A stretch of DNA of 57,174 bases, the filler included, from Sphacelaria rigidula (taxonomy: Eukaryota): NCBI GenBank assembly GCA_964200075.2. It is 6 parts of 6 records of this genome, joined end to end, with 100 filler letters (N's around TTAATTAATTAA, not from the genome) between each part and the next. Parts side by side here need not be neighbours in the genome. Positions count along the whole stretch, not along the records: positions 38,185 to 47,629 come from CAXNAA020008481.1; 5 more parts are not named here. One strand, given 5' to 3'. Below the pieces are notes generated by a model. The model saw only the letters and a program-made list of their open reading frames with translations. It was not told the origin of the DNA and searched no databases. Made by a program: the position numbers and the translations under genes. Below, one piece after another: positions 1 through 57,174 of the stretch (positions within the stretch are counted from its first letter, which is position 1; each line of letters opens with the position of its first letter).

Positions 1-3000
1 GATCGCTGCATCGTATCGGATGATAGTCTTGTCGTTCATCGAACCGGCATAGCCCTTGGTCGCGGCCAGGACTCGCCCGGTGTGATCCACAATCGCTTGG
101 TACGCGATGGTCGCGAAACCCTCCTTCCCAGTGTACTGCTTCTCCCATGAATACGGGCAGGCTGCCCATTTTATGTGGGTGACATCGGTGGAGCCGATCG
201 CTCCCGTGAATCCGAGATGATCATCATGCGCCATCACCTGCTTAATTCGCAAATAGAGAGCAATCGAGTAGGTCAGGAGGAGAGACTCTGGGAGCAATCG
301 CGGCGACAAGACACCCTTAGCTTCCCGTTTTGTAGGATTCGTACTGTAGTATGACGCAGTGAGACAATTCGTTATTTTTGCAGTGTTGATTGGACAGATT
401 ATCCGCAGGGGCGTCCCGGTTTACAACAAAAGTAGTGGTTGAGCAGCACAGTCGTAGTTACCGAAACCCAAATTAATATGGCGTGTCGCACCTGTCAATA
501 GCGACCAGCGAGTGGAGAAATGGTGCCATACTCGAAGACGTGGTGTCCATACGAATTTTATAATTCTCCGCGTCCTCACCCTTCATAAAAAAACCCCATG
601 CGGACGAGTCAATACTCGTCGAGAGCGGCGCAGTCGCGGATGTTTCTTGAAACCACAATGAGCGTGACTCGTGTGCTCGAGTCATTACTTTTTCTTGTGA
701 CGAGCAGTCAATCCAGTGCTGGCCGTATTACTTTTTCCACAACGAGCAACGACCCGAGTGCTCGCACTATTCATTTTTTTCCACAACGAGCAACGACCCG
801 AGTGCTCGCCCCATTGTATTTTCAAGGATCAATTACTCGAGTGGCTCGACATCGATCAATGGCTCGAGTACTCGCCCTGATAATGTTTACCGCCAACGAG
901 CAGCCCAACGAGCGCGACTGCCGCGAGTCGTACTCGTGCTTTTCACATGTGTGAAAAACCCCGTCCTCAATTTCCATGATCAGCTGATATTCGCGGACAA
1001 CAACACGTTTGTAGTACTTACTCTGTATTGCAGCCACTGCAGCAAATAAAGCTTGAGCCTCAGCCAGCGATCACTCTGGGCACGGCGGTGTGCAGTCATG
1101 CAGCGGCACAGAGGTAATGCACAACCGCAGGTAGGTACCCACCAGAAAATCCATTATCCCGCTGATTGCTCAACCAGTGAGCATCTTCTTGTGCGCCGAC
1201 ATTGGTCATCTTCCGATAATGCACACTGCAGTGTAAGAATTATCGTACAATCCCTGTAGTCATGTACTGTTCGCGAATACGTGCTGGCTATTGCGCCATA
1301 CCCTCTCGGGGGCGGGGGGAGAGGGGGGGGAGGGGTCCTCGCGCCGAGGGGCTGATGGGTCCGGGACCCGTTTCTGATATCCCAACGCTGCATTGTCGAA
1401 GACAGATTTCTCATCCGCCGAGACTCTTGCATCTTTCAATATCTTATCGTGAATTTCGGTCCGATCTGCGCTAAATTTACTCTCATCAGTTTCTTTAAAG
1501 CTGCAAGTGTTCAGCCTCGAATTCGTAACGGGTTGATTCGAAAGTGCTGTCGCCACCCGTACAGCAGCTAAACACAAGTTCCTGAAGCTGTTTCGACCAC
1601 ATCATGTACTGTCCAACAGTGTTTCTGTTGCTTCGCACCCTTGCCCGCACTCGGGTACACGCGCGCGCCCCTTCTGCGTGCAGTCGGGCGCCTGAGGGGG
1701 TGGCAAACGCAAATCGTCGATCGTGCGGGGTTGCACACTCCAATGATCTGAAACAATAACGTGCACACTCACTTCGAATCAAAACTCAGGAAAATTCACT
1801 GCAGTCTATCAAACTGATTTCGCGATGCATCTGCATGCACGCGACACGCATCTAGACCACATCCTTGAAGCGATTATTACCTCGTCCTGGTCATATCCTG
1901 TTGGCAGATGTACGTGTTCACGGCAAAACTCCTGAGCGAATAGCTTGTTGAACTTGTGGAAGGAGCTCTGTATCGTTTTCTCACTCATGTGTGGCGCCTG
2001 GGTCATGTCTTCGAAGAAGTTGCCCCTCCCTAAAATGTGCAGCGATGACAGGACCTGACCATCACATGCAAATGAAAATATCACGAAGCGATGAGCAATG
2101 AGTCGCCAACCGACTAAGCATTTTACCGCGAGGGTTGGTCACCTGCCGAGTCGGCATCAACTTTAACTCGAGAAAATAATGCATGCTCCAGATGGGCTGT
2201 CCTCGTCGTCTAGGGGGTGAAGCCATGACATTTTTTGCCGCAATACGATGCCAGGAAAGAAAAACAGCCTCCGCTCCCCTACGCGCATCTCCTGTTTTTC
2301 TACTATACAGTACCAAGACAACACGGCAGCCTGCAGACCGTATGTGCAACAGTCGGACTCTATCGTTGTCAGTAAGTCACTACAACAATAGAGGACAGAT
2401 CACGCGAGCTTTCCGCTCATGGGACATCCCTCCGGTGCTTACGAGGGAGTGTGCACCAGGTACCCTGGAAATGAGGTGCGACGGTAGCAACCACTACATA
2501 CAGCAGGTTTGAGCTGACCTATTTCCAGATGCCCCCGCATGGCCTTCACGACACTGGTTCAAAGCAGTACTGTTGTAGGCGGGCGTGCAATGAAGAATCG
2601 AGGCTTGTAAGGAGGGCGGAATTAATCCGAGAGGCAGGTGGCAGAGACAGAAAAAAAGTAACGCCGTCGACTTCCTGGTGTGTACTCAGTGGTGTCGCCA
2701 TGGACCCCACGGACTGTAATATTTTATCCACGCACAGCAAAGCTCGGAAGGACACACAGGCACAAAGTGACACGCCTTACCGCCTATGCAGCACGTGTGC
2801 CAAAGCGCGGAAGACACACACGTGCGCCCACACCTCTGCGGGTCAGGTTTGCACTAGCGTCAATAAAACTGATAATTTACATGCATCCCCCCGCTACATG
2901 TGTGAATGCCCGCACCCGGTCCGCATACAAAAACCATTGCCCACATCCAAAAATCCTTACACTCTGTTATGGAATTTTCGCTCGTGGATGTCTCCACCGT

Positions 3001-4244
3001 GCGTGATGGATATGGTGGTAAACTTCGCGCACTGATAGGACACAACACGGACGGCATGTACCGCGATCGGCTGCACGTTCGGGCCGACCTACATACTGCA
3101 CAAAGCGAATACGGATTTTATGCAGTACCCTCGATGAGTCATGCCACGGTAGGGGTTGCACAGTCGGGCAAAGAACGTCGGCCGACAATATGGGTAAGGA
3201 CGTTCCCGTTTTAGAATATATTCCGTAAATCCCTCGCCCACTTGAATTCTATCTCTGGCGTGTTCTCACATTTTTAATGAGTCGTCTTTTTCATGACATG
3301 AGGGCCTCCTGCGAATGCAAACCTCGCGACTATTTTGTGCATCCCTACCGTGGCATTACTCCGATACGCCTGTGACGTGGCCTCCACGCAGCCCAGACTT
3401 CGCGCACTGTTTGTGACTGCGTACATGGACACGCTGGTGCACTAATTTGCGCCTCATGGTCGGCTTCTGCGCTGGGGAACACACGTCAATCGGTACTTGG
3501 ACACCGACTGGAAAATGACAGCCTGTACAAACTCGTGCACCTATCGCCTGTAGGGGCGCTGAGTTCGGGAGGCACGGCCGTACGCGCGCTGTAGGCCCTG
3601 CAAAGCGCTGAAAGTTCGGACCTATGTCATGTGGACTGCATTCGACAAGTGCATGTGGCTGCATCTGCGGTCACGCGCTGCACCAGGGCGCAGCGGGGAG
3701 GCAAGATATCTTATTTCGGTCCGAAAATTGTTTTCTATATCATTTCGTTGTAAACGCGGCGTACGCCGCTCCTGCCCGACATGCTGTGCAGTGACGACGG
3801 AGCACACCAGATGCACAAAGTCGGAGATGCTGCTGCTGTACACACGCCAAATAAAATACAATACACCCACAACCACAGCTCTTTCTCGTCTCTCGACAGG
3901 TGCAACATGTTCACCTTTAGCTCCACTGGGATGCACATGCGCCCTGCCACATCTCTTTCCGTCGCCGGGAACCATTTCTTTGCTTTCACGGCTTTGATCA
4001 GCTCCTTGAGGAACTGATGCGGGATCCGGAAGCGCCTCCGGAATAATCTGGCCTCTCTCGATCCTGGGTCATCGAGACCCGTCTCGCCAAGCATGCGCCA
4101 CCAAAACGAAGCACGATAGTCGGGTCGGGGATAGACCCGCCTCCTACGCTTCACCCGGGGAGCGCTGCTGTCGTCGCTCTCGTCCGACTCGGCATCTTCG
4201 TCGAACGATCGCAAAATCACCTGCCAGACTGCGACAGTGCGCAT
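1..4244 (-). CDS. PIF/Harbinger-type DDE transposase (DDE_Tnp_4/HARBI1-like), spliced, 3'-partial; exons ~4244-3915, 2054-1881, 237-<1
   Basis: Exon 1 encodes YPRPDY..FWWRML...ARLFRRRFRIP...CIPVELK and ends AAG|gtgaac. Exon 2 (cag|GTC...GAG|gtaata, 174 nt) encodes VLSSLHILGRGNFFEDM...SEKTIQSSFHKF (HTH-like). Exon 3 (cag|GTG) encodes LGFTGAIGSTDVTHIKW...YTGKEG...VDHTGR...AGSMNDKTI, the typical Harbinger core with the first two catalytic Asp. All junctions are phase 0 GT-AG. The start codon is uncertain. Confidence 0.9.
597..953. mobile_element. Non-autonomous DNA transposon (MITE) with 8-9 bp target duplication, in transposase intron 2
   Basis: AAAAACCCC at 589-597 and 954-962 flanks a segment with CA...TG ends, imperfect terminal inverted similarity (ACGAGT..ACTCG..CAGTCGCG) and many ACGAG/CTCG subterminal motifs. 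Confidence 0.6.
2529..3880 (+). pseudogene. Decayed Cys-rich gene nested antisense in transposase intron 1
   Basis: Candidate exon 2529-2846 (ttccag|...CAG|gtttgc) splices in phase to 3039 (ctgatag|). Removing the MITE at 3136-3361 plus one TSD copy keeps the same frame through to ORF 3629. Multiple Cys pairs (CRRAC, CSTC, CTAIGC, CTNSC, CRPC, CPTC); three in-frame stops after the MITE. Confidence 0.4.
3136..3361. mobile_element. 226-bp MITE with GAG...CTC termini and 4-bp TSD (Sola2-like)
   Basis: TIRs GAGTCATGCCACGGTAGGGGTTGCACA / TGTGCATCCCTACCGTGGCATTACTC; CGAT duplicated at 3132-3135 and 3362-3365. Related termini occur at ~19472-19730, 25101 and 33475. Confidence 0.8.
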
Positions 4245-4669
4245 CACATGTCTCCTCTCTCCGCGTCTCTGCAACGCTTTTGCCAGGAGATTGACGCCCG
4301 AGGCGTGTCGATCGTTATGTTATACGCTCGAAGCGGGCTCCATCGCGAGTCGGCTGCAGCGTGTGACTGCTTCGTGTGTTTGTTGATTGTGGTCGACAGT
4401 ATCGCCCCAAAAGGCGCAGCCGACACGCCGGCACACGAGGAAAAACGCGGCGTGACCCCATTATGGCGGTCCACCAGCCAAAACGTAAAAATCCGGGTGA
4501 AAAAATCTGTGCTTGCCGACCCCCTCCAGTTTGCCCAAAATTCTGCGGGAGTCGGGCCGCGAATCTTGGCCCCGGATTTTTTCACCCAAAATTTCGATAA
4601 ATCTGTACCCATAACATGAGTGTCACACGAATTTTGAAGATCCGGGGCCGAAGGTCTGTTGCCATAACA

Positions 4670-5157
4670 TCCGGCCTAACTCACCGAGAGATGAGAAAAA
4701 AAAAACAAGGGATGAAATGTTTGGGTCTTCGCACATACGTCCTGTACATCGTGTCAAAATTTCATCCAAAAATACTTGAAATTGCGCTACATATTTGCGT
4801 TCTATTATTATGATTATTCGTGGATGGTCCACCTTCACATAGTAACTGCTTGTCGACGGAACGACGCATTTTCTTCGCTCAATTTCGAATCGTTTTCGAT
4901 GAAATTTTGACACGATCTACAGGACGTATGTGCAAACAGCTGAGACCTTCCATCCCCTGTTTTTTTTATCTTCTTCGTGAGTTATTGGCGGAGTAACATT
5001 TCAGAACAGTTTTGTTTTAGAAAAGATTGCCAATAACTCACGAAGAGAAAAAGGAAAAAAAACAGGGGGTGGAAGATCAGCTGTTCGTACATACGTCCTG
5101 TACACCGTTTCAACGTTTCATCGAAAACGGTCCAAAATTGAGCGAAGAAAATGCGTT
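4670..5157. repeat. Three copies of a ~125-bp unit in alternating orientation (+,-,+)
   Basis: CATACGTCCTGTACA...TTTCATC core at ~4733, inverted at ~4900-4930, and direct again at ~5090; GCCAATAAC/GTTATTGGC ends. Confidence 0.8.
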
Positions 5158-5436
5158 TCAGCATTCTTGGTGCCTTCTTGGGCGGACCAGCCTGCATCAC
5201 GTCGCGTTCTCACATTTTTGGACTCGATAAAACAGGCCCTTTTAGTTAGTATTTCAACGAAACAAGGAAAATGATGATCATTTCGTAATAGTGATGGTGA
5301 GGTGACGGCTCACAACTTCATCATCACGAGAAATCACACACCGTTTTTATCGAGTATGCTAGGGTGGGAAATAAATGATACAGAACCGGTAGAACAGCAC
5401 GCGAACAGACCAGCGATTTCAAGGAGGGCGACAATC

Positions 5437-6890
5437 ACGTGCAAGGGGGTATGGGTATTGTCGCAGGTCAAAACGCGGACCGCCTTCCACACGAGAAGAA
5501 GGAACAGCAGCAGTATCAGCAGCATCGTTATTGCCAGCACATGTACGCGGCTGGGGGTGGGTCTAAATCAGCCGGTGCCGATACTGCTGCTGCTGCTGCT
5601 GCTGCTGCCATTCTTACTCATGAGAGAAACGGTCCGCGTTCGTGCTACAACCCCCACGCACCTCGCACGTGATATCCACGGTGCTGGAAAGCGCTGGTCC
5701 GTACTACCCGTCGATCGGTCTATGCTTGCTTACTAGGGTAAGTTTTGGGAGATATAGCTGCGCGCATCTTTGTGTGCCAGCTGTGCACGTCGGGTATGTC
5801 TCGCACGCGTGGGTGCTGCTCTGATGGAAATGAAACCAGCGTCCAATACAGGGGAAATCAAGCGATATGTACTCGTACTGGAAACGCTACTACTGCCGTC
5901 TGTATGGGGGTAACAACAGATCGTAGCCTATTTTAAATAATACCGTACTCGTAGGAGGGGGCAAAAACGCGCCAGGTCATGGGTATTGTCGCACGTCGAA
6001 ACGCGGACCGCCTCCCGCACGAGAAGCAGCACCAGTAGCAGCAGCAGCACCAGTATCTTTGTTGCCAGTAAATGTGTACGGCCAGGGGTGGGTCTGGATC
6101 AGCCGGTGCCGATACTGCCGACTGCTGCTGCCGACTGCTGCTGCCGCCATTTTTCCTCATGCGAGAGACAGTGCGCGTTTCAATCGTGCTACAACGCCCA
6201 CCCACCTGGCGCGTGATAGCTACCATGCCGGAAAGCGCTGATCCGTACTGCCCGCTGATGAGTCAATGCTCTTTCACCAGGCTTGGAGCTAGAAGATTCA
6301 GCTGTGTGCATCTCTCTGTGCGAGCTGTACACATCGGGTGTGTCTCGCACGCGTGGCTTCTGCTGGTGAAGGCGTTGATAGAATATAGCCAGCGTCCAAT
6401 ACAGCGGGAATCAAGTGAAATGTACTTGTACTGAAATGCTACAACAGTATACTGATACAATATCAGGGTAACTACACGCCAGCAGATCATGATCGATTTC
6501 ACGTGGGGAGGCGGAAATAACGCGCCAGGTCGATGAGTATCGTCGCACGTCGAAACGCGGACCACCTTCCGCACGAGAAGCAGCAGCAGCAGAAGCAGCA
6601 TCTTCATTGCCAGGATATGTGTACGGTTGGGGGTGGTTTTGAATCAGCTGGTACCGATGCTGCTGCTGCTGCTCTTCATCGTAGACGGTCCGCGTTTCGA
6701 CCGTGCGACAACAGCCACGCACCTCGCGAGTGATGGCCACTGTGCTAGGCAGCGGTGGTACGTACTACCCGCCAATGGGTCCATGCTTGCTTACTCGACA
6801 ATTTTCTGGCGGGGAAAGCTGGGCGCATCTCTCCGGGGGAGTTGTGCACGTGGAGTGTATCTGTCTCCCACGCGTGGCTACTGCTGGTGA
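5437..6890. repeat. Degenerate tandem array, 3 x ~530-555 bp, each unit containing a ~210-250 nt inverted repeat
   Basis: ATGRGTATYGTCGCA(C/G)GTCRAAACGCGGACC at 5450, 5979 and 6533. In each unit the CAG-rich arm is complementary to the CTG-rich arm. Confidence 0.85.
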
Positions 6891-7421
6891 TGGGGTGAAC
6901 CCAACGTGGCCACTGCTAGTGACCGGATGCCAACTGTGTGTCCCATGAAAAGCTCAACAGCCCACTTCTTCCAACCATGTCATGTTCCTCTTCGCATTCT
7001 CACGAGAATGTCCCTCCGCTCTCACGAAAATTGATTCCCCAAACATTTATTTTCGAGAGAGTGATTTTGGGGGAGGTGAGAATGTGGTATCAACTGACAG
7101 CCAATCGGAATCATGGCAAAAAAACAAAAATCCCCAACCGTCATGATCACTATCACCATCACGTCGCGTTCTCACATTATAATCACTGTCATGTCGGCGC
7201 TGTGTTATCTCTTTGCGTCTTGTCTGCAGCAGTACAGACATTTTGGACTAACGGCCACTTCAAGAACCGCCGCATTATTCACCTGTGCGCAGATCTGGGC
7301 TTCGATCTGAACAAAACTGCCTGTCGATAAGACACAGCACTGGTCGTTGTGGGGCAATCACTTCCCCAAAGTGATTTTTTGAAAAGTGATAGTCACTTCT
7401 GATAAGACGCCGCCTGAGGTG

Positions 7422-8754
7422 GAGCCTGGTATCATATCAACTTTTCGAGATATAGTGTATCTATATATTCCCCTCCCAAAAAAGGTGAGATGTCATAAAA
7501 GTTGACATATTTGTAGTCATGTTCATACACCCCCCATTTTTCCATATATGGCTATGAATCTGATATATTTAGGGTATATGATATATAGGGGTATATATAC
7601 TATATATACCATATACACTATACTATATAATATATCACGTGATTTCTGGCCTTTGTGACGTGTATCACGTGGAATCTGACCTATATGATGATGAAATAAC
7701 CTGATATTTGACCTATATGGAACATAATCATGTGATGTACTACATATATGATAAGATATGCCTGACCTGTGATACGTCCTGAAGGTCGGAGGTCGGAGGG
7801 ATCACGTGTGGGGCGCCAGCAATAATGAAAAAGGAACATGAATACCGATATAGTCTGCATGTATAATATATTTCGCGTTTTCCAGTGATACTCTCGCATC
7901 TATGTACCTGTCGCCGTGTCACATCAGTACCTGCCGTTGACGGGCAACTGTGCGCAGTGTGGCAATTGTATTGGTGACTCCACCAAACGCACCTGCCCTG
8001 AGGTCATGTGCTCATGTGTATATTTTGTCCAAGGCGTGCACAACTCCGAAACCCCAAGAAAATAAATTTCAAGCCACCCGCTAGCTACCTCCCGCCCCCA
8101 ACTCGTTTCGAGAAGTACGTGCCGATCCTCATCCGATAGTCTCTACTGCGCTCATTTTTTTGCAATAACACTGCCGTGGAGGACTACGATTACCACAGAT
8201 GCTCGTTAGAGTGAAGGAAAATGATGTTTTCGGCGATGTCGTCTGAAAGACTCGCGCGTTTCACGGTGATAGTGTTCCCTGCTACCGACTCGCGTCGAAA
8301 CTTCACCTCAGTAATAAAAACTTTGACAGACGTGTGCGTCCCCTTTTGTGTACAGTAGGCGGTCCAAGTTATCGCGCACTGTATAGCACAGATTGCACCG
8401 ATAGAAGCCGCTATCTTACATGCATCACGTCATACAGTCATATATACAGTGTAGATCACCTGATATAGCCTTGTATAGGCTACAAACTGATCACTATCAC
8501 CTGATATAGGTATGTATAGTACCTGCTATAGGCCTATATATCACCTGATATGGGCCTCTATATCATATACCACATATCATATACCCTTCTCGTCACATGT
8601 TGCTGAAAAAGCTCTATATAGGGTAAACGATACAAAGTCATGAAAAATATCATTTTATATCATATACCCTCCGAAAAAACATGACTAGGGAATATGAAAT
8701 ATCATCTAGTACAGGGGGGTATATATAGGCTAGGCCTATATCTATACCAGCCTC
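7422..8754. mobile_element. Putative non-autonomous TIR element with AT-rich subterminal repeats
   Basis: Ends GAGCCTGGTATCATAT / ATATCTATACCAGCCTC form an imperfect TIR. Both ~330-bp subterminal regions are rich in TATAG/CACCTGATAT motifs around a more GC-rich core. No TSD visible. Confidence 0.5.
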
Positions 8755-8948
8755 TAGCCGACACACCTAGCCACGAAAACAGACGGATAGATATTCATCA
8801 CTCACGCGCATCAGCTCAAGCGCTAGCTCTTGATCATCTACACACGACAGCCTTTGTTTGACGGAAATCCGTCCAGTATTAGATGAAAGGCGGCCGCTTG
8901 CGTGTCAATTAGCAATCCAAAACGTGCTGTTGCTGTCTATTTTTGAGC

Positions 8949-9446
8949 GTGTGCTGTGCGCGCGTCTCACGCAAATCATCATTTCTCACTGAATTCTGAA
9001 CCGATTTGAATAAGGTCACGTACAGCGTGCTCAGCTGATGACCAGCAATGAAGTGTCAGCTGATGAGCAGTAATGAATGGAGCGGTGTGTTTTGGTTTGA
9101 GAGGCTAATGCAATCCTCAGGTTCACGTTTGATTTGTTGACTTGTCTATCAAGACTTCGGTTATGCCCCTGTCAACGGGATGGAAGTCACTTTTGTAGAA
9201 AAGTGATTTTATGACACCTCGAACGGGAACATTAAACATCCCGTCGACAGGGGCATCACCGATGTCTTGACAGACAAGTCAAGACAATCAAACGTGAACC
9301 TGAGGATCGCATTGCCCTCCTAAACCAAAACACACCGCTCCATCCATTGCTGCTCATCAGCTGAGCACGCTGTGCGTGATCTTGCTCAAATCGGTTCAGA
9401 ATTAAGTGAAAAATGATTATTTGCGTGAGACGCGCGCACAGCACAC
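8949..9446. mobile_element. Foldback/long inverted repeat, truncated by contig end
   Basis: 8949-9182 is the near reverse complement of 9237-9446 (GTGTGCTGTGCGCGCGTCTCACGCAAAT...GCCCCTGTCAACGGGATG vs CATCCCGTCGACAGGGGC...GCGTGAGACGCGCGCACAGCACAC), with a ~54-nt loop. Confidence 0.85.
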
Positions 9447-9546
9447 NNNNNNNNNNNNNNNNNNNNNNNNNNNNNNNNNNNNNNNNNNNNTTAATTAATT
9501 AANNNNNNNNNNNNNNNNNNNNNNNNNNNNNNNNNNNNNNNNNNNN
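9447..9546. other. Artificial contig linker
   Basis: N44-TTAATTAATTAA-N44; stops in all six frames. Confidence 0.98.
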
Positions 9547-10879
9547 TTGTGCTTCCGTTGGTCCCACGAAGGGCAAGCGTAGCACTGTACGAACGGACGG
9601 TCGTCAGTAGTGCCAGAACCGGCACTACTGAGGTATTCAGAGCCCTCAATTGCACCTGTTTTGGCACTTTTCAGAGTAGTGCCGGTGTCCGTGGTGGGCA
9701 GATACCGGCACTACTGAGAGCCCCCCCGCTGTATATGCATCGATGTCAGTTTGTGCGTATCTTTCACGGTGCGATACGGCACAAACCTACAATGACCCGT
9801 CCGTGCTGCCATGCCTATCTTACTCGACTCGAAGAAGCTTTCCTCTTCTGGTTGCAGCCCTGTCTAGTGCTTCCTTCTGACAACACTACATTGTCGGTCA
9901 GTGTGACCGTGTGTGAAACACCCATCACATGCAAATTCAATCACCTTAAAGTTGCAGGATTTCACTTCGTAGCACAGTGCACAACAAGGAATGTCAAGAG
10001 TATCCACAATGTAAAGGGATACGTATGCAGCGGTAAGTAATAGGGTACAGGTGTGCACTAAAAAAGGTACATGGATACAAAGATACTGGACAGCGCGAAA
10101 AACAAGAATACATATACAACGTACACCACATCAAACAGTGTCCCCTTTTGGACTCGCTGACGGCCAGTAGTTGCGATTTTGCACTCCGAAAAAGTCAAAT
10201 GGCCAGCTCAGATAGTCGAAACCGGGTATCCATATTCGAAGGTTATTTGACTTTTCCTTACTTTCGAGCATAACGCGTTGATTTCAAAGCTTTCGGGATC
10301 TTCACTGCAGGATTAACTCTGCCAGTGCTACTTCGCCCACAGTGAAGTCATGTAAAAAAAATCGTGTTGGAAGTTCATGCTGGCTTCAACCCTTAGACTG
10401 CGAATCGCCCTCGCATTGACTCAGATGGTCTATGCCACATTTGGGGTTCAGAACAGCTGTCTTCTCGCTACAAAAACACCTCTTCTCCGCAAACATTTGG
10501 ATGTTTGGCATTTACATAGAAAGTAGTGCCGGAGAACCCCCGACCGGGTTTCACCCTTTAGTCAATTGCGTGCAGAGCTCGTATGTGTGCGGTATGTCTT
10601 CGCCGGATACAAACGGCAAGAATCAGTGAGCGTGCCATCTATCTCCACTCAATACAGTGGGCTGCATGCTGCGTATGTCTCCGCTGAGCCTTTCACAACA
10701 GCACCGAAGACAGTAGGAAGCTGTGCTGGCAACACAACGGCGGTCAGACAGGCGGCAAAGACCACTAGCAGAGTAACAAGCACGTTGTTTGTGCCCACGC
10801 TATCTATGCTTGAATTGCCATGACCAAAATGGGAAAATACGGCTCAAAAACAAGGTAGTCGATTTGTAGTCAGCCGGTG

Positions 10880-11375
10880 TCTCAACACATTAGTTTTCGA
10901 TCGAAGTTGTGCGGTGGAAAGCACAAATCCCGATCTGAAAGCAGTAGATTTTACCACTTGGGATGGTGAGAAAATTCTCAGATAGTTCGACTTCATTTTA
11001 GTGTGGACAGCGAAAATCCGTATCTTCAATGGGGCTGTGCTCCAGGCGTGCTCCTAGCTTGCGCAGAACGCGTTTTGGTCGAAATCGGCGAGGTTTGGCA
11101 ACGCACCCTTCGCCTATGTAACACTCTCCACCCCCTCGCCCGAGGGTTCTCGGTGTGCCTTCGTTGGCGTTAGGGTTAGTGTTGGTGTTATAGTTTGTTC
11201 GAAGTTATAAGTTTCTGAGAAAACTCTCACTATCCCAAGTGGTAAACTGACCTCCTAATAGGTCATGATTTCAACCATCTTCAAAATTTTCGACGGTGGT
11301 TGAAATTACGACCCATCAGATCGGGCTTGTTTTCCACCGCACTTTTTCGATCGAAAACTAATGTGCTAAGACAGG
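10880..11375. repeat. Imperfect inverted repeat within a probable non-coding transposon-derived region
   Basis: ACATTAGTTTTCGATCGAA..GTGCGGTGGAAA..CCCGATCTGA..TTTACCACTTGGGAT (10887-10965) is mirrored by ATCCCAAGTGGTAAA..TCAGATCGGG..TTTCCACCGCAC..TTCGATCGAAAACTAATGT (11232-11364). Confidence 0.7.
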
Positions 11376-12485
11376 CCCTCAGTCCAACTGTAGAGGAACC
11401 AAGTGACCATTTCGAGCTGTGATTGGTCAGAGAGGTCACTCCGTGCCCCTCAGGTCTCGTTTCTGGCTTACGATTTTCCATGGGAAACTTTCAAACACGC
11501 ATGGCTGACTTGGTGTGCTTTTCGGCCGTTCTGCGAACAGGCCTCCACCTCCCTGTCAGAAACCACCCGTCCGCCTCCTGGAAACCCCCGGATGTCCCGG
11601 GACTGTCAGCTGGTGAAACTGTTCCGAGGTGACGCTCGCGGTCTGAGGCTTGACGGGTTGTACTTGGTTGTTGTTCGCAGTCGAGAAATCAACAGAGAAG
11701 AATAATATTTCAGCACTTTTTTACCGATACTTGTTGCAACGCCTCAGCTTGTGGTAGTGCACTGAGCAGAGGGCCATGTTTTTCGCAGCTGTCCCATTGT
11801 GGCGAGAGCGTCCAAAGGCGGTGCGGTGAAATTAGTTAACCCTTTCACCGCCAAGGTACATCATCTGTTGCATCCGCACACACTTGAAAATTGAACCCTC
11901 GACCTAGATCTTCTGAAAATCAGCAGCTTTGTTCTCCAGATATCAAAAAGACTGCAACACCGGGCCACTACACGATACCCCCCCCCCCCGTGTGTGCCTC
12001 AGAATAGCGATGTCGTATTTGAGGCACGTCTTAGCCATGTCTCATCAATTTACTTTTTGGTCGAAAAAGTGCGGGGGAAAAGAAAAATCTCCATCTGAGA
12101 AAATGTCAACTCCGCATCGATGACGTGGACATCAATGGCGACCTAACATGACAAATCAGATGGGATTTCTTTTTCGCCGCACCGTTTCGATGGAAAAATA
12201 ATTTGATGAGACAGCCCAAGATCCTGTCCACGGAAGGAAAAACCACAAACACATACGCGCACAAGGACGTTTGCCCATCATTTTCCACATGAAGATAAAT
12301 AATCGTTGGGTGGTACGGACACCTTCCTCTCCCACCACCGCCAAGACATGTGCCCCATCCATCATGTTGCATCCGTCGACGTCGCTTTGTTTCACTTGAA
12401 AGATGACCGTCACAACTCAAGGGTCGATCCATGTATCCGCCGGCAATCGAACGGTTGGTTAGCAACAACGAAACGAATCACTCAC

Positions 12486-15400
12486 ACGAACTTGCGGTTC
12501 TCCAGCGGGCGATCCAGAGAAACCGCGAGCTGGTCCATCGCTATGTCGAAGGCCTGCTGCACAGTGTCGCCGCGAATCAAAACCTTGTAAAATGTATGCG
12601 CGAAGGTTTGCGCCTGCCGACGATATAGAGTGCGGGGGGGGAGCAGAGTTAGCTGCGGGGTACCTACCACGGAAGGAGATTCAGTCGGGGAACAAGTGTG
12701 GACAGCAGATGGGCTCCGGCATGTTTCGCGGCTGTTAGCATGCCTACTAGGGCTTCGCCAGATAAACGAACAGAGTAGACAGACACCTCACCAGTTTCGA
12801 GCATGAAACGCTTGTGGCGGCAGCAAAACACTATTGAATAACACGCCGAAAAGAACGACAACAAAGGGACACGACTGTAGAATCTGTGTTTTTCAACACT
12901 TCAGGGAGTACGCCATGCCGTCGTACGGTACTGTATTCAACATACACCGCGGTGCTTTCAAGTAGAATCAACTCACAATAAAAATACCGACTCGTATGAC
13001 TGCATGGGCGCGCTAACGACCCCGACAACGTAGTCCTCACACTGTATATTCTATATTCAAAATAAATAGAGAGCTCTCTTCTACAATAGTACTCACGCGC
13101 ATCGGCGCAGATTCGAGTGGTCAGACTCCTCGCACATGAAGCGCCCGAATCGGCCACATGATGTCTCTTTCTCGGGTCTCTCAACGGCTTCCGTCTTCAA
13201 ACATGAACGACAAACTTGAAACAGACTTGATCTTCGGGAAGCTCGGGGCCTTCAGGGGTCCACCCTTGGACCGCCAGGGCACGGTAGTTCACATGGGTCT
13301 TCAACTCATTTTTAGAGTCAAAATGATGCCAACTCAACAGATGGCGCTCACCGGTGGCCAAAAGGGCCAAGCTATAAGCTACACGGCAGATGGACACAGC
13401 AAGTGTCTAGGGTATGGCCAACTAGCACAGGACAACTAACGAAGGACCACAGCAGAATCACGTGGGCATCACGCTGGCGTTGTCTGCACAAAAGACAAAA
13501 TCCTCTGCTTGGTTACACGTTCACAATACCTTGTGGTCCAAAATTTTGTCCTTCTCCTTGACAGCGATGACATGCCGTACCCCCTGCGAACACAAAGGTT
13601 GAAATCACAACCATCACGAAGGCACGGCGCGGGTGGATGGGGATTGAAGATTATTTGAACCAGACGCCATGAAACACGGCACCATACTCCCGGTCAGGGT
13701 GTGCACTACGCCCACGGCACGTTGGGCTTTGCAAAAATCGGTACACTACACGCATGAAAAAACAAGATATTGTACTGTACAGTACATCACCGCGTGCACA
13801 GATGCTCATTATCGACAGTTCAACTCTCTCGTGGATCGCAGGCAAAGATGCAAAGATGTCCTGAAATTTCGTTTTGATAGTACAGCAGGAGGGTAAAAAT
13901 AGGTAGGCGTGCCGATGGACTTCGGTCGGAGAGCTGTGCTGTTTGTCCGATACTGTAAGGTGTTTCCCCACGTGATGACGTGGGGATTTCCACGCGACCT
14001 TCTTGTCCAAGAAATATACCAAAACAGACCGTCATCATTAGCATGGAGGCTGACGACGGCAGTACAAGTACGGTAGAACAATAGAACAGTAGTCGATCTG
14101 CTCGTCTGTCGGCAGGTGTGTCTTGTTCTGCATGAAACTGCTATTCAAACAACAGTACAGTACAGTATAGTACAGTGATCTGCAACGCCTCGCGGAAATG
14201 CCGCCGGAATCGATGACGGTGCATGGAGTAGTACATTGCAGTCCCTCCGACTTTCTGGGCAGGCCAGACGGCAAAATACTGTACTGTTGTGCCGTGCAAC
14301 TTCTGCTTCTGACCTCTGAGCATCATGTCTGCTCTTCCACATTGATCAACCTCATCTATGTACACTCGACTGATGACCGATACAACAGAAGAAGGTCGAG
14401 TTTCATCTCCGTCGAACTTCGGCAGAGACGAACGACAAAACCTACAGCGAACCCCAACTGTGGAACAACGACAACAGCACAGATCTGCACGCATATACCC
14501 TTCCTTCTCCCGAAGGACGCAACGGATACCACTTGTACCGTAACGTTGGCTCTAGAGTTTCATCGCGCCTAGGGTTACCTGTACTGGTGTACACGATAGA
14601 TGAGCGACACCGATTCCAAGACACTGAGAGCAAAACCAAAACTGACAAATAGGGCACTCACCGCCTGAATGAACACGTGCGCAAGGCTAGCAGAGTGACA
14701 TGAACTGAGGAAGACAAGCTGCAGACCCGATGACGAACAATTTTCACCCCGACTAGTAGCAGCAGTGGTAGGCATCGTAGAAACAGTGGGCTCGTCGTGC
14801 ACCCGCTCCAATTCCTCCGCCACCTGCCCCTCGAAGCCAAGCTCCGCGATCCCTCCCGAAACGTCCTCGAAAGGTGCATAGCCGATCCCGACAGAAGGGC
14901 CCTCCTCGTTTACATGGGGCGCTGCTATCGTGGCCGCAGTCTTTCCAGAAGCCAGCTTTGAGCCTCGGCCAGAGGTACAGTTGGTTGCCGTTCCCGCACA
15001 CCGCTCCCGCCCCGGCCGCGCGGCAGCACCCCCAGCATTGTAGTAGTCACTGCCGCTGCTACCCCGAGCTGAGAAAGACTGGCCCTGCAACATTGCAAGC
15101 AGCTGTGTCTCGTCCACGTACTGCAACTGCCCATGCTTGTCCTCGAAGGTCAGCTTACCTGGCTGTCCGTGGCCCGTAAAGTGTAAGATGCGGCACTCTC
15201 CACCCCTCGAGCCCGAGCCCGCTCTCCTACCGCTGCACCGTCGCCCACTTCTCCCGCCGCTTGGATCACTGCCTGTACGTGCTAAATATGTCGAAGAAGC
15301 GCCGCGGAATGAGCTGTCGCCGTAGTCGGCGGTGCCGCGGCCAGGTGTATCAGGACACCCTACGGCACGGGAGAACGAAGCGGTGTTTGCGGCCTCTGAC

Positions 15401-15630
15401 CTAAAGCGGATTGCTCTGTAGGATTCGCGCAGGGTACTGACGAGCGTCTCGCGTTCACCTTCGTAGCTGAGCTCCGGCACGGGCTTGGGTACCTGGCAGC
15501 GGCCGCCGCCCTTGGCCATTTCGAGCTCGGTCAGCGGCGCCGAGAATAAGTGCGTGAATATCAAGGGCGGCCGGGTGGCGGGATAGCCATCGCCGCCGGC
15601 TTCTGTCAGGCTTCTCCTGCGCGCAGTCAT
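12486..15630 (-). CDS. CHAT-domain (caspase/separase-like, clan CD) protease, 3'-partial; exons 15630-14662, 13583-13530, 12613-~12486
   Basis: LFSAPL...LSYEGERETLVSTL, CRILHFTGHG (catalytic His), LTFED, LQLVFLSSCHS (catalytic Cys), then A|GVRHVIAV...ILDHK|AQTFAHTFYKVLIRGDTVQQAFDIA. This is the full CHAT motif order across phase-0 GT-AG junctions. The last donor is ambiguous. Confidence 0.85.
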
Positions 15631-16975
15631 GACTGCACTCCAGCCCTAGTGCGTTTTGGGAAGTGGGGAAAGGAGACTGCGTTACGGTAGAATGATGCTG
15701 TAGGGAAGTCTGTGTTGTTGGCAAGTGAGTGACTGCTGCCGTGAGGGCGGCATCTGTTGTTCAAATGAAAATCAGTTCAGCAGACAGTTATGCAGAGGAC
15801 ACTGCATACATACGGTGAGTATGTAGTCAGTAGAAGTACGAACTAATTGGATGTGCAATGACCCGAGCTATAATTAAAACCAGCACTGTTGTTGTTGCAG
15901 TCGAGAACTCCGTTCACAATCGGTTGTCATTTACAACAGACAGTATTGGGTGAAGAGTATCACATGATTTCCTGTTGTTTGTACGATACAAGACCCCATA
16001 ATTGCGATTTCATCATATTTTTCATCGCCTAGGGTCTCGACAGAAATGGAGACACACATCATCACCACCACCACCAACTACAACAACAGCGCTAACAGCA
16101 ACAACAATTTTCGATATACCCGCAGCACACTCGACTCTTGTTTACGCACGATGTCCCCTCGGTAGATGCACAAAGTGGTGATGGCTTTTGATCGCGGAAG
16201 ATGCGACCAAGAACAATCCCAAAAATGAGAGCACCGAGGCACCGACGACAATGAGCCGAGCACAACAAGCATACTATTGTAAGTACAAGAATTCGCCACC
16301 TATAGTAACAACAAATAATACTGTCTGAACTAGTGTAATAGTCTGTACAGCCCAGTTACGGAGGTCGGCGAAGCGGGAGTGCGGGGGAAAAGAAATGTAT
16401 CCCGCCAATACAACCTATGTTCGTGATAGCCTCGACCCGGGAAGACACGACTGCGCTTGGTGTGGTAGTGACCGATGGGCTAAGCGACAAGCTGCCGCGA
16501 GACAGCATCAGTTGGAGTGCTGTCGAGCAGCAAGGGCTACATACCTAGGTTGAGGTGCCGTGTTTGCAAACAACCGAAATACCATATCGCACCGTGTGAG
16601 TGTCTTTGCAATTCGGTTGCACTTCGGGCTACAAGTATGCGTCTGATAGAGTTCATTTTATACCCCGACGCACTCTAGATAAACCCCCATACAAAATCTG
16701 AGGTAAAAACACCTGTCCTCTCACCTCAAGCTGGTGACGACGCGCTTGTGTACGCCCCGGACGCGTTCGGCCAAAAACGCAAGGATTGTCTCAAGAGTAT
16801 GACTTGAAATGCGCGAACGTGAAGGCACGCAGGGGATTGGTGACCAACGGGACTTATCTGAATATTCTCAAAGCTAGTGTTACCTTGAAAAACAAGTAAC
16901 ACGAGGAAACGATGTGAGTTCGTTGCACGACGCTCTTCCACAGGCACCCGCCATTTCTGGGAGCTTCCGGGAACT
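15631..16975. promoter_or_regulatory. Putative bidirectional promoter/5'UTR region between the CHAT gene and VAC14
   Basis: Divergent start codons 1.35 kb apart; position only, no specific motif identified. Confidence 0.4.
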
Positions 16976-17248
16976 ATGGCCGAAGACGCAGGCAGCGCGA
17001 GTACTCCAGCAGAGTCCCCCCTTGCGCCGCCTATATTAAGAGGTCTAGGTGATAGGTCATACGACAAACGAAAGAATGCAGCTCTGGAAATCGAGGACTT
17101 GATCAAGAAACTCGAGGATAACAACGAGACCGACCGCATTTGCGCCATCATAGCCATGCTAGGGCAGGACTTTGCGACATCAACTAATGCGAATCATCGC
17201 AAGGGAGGGTTGATCGGGCTTGCAGCTACTGCTATTGGACTCATGGGG
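16976..17248 (+). CDS. VAC14: Vac14 (PIKfyve/Fab1 complex scaffold), first exon
   Basis: ILRGLGDRSYDKRKNAALEIEDLIK...DFATSTNANHRKGGLIGLAATAIGL is the conserved Vac14 N-terminus; donor GGG|gtgcgt at 17249. Confidence 0.93.
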
Positions 17249-18180
17249 GTGCGTGATGGTCGTGTTTGGATACATTTTTTAATAAAAGTGCATATGGCGC
17301 TGCGAGTTATGCAGAGCACTGCAGCTTTAAGCAAACTGAAGATGTACCGGGACAGAGGTCACCTAATTAAATTAGCGGAAGTCCGCATCGCGAACCAGAC
17401 CTCCCACACACAGGTAAGGGTAAGAAGCGCGACTACGGCCGAACGTTCAAACTCGACACTGGCGCAAAACTAAGCACCTGTCCAAAATCAGACGAAGGAC
17501 TGAAACATGGCACATGTCCCGTTTCACTACTGTACCGCAGCAAAAACACACTCAATTCCTGTCATGCGTCGGAGCTTTCACTGCCTCTAAAACCTAGTGT
17601 GTTCTTACAGGTTGCGAAGGCGGTTTGGATTGCATGAGCTGCGATACTCCTACGAGTGTAGTCGCCGTGTTCGTCTCTACAGAAAACAGTGTTGGTCGGC
17701 ATGCAGTGCTGGCTGCACACTGTTGAAAACTTCATGGTGTTCTGGCTGTTTCGTCTCCCGTAAAGGAACAACGCGCTATCCGTTGCTGCCACACTCCTGC
17801 TCGTGCTGTGCGTTGGGACCGAGTACTGTTGTACTGTACTACTGTGTTGTGTTGGAACATGCTATGAGATTCGACGGCACGAACACTAGGTTTTAGATCA
17901 CACTCCTGGCAATTCCCAAGCAAAATGGAGCGATCTGATTGGTAGTTACCAAGCAAATGTGTCCCGCTCCAAATGCAGTATGCATGCTTTGGCAAGCTGA
18001 TTCTTCCGACATGCCATCGCACTTGAACCGAGGGGCTTTGCTGACGATGTTTGAATCATTCCCCCAAACCTTTGCAACAGAATACCGATGATCTCAAGGT
18101 TTGTATGTTGCCTTCGGGGCGTAGGAAGTGATGTAATACGAGAGTAGAGTCTCTCGCAACACCATGTGGTTGGTCCGCGA

Positions 18181-18258
18181 GGGGGGGGCGTACTCACACT
18201 CATTCGTTGTTCGCCTCAGTCATTTGGCCATTGATCACGCATCCCTTTCGAGACGGAG
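18181..18258 (+). repeat. G-tract-anchored short interspersed repeat (family S)
   Basis: G8-CGTACTCA...CAGTCATTTGGCCATTGATCACGCATCCCTTTCGAGACGGAG. Other copies at ~19099-19171(-), 20328-20404, 20825-20885, 23255-23331, 24383-24460(-), 26454-26540(-) and 47745-47830. Confidence 0.85.
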
Positions 18259-18992
18259 TACCGTTCATACTCCCAACACCTTCTCCCCGACCACCACCCA
18301 TATGGGGTTGGTTGTGTCGAGGTAGGGTAACCCCATCGACAACACAAGCAATAAGTATGGGAGGGTAAGTTGACCTACTGGCTTGTCTGCGTTTCGTGTC
18401 AGGGGTGATGCAACACACAGTCTAGGTGGTGGGTCATGCCGACAGGACTGACGTCCAGGCTCAATCCTGCAGCTTCGGAGTTCTACGAGCTGGGCCAGTC
18501 AAGAGTAGGCGCGAACCTCGCTCAGGCGACGCACGGCGAGATATTAGGAGTTGGACGCTGAAATTTTGACATCAGCTTTTTATGATCGAAATGCACAAGA
18601 TACTTGAGCAGAAAATAAAAAGATGAAAAATAAGGAAGTTATGGGGATTCAAAATTTCAGAAAAAAAAACTAGATAATGTCACAAGTCCAGGATAAAAAA
18701 GAGAAGCTGTAGCTGGACTCGTGAAGTATCAGTTCCTTGGGTGCAGAAGGTCTTCGTGAAATTTCAGCTCAAGACTAAAATAGTCGAACTGGGCCGTGCG
18801 TTCAACATTTTCCGTGACGCTGCTGCACCCCACTATAACCCAGTGCGGGGTCATTGCTGACGTGAACCCGCCGCATAAAAAAAAAACGCAGTCCGACACG
18901 CTATATCGCTCAACGATATCAGACCCACCCTGTACTCCATGCATTACGAAAACGTCATCGGCAATACGACGCCAATCGAACAGCGATGCAGT

Positions 18993-19092
18993 NNNNNNNN
19001 NNNNNNNNNNNNNNNNNNNNNNNNNNNNNNNNNNNNTTAATTAATTAANNNNNNNNNNNNNNNNNNNNNNNNNNNNNNNNNNNNNNNNNNNN
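18993..19092. other. Artificial contig linker
   Basis: N44-TTAATTAATTAA-N44. Confidence 0.98.
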
Positions 19093-19930
19093 CTACATGC
19101 TCCGTCTCGAAAGGGATGCGTGGTCAATGGTCAAATGACTAAGGCAAGCAACAAATGAGTACGCCCCCCCTCTACACGCGTCCGTTTCCTGCTACTCTGG
19201 TCGTAAATGTAACATACAAGTTGATTTACGATGTTTGTGGTACGACGATAATGTTCTTTGATGTTGACGAGCTAATTAAGGGACACTCGCGGCATGTTTC
19301 ACGTTCCACGCTGTTCTTCTTTCACTTCTTCCCATTTCATTCCTCTCTAGACGGGGTCAGGATACGTGCATCTTTTACACGGACTTGTGGAAAAGGCGTT
19401 AGATGTCAGTGTAGTACAAGTAGTTGGATTGACGTGTTCGTAAAAAACTAACCAAAATTAAATACAGACGGGAGTGATGCCACGGTGTGGATACACAACA
19501 CAAATCTCAGGTTTGAACAGTTTAGCCGCCCTTAATCTCCACCCATGAAACGACCATTATAATAAAATACTTGGGAGCACGGTACGATTAGCATTCCAAC
19601 GGGCTCGGGATCCCGTAAAAGGTTTCGAACGCGAATGTCCCGACCTATATTCTTGTATAGCCTCCAACTTGAGGAGCCCCTCAGGGAGACGTAGCTGGAC
19701 CCGAATGTGCAACCCGTACCATGGCATGACAATCGTGGTTGTATTTTCGGCCGATCAGTGTCGCTGTTCATTCCACGTTCGTTGATCGGTTGGCCAATTT
19801 TTATTCCAATATTTTCACACTTATTTCTTATCGCTCCCCTCTCCCCTGTCGTGACGTCGCCCTCGGTTGGTGTATCCATGAATCTATTATTGTCCGTATG
19901 TTGTATATTCCGGATGGCGTGGCGGCATAG

Positions 19931-22727
19931 GAGGCTCGCAAGCTGTTCGACAAGCTCAAGGGACTACTGTCACAGGACGCACCCGCAGAATGCGCCGTCT
20001 GGTGAGTGGAAGAAAGACGATCCAAACGGCCACAAGCTGCCCCCTATGCAGTGAAATTATTAGGTACGAGAGTAGTGACACCAACTTCCTCCACCTCCCC
20101 CCCGCCCCGCCCTGCCCTGCCCTGCCCTTACTTTTCGTGTTTGACCCGCCACTACCTCCATCTTTATACCCAGAAACTTAAACCCACGAGATGACAAATT
20201 TTCCGTTTCCCTTCTCTTCCAGAAAAAACAGCAAATTCAATCCTCAAGATCATGAATTTTCCCTTCCTCTTCTCTTCTTTCTCGGCTCTGTATATGTACA
20301 CTCGCTCCTTGTCGCAATCGTATAATCCGGGGAGGGGCGTACTGATATTTCGCTTGCCTCCGTCATTTGACCATTGGCCACGCGTCCTCCTTTCGAGACG
20401 GAGCCCATCCCGGGGGGTGGGCGGAGGGGGGTGTGCTCATGATATGGCAGGCCGTAATCATATGACCATTGACCTCGCATCCCTACAAAGCTGGGACGGA
20501 ACATACCTGGTGTTTGCCAGACCGGGCTCGAAATGGATCACCAAGCGCGAAGCGCCGTGATGTGTTCGGCGAGCCGCATGAGGGGTGCGCTGCATCCCCC
20601 TGAGATTGTTCGGCCCGAAGCGTACTGATTGTCTTGCATGCGGATGACGGCCTCCAGTGAGTTGGTTCATTTTCTCGTATCGTCGCTTCTAGAGACGGCG
20701 ACGGGTTCCACACTGCCCCATGGGTGTCTAAACTTGCAAACACTTAACACTACGTAGCATGATCGTCCTCTTCGGTCATAATTGAGGTTTTCCGCCCCGC
20801 AAAATTGATCTCGCTCGAGCCTCCGGGGGGGAGGGGGGGCGGGGGGGTACTGATTTGTTGCTCGCCTTAGTCATATAACCATTGAAACATCCGGGAGCGG
20901 GATCGTCAGGGCACCGTTTTCCGTATCTGTGCATTGGCTGTCCATATGCCAATCAGCATCTGATGTGTGCAATCGTCTCTGCCCGATCGACGTTCACCAT
21001 TTTCATGTGCTCGTATTTTTGTTTTTCACCAAGACCCGTGTCAGTCATCTTGTCGCGGGTAACCGTTTCTGTTCGTTCAACATTTTTCATTCGATTTGCC
21101 CGTTTTTGTTCTGTTGCTGTCCTTACGCAGCCTGGAGCCGGTCGAACCGGCAGACGCTCGGGTTTTGCGCGGCTGCGGGCACGGCTTCTGCTACAAGGTA
21201 AGTTAACTTCTCTGTGGAAGACTACCAAATCGCATGTGAAAACACGCTCATCCTGTTGTCGCAATTGAGCCTCCCCTCCTTTGTCACTTCCCACCCTAGC
21301 CAAGCAGATTGTGTTGTTATTATCGAGTCAGCATCGCGCGTTTGATTGGGAAATATTTGATCCCTGATGCCTGATACCCTAAGCATACCGCGACTCGTCC
21401 GTAATAGTTATTTTCAAAATTTCGCGTTTTGGCGACATATCTGGGTCCATATCATGTAATTCACCTTACCAAGCACCCCTCCCCCCCTACTCCCTTGGAG
21501 GGTCGGCGTTGGTTGGCTAGGCAAATAAATAGTTTACCTTTTTTTTCCTCACTTGCGTTTTTTTTTTGCGGTAACCATGATGGTGAAGTTAGATCATGTT
21601 GAGCAGGGTGGAGAACCGGAACTCCGCGCAAAGGAGATGATCGTACTACGTAGTGTTGAAATGGTGAGACACCCAGGAGGCAGTGTATAAGTCGTGGCTG
21701 TCTCTGAATGTGGCGATACCAGAAAGTGAAGCAACTCATTGTTGGCTGTCATCTACATGCAAGATAATCAGTAGGCTTCGGGCCGAATAATCTCAGCAGG
21801 ATGCAGCTCACCCTCCATGTCACTCGCCGAACGCATCACGGCGCTTCGTGCTTGGTGATTGATTGAGGTCCTGGTCCGGCGAAAACCCGGCGTGCTCCGT
21901 CCCAGCTTTGTAGATGTGTGAAGTCAATGGCCACATGGCTACGGCATGCAAGATCAAAATTACACTCCCTCCCGCCCCCCCTCTGTGTGGATCTCCCCTT
22001 GAGGGTTGGCATCGGTTGACAACGACGCTGTAAAACACGCCACTCACTGCGTAAGCTAGTCAACCAGGTTCCCATTTTGTTTTCGCTTGCGTTTTTTTAC
22101 GGTAACCATGACGGTCTAGATAAATCGTTTTGTGCGGGGTGGAAAACCCGAATCCGCGCAAAGAGAATCAGCGTGCAACGTAGTGTATGAATGTTGAGGC
22201 ACCTATGAGGTAGTGTAAGCCGCCGCTGTCTCTGGCAGTGGTGATACCGGCAACTGAAGCAACTCGGTGTAGGCTATCATCCACATGCAATATAATCAGT
22301 ACGCTTAGGACCGAACAACGGAGGATGCAGCTCAACTTTCATGCGACTCGCCGTACTCATCACGGCGCTTCGCGCTTCGCGGTTGAGTGCGAGCCTGGTC
22401 CGGCGAAAACCCGGCTGCTCCGTCCTGGCTTTGTAGGGGGTGCAAGGTCAATGTTCATATGACTACGGCATGCAAGATTTTGAGTACACCCCGCCCTCCT
22501 GCGTTGACGTGATATTACGTACCACTCGACTGCTGCGGTACCAAACAACACGCCATCAACCTCAGGCGTCAGGTTGCGATTCCCTCGCTTCCCCTCACTT
22601 CCCCTCGAAAGTTGTTTTTTATTGACCTAAACAGCGCAACCGTCGGACCGTCCGTGCGCCTCCTGCGGGTCCCCTCAACCCAACCCAACTTAAAGACCGT
22701 CCCACCTCAAGACTACATCAACAAATT

Positions 22728-22768
<41 letters not shown>

Positions 22769-25438
22769 AAAAACCCCCCCCCCCCCCCCCCCCCCACACC
22801 ACCCCCCCCCCCCCCCCCCCCCCTCTCCCCTTGACATGGAAATAAAACACGCCACGCACTAACGCACCACAACAGTGCCTCGGCAACATGTGCGTTGTGG
22901 CCAGCGGCGGTAGCGTAGCCGGTGGTGGCGGACGTGGTACCGGTGGCCGCAGCAACTGCCCCCTTTGCCGGGCCACCTTCGCGAAAGCAGACATCATGGC
23001 TGGTGCCGACCTGGAAAAGGCTGGAGCAGTGGGCAAGGAGAACGAGGACCAGGGTGCGACGGATTCGTGGTCAGGAAAGGGCGGTGGAGGGAAGGGCAAA
23101 GGCAAGGCGAAGGAGAAGGATATGGCGACGCCTCCGCCGAAAGTCGCTGCATTGCTGAGCAGGTGAACGGGGGGGTGGGCGGGTGTACTCATCATCATGC
23201 ATGCCATAGTCATGAGACCATTGACCTCGCATGGTGGGCGGAGGGAGGGAGGGAGAGGCGGGGGGGCGTACTTATTTATTGCTTGCCTCAGTCGTTTGAG
23301 CATTGACCACACACCCCTTTCGAGACGGAGCAGGGGAAGGAACGTGAAATCGAAGAGTTGTTATAATGGTTGTACACATGAGTTTAGAAGCATACCCTTG
23401 TCTGTGTGATTGTTATTGCGACTGAGTTATTATTACACGTTTTTTGTGCGCCATTAAGTGCGATTGCTTATTGATGCAGAGCTCCCGTCAAACACGATTT
23501 GAGTTCCGCTCACTGTGGTTACCAACGGTACCTCCGTTTGCAGCTGAAGAAAGGGTGGGCGTCGTGGAAGACCTGTGGGCAGATGTGTGATAAGTCGGCG
23601 AGTTATATCTTTCGAGATGCAACGGTTGGAAAGGGAAGAGGGAGGGGGGACGTCATGGCGGTACCTGGGGTGTCAGCCAGTTGACGATCATAACTGTTGA
23701 TGGGCTGACAGGTGGCTCTTTCTTTTTTTCTCACCGTAAGACTCGTTGCTACTTTGTGTCGTCCGAAAAATATCCATTGAACATTTGTCGTGATCCACAG
23801 CTTTTATTTTATCCTTTGATGTAACAGTTCTTGCTGAAGCAGTATGATGTACTGGAAAGCCAGGAATGCTTTCGTTTTTTTCATATTTTGCGATAAAAAT
23901 GTGAAAATTGCCACGCAAAAAAACTTACCTTTGTTGCGTTCTTATGCTGTAACGACCCCCGCCCTCCCCCCCTTTGAAGTAGGTTCATGTTGTGTTATTG
24001 TCATTGTCTAGGGGTCGGATTATGGTCCGTTCGACCATACATGCCTCAAGTTTATATTTCAAACTTTTTTCGAAGTTTCACGTTTGAGCTGATACTTCAA
24101 GATTTTTTGTGCATGGATCGATATGACCTCACACTATACTGTATCCATTGGTCAACGAAAAGGGTACTATAGTTCTAGCTAGCTAGCTCCCTGTGTCTAA
24201 TGCCTCTGGTCCATGGCGCAGCAGGTGTTGCCTGTGCTATTTGACTGTGGTTTGCAACAAGTCGGGGCGGGTTGTGCTCCTCACGGTCTTGCTTGGTATA
24301 TTGAAGAACAACACTGTAGTGCCACCCGCGCACTGCTTGAGAACAACTCCAAGCTCCGTATCCGCCCCGCCCCCCCACTGTTCCGTCTCGACAGGGATGG
24401 GTGGTCAATGGTTGAACGACTAAGGCAAGCAACAAATGAGCACGCCCCCCGCCCCCCCTCGCCCTCCATCTTCATGGTGGCTTTAGGTGAACTTGACCCA
24501 TTTTTGCGCACAGGTGGTCAGTCGGACATCAGCCGGTGTTGATATTGGGAATTTCCGGAATATTCTTGAACTGGTGAAGGCATCGCACCTACGTATGATG
24601 AGAGTACGTGGAAATAAGTAATGGGGGATTGGAGCCCACAGGCTGTCCCACGCCCAGCCTGATGTTGTCATTTGTTGCAAGTGAACCACGACCGGACACC
24701 CTTGGGCGTAACGCGTGCAGACCGTAGGCGATGACTGCGCCGACAGCACTTCCAAGTCCTGCGCATTCAACGTCTTTTACACGTGAGGACCTACAGGCGC
24801 GTCTCTGTGTGTGGTCTGGGGTCGGTTCGGCGCCAAAATTGAAAAATGGCTCCTAGTGATGATTGGAATGACGCGAGCTACTTGGTAGATAGTCCCACGA
24901 CGAACTCAAGAGCTGATCGTATCGACTGGAACATTAAATAGCTTTCTAAAGCTTGTGTAATTCGCTAATTTTCCAACTGGCGATAATCTGCCCCTGCGCG
25001 CACTGGTCATTTTCCAAAGGCCGGGAATGTGCTGTCCGTTACACATCTCTTAACGCCCATGCTTGATGCTTGGGCAGTGTAGGTGTTTTATCCAACACAT
25101 GAGTCCCGCGGTAGGGTTGCACGAAATACTACCTCAGGTTTTAATCGTAAGGAGCCCTTCATCTCATTCAAAAAAAACGACGTATGATTTATGTGAGAAC
25201 ACGCCACGATTACTGTAGTATTTCACAACTAGCCAGGGATATCTCTAGTTACTTTCCAAATGAGAATATCCTGGCCCATATTCTTGTGCATCTCCTGACT
25301 TTATTATTATTATTATTACTACTACTATTGCGTTCGTCACATCAGACTTTAGGAGTCCTCAATGGGAAATATCTGGGCTCACATACGCCACTCCTTCCGT
25401 GGTTTGACTCAAAATAACGTCCGCTTTTTATTCTTTTT

Positions 25439-25472
<34 letters not shown>

Positions 25473-26660
25473 GTCGGTTGTGTTTTATGAAAAGCATGAA
25501 TGACCTGCGGGAGAAGGGTTCTAATGACAAAGTGGTGATCTTCTCGCAGTTCACCTCCTTCCTCGACGTGATTCAGGTGAATCCACGCCTGTCGTTCCTC
25601 GTCCGCCCATCAACCTCGATTCGATTCGCTCGTGAAAAATGCGGCGCCTAACCACGCCGCCAAAACTTGTGTCAAGAAGAGAGAGAAAAAAAAACGTGTC
25701 GAGAATATTTCGGCAGTCGGGTTTTTCTGGCCGCGCGGAGCCTCGTTGGACCATTTGAGCGATCGCCCGGGGGTGCACTCGTACGAAGTACCTGTTGAAT
25801 CATTATCATTTTCGGGTGGAAAATGACCCATCAGCCTCAGGCATATGTGTGCGGTCGCTCAAAGATTTGAAGAGAATATCGAGGTTGGCTTCCTTGTCGC
25901 GCGCGGGGGCACTTTTTTTTCTGTCTTTTACCGTAGGTTTTTATTTTTTTACAATAGTTCCTCCCCCTAACCCATATCCCCCCTAATCAGGGTAAGTTTT
26001 TTGTTTTGTGTTACTTATCGTGGTCAGTCATCATCCAGAATCCGAATTTTGTGTCGATCTCTCGGAGCGAGCACTCCGCAGTGATTCACGCACTCGATGC
26101 CTTTGTTTCTGTTTTTTTGTCTTTTTGTTGTTTACTGTCTTCTCACTGTGTCTGTTCCACCTTTCTGTTTTCTTCATTTTCTTCAGCGAGCGTTTCCGTT
26201 TTGTTTCGTCTCGGGAACGTCAATCATGTGGATCATGACTACTGGGAAATCAGTTAATGTGCGACAATCAACCAATTACGTCTGCTCAAAAGCTTTTGCT
26301 AGAGACTTATTTCATGTTTTGGCTGCAAAACACTCTTGTTTCTCTGCGTACTTGGTAGCATGTACCCCTATCTCGAAAAATTCGAAGGCTACCTACCCGC
26401 TGCCAACTCCCGCCTCCCCTCCCCCGGTGTCTCTATTGGGAGTAAGAACGGTGCTACGTCTCGAAAGGGATGCGTGGCCAATGGACAAATGGCTATAGGG
26501 CAAGCAACACATGAGTTTGCCCTCCCCCTCCCCCCATCCCCCACAGCACTTCCTCACCGCGGAGGGCTATCAGCTAGCCCGCATCGACGGCACGATGAAC
26601 AACAAGCGGAGGCAGGAAGCACTGAAGAGCTTTTCAGCCGAGGTCGCCGGAGGTGCACAG
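19931..26660 (+). CDS. RAD5/HLTF (SMARCA3)-like SNF2 helicase with C3HC4 RING, internal part; exons 19931-20001, 21131-21197, 22876-23162, 25495-25576, 26547-26660
   Basis: The spliced translation gives ECAVC|LEPV...CGHGFCYK|CLG...CPLCR (RING), then PPKVAALLS|SM...DKVVIFSQFTSFLDVIQ|HFLTAEGYQLARIDGTMNNKRRQEALKSF (helicase C). Intron phases 2,0,2,0 are all compatible; GT-AG sites. Confidence 0.93.
20410..20820 (+). repeat. G-tract-anchored long interspersed repeat (family L)
   Basis: G-tract-GT(A/G)CTCATG...GACCATTGACCTCGCATCCCTACAAAGC.GGGACGGA...AAGCGCGAAGCGCCGTGATGTGTTCGGCGAG.CGCATG...; shared with copies in contigs 3 and 4. Confidence 0.8.
21480..22500 (-). repeat. Two tandem copies of family L repeat (~21480-21981 and ~21995-22500)
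   Basis: Repeated AGGATGCAGCTCA...CACGGCGCTTCG.GCTT..CCTGGTCCGGCGAAAACCCGG..CTCCGTCC blocks at ~21798-21900 and ~22322-22425. Confidence 0.8.
22729..22822 (+). repeat. Poly-C tract (~94 nt, interrupted)
   Basis: Seen directly; length may be affected by sequencing error. Confidence 0.85.
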
Positions 26661-26829
26661 GTGAATGGAGGGCATTGCCGTAGATGACGATGGGTATCAT
26701 GGATACGTCTTACACACACCTCCCGATGAATAATGCCCCCCGGGTATTGCCTTTTCGGGTGCTTTAGATACCCATCTTGATGTCTAGTACTGTCCGGGGG
26801 CCAGTATTATATTACCCCCCCCTCCCCCA

Positions 26830-27139
26830 CTATGGTGAGATACCCATGAGGCAGTGTAAAAGCTATGGCTGTCACTGGAAGTGGCGACACCAGATAATAA
26901 AAGCAACTCATTGTAGGCTATCATCCAAATGCAAGATAGATAATCAGTAGGCTTCGGGCCAAACAATCTCAGCAGGATGCAGCTCACCCTTCATGCGACT
27001 CGCCGAACACACCACGGCGCTTCGCGCTTGGTGGTTCGAGTGCAAGCCTGGCCCGGCGAAAACCCGCGTCGCGGCATTGTAGGGATGCGAGGTCAATGGT
27101 CTTATGACTATGGCATGCATGATCATGAGTACACCCCCC
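26830..27139 (-). repeat. Family L repeat copy
   Basis: Same blocks as the 21480-22500 copies, ending ATGAGTACACCCCCC. Confidence 0.8.
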
Positions 27140-27484
27140 TATGGCAGGATAAACACGAGACTAGGGGGAAAATGCAGGGTTCGAATTCGTCTCGTGGAGA
27201 GGAGAAGTTGGTGGCAGGCATCGCCGTGGAGTTTGGACCAGAAGATGACATATCTTGTGTGTAGGGATGCCAAAACGCCGTGCACTGATCCAGTTCTCCA
27301 CCTTTTCTTGAGTCATACTACGGTGGGGGTGGTTTCATTTTTTCTTGTCAAAACATGTCTGAGGTGTTTTCACGCCGTGAAACAAAACACTGACGTTTTT
27401 TCGCTTTGTCTCATATTTGCCTGCGGCAAGATCGCCTCACCTCTCGTTGACACGCAACTTCGTTCTAACTGCACCATGAATTAA

Positions 27485-27625
27485 CCCTTTGGGAACTACA
27501 GTGCTGATTTTTGTTCTGTGAATATTTGTGAATCGGCGTCATTTTGACTTCAAAATGACTGAAAATGATGCCGATTCACGAAAACAGAAGTCAGCACTCC
27601 CTGAGGGAGTCTGGTTCTCGAAAGG
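27485..27625. mobile_element. piggyBac-type MITE (inverted relative of 33020-33158)
   Basis: TTAA|CCCTTTGGGAAC...GTTCTCGAAAGG|TTAG; the interior is the reverse complement of the 33020 copy. Confidence 0.75.
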
Positions 27626-28354
27626 TTAGTAGTGCGAGTGCACGAGAGAGGGAGTTTGCATCTAACTCCAGGACGCCGGCTCGGAAAAATAGTTGTCCAC
27701 CCCTGTGGTAAAACGACTCTCGTTTCGAAAAAGAAGAATGGTGGACAAGTACAACATGGTGTAGCGGCTTGTATCTCCGGGTCTGCAATCATTGATGTTA
27801 AGTATGTTGGTCACATGGCACATGGTTGACCAGGAGAATGGAAAAAACGAGATGGCCGGATAAAAACTGAAAACAGATAACGATACATTCCTCTGTGCGA
27901 ATGTTGTACAAATAAACACTGTAGCCGCAGCGCCCGTCTCCTCCATTTCAGCGCATGAGTCCAGAAATCATATGGTAGCTGGCAGTTTTGTACTGGATGG
28001 AGGGTAGTACGCATCTTGTACTGTAGCACGCTCCACACACATTAATCATTATCCGGCCCACTCGTGCCAATTATTTATTGAACTGCCGCTGTCAAAGCTG
28101 TCCTGCTCAGTATCATCCGTGACAGTCACCCGTTTTTTTTTCCTTTTCAATAATATGGAGGCGGTATTCTGGCAGATTAGGCGTCTGATGATGCCAAAAT
28201 TACCACGTATGTATATTATAGGTTGAGGCCGCGAGTAGGTGTCGACGCAAAAGTACCGGCGATCCAAGGCGTTTTGTGCGCTGCGTGGCTTAAAAGGATA
28301 ATTGTGCACATAGCCAAAATAGCGCTCGCGTTCCTGAACTCCATGATAGATTCG

Positions 28355-28538
28355 ATTGATTGATTGTCGCGCTTTAACTGACCCCCCAGGGGTCCAGCCG
28401 TGGTCTCATGATGGACGTACCCAAGAAAAACGAAACTGAAACACGCTCCTAAGACAAAAAAAGAAAGAGAGGTCGAACAGAACGACATAGCAGACTAAGT
28501 CGTGACAAAAAAAAGTAATAAAAAGTCAACACAAGCAA
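28355..28538 (-). mobile_element. 3' end of a LINE/SINE-like retroposon with (CAAT)n tail
   Basis: Minus strand reads ...GAGACCACGGCTGGACCCCTGGGGGGTCAGTTAAAGCGCGACAATCAATCAATC. Same element at 34583-34830(-), with a fragment at 29331-29384(+). Confidence 0.65.
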
Positions 28539-28638
28539 NNNNNNNNNNNNNNNNNNNNNNNNNNNNNNNNNNNNNNNNNNNNTTAATTAATTAANNNNNN
28601 NNNNNNNNNNNNNNNNNNNNNNNNNNNNNNNNNNNNNN
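28539..28638. other. Artificial contig linker
   Basis: N44-TTAATTAATTAA-N44. Confidence 0.98.
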
Positions 28639-29003
28639 CGGACATCGTTAAGGGCTCGTACAAACATAACGATACAGACTTATGGGACAGAGGGAGTATC
28701 CGTTCAAAATTCTGCGGGCACCAAAGGCACAAAATGTGGCGACCTGATCTACGGTGCGTAGATGCGTTGGCAATATGGGGGTGGGCGGAGGGGGGGGGGG
28801 CGCACAGATGTGGTGGGCGGGAGGGGGAATGTACTCATGATATCATGATCACGATGCCACAGTCATAAAGACTATTGACCTCGCATCCCTACAAAGCCGG
28901 GACGGAGCACGCCGGGTTTCGCCGGACCAGGGGGAAGGGGAGGAGGGGTAAGTGCTAGCTCTGCAGAGCAAATAATTATTTCTCCTTTTTTCTTCGTGAT
29001 CAG

Positions 29004-32000
29004 CTCCCAGACCCCCTTTCTCTAGGTCGCCAACGAGCCACAGTATCGCACACCATGGCTGAGAGAAACAAGGTTGCTACTTCTCTTGTATACTGTCTGT
29101 GGCATTTTTTTTCTGTCGTCACTATCCTTGCATGGATCACTCAGTCCCCGCCCACACGGCCCTTTTTTTAGGCAACAATTCCATCCCGCGGCACCTCAGC
29201 GGCAGGCACATTGGTAACACGCGGGTATCGGAGGTCGAGGCTTGGAAGCACCTTTGTTGGGCGAACATTGGGGTTCAAAAAGTGCGGTGCTTTAATTTGC
29301 GGTTGTGGCTCGTTCGATTTTTTTTTTCCAGAGGTCCCACGGCCGGATCCCTGGGAGGTCGGCTAAAGTGCGACAATCAAATCAACTCAGGTCTGATCAT
29401 GAATATAAAGAAGGCCCTTGCACTCGCACTCTGAATACCCAAATGTATCTTGTATTCAAAACCCATGATGACACACAGTCAGGTCGTGTCTTGTGGAGAC
29501 CAAAAAAAGACGCGGTAAAAGGAACAAGCGCTTATTATAAAAGCGACATGTTGATTGATTGCCGAGCAGGTGTTATGGTTGCGGTGACTAATCATAATCA
29601 TTTCACGGTTCGGACGAATCATCGCCAGTTCGAATCACCAAATCCACGGTTTTTGAGGCCTGATTGCACAACAAAGAGAAGCAAGTTGACCGCTGGTCAA
29701 AAAGTTTTCCACGCATTTGTTTTTGCGCCATTCCACGTGCCTGGGCTGCGCGTACCTGGGTTGCAACGCTGAAAACAAAGGCTACGGATTGATTCGTACA
29801 GGGTACGAATCAATCACACTAAAATCGAGTAATTTCCAGACGAGTCATCAATTCGTCCGACCCCTGCCTCATTTCGCTTTTGGACGCTTGTTCCTTTTCC
29901 CGCTTCTTTCCCTTGATTTCGATGAGACACGGCCTAAGCCCCGCTGTCTACATGTCAGTACCGTACTTTCATGTGCCGTGTAACGTGTACTGAACCAAGT
30001 CTACTGCAGTGCGTTATGCTGACCGCAGGGTTATCGTTCTCAACAGTAAGCGACGCACGCTATCTGACTCGTTAGGACGAAACCGAGGGATGTCCCCTCC
30101 CCCCCCATTATGATATCGCCAAAATACCTCCGCACCGTACACCAGGTCTCTATTTTACAGGTGTAAGCAACTGAGTGAAGGTCGGATTTTTTATTCCTCG
30201 AAAAGTGGTATTTTGGAGGAAGATCCAAACAACTAGCGAAAAAGAAGGAAAATGTCTTCTGCCGTGGGCAATGGATCCATGGCCCCTGTCACCTCTCGTA
30301 TCGAATATCATACAGCAAGATCGCTCTTGATAAAAATAACCCAATTTTTGATAGGGTGTGTGTTGGCACTAAAGGTAGAAATGTACCGTGCCTACTGTAG
30401 AGTCGATTCGAATTTGTGAGCGGGGCGTTTGCACCATCAGTGTTTGGAGACAGTGGCGAAATATCACATCCTCTCAAACCTGCAGCGCCGTACTACGGTA
30501 TAAGCATTCATTCGTCAATGCAGGTATATGTAGCGGTCCGCTGTTTTAAGGGCTTGGTTCCGCACAGATCTATATAATGCAGCGGCATTTGGCTGGTGGT
30601 CGTTACAACGTTGCAATAGGCTCAAATGAGTCAGCACATACGGTACTCTTTTTGTTTTGTTTCTTCTTCGGATTTTCGCTATTCTTAGAGCATTTAACGA
30701 CGTTTTGTGGATCGCATCGCCAACACCCCCCCATCGCTAGCATGGCGTTCTCGTCGTCTATGCACGAGATTTCAAAGCCGCAGAACTTCCCTGTGCTGAA
30801 CCTATGGATATGGTTGATCCAATAATGTTCCCACGCTGCTGCGTGGGGAGACATCTCATGTGTTGTTCTCGTCGATGTGAAACCCTCGTCCCTTCGGCAA
30901 AAGGACCATATGCACCAAATGACGTATGCGTGTCGAACCCATCAAAGGGACGCCACATGCATCAGCCGTAGCCTACTGTACGGGAGCGCCGTTGTGAGGG
31001 TCTTCGCAGCAGACAGACGACGCCCCAGAACTCCGACCTGCGTGCTCGACCAAAAACATAAACGGTAACATCTGCCATACTCCATGAAAAAAAACTCTGT
31101 AATTCTGTCTGATTTGGCGCCCGAGAGTCATCAACGGGCCATTAACGCGTAGAATTGCATCATACTCCAAATATCCGCGGGACTGTGAGGAAGTATTCAC
31201 GGAGCAGGAAGCCTCGGGTGCTACGAGTACAAGGATTAATACATCTCGTGATTTCAGGAAATTGAAACTCGGTGTTTTCTCTTGTAGCACACATTTTCAG
31301 AAGTTCAAGTCTCGAAGATTTTTTTTTCTTTTCCAAATAAATGTACCACCCCCAGCGTGCATCTTCATATATTTTTTTCCCGTCGTTTGGATCTCTGTTG
31401 CTACTATTTATTTCATCGCTGATTCTCCTCCTCCTCCTCCTCCTCCTCCTCCTACTACTACTACTACTACAACTACTGACAAGGTGGAGCCATCCGTGCT
31501 TTTCGAGGCGACAGTTGCTCAGCACCGGAAAAAGCCGGGTGCAAGACGCGTCGTGGCAATGGCAGCAGGTTATCTCGATCCCAAGCCACAGGACGGAAGG
31601 TGTGTGTACCTCCGCGCATGCCTTCGGCGATGTAATGGGGGAGCAGGGGGGGGCGCCCGAGGAGACTGTGCGAAAATGTGCCGTATGAGATGCCCGCCGC
31701 CGTGACACATGGCATTACTTCGCCCCTCGCTAGAAGGGAACGCTTGTATTGTGATGCAGGGCACTTGTACCCGTACCTGTGCGTTGGTTTTGGATTATCC
31801 CTAAACTTGAGTACCCTTGCTTGAGGTTATCGCTAAAATAAATAGCGTCCATGTTTGGGAGCAAAAGGGGGCCGCTCTCTCGCGAGGCGTGCATAATTTG
31901 TTTTTCGTTTTAATTTATCGATGGTCGTAGACTTTTTTTTGCGCAGATTTTTACGTAAGAGGTAAGCTCTCACGTGTTCTGTCCTCTGTTCGAAGCTAAG

Positions 32001-32649
32001 TCTCATGTAGCTACCCGTACGACCAACACCTGCGGGGTGATGCACTTACATAACTTCTGTAAGGCCCCGATACATCATCATCCAGGGGGTGTTCTTCAAG
32101 AGGGTGTTATAAGCGTACCCCCGATACAGTTCGCAAGAGATCGACACGGCGCCAAAAATGAGCGCAAAGTTTACTGCTTGGGGTTGTTATTCACGAGGGG
32201 GGGTGGTGTTCAGCGTGCGCGGAGAGTGGGGGATAGCGGGCGTGTCCCCCCCCGCCCCCCCTCTTCGAGTATGATTCCCTTCTTGTTGTTGTCAGTTATT
32301 GTCAGGTGTTGTCAGTTGTTGTCAGCTGTCGTTTTTGCGCTGAATGCATTCGCGTCCCTTCCCGCCTAGACCTGGCATGGCTACTAGAACAGCTCTCCCT
32401 CTTCTTATCTGATTTTTCTTCGCTGCGCAGTCATCCATCGATCGTGTGCCGTTACCCATGGCTTCATCCAGGGCGCATAAGCAGCACGTCGTGATCGTTC
32501 GGGAGGATTGGGCGGTAAAGTGCTACGACCACGAGCTGAACGAGGTCTGGCCTCAGAAGGAGCTGGACCACGAGGGTACGCCCAAAGATGGGGGAGCGTT
32601 CGTTGTCGATCAGGTATTTTGCTGCTGCTGCTGCTGCTGCTGCTGTTGT

Positions 32650-32683
<34 letters not shown>

Positions 32684-34048
32684 GTTTTTGTGAATTTCCC
32701 CGCAGACAATAACACGTACTGCAGGTGTGTGTACGTGTGTAATATGTCTGCTATCGATGGATAATGTTCGATGGGTTGATGTCGGTATTTGAGCTGCCTT
32801 CGTGCGTGGTTGATGAGTTGGTTGATTGATTGTCTGTCCATCAAGACATCCGCCACCAATGCAGCCGTGGCCATCAGGGGAGAGAACGCTGAAAACGCCT
32901 AAGGCAATCCTTCCCCGGAGAACGCCACGTGGCTCAACAACACTCAGAATCACGTATGTGTCTGCATGTTTGTGTGTTTATATGTGTGTCCATTCATATT
33001 TGTAGGTCTATTTTTTTAACCCTTTGGGAACTAGACCCCCAGGGAGTGCTGATTTTCGTTTTGGTGAATCCGCATAATTTTCAGTCATTTTCAAGTCAAA
33101 ATGATGCCGATTCACAAAGATTCACAAAACGAGAATCAGCACTTGCGTTACCAAAGGGTTAAGCTAGAATGGGAAGGATTTCGGCAAAAAACTCGAAAAA
33201 AATTAGGAGCAGTGCTTGTGCTTACTGCACCACTTTTTTTTCTTCTTCAAATTTCAAATTTCGCAGCCGAACAGAACGACATAGTAGACTAAGACTTTAA
33301 AAACAAATGAAAAGAAAAGAACAATAACAAATCGACAAAAAGCAAAGCACTTGTACTAGTGAAATTATCCACCCATCTTTCCCCTCGCACTGGATTGTCG
33401 AGCATGGAGAATCAGCATCCCCGCAGTTCATCGGCTTCTGTCGAATAATTTCACCAACCATTTTCATTTGTCAGGAGTCATGCCACGGTGATTAGGGTTG
33501 CACATTTGGGCCCAGATATTTGTCATTGAGCAGATCCTAAAGGTTAGGAGCTATGCGAGAAAAAAAATGGGCCAGGACATTCCTGTTCACAAAGTTATTC
33601 GGTACATCCCTAGCCCATTTGACTTCTCATCGTGGCGTGCTCTCGCATATAACATCAGTCGTATTTTGGATGAGATGAAGGGCTCCCAACAATTCAACCC
33701 TGCCAGATATTTTGAGACTCGTGTTTGGGTGAGGGAAACCAGGGGGAAATATCATCGCATACTGTGCTGTCGAGGTTTTGAAGTCACAAAATCTCCCCGA
33801 ACCGGTGTCGGTGTACCATTTTTGTTTACAAAATACTAGTGTAGGAGGGCGTGATTTTTTTTTTTTTTCAACGTTGATGTGCCGTGCATGATTCGTCTTT
33901 TTCACGCTGTGTGATGATGCGTTTGCCGTAGTCGCTAAGCCCCGAGCAACCGTCGTCCGCCTCGTCCGTGCAACCACGCACCGTGTTCGGGTCAGAGAGA
34001 TACCGTTCTGGTGGGGAAGCGTGTCGTGGGACTTTTGTTTACTCATCG

Positions 34049-34128
<80 letters not shown>

Positions 34129-34829
34129 GCTGTTGTTGTCTGCAATAATATGGTGACTTTTTTTCAGGTGGCGATCACAATGGCACCTGCAGCTAGCGTC
34201 TCAGGCGTGGGTCGGGGAGGAATAGTGGTCGTGGGAGGAAGCATGCGGCATCGCGACAAGCACCCTCTTCACGGCCGGGTGAGGGAATAATCCTGCGACG
34301 GTAGGAGTGCAGTCATAATTTCTGGGCCGGCGTACTGGAGTTGGATATATATATATATATATATAGGTGTGGTATATATACATGTATATATATACCACAC
34401 CTTAGACAATATATGGTCAATAGTCGCAATAGGCAAAAAATGTACCGCGTAAAATATAGGCCTCTTGCAACTACTCGTATTGTCGGTTCTGAAAACAGCT
34501 GCAGTAGGCCAACACTTTACGCGGTACTTTTTTTTTGTCTATAGCAACTATTGACCATATATTGTCCAAGGCGCGATACATTTTGATTGATTGATTGATC
34601 GTCGCACTTTAACTGACCCCCCTGGGGTCCAGCCGTGGTCTCGTGATAGACGTACATACCCAAGAAAAACGAAACTGAAACACGCTCTGAGAAAAAAAAG
34701 GAACAGAAAAAAAGGGGGTCGAACAGAACGACATAGCAGACTAAGTCGTAACAAAAGAGGCAACACAAGCAAAGCAAACAAAGAAATGGCCGACCTAAGA
34801 CAAGAAAAAAGGAAAACATATACATGTAA

Positions 34830-34863
<34 letters not shown>

Positions 34864-37200
34864 TTCGCGCGCACTCGCTCTACAGTAGTAGTGTAGTTAG
34901 GAAAAAGTTGCGTCTGGACATGATCATGAGGAGATCCTCCCGGAGGCGAACATGAAAAATTGTAAAAAGTACCAATGATTTGCTTCACACAACGTGAAAA
35001 TACGTCCGACAAGTTTTGGCCAAAATATTGCACCCCTACCGTACAGTAGCACGACTTGGACCTGGTTACCTCATCAAAAGCGTCCAGTATAATTATTGTT
35101 ATACTTCAAGCAGCAGTAACGAGAAGGACGAAAGCGCGTTAATTGCAGTAATATCAATGAGAACAAAAAATGATACTACCATGTAAAAGGGGTGTGGATG
35201 AGTGACCAAAAGTATCTGTCGAGGAGGACTCATGACCTTTTCACGTGCGGGCACCAACCTCGTACCACCTTCACGATGTGAGGACAACATATCTTGCCGC
35301 TAAAATATACAATGCTCTCAACCAAGGGAAAGAGAGCACATCGACCAACACGCATTATCAAGACCCGAAAAATGTGTTGTCTTTGATATAACTGTAGTAT
35401 CCGCGTGTATCGAAAAGAATCACCGACCCGTCTACGGTGCGCAGAAATGCACTGCTCACTTCAGGATTTTCCCCCGCGTAGGATTATCATCCACGGTAAT
35501 TGGTAGATAAATGGGACGTTACCACGATAAATCGGAATTACCATTATCATCCAGACTGTGCCCAAGCAGACGACGTTCTCCCGCTCTCATGCAGATGGTT
35601 GCGAAGTAGATCACAATCTTCTATTCCCGTCCGGACAGTTTACCGCGCAAATACTGCATGGTATTCCTGTGGGATGTCATCACCACCGAACAAATACCCC
35701 GCACATATACTGCTCCTATATTTACTGCACAGGGAAGCAAAATGAACATCCAACTTCTCAGTCAACCTCACATTACCTCAGTAGGACAGCGGTAGGCGTG
35801 TACGACTTGAGGTGAAAAGGTCGGGGATGCAATCGCCGCCTTGCTACTGTTTTAGTTTTTTTTTGTTTTTTTTTAAACGTTTTGGATGACGCGTTATATA
35901 TATATATATATGTATGCAAGCTTGTTTTTTAAAGGACTCCACAGTGTTTTTAGTCGGTGAACGTGCGTGCGATGAAGTACGAAAGCACTAAGCACCACAC
36001 CAGAAGACACACGGCCGCAGGCAACCAATCATGAGCGAAGGTGGAGCTGTTGGTGGTGTCGGCTCCGACAGGGGAGGTTGTGAAGGGATTTCGTCTGCCT
36101 CGGCGAATCCTTCCGTCAGTGGCAGTGGTGGTGCTGCTGGTGGTGCTGCAGCCACACCTGCTGACGGTCGTGTTGCGTGCCTCGACTTGCTTCAGTTTGC
36201 CTACTATGTTCAGTTGACTTTTGCAAGCAACAGGGCCCACCTTGGGCCCACGTACGATTTCGTGTTGTTGGGATGTCCAGGCATATACTTTGCAGTCGTG
36301 GGTTGCCACATGCTCAGGAGATACTCGCGGAAAAACAAAGATGCCGTGCATTACCGAGGTGGCTGGTTCCTGTACCAATGAGTACCAGGGTGATCATCAG
36401 TTACCATCCAAAATTTTACCGTGCATCGCCGAGGTGGTTGATGCCTGTACAGATGAGTACCAGGGTGATGAGTTATAATCCAAAAAATGCCGTGCGTCAC
36501 TGGGGTGGCTGGTTCCTGTACAGATGAGTACCAGGATGATCAGCTACCATCCAAAACTTGCCGTGCATCACCAAGGTGACTGGATATCGCGGTAAAGGGT
36601 ACCACGCTCAAAAATGCACGCCGAAGTGAGCCTCGCAAAAATCCAACTGAAAAATTGGGAAAAATGCGGATGCGAAGGCGATGTAGAAAATTCAGAGGTA
36701 TCACAACATACATTTCATATTTATTTTCAGAAGCCTGACCACGTCTGTCAGCCTCATTACTTGGATTTAGAGTACCCTCCCTCCCACCCCCCTCTGCCCA
36801 CAATTTGGGTCTAATGAAAACGCACGTCTTTGGTGCCTGGACTGAGAGATATACCGCACCTCGGCCATTGTGAAAAAACCGCTTTTGGGTTTTGTTTCTT
36901 GTGTTGTTCGTTCTGTCTATTTCGTGTCTCCTATGTGCGTTAATCTATTCCTGTCTGTCTGTCTGTCTGTTTGTCCATTTTCTCCTAAATATGTCCACCT
37001 TTTCATTTGTCTCTCATCTATCCGTTCGTCTATCCCCCTCCTCCGCTTCTCTCATCATCCGTGTATCATATATCGTTGCGCCTCTGTGTGTGTCTCCCGT
37101 CTGCCTGCCGCGCACTCGCGGGTGACCGCCATATGGCTTGGTTGGGGGTGCTCCCTGTTCATATAAATTCTACTCAAACCGCGACTATCGCACATCATTG

Positions 37201-37266
<66 letters not shown>

Positions 37267-37406
37267 CCACGAACGACAACGATGACAAGCGTGGATACTC
37301 AAATACTACTGCCTCCGCCAAAACAAGGGGGGAGGCAGATCCCCTAGGCGTTCACGTGGAGCCTTTCGTACAGGGAGAAGCTGACAGCCGAGATGAGGAT
37401 GCCCAG
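29004..37406 (+). CDS. FG-GAP repeat-containing protein (plant NERD1/At3g51050-like), internal part; exons 29004-29072, 31484-31599, 32472-32613, 34168-34278, 37290-37406
   Basis: Spliced peptide ...GARRVVAMAAGYLDP...R|AHKQHVVIVREDWAVKCYDHELNEVW...DQ|VAITMAP...GGIVVVGGSM resembles the family as recalled (RRxVAMAxG, KQVVVVVxxxWxVxCFDHxLxxLW, GLVIVGGxM). Phases 0,2,0,0 are compatible. The first and last exons are less certain. Confidence 0.8.
31424..31477 (+). repeat. (CCT)n(ACT)n microsatellite directly before an acceptor site
   Basis: Seen directly. Confidence 0.9.
32620..32686 (+). repeat. (TGC)n(TGT)n microsatellite directly after a donor site
   Basis: Seen directly. Confidence 0.9.
33020..33158. 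mobile_element. 139-bp piggyBac-type MITE with TTAA TSD
   Basis: TTAA|CCCTTTGG...CCAAAGGG|TTAA, with internal inverted AGTGCTGATT/AATCAGCACT. Confidence 0.85.
34048..34139 (+). repeat. (GTT)n microsatellite before an acceptor site
   Basis: Seen directly. Confidence 0.95.
34395..34576. mobile_element. TA-flanked MITE (Tc1/mariner-Stowaway-like) with ~60-bp TIRs
   Basis: TA|CCACACCTTAGACAATATATGGTCAATAGT..GTACCGCGTAAA pairs with TTTACGCGGTAC..ACTATTGACCATATATTGTCCAAGGCGCGA|TA. Confidence 0.8.
34583..34830 (-). mobile_element. 3' end of a LINE/SINE-like retroposon with (CAAT)n tail
   Basis: Near-identical to 28355-28538 on an unlinked contig. Confidence 0.65.
36342..36583 (+). repeat. Minisatellite, ~3.3 x 71-75 bp
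   Basis: CCGTGC..GGTGG..CCTGTAC..ATGAGTACCAGG..ATCCAAAA units start at 36342, 36417, 36488 and 36559. Confidence 0.85.
37201..37266 (+). repeat. (CAT)n microsatellite before an acceptor site
   Basis: Seen directly. Confidence 0.95.
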
Positions 37407-37754
37407 GTAGACTTCATTTACTTCCCGTATGCTTGATTACCTGATGCCGTCCACACGGCGGGCCGCATGCAGTATGGTGGTCGTAGTAGTAGCCAGTGTC
37501 AGTCTTCTGAATGGTGTTGCAAAGATGGGCTACTCATGGACAGTGACATGGGCATAGTACAGTAGAAAATGGGCGTTTGATCATGGACCGAACGAGCGCC
37601 TAAGACTAAGACCATGAAGTTGCCATACGTGTGCAGTGGTGGCGGTAGCTGCACGTCGGAACTCTTGTCCCGAAAAATACTCTACGTCTATCCCCCAGCC
37701 TGGACTGGCGAAAGCCCATCGATCGTGCTTCGCCCCGACTTTGTAGGGACGGAC

Positions 37755-38084
37755 CCCCTATGGGGCTGGCGTCGGTTGGCGATGACGGTGTAAAACACGC
37801 CGCTCATGTCGTAAGCTAGGCAACCAGGTTACCGTTTTGTTTTTGCGTGCTTGCGTTTTTTTGCGGTAAATATGATGATGGTCCAGCTAGGTCATGTTGC
37901 GCGGGGTGGGAGAATTTCAATTCCGCACAGAGGGGGTGATCGTGCTATGTATTCTTGACATGGTGAAGCATCGATGAGGCAGTGTAGCCCGTGGCTTCGG
38001 GCCGAACAACCTTAGCCGGATGCAGCTCACCCCTCATGTGTCTCGCCGAACACACCACGACGCTTCGCGCTTGGTGATTGAGTG
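37755..38084 (-). repeat. Family L repeat copy, truncated by contig end
   Basis: Matches the 21995-22400 copy (TGTAAAACACGCC..CGTAAGCTAG..AACCAGGTT...GGATGCAGCTCACCC). Confidence 0.8.
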
Positions 38085-38184
38085 NNNNNNNNNNNNNNNN
38101 NNNNNNNNNNNNNNNNNNNNNNNNNNNNTTAATTAATTAANNNNNNNNNNNNNNNNNNNNNNNNNNNNNNNNNNNNNNNNNNNN
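38085..38184. other. Artificial contig linker
   Basis: N44-TTAATTAATTAA-N44. Confidence 0.98.
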
Positions 38185-39585
38185 CGGACGAGCGTGCTGG
38201 AATCCTCGTGAAAAAAAGAGCAAATCTTTCCCGAGGGGGAAAATCCGCCAAGGCCCGTATTCCGCCGATAATTCGAAGTGAAAGGTTGAAAAAAGACAGT
38301 TCTCGCACCGATTTGTTTTTCAGTCTAAAAGAAGCAGCCTAACCTCCTCGTGGAAAAAAACGAATAAGTGGGCTTCGCTACTGTACTTGTGCGTCCTTTC
38401 GTGGAGGAAATCCTGGTGCAATTGCGGCCAAACCTTTCAGAAATTTGGCGCAGCATCCAACTTTTCGTGTGGCACGACTGCACTCATTGAATCCAAGCGC
38501 TGCAGTTGACTCGAATTCCGGAGATCATCACTTCGACTCCCGACGGATGACCTTTTTTTGTTCCGTCGGTTAGGTGATGCATTATGCAGTACATTTATTC
38601 AATCTTTTTCATTCAGCGGCGGCCCGGTGCGTTACCAACTGTGTCGGCAGGTCATACCGATATGCTCAACGCCGTCGGATTTCGAAAACTAGATAGCTGA
38701 CGGTGCCAATAGCTTACGGGATTTACTGCTCGCCCAGCTCGTAGCACTATTATTTTGTTCATCCGTATCATTTTGCGTCAGACAGGGAGATAGGGGGGTA
38801 TTGACGGCTTCTAATGGCTTCCTGTACTCGTGGGAATAAAAACTCGAGGATACATTGTCTTTTTCTGGTGGTAGCAGATTTCTGTTTTTAACGCATACAC
38901 TCTTCTGCAAAGATGATCAATTCCGGTGGAACAATCCGCGTCATTTTTCCGGTAGTCGCAGATTTGTTTCCACTTTACCACCACTTTTGGTGAACAACAG
39001 TCGACACGAGATGATAACTGTCGTAGATTCCTTCACCTGACCACCACTTTATTCTAAACTCGACTGACGTTCGTAGTTATTAGACGAACGTACAACCCCG
39101 GCGAGACAAACAAGGTACAACCACCTGGATACGCTTATGTGACGTGATGGATTTTCCAACCATGAACGCAAGGCAAACGGAGGGGGCAACATCCGCCCAG
39201 TCATCCCTTGCGCCCAAAACGATGAAGGAAAATAAAAACAGTCGTTCAATCTGTTGCTTTCGCCATAATGAACGTTTTGCATGAAACCTTGCGAAGATCG
39301 ACACGATGTGTGGTGCGTAAGACACGTGGTGGCACGACCCGCCGTGCCGGTGCAGATGGTACAGTATCGACGACATCGGCGGCAGTGTGGCGAAGAAGAC
39401 CACCCCATGTTTTTCATCTGACTGTTCAACAAAATAGTGATACGGATGATTCCAGGCAGTTGTGTCCTTGCACGAACGCCATAGCGTCGAGACGCGAGCG
39501 TTGGCAGTGCTGCACGGAAAAACAAAAGGTTGACTTGCATACGATGGTGTTGTTCAGGTCAGTCGTGTGCGGTTGAAACACTCAC

Positions 39586-40197
39586 TTCATTGGCGGGCGT
39601 AGCCAGATCACCTCCAAAACAGTTTTGCACCCCGCTGTGCACCGCTGATGCACGGACCATGATCGCCATGTACCTGAGACACGGTTCGTGACTACAGCCT
39701 GGAAAAAAACATCCTCTACTTGTACATAACCGTTTGCGCAATCTATCTACAGGAAAGAACGGCCCCAAAAATCTCCCCAGACTGAAATCAGAACGCGAAA
39801 TCCTCCCCATTGTCGTCGCCCGCTTCTGATGCCGAGTCCTCTCTCTCGGACCCGCTGCATTCTGAATCACTGACCACTCGCCCGTGCTGGGGGGTGCCAC
39901 TGATGCGGTATCGGCTGTGGACTCCGTTCGGCTATCGCCCGCCGCCGCTGGTTCTGCGCAGCCAGTAGGGGATGATCCAATGCTGACGGCGGCCGATGCT
40001 CCAGCGGCAGGGCCGCCTGTTGCCTCGGCGTCCCCGGCGCCCCCGGCGCCCGCCGGTGTTCTTTCGCCGTCTGCGGTGGGCACGAAATGCGCTGGTCCAG
40101 TTTCTCGGAAGTCTACCGGTCCCGTGCCGGCGTGAAAGACGTAGAACATGGGTGCATCGAGGCCCGCGATGCCATGCGTCGCCTCCCACGAACAATC
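39586..40197 (-). pseudogene. In-frame continuation of the Academ-like gene beyond a single TAG
   Basis: ORF 39559..40149 is in the same frame as ORF 40198..41202. They are separated only by TAG at 40198-40200 (KCRG*DCSWE). Strong donor GAA|gtgagt at 39585. Confidence 0.55.
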
Positions 40198-43100
40198 CTA
40201 TCCACGACACTTTAACTGCTCGGCAACTATGGGATCGAAAAGCGGACGGGCCGGCGATCGCAATGGTTGCCGAGGCGTGATGACGACGTTTATCGGCCCC
40301 GCAGGACCCGGGGCCACTGGGGTGTAAGAAGCAGATGCCAGGTAATCACCAAAAGGATGTGCGACCATCTGCTCATTCTGCATGGGCGGTGCGGGGGTGG
40401 AGCGCGCACGTTGTACTCCAGGGAGGGCGTTCGGCGGAGTAGGAACTCCTCCCGCGGCGTCATGCAGCGGGGCGGCTGATGCCGCGGGGTTCGCCACTGG
40501 CACTGTGGCGGCAGCCGCAGCTTCAGTAGCCGACCTCGCTGCAGCCCCGGGATTGGTGTCCTTCACACCGGTTCCACGCTCGGAGTAGTACATGCCCACG
40601 ATTTTGTCCCACATGGCTTCGAAGAACTCGCAGATTGTGTGGTGTGCAACACGGTAGTTGCTAGCCTCCGACGATTTCCTCCCGTCGAGCCCAAGCGCCT
40701 CTGCTACATATTCTATCCCCGCCCCCCCAAATCGCTTCATGATTGCCTTCACCATGTGATACAGGAGATGCCAGTCAGCCACGTATATCCGGAGCCATTG
40801 GTATTCGCGGGGGTTACTCCGAATGAGGTGGTACATAAACCGAAACGACTCCTCGTCACCGGCAACCATACACGCCGCAGGCGCGCCCCTTTCACCCACG
40901 CGACGTATGTCAGCAATGCGGTCAATCGCGGCTTTCGAGTCGGCCCAGCTCTTCGTGCTCCCCAGCTGCATGAAAAGGTACTTAAACACCTGGGGCTCCC
41001 GCTCCATCGTAGGTATTGCCTGCCTCGCAAATTGGACGGAGCGGCGGAGAGAGGGCTGATGAGGTCGCTGTTGCACAGTGTTGCATATTTTCAAATCACA
41101 ATTTGAACCCCGCCCCTGTGGGGATAGTATCCACCGAGTGAAGGGATCACACCGTAATTTCGCTGCTGCAACCCACGCACACGGGCATATTGCGTAGGAC
41201 AATCATTCCCGCGCAACTCGCGCGATGCTGCCGAAATTAGTGCTGCATCTAATGTTGTTACGTGAGGTGAAGGCGATAGTGTGATCCCTCGGTGGGGGCA
41301 GCAATATGGCATCCACAGGGAAATTTAACCCTCCCTACTCCCGCGGAATCGATGGCGGGTACTGTGTGTTGATCGGCGGGACTCCACGACTGCGGGGGTG
41401 CAAAGCTGGTGCTGACACGCGAGAGACGACGCTAGAGGTAAGTGGCGGTACACCCAACCGCCGCCGGCGGAGAAAAAGAATTCGACTTAGCACAGGCGTT
41501 CAAACGCAGAATACAGGTCAGGCACAGATAACTCATCTCACCTGTCGAAGTTCGAGTTCCAAGTAAGTGTCGATGGAGCCACCCCCGCCCGCGATCCTTC
41601 CCACGGCGCATCGAAAAGCTGCTTCGTCGAAGACGGAGAGGTACTTATCCCATCGCTCACCATCCATGTGCCAGTGTGGTCCCATCGTCACATCCGCGGC
41701 CACGAGCTGATCTTGCTTGCGATGGTCCCGCACGAGAGACAGGTCACCACACGGGGTTTCTACAGCCACGCAAGTGGCAGCCACAGCACACACATGCACA
41801 TCCCCCTCGGTAACAGCCATCGTGGTCCGAAAATCGCAGTTGTCCCAAGGGATCGCAGCAGCTCTTAACGCCACGGCCAACAGATGTTTGTCTAACCTCA
41901 ACTTCACGAAGTACTGCTCGCGTTTGTATCGCATAGACTCGGTCATGCAGAAGCCGTGGGCGGCGATGTAATCTATCACCGCGACGGGTGTGCCGTGCGT
42001 TTTCAACACCTGCGCCAAACTGAAGTCGTGCATCGCCCTGAATTTCCGACCTAGAACAGTTTTGAGGAGATTTTGTACCAGCATATAAAGCCTCCCAAGC
42101 TGCCTCTTTCTCTCCCTCTCCTTCTTCCGCAAAGCCTTCTCCTCCTTTGTCGATCTGTGAATCGTTGCGCTGGCACTCGACTCCCCCATAGCGCTCGTAC
42201 TTGACACACCCGTGATTATTGTTCTCGCGTTACCCCCGCCCGCGAGCCCCGACCCGGGGTCATCAGCCGGTACCGCCACATGGCACATACTGTCAACCAA
42301 GTCCAACAGTGTCGACGGTGTATCATGCTCCAGGAAATCCTTCACAGGTCTGATTTTTCTCTCCAAGTCGGCAGCATATTTTTCACTCGCTTTCCCCGAC
42401 ACATGATGCAGTTCAGACGCACCTTCGATATCCATCCTGATGATAGATCCGGTCGCTCTCACCAACGCCCGTTTCTCCTCCGCGGACCCTTCAGCTGTGA
42501 CGCGCTTGAGCGCGGACACGAGTGGCGGACCGTTGTGGAGCTGGGCGTCCAGGAGAGAGACCGTACGTTCGAGTTCTTGTACCCTGGCACGCATAGTTAT
42601 AAGATCGATATCAAGTGCCATGGCCACGTCGGGCGCCACCGCCGAAGGCAGCAGATACACGGACTTCCGTCGGCCACCACCTGCGGCCTCCCCACCCCCG
42701 CTGACCTCTTCCATCTTGGCGTAGGCTGTGCCGCCCCTCACCACCGCGCCGCAAATTGCCATAGCCTGATCCCGGTTGCGCCGGTCACCGACATCCCGGG
42801 CCCGTGCGGCCTCCCTAGCTTCTGTCAGCCACGATTGAACCTCCCCCAGCCTCACTATTCGCCCAGCCTCAAGGTTCGCTATTACTCTCCCGCGTACTTC
42901 TACGACGAAGTCCGGATCGGCAGGGGTAGGATCAGGAGTGAGGTCTACCGTTGGAGGTGTGGAACAACGCGCACGAGTGGACTTGGTATTTTTCCTATCG
43001 CTGTTGCGTCTGTATCGCTCGAAGGAGGACATGAACCAATCATTCCGCTCACACAAGCAATCGGAACTAGGTCGGTAGCTCCGTAGAAGCACCGCGGGAC

Positions 43101-44709
43101 GCGCGCTGGTGCCATCGACACACTGCAGGAATACTTCCGCGCCTGCAACCCGCGTAGGACCGAGATGTAGCCAGGTTTTTCCTTCGCCAGGCCCCGGTCG
43201 ATGGCAAGCCACGCATTTCCGCGATGCTGGGTCGTGCGTTTGACCACAAGATGGGCACATATACCACTGGCCTTCGATGAGGGGGTACTTGATGCCGCAT
43301 TCATCGCGACCACAGGCCCGCTTCGGTCGTCCACGACGGCTGCTCCCACTGACGGGTTTCGAGTGAGCCTGTGCCGACTGCTCCGTCACACAGCTACCAC
43401 GGTTTTCGGGATGCCCCTGTGCACCACTGCGTCGCGCCGTTACCCTCGTTCGTTCACCGTGCCGTCGACGCCTACCACATCGACCGTTGGCGGGTGAGGT
43501 TTGCTTTCTCCGATTCCTCATGACATGCCTACTAGCCCCAGTCGTGGGCATGGACGTAACCCACTCATCTTCACACCCCGCCGCAGATGTGCTGCCGCCG
43601 TCTGGACACCTTCCCGGGGCGAGGTCAGGCGTAGCAGCACTAGCTGCCCCTTTTTTATTTTTCCGCTTCGATCTTGATCTGGAAGCGTTGGAGGGTGTTG
43701 GTTTTGAGGAGTACGGCGAGCCGGGTCGCTTGTTGCGGTGTCCCGAGGGTGTTAAAAAGTCGTCCGGCGACCCGAGTAGAGGTTCCAGTGATGCGTTGCA
43801 TGGGGAAGCGGGTGTCGTAGCCACCTCAGGAGAATGCAATGCCTTGAGCGCGTGTTCCTTTGCTCGATCCCTGTGCTGAAATGCAGCCTCCTGCTGCTCA
43901 GCCCATGTCCACCATGCGCTACTCACAACTGGGTGGTTGATCATGTTTCTCTTCCGTCTTGACGCCGAGACGTGGGCATGCGAAGGCGTGCCTCTACCAG
44001 ACCCAGGCGGAGCACGTCGTTTGTTTGTCTTCGAAGGTGGAGTAGAAGTCCCCACCTCACAGGGTATCCCGCCGGTAGTCTCTCGGCCTTCGCGAGTTGG
44101 GGTGCCCACTTCGTGGCAGATCGTCGTCGGCGCAGTGGATGCCGATAGCTCCCGCGAGTTCACCTCCGCCGCGCAGGTACTAGAGACTGTGTGCGTAGTG
44201 CGTTTCCTGGGCGTTTGACTCTCTACTCTTACACTCTGCGAGCTTCGCCGCTCGTCGCCCTCATCCAACACCCCTTCGGTTTGCATGGGTACACCATCGA
44301 CCACCGCGCCAGGCGCCCCAGAGTCATAGAAAAGAGTGATCGCCCTGTGCTTTCCATACGATTGGGGACTGGGCTCATCTCCTACTGCGGATTCGTCGCC
44401 GAGGTGGCCGCCAGCAATAGCCCTTATAGTTGACATCGGCACTGCGGATTCCACGCCTGTCGGCCGACAACTTCTGTCAACCACAGTTGTGGCATGTGCC
44501 GGGTGCGATGACAGCAGACGGCACGCATTTTTTTCACCACCTGCCCGCACGACATGCAACAAAGCGTATGTCTGCAAGAACTGAGTTCTGTGCAATGTTT
44601 GACGTTTCAACAGTCGGAGTGCGGAGTTATCGCGCACACGTGTATATACAAGTATATATACTACCCACGCATGCTCACGCCCTACGTTTGGTTCGAAACC
44701 CTCGGTCAT
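40198..44709 (-). CDS. Large Academ/DUF6589-like DDE transposase; exon 44709(or 44436)-41542, intron 41541-41020, exon 41019-40198
   Basis: The 1059-aa ORF ends CAG|gtgaga and joins in phase to cag|GCA. Motifs in order: Cys clusters (CGRDEC, CPSC, CVAC, DCLC); LAQVLKTHG...IAAHGFC; WDNCDF (Asp 1); YLFMQLGS; MVAGDEESF (Asp 2); YQWLRIYVADWH; AGIEYVAEALG; SNYRVAHH...FFEAMW. This matches the Academ-type DNxD / GD / (G)DWH pattern as recalled. Confidence 0.75.
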
Positions 44710-45356
44710 CACCTAAAAGAGACAAATGAGGCGCGTGCGATCATCACCTTTGATAGCTCGCAGGGTTCCTACAACAGTCATTTGAAAATGCTCTCACCTC
44801 GGGATCGGTCCTGGTGTCGAATGTGACGGTCGGACTGCCCCAGACAGCGTCTCAGCAGGCGCCCGGACGTTGCATCCCATGAGTTAGCCCTGGGTATCCT
44901 CCACATCTGCCGCCGGTGTATGTACAGGGGGGGGTGGTCGGGTGGGGAGTATAACACCAACACTTATGTTCGAGTGTGTCATCTACCCTACCATTCTCAT
45001 GTTGTCGCCTCCTGTGGCGACGGAGGTATGTGTTCTCTGTCGTATGTAGCGGTCGCGGCGTTCTTTCGTTATACCGAAGTAAAATTACACGTGAAAAGTC
45101 TAAATCTATGTCCATGTCAACGCCGGAAATCTCGATCCACGCTAGACGTTAGGTACTTGATTCCGGGTGTCAAGTCACGAACTTCAACTCCTTCTTCTGC
45201 TCGGGACAGGCCAGACACTACGTGTGACTTGAACGTTCGCACATGTACAACGCGAGCCGTCTATTTATCACAGCCCCGCTGTTTTCAGGAAGTGATGTAG
45301 ATGCGTCTTAATCACATTGCTATATACACACTTGCACTACATGTTTTTTTTCAAAC

Positions 45357-45780
45357 AGGCAATTTTATGAAATGAGGCCGTGCGATGAAATGAGGTTCAA
45401 GCCCAACACAGGCCTTGCCCCACACTTTCAGCGCCGGTGCCCGATGACGTTTTGCCGGCCGAATGCCCTCCGATCGCGTAGATACTTCTTCTGCGCATTT
45501 TACGTACTCTGTGGGCTTGCAGCGTTGACCGACACCATCGCTGCCCCTGATATCACCCCCCCCCCTCCCCCCCTCCGCTCAAAAAACAAGGTAAATGACG
45601 GTTTCGGTCAGCGCTGCAAGCCCACACAGTACGTAAAATGCGCACAGGAAGTATCTAGGCGATCGGAGGGCATTAGGCCGACAAAAAAGTCATCGGGCAC
45701 CATCGCTGAAAGTGTGGAGCAAGGACTGTGTTGGGCTTGAACCTCATGTCATCGCACGACCTCATTTTATAGAGTTGCCT
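45357..45780. mobile_element. Foldback MITE with ~180-bp TIRs
   Basis: AGGCAATTTTATGAAATGAGG...GCTTGCAGCGTTGACCGA (45357-45533) is the reverse complement of TCGGTCAGCGCTGCAAGC...CCTCATTTTATAGAGTTGCCT (45604-45780), with a ~60-nt loop containing a C-tract. Confidence 0.9.
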
Positions 45781-45844
45781 ATTCTTGCTGTGAACGCCCT
45801 TCATCACAAAGCTATTGCTGTATACCTCGCCGCAAGCACAATGC

Positions 45845-45910
45845 TCTGTACTGCACTGTACTTCACTGTGCTGTATTGCACTGTACTATGCTGAACTGTA
45901 CTGTGGTGTG
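45845..45910 (+). repeat. Degenerate 5-mer (CTGTA/CTGTG) simple repeat
   Basis: Seen directly. Confidence 0.75.
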
Positions 45911-47629
45911 CTCTATGTTGCTGATACTTCGTATGTGCTGCTGGTGCAGTACAAAGGAGTCCAGATGGTCCGTGTACTGATGCGGAAAGAAGGTTTGTAC
46001 TTTTCAAACTTCAGTCGCGTCGTTTCATCCACGGCATGGATAGATTTCGACACAACCTCTTCCTATGGAAAGATTAAACTCTCTAGATGGTGAAAACACC
46101 CTCCTAGTATCTGCCGATGGCCTCGTGCGAACGCCGTGCTCTGCCATGTCATCAGAGGTGAGGTTTGACGGGGGGGGGGGTGTTCGCCCTAGACTGCACG
46201 GATTCTGCAAAAGCTCCAACCAGACAGCACCATTATCGGTGCAACTTGCGAGAGGAACTACTTGTCAGTATATAAACACACCTCGATCGTCTTTGAGACC
46301 ACTCCTTCCACTTGGCCGATGCTTTCAGGTCCGCAGCTGCATGCACAAGGTGTGCGGAGCCTCGGGGCGAAATCAGGACATTTGCCATCATCCACCGTTT
46401 CTCGCGGAGGCGTCTATTTCGCTAAAAAAAAAAATTCCCCGGCGTAACACTGAGACTGTTCGAAGGCCCACAACTCCACAATCAATCCTCGTACAGACCT
46501 GTACAGCAGCATTTAGGGGACCGTATATGACAGGATCCTTAGGATAGAGCCATCGTCGAACCCTGGGATGTGCCCAATGCAGATAAAGTCCAACAATAGA
46601 TAGCCTGTACGCGAGGGGATGAAAATAACTCCAATTCTGATCTGAAATAATTGTTTCTTTTCTTTTGGCGCAGGACTACTGTGCATCATCTATCACCCCG
46701 GTCACCGCCATTTTTTCACATATGAAGAAAAAAAAGTTTTTTCTTCTTGAAAAAACGCCTCGCTCGGGAACAAAGGATATGACTCTAGCAGGAGTCATAC
46801 CCTTTGATGCAGACGGGAAACAGCAGCAGGGGCTAACAGGAGCACCAGTGAGCATCCCTAACAACTTCTAAGGAAACTGAAGGTGCATGTTTCTCTCTCA
46901 CACGTTGCGTCTGGTTTTGTGTCAGCGTTTGTCTCATAGCCCTTTGGAGGTGGTACGCGCGTTTGAGATAGTAAACGACACGATGTACTGTTGTGCTGTA
47001 CGCGAGGAAATGACGATGGTCCGCCCCAAAGGCTATGATTCTAGCAGCTAGAGTCATACCCTTTGGTCCGCCCTCATGGTTTTCGTTTCTTTTTCACCAC
47101 TAGGTGTGTCAAGTGCTTGCTCCATTTTGGCCCGTAGTTTCAGGCTCACGCCCAACAGATAGAGGGATGTGTTGTCGTCCCATTTATTCTGGACGCCGGT
47201 CTACACCTTTCGGTATATGTGGGCGCATCAGCCGGGGTCACACAGGAGAAAAGTCAACACGGGAGCTTTTTTTCTTTTCTCTTTTTTTTTTGTTTTTGTT
47301 TTTAGCATAACTCAAAATTAATTATAATAATAATGTATGTGTGAATCCCAGCTATGCGAACCCAACATACCAACAGGTCCTGTCCATAGGAAACTTCCAC
47401 TCACGAGGAATGTTCCTCGACTGTCGGCTTGTCCGATCCCAAAGATCTCGAACTATCTGTCTGTGTGCCTTGGAAGCCACGGAGCTACGGATACGCTCCA
47501 GGCTTGAACCCAACACACACAACACCGCCAATCTCCCATACTGTGAGCTTGACTGTATACCACACCACAAGCATATTCTATAAGCTTGACTGGTTTGTGG
47601 CCTGTCTGTCATCCGAGACAAGGTGCGAG

Positions 47630-47729
47630 NNNNNNNNNNNNNNNNNNNNNNNNNNNNNNNNNNNNNNNNNNNNTTAATTAATTAANNNNNNNNNNNNNNN
47701 NNNNNNNNNNNNNNNNNNNNNNNNNNNNN
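47630..47729. other. Artificial contig linker
   Basis: N44-TTAATTAATTAA-N44. Confidence 0.98.
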
Positions 47730-48099
47730 ACGAGGGGACGAGAGGGGGGGGGGGCGGGGGGGGGGGGCGTACTCATTTTTTGCTTGCGTTAGTCATTTGA
47801 CCATTGACCACGCATCCCTTTCGAGAAGGCAGGAGCAGGAGGGGGGGGAGGAGGACATTTCCCGACTTGTACATTTTGTGCTCCGAAAGAGAGAGATGAG
47901 GAATTGGGTCAGCGCATCGCCGCAAGGTGCTCTGGTCTTATACCCCAGACTAGTTGTGAGGGAAGGAGGCTCACGAACCAGGTACAGGGGACCGGGTACA
48001 GGGAGGCGTGACATCTAGGAGGGGCTGCATCGCCCGTTGATCGGCGACGTCGTCACCACCTGTTTCAACGGGATCGTCTACATCGCCAAGGTGGATATA

Positions 48100-50700
48100 T
48101 GAGCAACATCGTCCCTAAGCCTCATAGTGAACCATCATCACATGGTCTCACGTGCTCCCTCTCCTGGATACTCCGAGGGTTAAGCAGGATCGTGTTTTGA
48201 TTGATGGGCGACGACCGGGTCACTTCCACGCCTCTACAGCCGTCTCCGACTCGACATGGAACAAGGGGTCGACTACTCACCACACTCGTTACTGCCATTG
48301 TAACACATCGGCAGCTCGCTTGAAGTCGCGTCAAGTGGCGATATTATGTGTACAATGAAACCGCACAGATGGCAATCGGCTACGGGAGTCTCAATGCCAT
48401 GAACAGTTCCGCCCCCTTGAAACACGATATCGGACAGGGATCGACCGAACGCTCGAGTTTAGTTTGTAACTCAAGAATTTAGCGGCATGATGATTTTAGT
48501 CGTGTGTATATGTACGTAGTTGCGTGCCTAGGCCGAGGAGTTGGCACCACAGCGCCGGAGCACGCAGATCAGCATCGACATGGCAAGTTGGGCCAAATTC
48601 GCAACATCAGTCGGACCCGTCCCGTCAACCGTTTCACACACATGGCCAAACGGGCCTGAACTCGACAGCGAAAATTCATGCCGAGGGCACCGGGTTTTAT
48701 TGCAGAGTGTCACAGAACACACGAGTAGTTCAGTGAAAAGAGGTTTGATGTCAGCGCAATCCTTCGTCCATCACCACTCGCAGCAGGACGTACACACGTG
48801 CGGCCTACGGTGTCGCGATTAAAGTCAACCTCATTTTACTGAAATCTACGCCACTCGCCTCACTTGCCACATGGGGGACAAATAGTGAGGTGGCCGCACG
48901 AGTATGATTTGAGCGCACACCCTTTCTCCCGCGCATCACATCTCACGCGCAGTCCCTCATGCATCATGCCCTCCGTGAAGCGCAAGCAACCGGTAAGAAT
49001 TTCGACGCATGCTGAATAAGGAGTTCCATTCTTGAAACCGGCGTGCCTTGTTCACCGGTGGAGAAAACATGTTTCGTCAAAGGTAGACCGGGAGCGTTGA
49101 GGTCAACTTGCACCATGTTCCATCTTAGTGGTGTGACAAACCAGTAGAACGGGACTGGATGCTACCCTTGCCATGAAGTGGGAGCCACCACCGCGGCCCA
49201 AGTCGATGGCAAGCCGTACATCCTCTACTAAGTTAAATGTGCTCTCATCACGTCCATTATTTCGACGTCTGGATTCATCTACCCCAAGGACGGAACATCA
49301 CACAGTCCCCAGCCAGGGACACAAGCGGTACATGCTTCCGCGACTCGATGACTACTTCGTCAAGTGATGGAACCGGAAGGCGACAAGATAACTTGATCCA
49401 GGGTTCCGATCTCATGTGGGACACGACACAGAGAAGCCACTTGTCCTACGAAAGAGGACATTTACGGTTAACGGGAACCCCCGTCGATGCCCATCTCGAA
49501 TCACCGAGGCAGCATTGTGCAGTGAAAAAACTTCGGTCATGTTTTCCCCACAAACGCACAAACGCACTGTTGAATGTTCGTTGGTCTGTGTGCGGTACAA
49601 TTTCTGGTTACGGAAACCATGTCTGGGGTCGAGTATTGAAATTGTTCCTTCATTGTTGAAGGAATACATCATCACCCTCCTGTCCGCGACGTTCAATACT
49701 AACCGCCTCCGGTTCAAGGTGCGTGATACAGGCGGTGAGCACCGCTGTGGCTGTACACGATTATTCGCCCGTTTTCAACACCATCTTCACCACTGTTTCA
49801 AATTCCTCCGAAGATTGGCATTATCATCACCACCCGCCTCCAACGCACCAATGAAAAGTGGGAGACTGCGAGTGCGTCCGGGTTACAATTTTCCATGCCG
49901 CTCCGTCAACCTACGCCTCCAGGAGGAGCATCGTTATCTATGGGTCCCTGGTCTGCCCTGAACTGTACTGTTGACCTCTTGTAATTCGATGGGTAGTCGA
50001 ATCACTCGAATTTCGAGTCCTCTCTCGGTACATCTGTTGTTGGTTTTTGTTCAGGCTTCGATGGATGGGGACGTTTTGGAGACAACTTGAACAGTAACTG
50101 TACCGTAGTGAGGTATTTTGTGCGGTATTGCGCCATCAATAAATCGATATTCGTCGCTTGTGAGGAGAGCGATTACATCCGGGAATCAAGTAAAAGAGCT
50201 GCATCGAGTTTGAGGACAGGTCTATGCAGCAGCGCTCGGGAATTGACGCAGTGCGGGCAAGTGCGCGTAAAATTGTCTTCATCTCATAGACCCTATCGGG
50301 TTGTATCTCTTCTGTGTACATGACCGCGCTGTCAAAAAGGCGCTGGCGACAGGTTCGGGGACCAAAGCCGCACCTCCTACCCTTTCGAAGGCCAATGACG
50401 GTTCACCAGTTCTAGTCTTCATGCCTGATTCAAATTCGGGAACCAACATCGGCTGGTTCAAAGGCAGACACAACAGTTTACCGTCGGATATTGTACGATA
50501 CCAGTGGGATGCAAAAATTCCAAATTAGTCTTGGTAGGTCTACTTCATATAGATGATGCAAAGGTATCCTCTTGCCTGTTCACGTAGTGTTATTTTTCTC
50601 AACTCTTCTGAGTTCCCCCTCGGACAACCATGATGAGAATTTTCACGCACAAAAATCGATCTGTACATCGGTCAAGTTGGCCAACCTCATGATGGAACGC
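48100..50700. mobile_element. Possible highly decayed LTR-retrotransposon pol/integrase relic
   Basis: Short integrase-like fragments only: minus-strand MYGLPST../GGSHFMARV and HH*DG near 49100-49220, and plus-strand SQGHKRYMLPRLDDYFVK*W near 49310-49370. The strands conflict and there is no intact ORF. Confidence 0.25.
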
Positions 50701-51079
50701 TAACGCAAGCAGGACGCTTCACTTTTGTGCGTTCACAACTCAGGGGAGGGAGGCGGCGTCATGCCCTAGGTGGCAATACACCTTGCCCAAACGAGGGGTG
50801 TGTGAACACAGAAGAGAGGCACCCACATTGCTCCCGAAATGATTCAACATACGATGACAATAATTTCCGTTGCCCCCGGAATAATTCAACGATGACAATA
50901 ATTCCTCAGGGGCCGATGTCGAACCACTGTTTTTTATGGGCCCCAACGTCAAAATGCCCAGATGACCAACATGAAAGCAAACCACGGGATATTTTCAGTG
51001 TGTATAAAAAGGAAAATTTTCATATTCTGTGCACACAGGAGTAGTGCGACACTACAGTCGAAGTTTGCTGTAGACTCAC

Positions 51080-53626
51080 CTTTATCCGTTTACGGTCGAT
51101 CGCCATGCCGTTAATAGCTGCAGTAGCCGCCGCAGCTGCCTCGTTCGTCGTGAACTTCACAAAACCGTAGCCCATGCTCTTCCCCGTCGAACGATCATAG
51201 ACGACTTTCACGTGCGCCAAGTCACCGTGGACGGCGAACATGTTCTTCATCATTTTCGGGGGGGCGAAAGCAAACGCACACGGGGGCAAACATGAAATTA
51301 ACACAAAAAGCACGAAACTCGGAGGTATCTGTGCAGTCATGATGTTCCACGAAATCGAAATGTTTGATGAAGGGAGGTAGGGGGGTACGCTGTATCTTTC
51401 AAACAAAATATACATGGGACCTGTACTCTTTCCTCTTGTGGCATGAACGTCAAAATTTTTGCGAGTTTCTTCCTTAAGTATGTTGCTCAAGTTTTCATCA
51501 TCGCTGCAATGAGACCAAGGTACTGTACGGTAGTACGTGACGATCCAGACATTGGACTAATATTGTGCGGTAACTGTACACCTCTCATGGAAACAAGAGG
51601 CAAAAGCACTGCGGCACTCGGGATCTGGACGTGGGGTAAGAACAAAATATCTTCTCTAATTGTGACGTCTCCTGGTCCCCATTACCATACATACGAACCG
51701 CCCACGCTGGTAAAACCCAAACTTCCACAAAATTCATGTGTTCTTCAGGGGAGTACCTCATCGACTGCGCGTGTTCACATTGCCGGTACATCGGGGAACA
51801 TTTTGGCAAAAGCCTGGCCATCACAACAAGCTGATGATGCGTGCAGTTTTGCAGAGTGCCCTGCCTAACCGCTCATGTTGTATCATCCGGGCTACTCATG
51901 TTGGACTGTTGGTCCCCGGTGAGAAATAGTCTCGAATAGAATTGTGCGTACGGAAACGTGTAAGGATTCACTGTCATCATATCATCAGATGATTATCGAC
52001 AGCGAGAGCAACCTCGGATCTACATGCGTGCAAGCACGAACACCTCTTCCATTTGCGTTAGGCGTACATTTGTGCAGCCGGAATTCATGTCCTCTATGAT
52101 GCTATACACCGAGAGGGTTGCCTGAGACGATTCCTTTCGTACACCAAAATTTATGTTCTGGGAAAACAGATGCCATTTTGGTCGCTTGGTACTTCTTCAG
52201 GCGTGTTCATGATAGGACAGAGAAAACCTGAGGACGTAATGTAGACTCAAAGACTCACCCGTAACTCGATCTCCGTTACATGTGAAGGGAGATAATTAAT
52301 GATGAGGTTGTTTTGACTCGGTTGTGCGGCGGCGGCCGCGGCATCTGTCCCCTCTCCACCCTGCCGATCCATTGCGAGCGAGACACGAGGAGACGAAGTT
52401 TGGTCGACGTGTGTTGAAAGAAGGACAAACAAGCACAAAGGTGGGGGGGACGGGAGGGATATAAGGAGGGGGGCTCTTGGAGGCTCTTGGAGTGCCGCTA
52501 CCGTCCAGAGGACTGGTGTCAAATACTCAATCTCGTGGTGTATGTGAAACATAACAGAAACATGGCAAATACAAACATGGTGGTGGCCACTGGTACAGTC
52601 TCATAGAGGGGGACCCAGCGGTCTTTGCGGGTAGATTCATCAGTGGCGTTTGTGGAAAAGACACGGACGATAGACACAGACGGTGGTTTTCTCGATGGGA
52701 CAGGACAAATGGGATGGCAACAATGAGCAATCAATCCCGGGAAAGAGTGTGGGAAGAGATAAAAGGATTCTGCACACATTGAGGGAACGCCAATGGCGTC
52801 AGTATGAGAAAAAGGTGCGAAACCTGATGTGCAGGAGCGTTTTGTTACACAGGAAACGGGAGGACATTTGCAGAGAAGACAATCCTCTCATGCTATTTTT
52901 GTGTGGTACGAACTATCGTGTGAGCTCCTGTGCACTGGATTCCCTCCATTTCGGTGCATGGATGTTTACATGAAGGGAGCTCCACCTCGCCTCGAAAATC
53001 GTAGCAAACTCTCCTTACCCTTGCGAAATGTCGGGGAAAGAGCAACGATCTCGAGCTCTCGAGCTTGTTCGGTCACATTTGTGCACGACTACGTACGACG
53101 CTCAACATGCTCCCTCACACCCTGGACCCTCACACCTCGTCAACACGTGCATGGCGCAAATCCACGAGCGAGGATCCTCAATGTTTTCGCATGTGCACCA
53201 TGAGGCTCACCGTCGGTTCGTGCATTTCGCCGTGAACCTACAAAAAATCTGTCGCTTGAATCACCACACACATGGCGCGCAGACACAAAACACATTCAAC
53301 GCAAAACACACCTCTGCGGCTGCAGCGTTGCCATCTTTTGGTTCATTGCTGCCCTCGCCACACGGCGCGTCCCCCGGTCCTTCACTCACGGGCTCTGGCG
53401 GTACGACGGCCGCAGCCGTAGTACTTGTGAGCGGCTCTACCTTCGCGACTGTTTCGCCCTCGGCGGAAGAAACAGCAGCAGTCTTGCTCGCGTCCTCAAT
53501 CTCCTTGTTCGGCTCGGCAGCTGTGATCGCAGATCGAGCAGTCGCTGGATATCCGGATGTCGTCGTGCTAGTGCTAGGCACGGTCGCGGCTGGGGCTGGA
53601 GACAGCTGAGCAACGACGGTCGTCAT
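51080..53626 (-). CDS. ELAV/Sex-lethal-like RRM RNA-binding protein, 3'-partial; exons 53626-53312, 52360-52259, 51244-51080
   Basis: NLIINYLP (RNP2)...ELR|NMFAVHGDLAHVKVVYDRSTGKSMGYGFVKF (RNP1)...AINGMAIDRKRIK; phase-0 GT-AG junctions; low-complexity Ala/Thr/Glu first exon. Confidence 0.9.
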
Positions 53627-54917
53627 CCCGTACAAAAATTTACGGACTGAGGCAGCACTCGTTCAAATTGCAAAGAGCTCCTCGCCTCCGTTCCCAGTGC
53701 ACTGCAATGCTGTGTGCGGTGCTCCGATGATCTATGTGCGCCTGAACAGCTCTCCAGCTTGGTGTTGTTTCTGGGCTCGTGTTTTTTCTACTCTTCCCAC
53801 ACAGGAATCAGGGAAGATAAAAATGCGCTGCCCTTGTCTGTGCAGAGAGCAGCAAACGTGCGTGTGTCCAATAAAACAATAGAAACCCGAGGACCTTCGC
53901 GATGCTGTCTACAGTGTTCGCCGATGGAGGGCTGTCGTGGGTGCAGGTTTTTAGGTGGCTGCAGTTGCAAACTGGGCCACGGTGGCAGCTTGTGTTACAA
54001 GGGCTGAAGATCTAAAACAAGTGAACAAGCGTGAGTGTTTCTTCATTACAAATGACCCCAAGTTGGTGAAGAATTTCAGGTCATCTCGTAGCGCGTAAAA
54101 TTTGGTGCTTTGGGCTAGATAACTGTCTGTACAGAGAGTCAGTGCAGTACAGTCAGTGTAGTCCGGTAGATCAACTTATGCGGGGAGGGGCCAGAAAAAT
54201 ATATAGACAAGAGCCGCATTACACTCCGTGATGAAGAGATTCTCAATGAAGAGATTCTCAACGACGTCATTTGGTTGATAAAACCTCTTCTTGTCGGGCC
54301 CAACTCATGTCACATGGGTCAGCAACGCTTCTTGAACAAAGAGGCATTTAGATGTTGTATGCGTCTGCTTACTGAGATTTGTATCTCATTTTTAGTGTAT
54401 GTGACGCACACAGTACTCACATTCTGGAAACCGAATGTGCGCATCAAAAATAGCTCGATTGGTTGTTGTGCACTGAGGAAATACTTTTAAAATGGCCTGC
54501 GGAAAGGGGGTGCTAGTGGTTGGGTCGTCACTACAAAAGTTCTTGCGCGAAACTGGAGAGTGTAGAACAGGAGATTTCCGGGATTTCCATGAAAAAATGG
54601 GGGCGCATGTGGGGGTCTGTGAAGTCAACATTCGGGAAATATGAAGACATTTGTGTCCTCTAGCTCTATCCTGATCGAGTCATGTCATGTTTGTGTTTTT
54701 GCCGTTGGGGTTTTTTTGTGCCAAGAGCGAGAGAGAGAGCGGACACGCTTAGCCGACGAACATTTTGCCTACTTGCACGTAAGCTAGTTCATACGGTACA
54801 GGGTCGGTTGTGTCACGGTAGGGACTAAATTCTTGCTCGCTGGCTGTGAGGCGCGATACAACTGGATTGAAATACTCCGCTTTTTTACTGTACTTTTGCC
54901 TCTAGAGGTATTCGATC

Positions 54918-55037
54918 ATGGCACGAGGCAAGCGCGCCTCCGGTAGCTCAAGCAGCAAGGGGTCGACTGCGTCTGCTACTGTTTCAGCGGAACGAGTGAT
55001 CAGTGCTAGCAAAGGAACGACTTTACCTGAGGTTCAG
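54918..55037 (+). CDS. Probable first exon of an unidentified gene, divergent from the RRM gene
   Basis: ATC|ATG GCA start context, 40 codons MARGKRASGSSSSKG..., strong donor CAG|gtaacg, 1.3 kb from the divergent ATG. Confidence 0.5.
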
Positions 55038-56746
55038 GTAACGGAATATGGCGTGCATTCGCGCTTGAATCTGCCTCCTTCAGACGAAAATCGTGCTTTG
55101 ATTATTGGTCGGATGTTGTGTAAGTGCGAGAACTGCTGTCGACAAGTACCAAACATACCCCTCTTGATTTTGGGGCCTATTTCCTCAGTCCGCCCTTCAG
55201 GATCCACGCCAAGAAAGCACGGGCGCTTGTACACACGGAGAAGTGAACCAATTCAGATTAGATAGTCGGCGCTGCTTCATCTATGATGGCAATTGCACAA
55301 GATATGATCGGCACGGCTTATACACAAGGCACCCTTACGATACTTTTGAAAATCATCGCCTATGGCCGATGGTCCCTTGCTTCCGTTGTACAACAGTCTG
55401 TACTGAACACTTTCACTTGTACTGTATTGTCCTCTACTGTACTGACTGTAGAAGTACGCGGAGCACGCAGGTCTTCTACAGGGCCGCATGGTGTGTACTG
55501 TACTGTCTGTCTGTAGCTGATGCAAGACAGCGCGCTATTGACCACCTCCGAGTGATGTAATGATGTATAGGTTGCGAACAGCAAACCCTCCCGACGTGTA
55601 AGACACGCGGTTCTCGGCGGGAATTATCCCGACCCTTTGCGGAGACGGGTTGGCCTCGATGTCCGATAGACTTGAAACGTACAAGGGTTGAACACGATCG
55701 ATCACCGTCAGGACACTCATGATGCACCAGATTGATGCGGTGTTACTTGCCGAGGAAGCGCAAAAGTCTGCTCTGTGAATACGAAGGCGTGAATGGGAAC
55801 CGTAGCTTGTGTTGCGCGCCGGTGGGGATGCTCATGTCCTCGAGATCGATATCGTCGTGTGTGGAGATGTCTGTACTCACTGTCTGTTGTCTTCCGCAAT
55901 AGATGCGAAGCGCATCTGGGCTGACCTATACTATATCATGAGCAGCAATACACTTCGAACCCGAGCTGTGCACTTTGATAACGGCATAGTCGGTGTAACA
56001 CAGGTAGGCTCTACTCGTACGCTGTCCCGGCTCACAGGGAGTGTCTGCAGATCAATCACCATAATGCCTTGCAGACCCTACAACCTGGATGTTGTCGTTT
56101 GTCGTCAGATCACCGGCTGCGTCGGATCGAACTTGACAATTCTCCCTTTGAACCAGTTGAAAGTAGACAAAGTGCGAAACAGGTTCCTATAATAAGGAAG
56201 GCAGTGATGAGGCTGCCCTACCGTTGTATCCTCGACTCGGGGGGTACTCGTAGTCGGGAAACAGACAGGCCGTAGTGCAGAAATTATCCGAACACGTGTT
56301 TCCTTGCGTCTTGCGGTCTTATCAGAGTTAGGATTTGCGCGCAGTGTTCGTTACTCCCCGTCCTCAACAGTTATTAGTGTATTCAAGATCGAGGGCGAGT
56401 CTTCGTACCAGAGGAATAGGAGAGCAAAGGAAGTCGTTCAGATTTGAAATCAAAATTATGTGAAGCGTTGAGACTTGTCAGCTAATGTCAGAGTGTGACC
56501 GCTTTGGAGACGGGCGAGATGGCACCGCGTGCTGCTGAGCTTTCAAGCGGTGCTTTTTTTTACCAAAGCAGTCTTTGAGTACGTGGGCATGTAGTCGACG
56601 GGGGTGTTACGCGCCCATGTCATGCTCATCATGTACTGTGCCGTATTGCCCGGACGAGAGTCTTGAACCCCCCGTCTGCGTGTGCTACCATGCGTGGTCT
56701 ACGTAGAGCTATGTACTATGTACTACTGCAGTCCGCCAAACATTAA

Positions 56747-56848
56747 CCCTTGAACCGCGGTGCGGGTAGTCCATCTAGATCACCTCTACTTTTTTCAAGT
56801 GAATACTGATGCCGATTCAGCAGGTGACCTACGCTCGCGGTCAAGGGG
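56747..56848. mobile_element. 102-bp piggyBac-type MITE with TTAA TSD
   Basis: TTAA|CCCTTGAACCGCG...CGCGGTCAAGGGG|TTAA. Confidence 0.85.
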
Positions 56849-56976
56849 TTAACGTAGCGTCTGTTGTTGAATCTCCGACCCTTCAAACGCCTATGGTTTT
56901 CATCCGGAGGTTTAATCCGCCGCCAGGTCCGTGATTTTTTTGAAGGATGTATTTTGTAGGTCTAGATGGACGTTAA

Positions 56977-57076
56977 CCCTTTGACCGCGACCGTAGGTCA
57001 TCTGCTGAATCGGTATCAATTTCACTTGAAAAAGGTATTGTGATCCAGATGGACTACCCCCATCGCGGTCCATGAG
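56977..57076. mobile_element. Second, inverted copy of the 56747 MITE
   Basis: TTAA|CCCTTTGACCGCG...CGCGGTCCATGAG|TTAA; the interior is the reverse complement of 56747-56848. Confidence 0.8.
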
Positions 57077-57174
57077 TTAATCAATCCTTCGATCGCGAGG
57101 GTAACTCACCTGCTGAGGGCGTGTCTTAGCAAAAAAAACGATCGAAAAAAAATTGTCCCATGTGATAAGTCCAC

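Follow-up and report, generated by a model that had tools for sequence, protein, structure and literature searches.

A decayed copy of a probable AcademX-type DNA transposon in the brown alga Sphacelaria rigidula

A long transposase-like gene in the genome of S. rigidula raises the question of whether it belongs to a mobile element, and of which kind, or is a gene derived from one. The window, meaning the whole stretch of DNA that was analysed (57,174 nucleotides), consists of six unrelated contigs of ~9.4 kb separated by N spacers, and the short host exons with which an earlier note had contrasted the long exon of this gene therefore sit on other contigs. Very probably, the segment is a decayed and non-autonomous member of a cut-and-paste DNA transposon family of AcademX type found in brown algae.

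Structure and transcription of the gene

38185..46452 (-), internally deleted copy of a transposon, very probably AcademX-type; homology to sister copies stops sharply at 46452
46437..46452 (-), terminal inverted repeat (TIR) of 13-16 bp starting with CAGTG, lying 5' to the gene; two-ended sisters show this motif at both termini
46282..46400 (-), 5' exon near the terminus, with an approximate upstream limit; contigs from three RNA-like runs show the joint 44906/46282
44907..46281 (-), intron 1, 1375 nt; CT..AC joint in RNA-like contigs
~45353-45783, nested inverted-repeat (MITE-like) element inside intron 1; inverted arms detected
44798..44906 (-), small exon with RNA-like joints, opening with an in-frame ATG at 44906, the putative start of a 1309-aa open frame
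44541..44797 (-), intron 2, 257 nt; joint 44537/44795, CT..AC, cut shifted by +3, in three RNA-like runs
41542..44540 (-), long exon, 2999 nt, with low-complexity basic N-terminus, Cys cluster and start of the transposase core
41020-41541 (-), intron 3, 522 nt, GT-AG, phase 0; RNA-like contigs with 255 letters on either side, and the same splice in NCBI model P0157 of a sister copy
40201..41019 (-), exon with AGDEESF, ADWH and SNYRVAHH, then a low-complexity insertion
40198..40200 (-), premature stop TAG; Glu in sister L021, which is open for 817 codons
39869..39880 (-), deletion junction; 4.0-4.3 kb gone, with the third catalytic motif, the nuclease and the CXC cluster
39788..39868 (-), remnant of the acidic C-terminal tail including the stop, matching the end of sister ORF P0155
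38185..39787 (-), 3' subterminal region common to many family copies (43 matches; 40 of 949 candidates scored)
38185-38343, part of a nested inverted-repeat element within this region

Contigs from three RNA-like runs (X1-X3) skip 44541-44797 and 44907-46281; the long exon is therefore 2999 nt, and the Met at 44709, previously taken as the start, lies inside intron 2. The uninterrupted exon of ~3.2 kb described earlier exists as a 1059-codon open frame (41533-44712(-)), although the exon itself is shorter. Its in-phase splice to a second long frame (40198-41202(-), same frame) was borne out in all three runs, which skip intron 3; a fourth run, X7, does not skip it. In run X7, contig depth is ~720,000 across 45496-45776, within the MITE-like element. 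The proposed length of more than 1300 aa holds for the open frame, at 1329 aa in the original model and 1309 aa from the putative start at 44906, but the gene is incomplete, because the protein stops at the premature TAG and the deletion follows. None of the runs listed is recorded as RNA; X1-X3, all from one study, were guessed to be RNA, and the case for transcription consequently rests on the GT-AG joints. Their contigs leave 39876-40437 uncovered, a stretch that contains an EsV-1-7-like motif (see below), and such a gap proves nothing. A spliced RNA-like contig differs from the window by 14 letters and two gaps over 721 nt, and thus may come from another copy.

Model P0157 also splices out the entire low-complexity insertion. 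We rejected this as the likely structure: in five of seven spanning copies the length is divisible by three, four of the seven are open, and the GT donor of the model is missing in two distant copies.

The transposase and its nuclease partner

41830..41847 (-), WDNCDF, motif with the first catalytic Asp; in homologue P0011 its counterpart lies at the end of strand 199-207 of an RNase H-like model
40843-40863 (-), AGDEESF, second Asp
40768-40782 (-), ADWH, at the GxxH position
40639-40662 (-), SNYRVAHH
43036..43320 (-), Cys-rich cluster, a putative zinc-binding and DNA-binding region

The motifs WDNCDF, AGDEESF, WLRIYVADWH and SNYRVAHH..FFEAMW are present in the reported order in the spliced window protein. 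Comparison with Pfam DUF6589, which we take to be the Academ transposase domain, gave a divided answer: the window's own ORFs have no Pfam match, but a 97% identical sister ORF matches the domain (E 1e-4; 21.6 bits against a cut-off of 27), as do nearly all of its homologues that were scanned. Among the 150 matches listed by phmmer for this sister ORF, 29 longer ones were scanned, and 28 of them carry DUF6589, 23 above the cut-off; a close homologue, P0005, reaches 46 bits. A profile of 14 long matches finds the sister core (E 3e-25 and 6e-32) and the nuclease-CXC exon of a sister (9e-9), and the window exon 40201..41019 matches a profile of Academ-like references with E 7e-20.

The predicted folds are those of homologues (P0011, P0167), not of the window protein. 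For P0011 the model (pLDDT 75.5) is RNase H-like; its top 23 structure rows are all DDE transposases or integrases, and it aligns with Tn5 (Z 9.5, rmsd 5.6, 196 aligned) and the P element (Z 9.5, rmsd 5.2, 340 aligned). Atlas structure neighbours include DUF6589 clusters, mostly of Basidiomycota, one DUF6589 row having TM 0.59/0.73; Foldseek with the transposase model returned no match at E<=0.001. The family has an RNase H-fold D-D-E core with GxxH before a helical insertion; the window copy has lost the Glu region to its deletion and reads AxxH instead of GxxH. Between subfamilies the core has a dN/dS of 0.12-0.36. The Cys-rich region was present as claimed, but as a single cluster of ~95 aa (CGRDEC, CPSC, CVAC, CLC) rather than as several; its dN/dS is 0.26-0.36 against three 85%-identical sisters, and in Pfam it has only weak Zn-ribbon matches (E ~0.55).

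None of the family stretches examined contains a complete autonomous copy and the assembly is fragmented, and the full-length protein was therefore reconstructed from several sisters. Their exons run in the order Cys-rich N-terminus, DDE transposase with helical insertion, 5'-nuclease, CXC cluster and acidic tail. Two exons from sisters, P0156 and P0155, are similar to P0167 (E 6e-9 and 1e-80), whose model folds as a 5'-nuclease of the FEN1/XPG/XRN type (Exo1: Z 13.2, rmsd 4.0, 266 aligned; XPG: Z 12.1, rmsd 4.1, 234 aligned), and the acidic nuclease motifs are kept in sisters. Neither nuclease exon has a Pfam match, and BLASTP of the N-half nuclease exon against reference P0149 found no similarity. 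A C-terminal Cys-rich (CXC) cluster is an AcademX trait; P0155 aligns through that of P0085 (E 4e-7) and has no Pfam TCR match of its own. In one Ectocarpus gene model, P0163, the same protein carries both transposase and nuclease motifs, and this model together with P0157 suggests that the two are fused, a reading based on gene models rather than a transcript.

We think it unlikely that the family stands outside AcademX proper, whether as a DDE superfamily of its own or as a deep third branch of Academ, and that its nuclease is of XRN-like instead of XPG-like type. The brown-algal sequences do form a long-branched group of their own (24 rows, SH-aLRT 97), their second Asp motif is GDEE where the reference matches have GD[QGF], and the best Foldseek matches of the nuclease are Rat1/Xrn2 (E 7e-8), XRN exoribonucleases tying with XPG/FEN1 as its nearest fold. 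However, the tree is a quick one, with neither a root nor AcademH rows, the domain order and motif chain (GxE, SDTD, GCD, GW, CXC) equal those of the reference matches, and the length of the target site duplication (TSD) fits AcademX.

Ends, copies and decay

The termini, target duplications and partner ORF, which the earlier note had hoped to define from aligned copies, are supplied by sisters as CAGTG TIRs, mostly 4-bp TSDs and an XPG-like domain. All 10 two-ended copies carry 13-16-bp TIRs starting with CAGTG at both termini, while the window contig carries one end only; genome-wide, the two end patterns have 31 and 68 matches and the reversed controls none. The TSD is 4 bp in five of these copies, 5 bp in one and absent in four, with none longer than 5 bp among lengths up to 10 bp, which does not fit the 9-10 bp of AcademH. 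In a comparison made for a possible long end and short end, 32 of 34 A ends have an inner ACGC motif at positions 35-48, and just 10 of 23 B ends have it, at 41-56. The inverted repeat around the ORF (39717-39742 / 44629-44654), a chance repeat, was rejected as the TIR because homology among copies continues to 46452.

The copy number in this genome, also in question, is high: 63 DNA matches to the window copy on 39 contigs, as of a multi-copy DNA transposon family, and 133 matches to the nuclease exon. In sister L141 (96% identical) the terminus lies 1385 nt past the equivalent of 38185, which places the missing end ~1.4 kb beyond the contig. The window copy would then be ~9.65 kb as it stands and ~14 kb before its deletion. 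It is decaying, as seen in the stop, the deletion, the G to A change in GxxH (15 sisters have G there) and near-neutral divergence, with 28 synonymous and 65 non-synonymous changes relative to L021 in 993 codons.

The suggestion of a gene derived from Academ is unsupported, because the copy keeps a transposon end, has many siblings and decays. We consider it very unlikely that the window copy has been domesticated as a host gene or kept as a truncated repressor, making a 1309-aa end-binding protein without catalytic power. Truncated repressors exist, as in the KP derivatives of the P element; of 39 copies, this one stays open furthest in the long exon, and close relatives are spliced in RNA-like contigs. 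Yet its divergence from the closest sister is near-neutral, the G to A change is private, the EsV motif is broken and the TIR is still present. None of the 26 sisters that read past 39868 has the same deletion junction, RNA-like loose ends at 39868 run on into undeleted sequence, and the spliced contig may, as noted, come from another copy.

It is equally improbable that the collapse of a repeat during assembly produced both the deletion and the stop, the true locus being a complete element. The assembly is fragmented (27,214 contigs), the repeat family exceeds 100 copies and no contig from the runs compared is listed as a bridge across the junction. Against this, the family often shows internal deletions at other breakpoints (two-ended copies span 3.7-7.8 kb), the junction holds 12 filler letters, and the point defects are independent of it. 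The window copy is an ordinary broken member of an abundant Academ-type family, immobile on its own.

With this in mind, one may propose how intact members move. The full protein would bind both CAGTG ends, probably via its Cys-rich parts, and excision would fall to the D-D-E site of its RNase H fold (WDNCD, GDE and a candidate Glu in LDERQEMANR). Insertion would occur with a 4-bp stagger, and the fused nuclease of FEN1/XPG type would probably remove flaps or overhangs from the ends or the gaps. The window copy is incapable of catalysis, since the third motif and the nuclease are absent, but could still be mobilised in trans, provided that the end beyond the contig is intact.

Brown-algal range and known systems

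40108..40212 (-), cysteine motif resembling EsV-1-7, within the insertion of the transposase; the stop and one lost Cys disrupt it in the window copy

In this genome, the low-complexity insertion carrying this motif is 265-271 codons long. PF19114 (EsV-1-7) is found in three sisters (E 1.4e-4, 2.5e-4 and 0.018), all below the 25-bit cut-off; at 15-22 bits, the matches cover the full 35-position model (Cys-x3-Cys...Cys-x2-His). One sister per subfamily has lost a Cys from the motif.

Homologues with a named host come from Ectocarpus, Pylaiella and Scytosiphon. The known host range of AcademX comprises animals, fungi and one red alga, and the lineage, part of the Academ superfamily, was reportedly described by Kapitonov and Jurka in 2010 and by Kojima in 2020. 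No brown-algal Academ appeared in the literature searched, which included the curated Ectocarpus library and excluded Repbase. Searches for an earlier account of the family, by sequence and by words, likewise brought up none. The range of Academ thus probably extends to brown algae, and the divergent stramenopile lineage first proposed is supported by sister DUF6589 matches, XPG-like domain, TIRs and TSDs. More tentatively, and at somewhat less than even confidence, we suggest an old, undescribed AcademX lineage in at least Sphacelariales and Ectocarpales, a first for stramenopiles, in whose Sphacelaria branch a working, zinc-finger-like EsV-1-7 motif was captured in the catalytic insertion and is still transcribed and spliced. 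If so, this would be a second, independent EsV-1-7-bearing transposase, DNA transposons might have been carriers in the unexplained expansion of EsV-1-7 in brown algae, and the motif would be suggested to bind DNA or chromatin.

Academ is poorly studied. The family has over 100 copies, defined ends, 4-bp TSDs, introns supported by RNA-like contigs and relatives in four brown-algal genera, and so gives brown-algal repeat libraries a superfamily that they lacked. In its light, gene models called 'unnamed protein', such as P0157-P0165, turn out to be parts of transposons. The family also offers a distant outgroup against which a proposed coupling of nuclease partner and short TSD can be examined and, in its EsV-1-7-like motif, a handle on the role of that expanded brown-algal domain.

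TcMar-2_Ec32 of Ectocarpus is likewise a brown-algal transposase with an acquired EsV-1-7 domain (PMC12477816), but it is a Tc1/mariner element with a TA duplication and an N-terminal motif, whereas here the motif lies within the catalytic insertion of an Academ transposase. The Ectocarpus Tc1/mariner families Sagan-1 and TcMar-1 also have CAGTG termini, but TA TSDs. The family resembles AcademX, a lineage treated in PMC10045372 and PMC4455052, in its DUF6589-type DDE transposase with a nuclease instead of a helicase, in its TIRs and in its TSD (4 bp here, 3 or 4 bp there according to PMC10045372); the C-terminal CXC cluster is shared with P0085, P0124 and P0126. It differs from AcademX in its stramenopile host, GDEE at the second Asp, size of ~14 kb, DUF6589 score below the Pfam cut-off, at least three introns and, in this genome, the EsV-1-7-like insertion. 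Helicase-encoding AcademH has the same transposase family, as seen in the DUF6589 structure clusters, but a TSD of 9-10 rather than 4 bp; the partner here is a fused 5'-nuclease, and Pfam scans of sister ORFs gave no helicase. With the P element, Hermes (hAT), Transib/RAG1 and Tn5 the family shares the RNase H fold and a large insertion between second Asp and Glu, at only 8-10% identity, and none of these transposases is known to have a fused 5'-nuclease.

The window copy and its family

The transposon copy in the window (38185-46452, minus strand) is a broken copy of a real and abundant AcademX-type family. It lies on contig G000:C8481 (window 38185-47629), one of six unrelated contigs of ~9.4 kb each joined by 100-nt N spacers that are all identical and contain a stop linker in all frames (9447-9546, 18993-19092, 28539-28638, 38085-38184 and 47630-47729), so that neighbourhoods across the spacers are artificial. 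The host, which an earlier note took for a probable brown alga, is upheld as such because the ORF of a 97%-identical sister copy is identical over the searched region to a protein labelled Sphacelaria rigidula, and a second sister ORF bears the same label. On another contig, one exon encodes an RNA recognition motif (RRM_1, E 3e-12), the sole Pfam match among 19 other window ORFs. An unclassified dispersed repeat, a few hundred bases long (families D6, D8, D10, D11 and D16), recurs on several contigs.

Features elsewhere in the window
5451-6881: tandem array, 3 copies of a ~530-nt unit, 70-85% alike
51020-51556, minus strand: RRM_1 exon
20400-21996, 21762-22492, 26938-27137, 37909-38079, 47742-47829, both orientations: dispersed repeat family

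A 1.7-kb core query matched at least 63 times, across 39 contigs and with 69-100% identity, when 40 of its 89 candidates were scored; a nuclease-exon query gave at least 133 matches in the genome (115 of 531 scored). Similarity among copies ends at window 46452 in a 13-16-bp repeat starting CAGTG, which the opposite end of sisters also bears; the two end patterns matched 68 and 31 times, against 0 for reversed controls. Aligning copies, as the earlier note had advised for defining terminal repeats and target-site duplications (TSDs), thus gave CAGTG repeats at both ends and, among ten two-ended copies, a 4-bp duplication in five (L030, L126, L128, L129, L149), a 5-bp one in L127 and none in four (L119, L130, L150 and C975, where L142 pairs with L148). 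Four further end pairings, resting on loose pattern matches inside elements, were discarded. Judged from sister L141, the far end of the window copy would lie ~1385 nt beyond the contig.

Against its four closest sisters, the match of the window copy ends at 39874-39890 and restarts within the protein's final 26 codons. The missing sequence, 4.0 and 4.3 kb as measured on two sisters, holds the LDERQEMANR motif (proposed third catalytic region, present in 5 of 38 sisters), the nuclease and a CXC cluster. The window copy also carries a premature TAG (40198-40200), and its GxxH motif has A where all 15 readable sisters of 38 have G (five spurious regex rows left out). Over 993 codons it differs from sister L021 by 28 synonymous and 65 non-synonymous changes, with dN/dS of 0.46-1.76 by segment; core dN/dS is 0.12-0.36 against three 85% sisters that are not mutually independent. 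The family protein thus appears to have evolved under selection, the window copy having drifted since.

Among the family stretches examined, none held a complete autonomous copy. Some sisters (L023:5800-6300, L035:7227-8384, L040) have long open frames in single exons, none of this type examined being complete across all exons. In seven sisters (L062, L064, L065, L067, L068, L070, L081) the C-terminal tail is joined straight to the N-terminal region (window 39868/43762); these form a young non-autonomous subfamily, 90-93% identical to the window, and RNA-like depth peaks over the parts that they keep.

Gene model and splicing

The two long in-phase frames described earlier are there (1059 and 334 codons, same frame), as are all four motifs (WDNCDF, AGDEESF, WLRIYVADWH, SNYRVAHH..FFEAMW). 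The proposed in-phase splice corresponds to intron 41020-41541, which has GT-AG ends and is skipped, with 255 letters either side, by contigs of three RNA-like runs (X1-X3, all from one study, their RNA nature guessed by software) and not by those of X7. Compared with the window, the spliced contig has 14 letter differences and 2 gaps across 721 nt, so splicing is shown for the family rather than for the window copy. Contigs of X1-X3 also skip 44541-44797 and 44907-46281; at these two joints the sides are short (32-61 letters) and the depth is high, and both probably derive from sister copies. Read literally, they would cut the long exon to 2999 nt, give a 1309-aa frame with its ATG at 44906, and place the start Met of the earlier note within an intron.

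A palindromic MITE-like element (45353-45783) common to many family copies is nested in intron 1; its contig depth is extremely high in X7. Sisters L025 (3910-6180) and L028 (5190-7673) share a 2.3-2.5-kb insertion at one TA-rich spot of intron 2 (window equivalent ~44640), possibly a nested TA-targeting transposon.

Transposase and nuclease

The proposed Academ/DUF6589 identity holds at the family level. Pfam found no DUF6589 in the window's own ORFs, and an 817-codon sister ORF matched it below cut-off (E 1e-4). With that sister ORF, phmmer retrieved 466 proteins, and among 29 longer ones scanned from the best 150, 28 carried DUF6589 (23 above cut-off). Scored with a profile built from 14 long matches, Academ-like proteins, the sister core reached E 3e-25 and 6e-32, the exon in the window 7e-20 and the last exon of a sister 9e-9. 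On these sequence matches the window element is classed as Academ. For a model of the homologue P0011 (pLDDT 75.5), Foldseek gave nothing at E<=0.001, though Transib, Hermes and RAG topped its list; in a wide structural search, each of the top 23 rows was a DDE transposase or integrase (Tn5 Z 9.5, P element 9.5, ASV integrase 9.4, Hermes 9.3). Two distant Academ matches, P0121 and P0136, have an OTU-like protease domain inside the transposase ORF.

The family is the nuclease-carrying kind of Academ. Long matches such as P0085, P0124 and P0126 are single chains with transposase, nuclease motifs and CXC tail. Partner ORFs, which the earlier note had in mind, appear as sister downstream exons P0156 and P0155; a Pfam scan of them gave nothing, and they match protein P0167 (E 6e-9, 1e-80), whose model (pLDDT 64.9) was matched by 5'-nucleases throughout the top 17 rows of a structural search (Exo1 Z 13.2, Xrn1 13.1, XPG 12.1, FEN1 12.0; best Foldseek match Rat1/Xrn2, E 7e-8). 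The acidic motifs GEGE, SDTD and GCD are conserved in sisters. More distant nuclease exons in G000 (C16536:1345-2364, C20591:5094-6113, C10112:1803-2795), with 39-43% identity and open frames of at most 926 codons, point to further Academ families in the Sphacelaria rigidula genome.

Range, an apparently captured motif and movement

Academ is known from animals, fungi and one red alga. Named core homologues at 39-49% identity come from Pylaiella littoralis, Scytosiphon promiscuus, Ectocarpus sp. 4 and Ectocarpus sp. CCAP 1310/34, and P0163 holds transposase and nuclease motifs within one gene model. A quick, unrooted 48-row tree put all eight named brown-algal rows inside one 24-row group (SH-aLRT 97); the remaining 16 rows of that group carry no label. 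The nearest Atlas clusters are mainly arthropod, cnidarian and basidiomycete. No paper listed in literature searches for Academ in brown algae (Ectocarpus, Phaeophyceae), a red alga or stramenopiles, or together with XPG, described a brown-algal Academ, though earlier Repbase/Dfam curation is possible. The word Academ is absent from the text, Table 1 and five term-searched supplements of PMC12477816, and from the main text of bioRxiv 10.1101/2024.02.19.579948. The AcademX-type family is probably the first of its kind identified in brown algae; the Academ literature drawn on comprises parts of PMC10045372, PMC10799480 and PMC4455052.

The family seems to have captured one unusual motif. In Sphacelaria rigidula an insertion of 793-813 nt after the GxxH helix bears one EsV-1-7-like motif (15-22 bits against PF19114, cut-off 25), 54-63% identical between subfamilies against 41% for the whole insertion, with dN/dS of 0.17-0.32 over 34 codons. 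Of 7 copies that span the insertion, 5 preserve the frame and 4 are open. Against it stand the sister gene model P0157, which removes the insertion by splicing, one Cys missing in one sister of each subfamily, and the insertion's absence from Ectocarpales homologues. Such capture has a precedent, since a Tc1/mariner transposase is reported to bear an EsV-1-7 domain (PMC12477816).

Two-ended copies of 3.7-7.8 kb carry internal deletions, which suggests that they moved in trans. Alongside the observed ends, duplications, domain content and family transcript splicing, established DDE chemistry would have the transposase bind the element ends, excise the element and carry out strand transfer by its D-D-E site with a 4-bp stagger; more tentatively, the fused 5'-nuclease might trim flaps at ends or gaps. 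A 4-bp TSD fits AcademX, because, according to PMC10045372, AcademX (nuclease) makes TSDs of 3 or 4 bp and AcademH (helicase) those of 9 or 10 bp.
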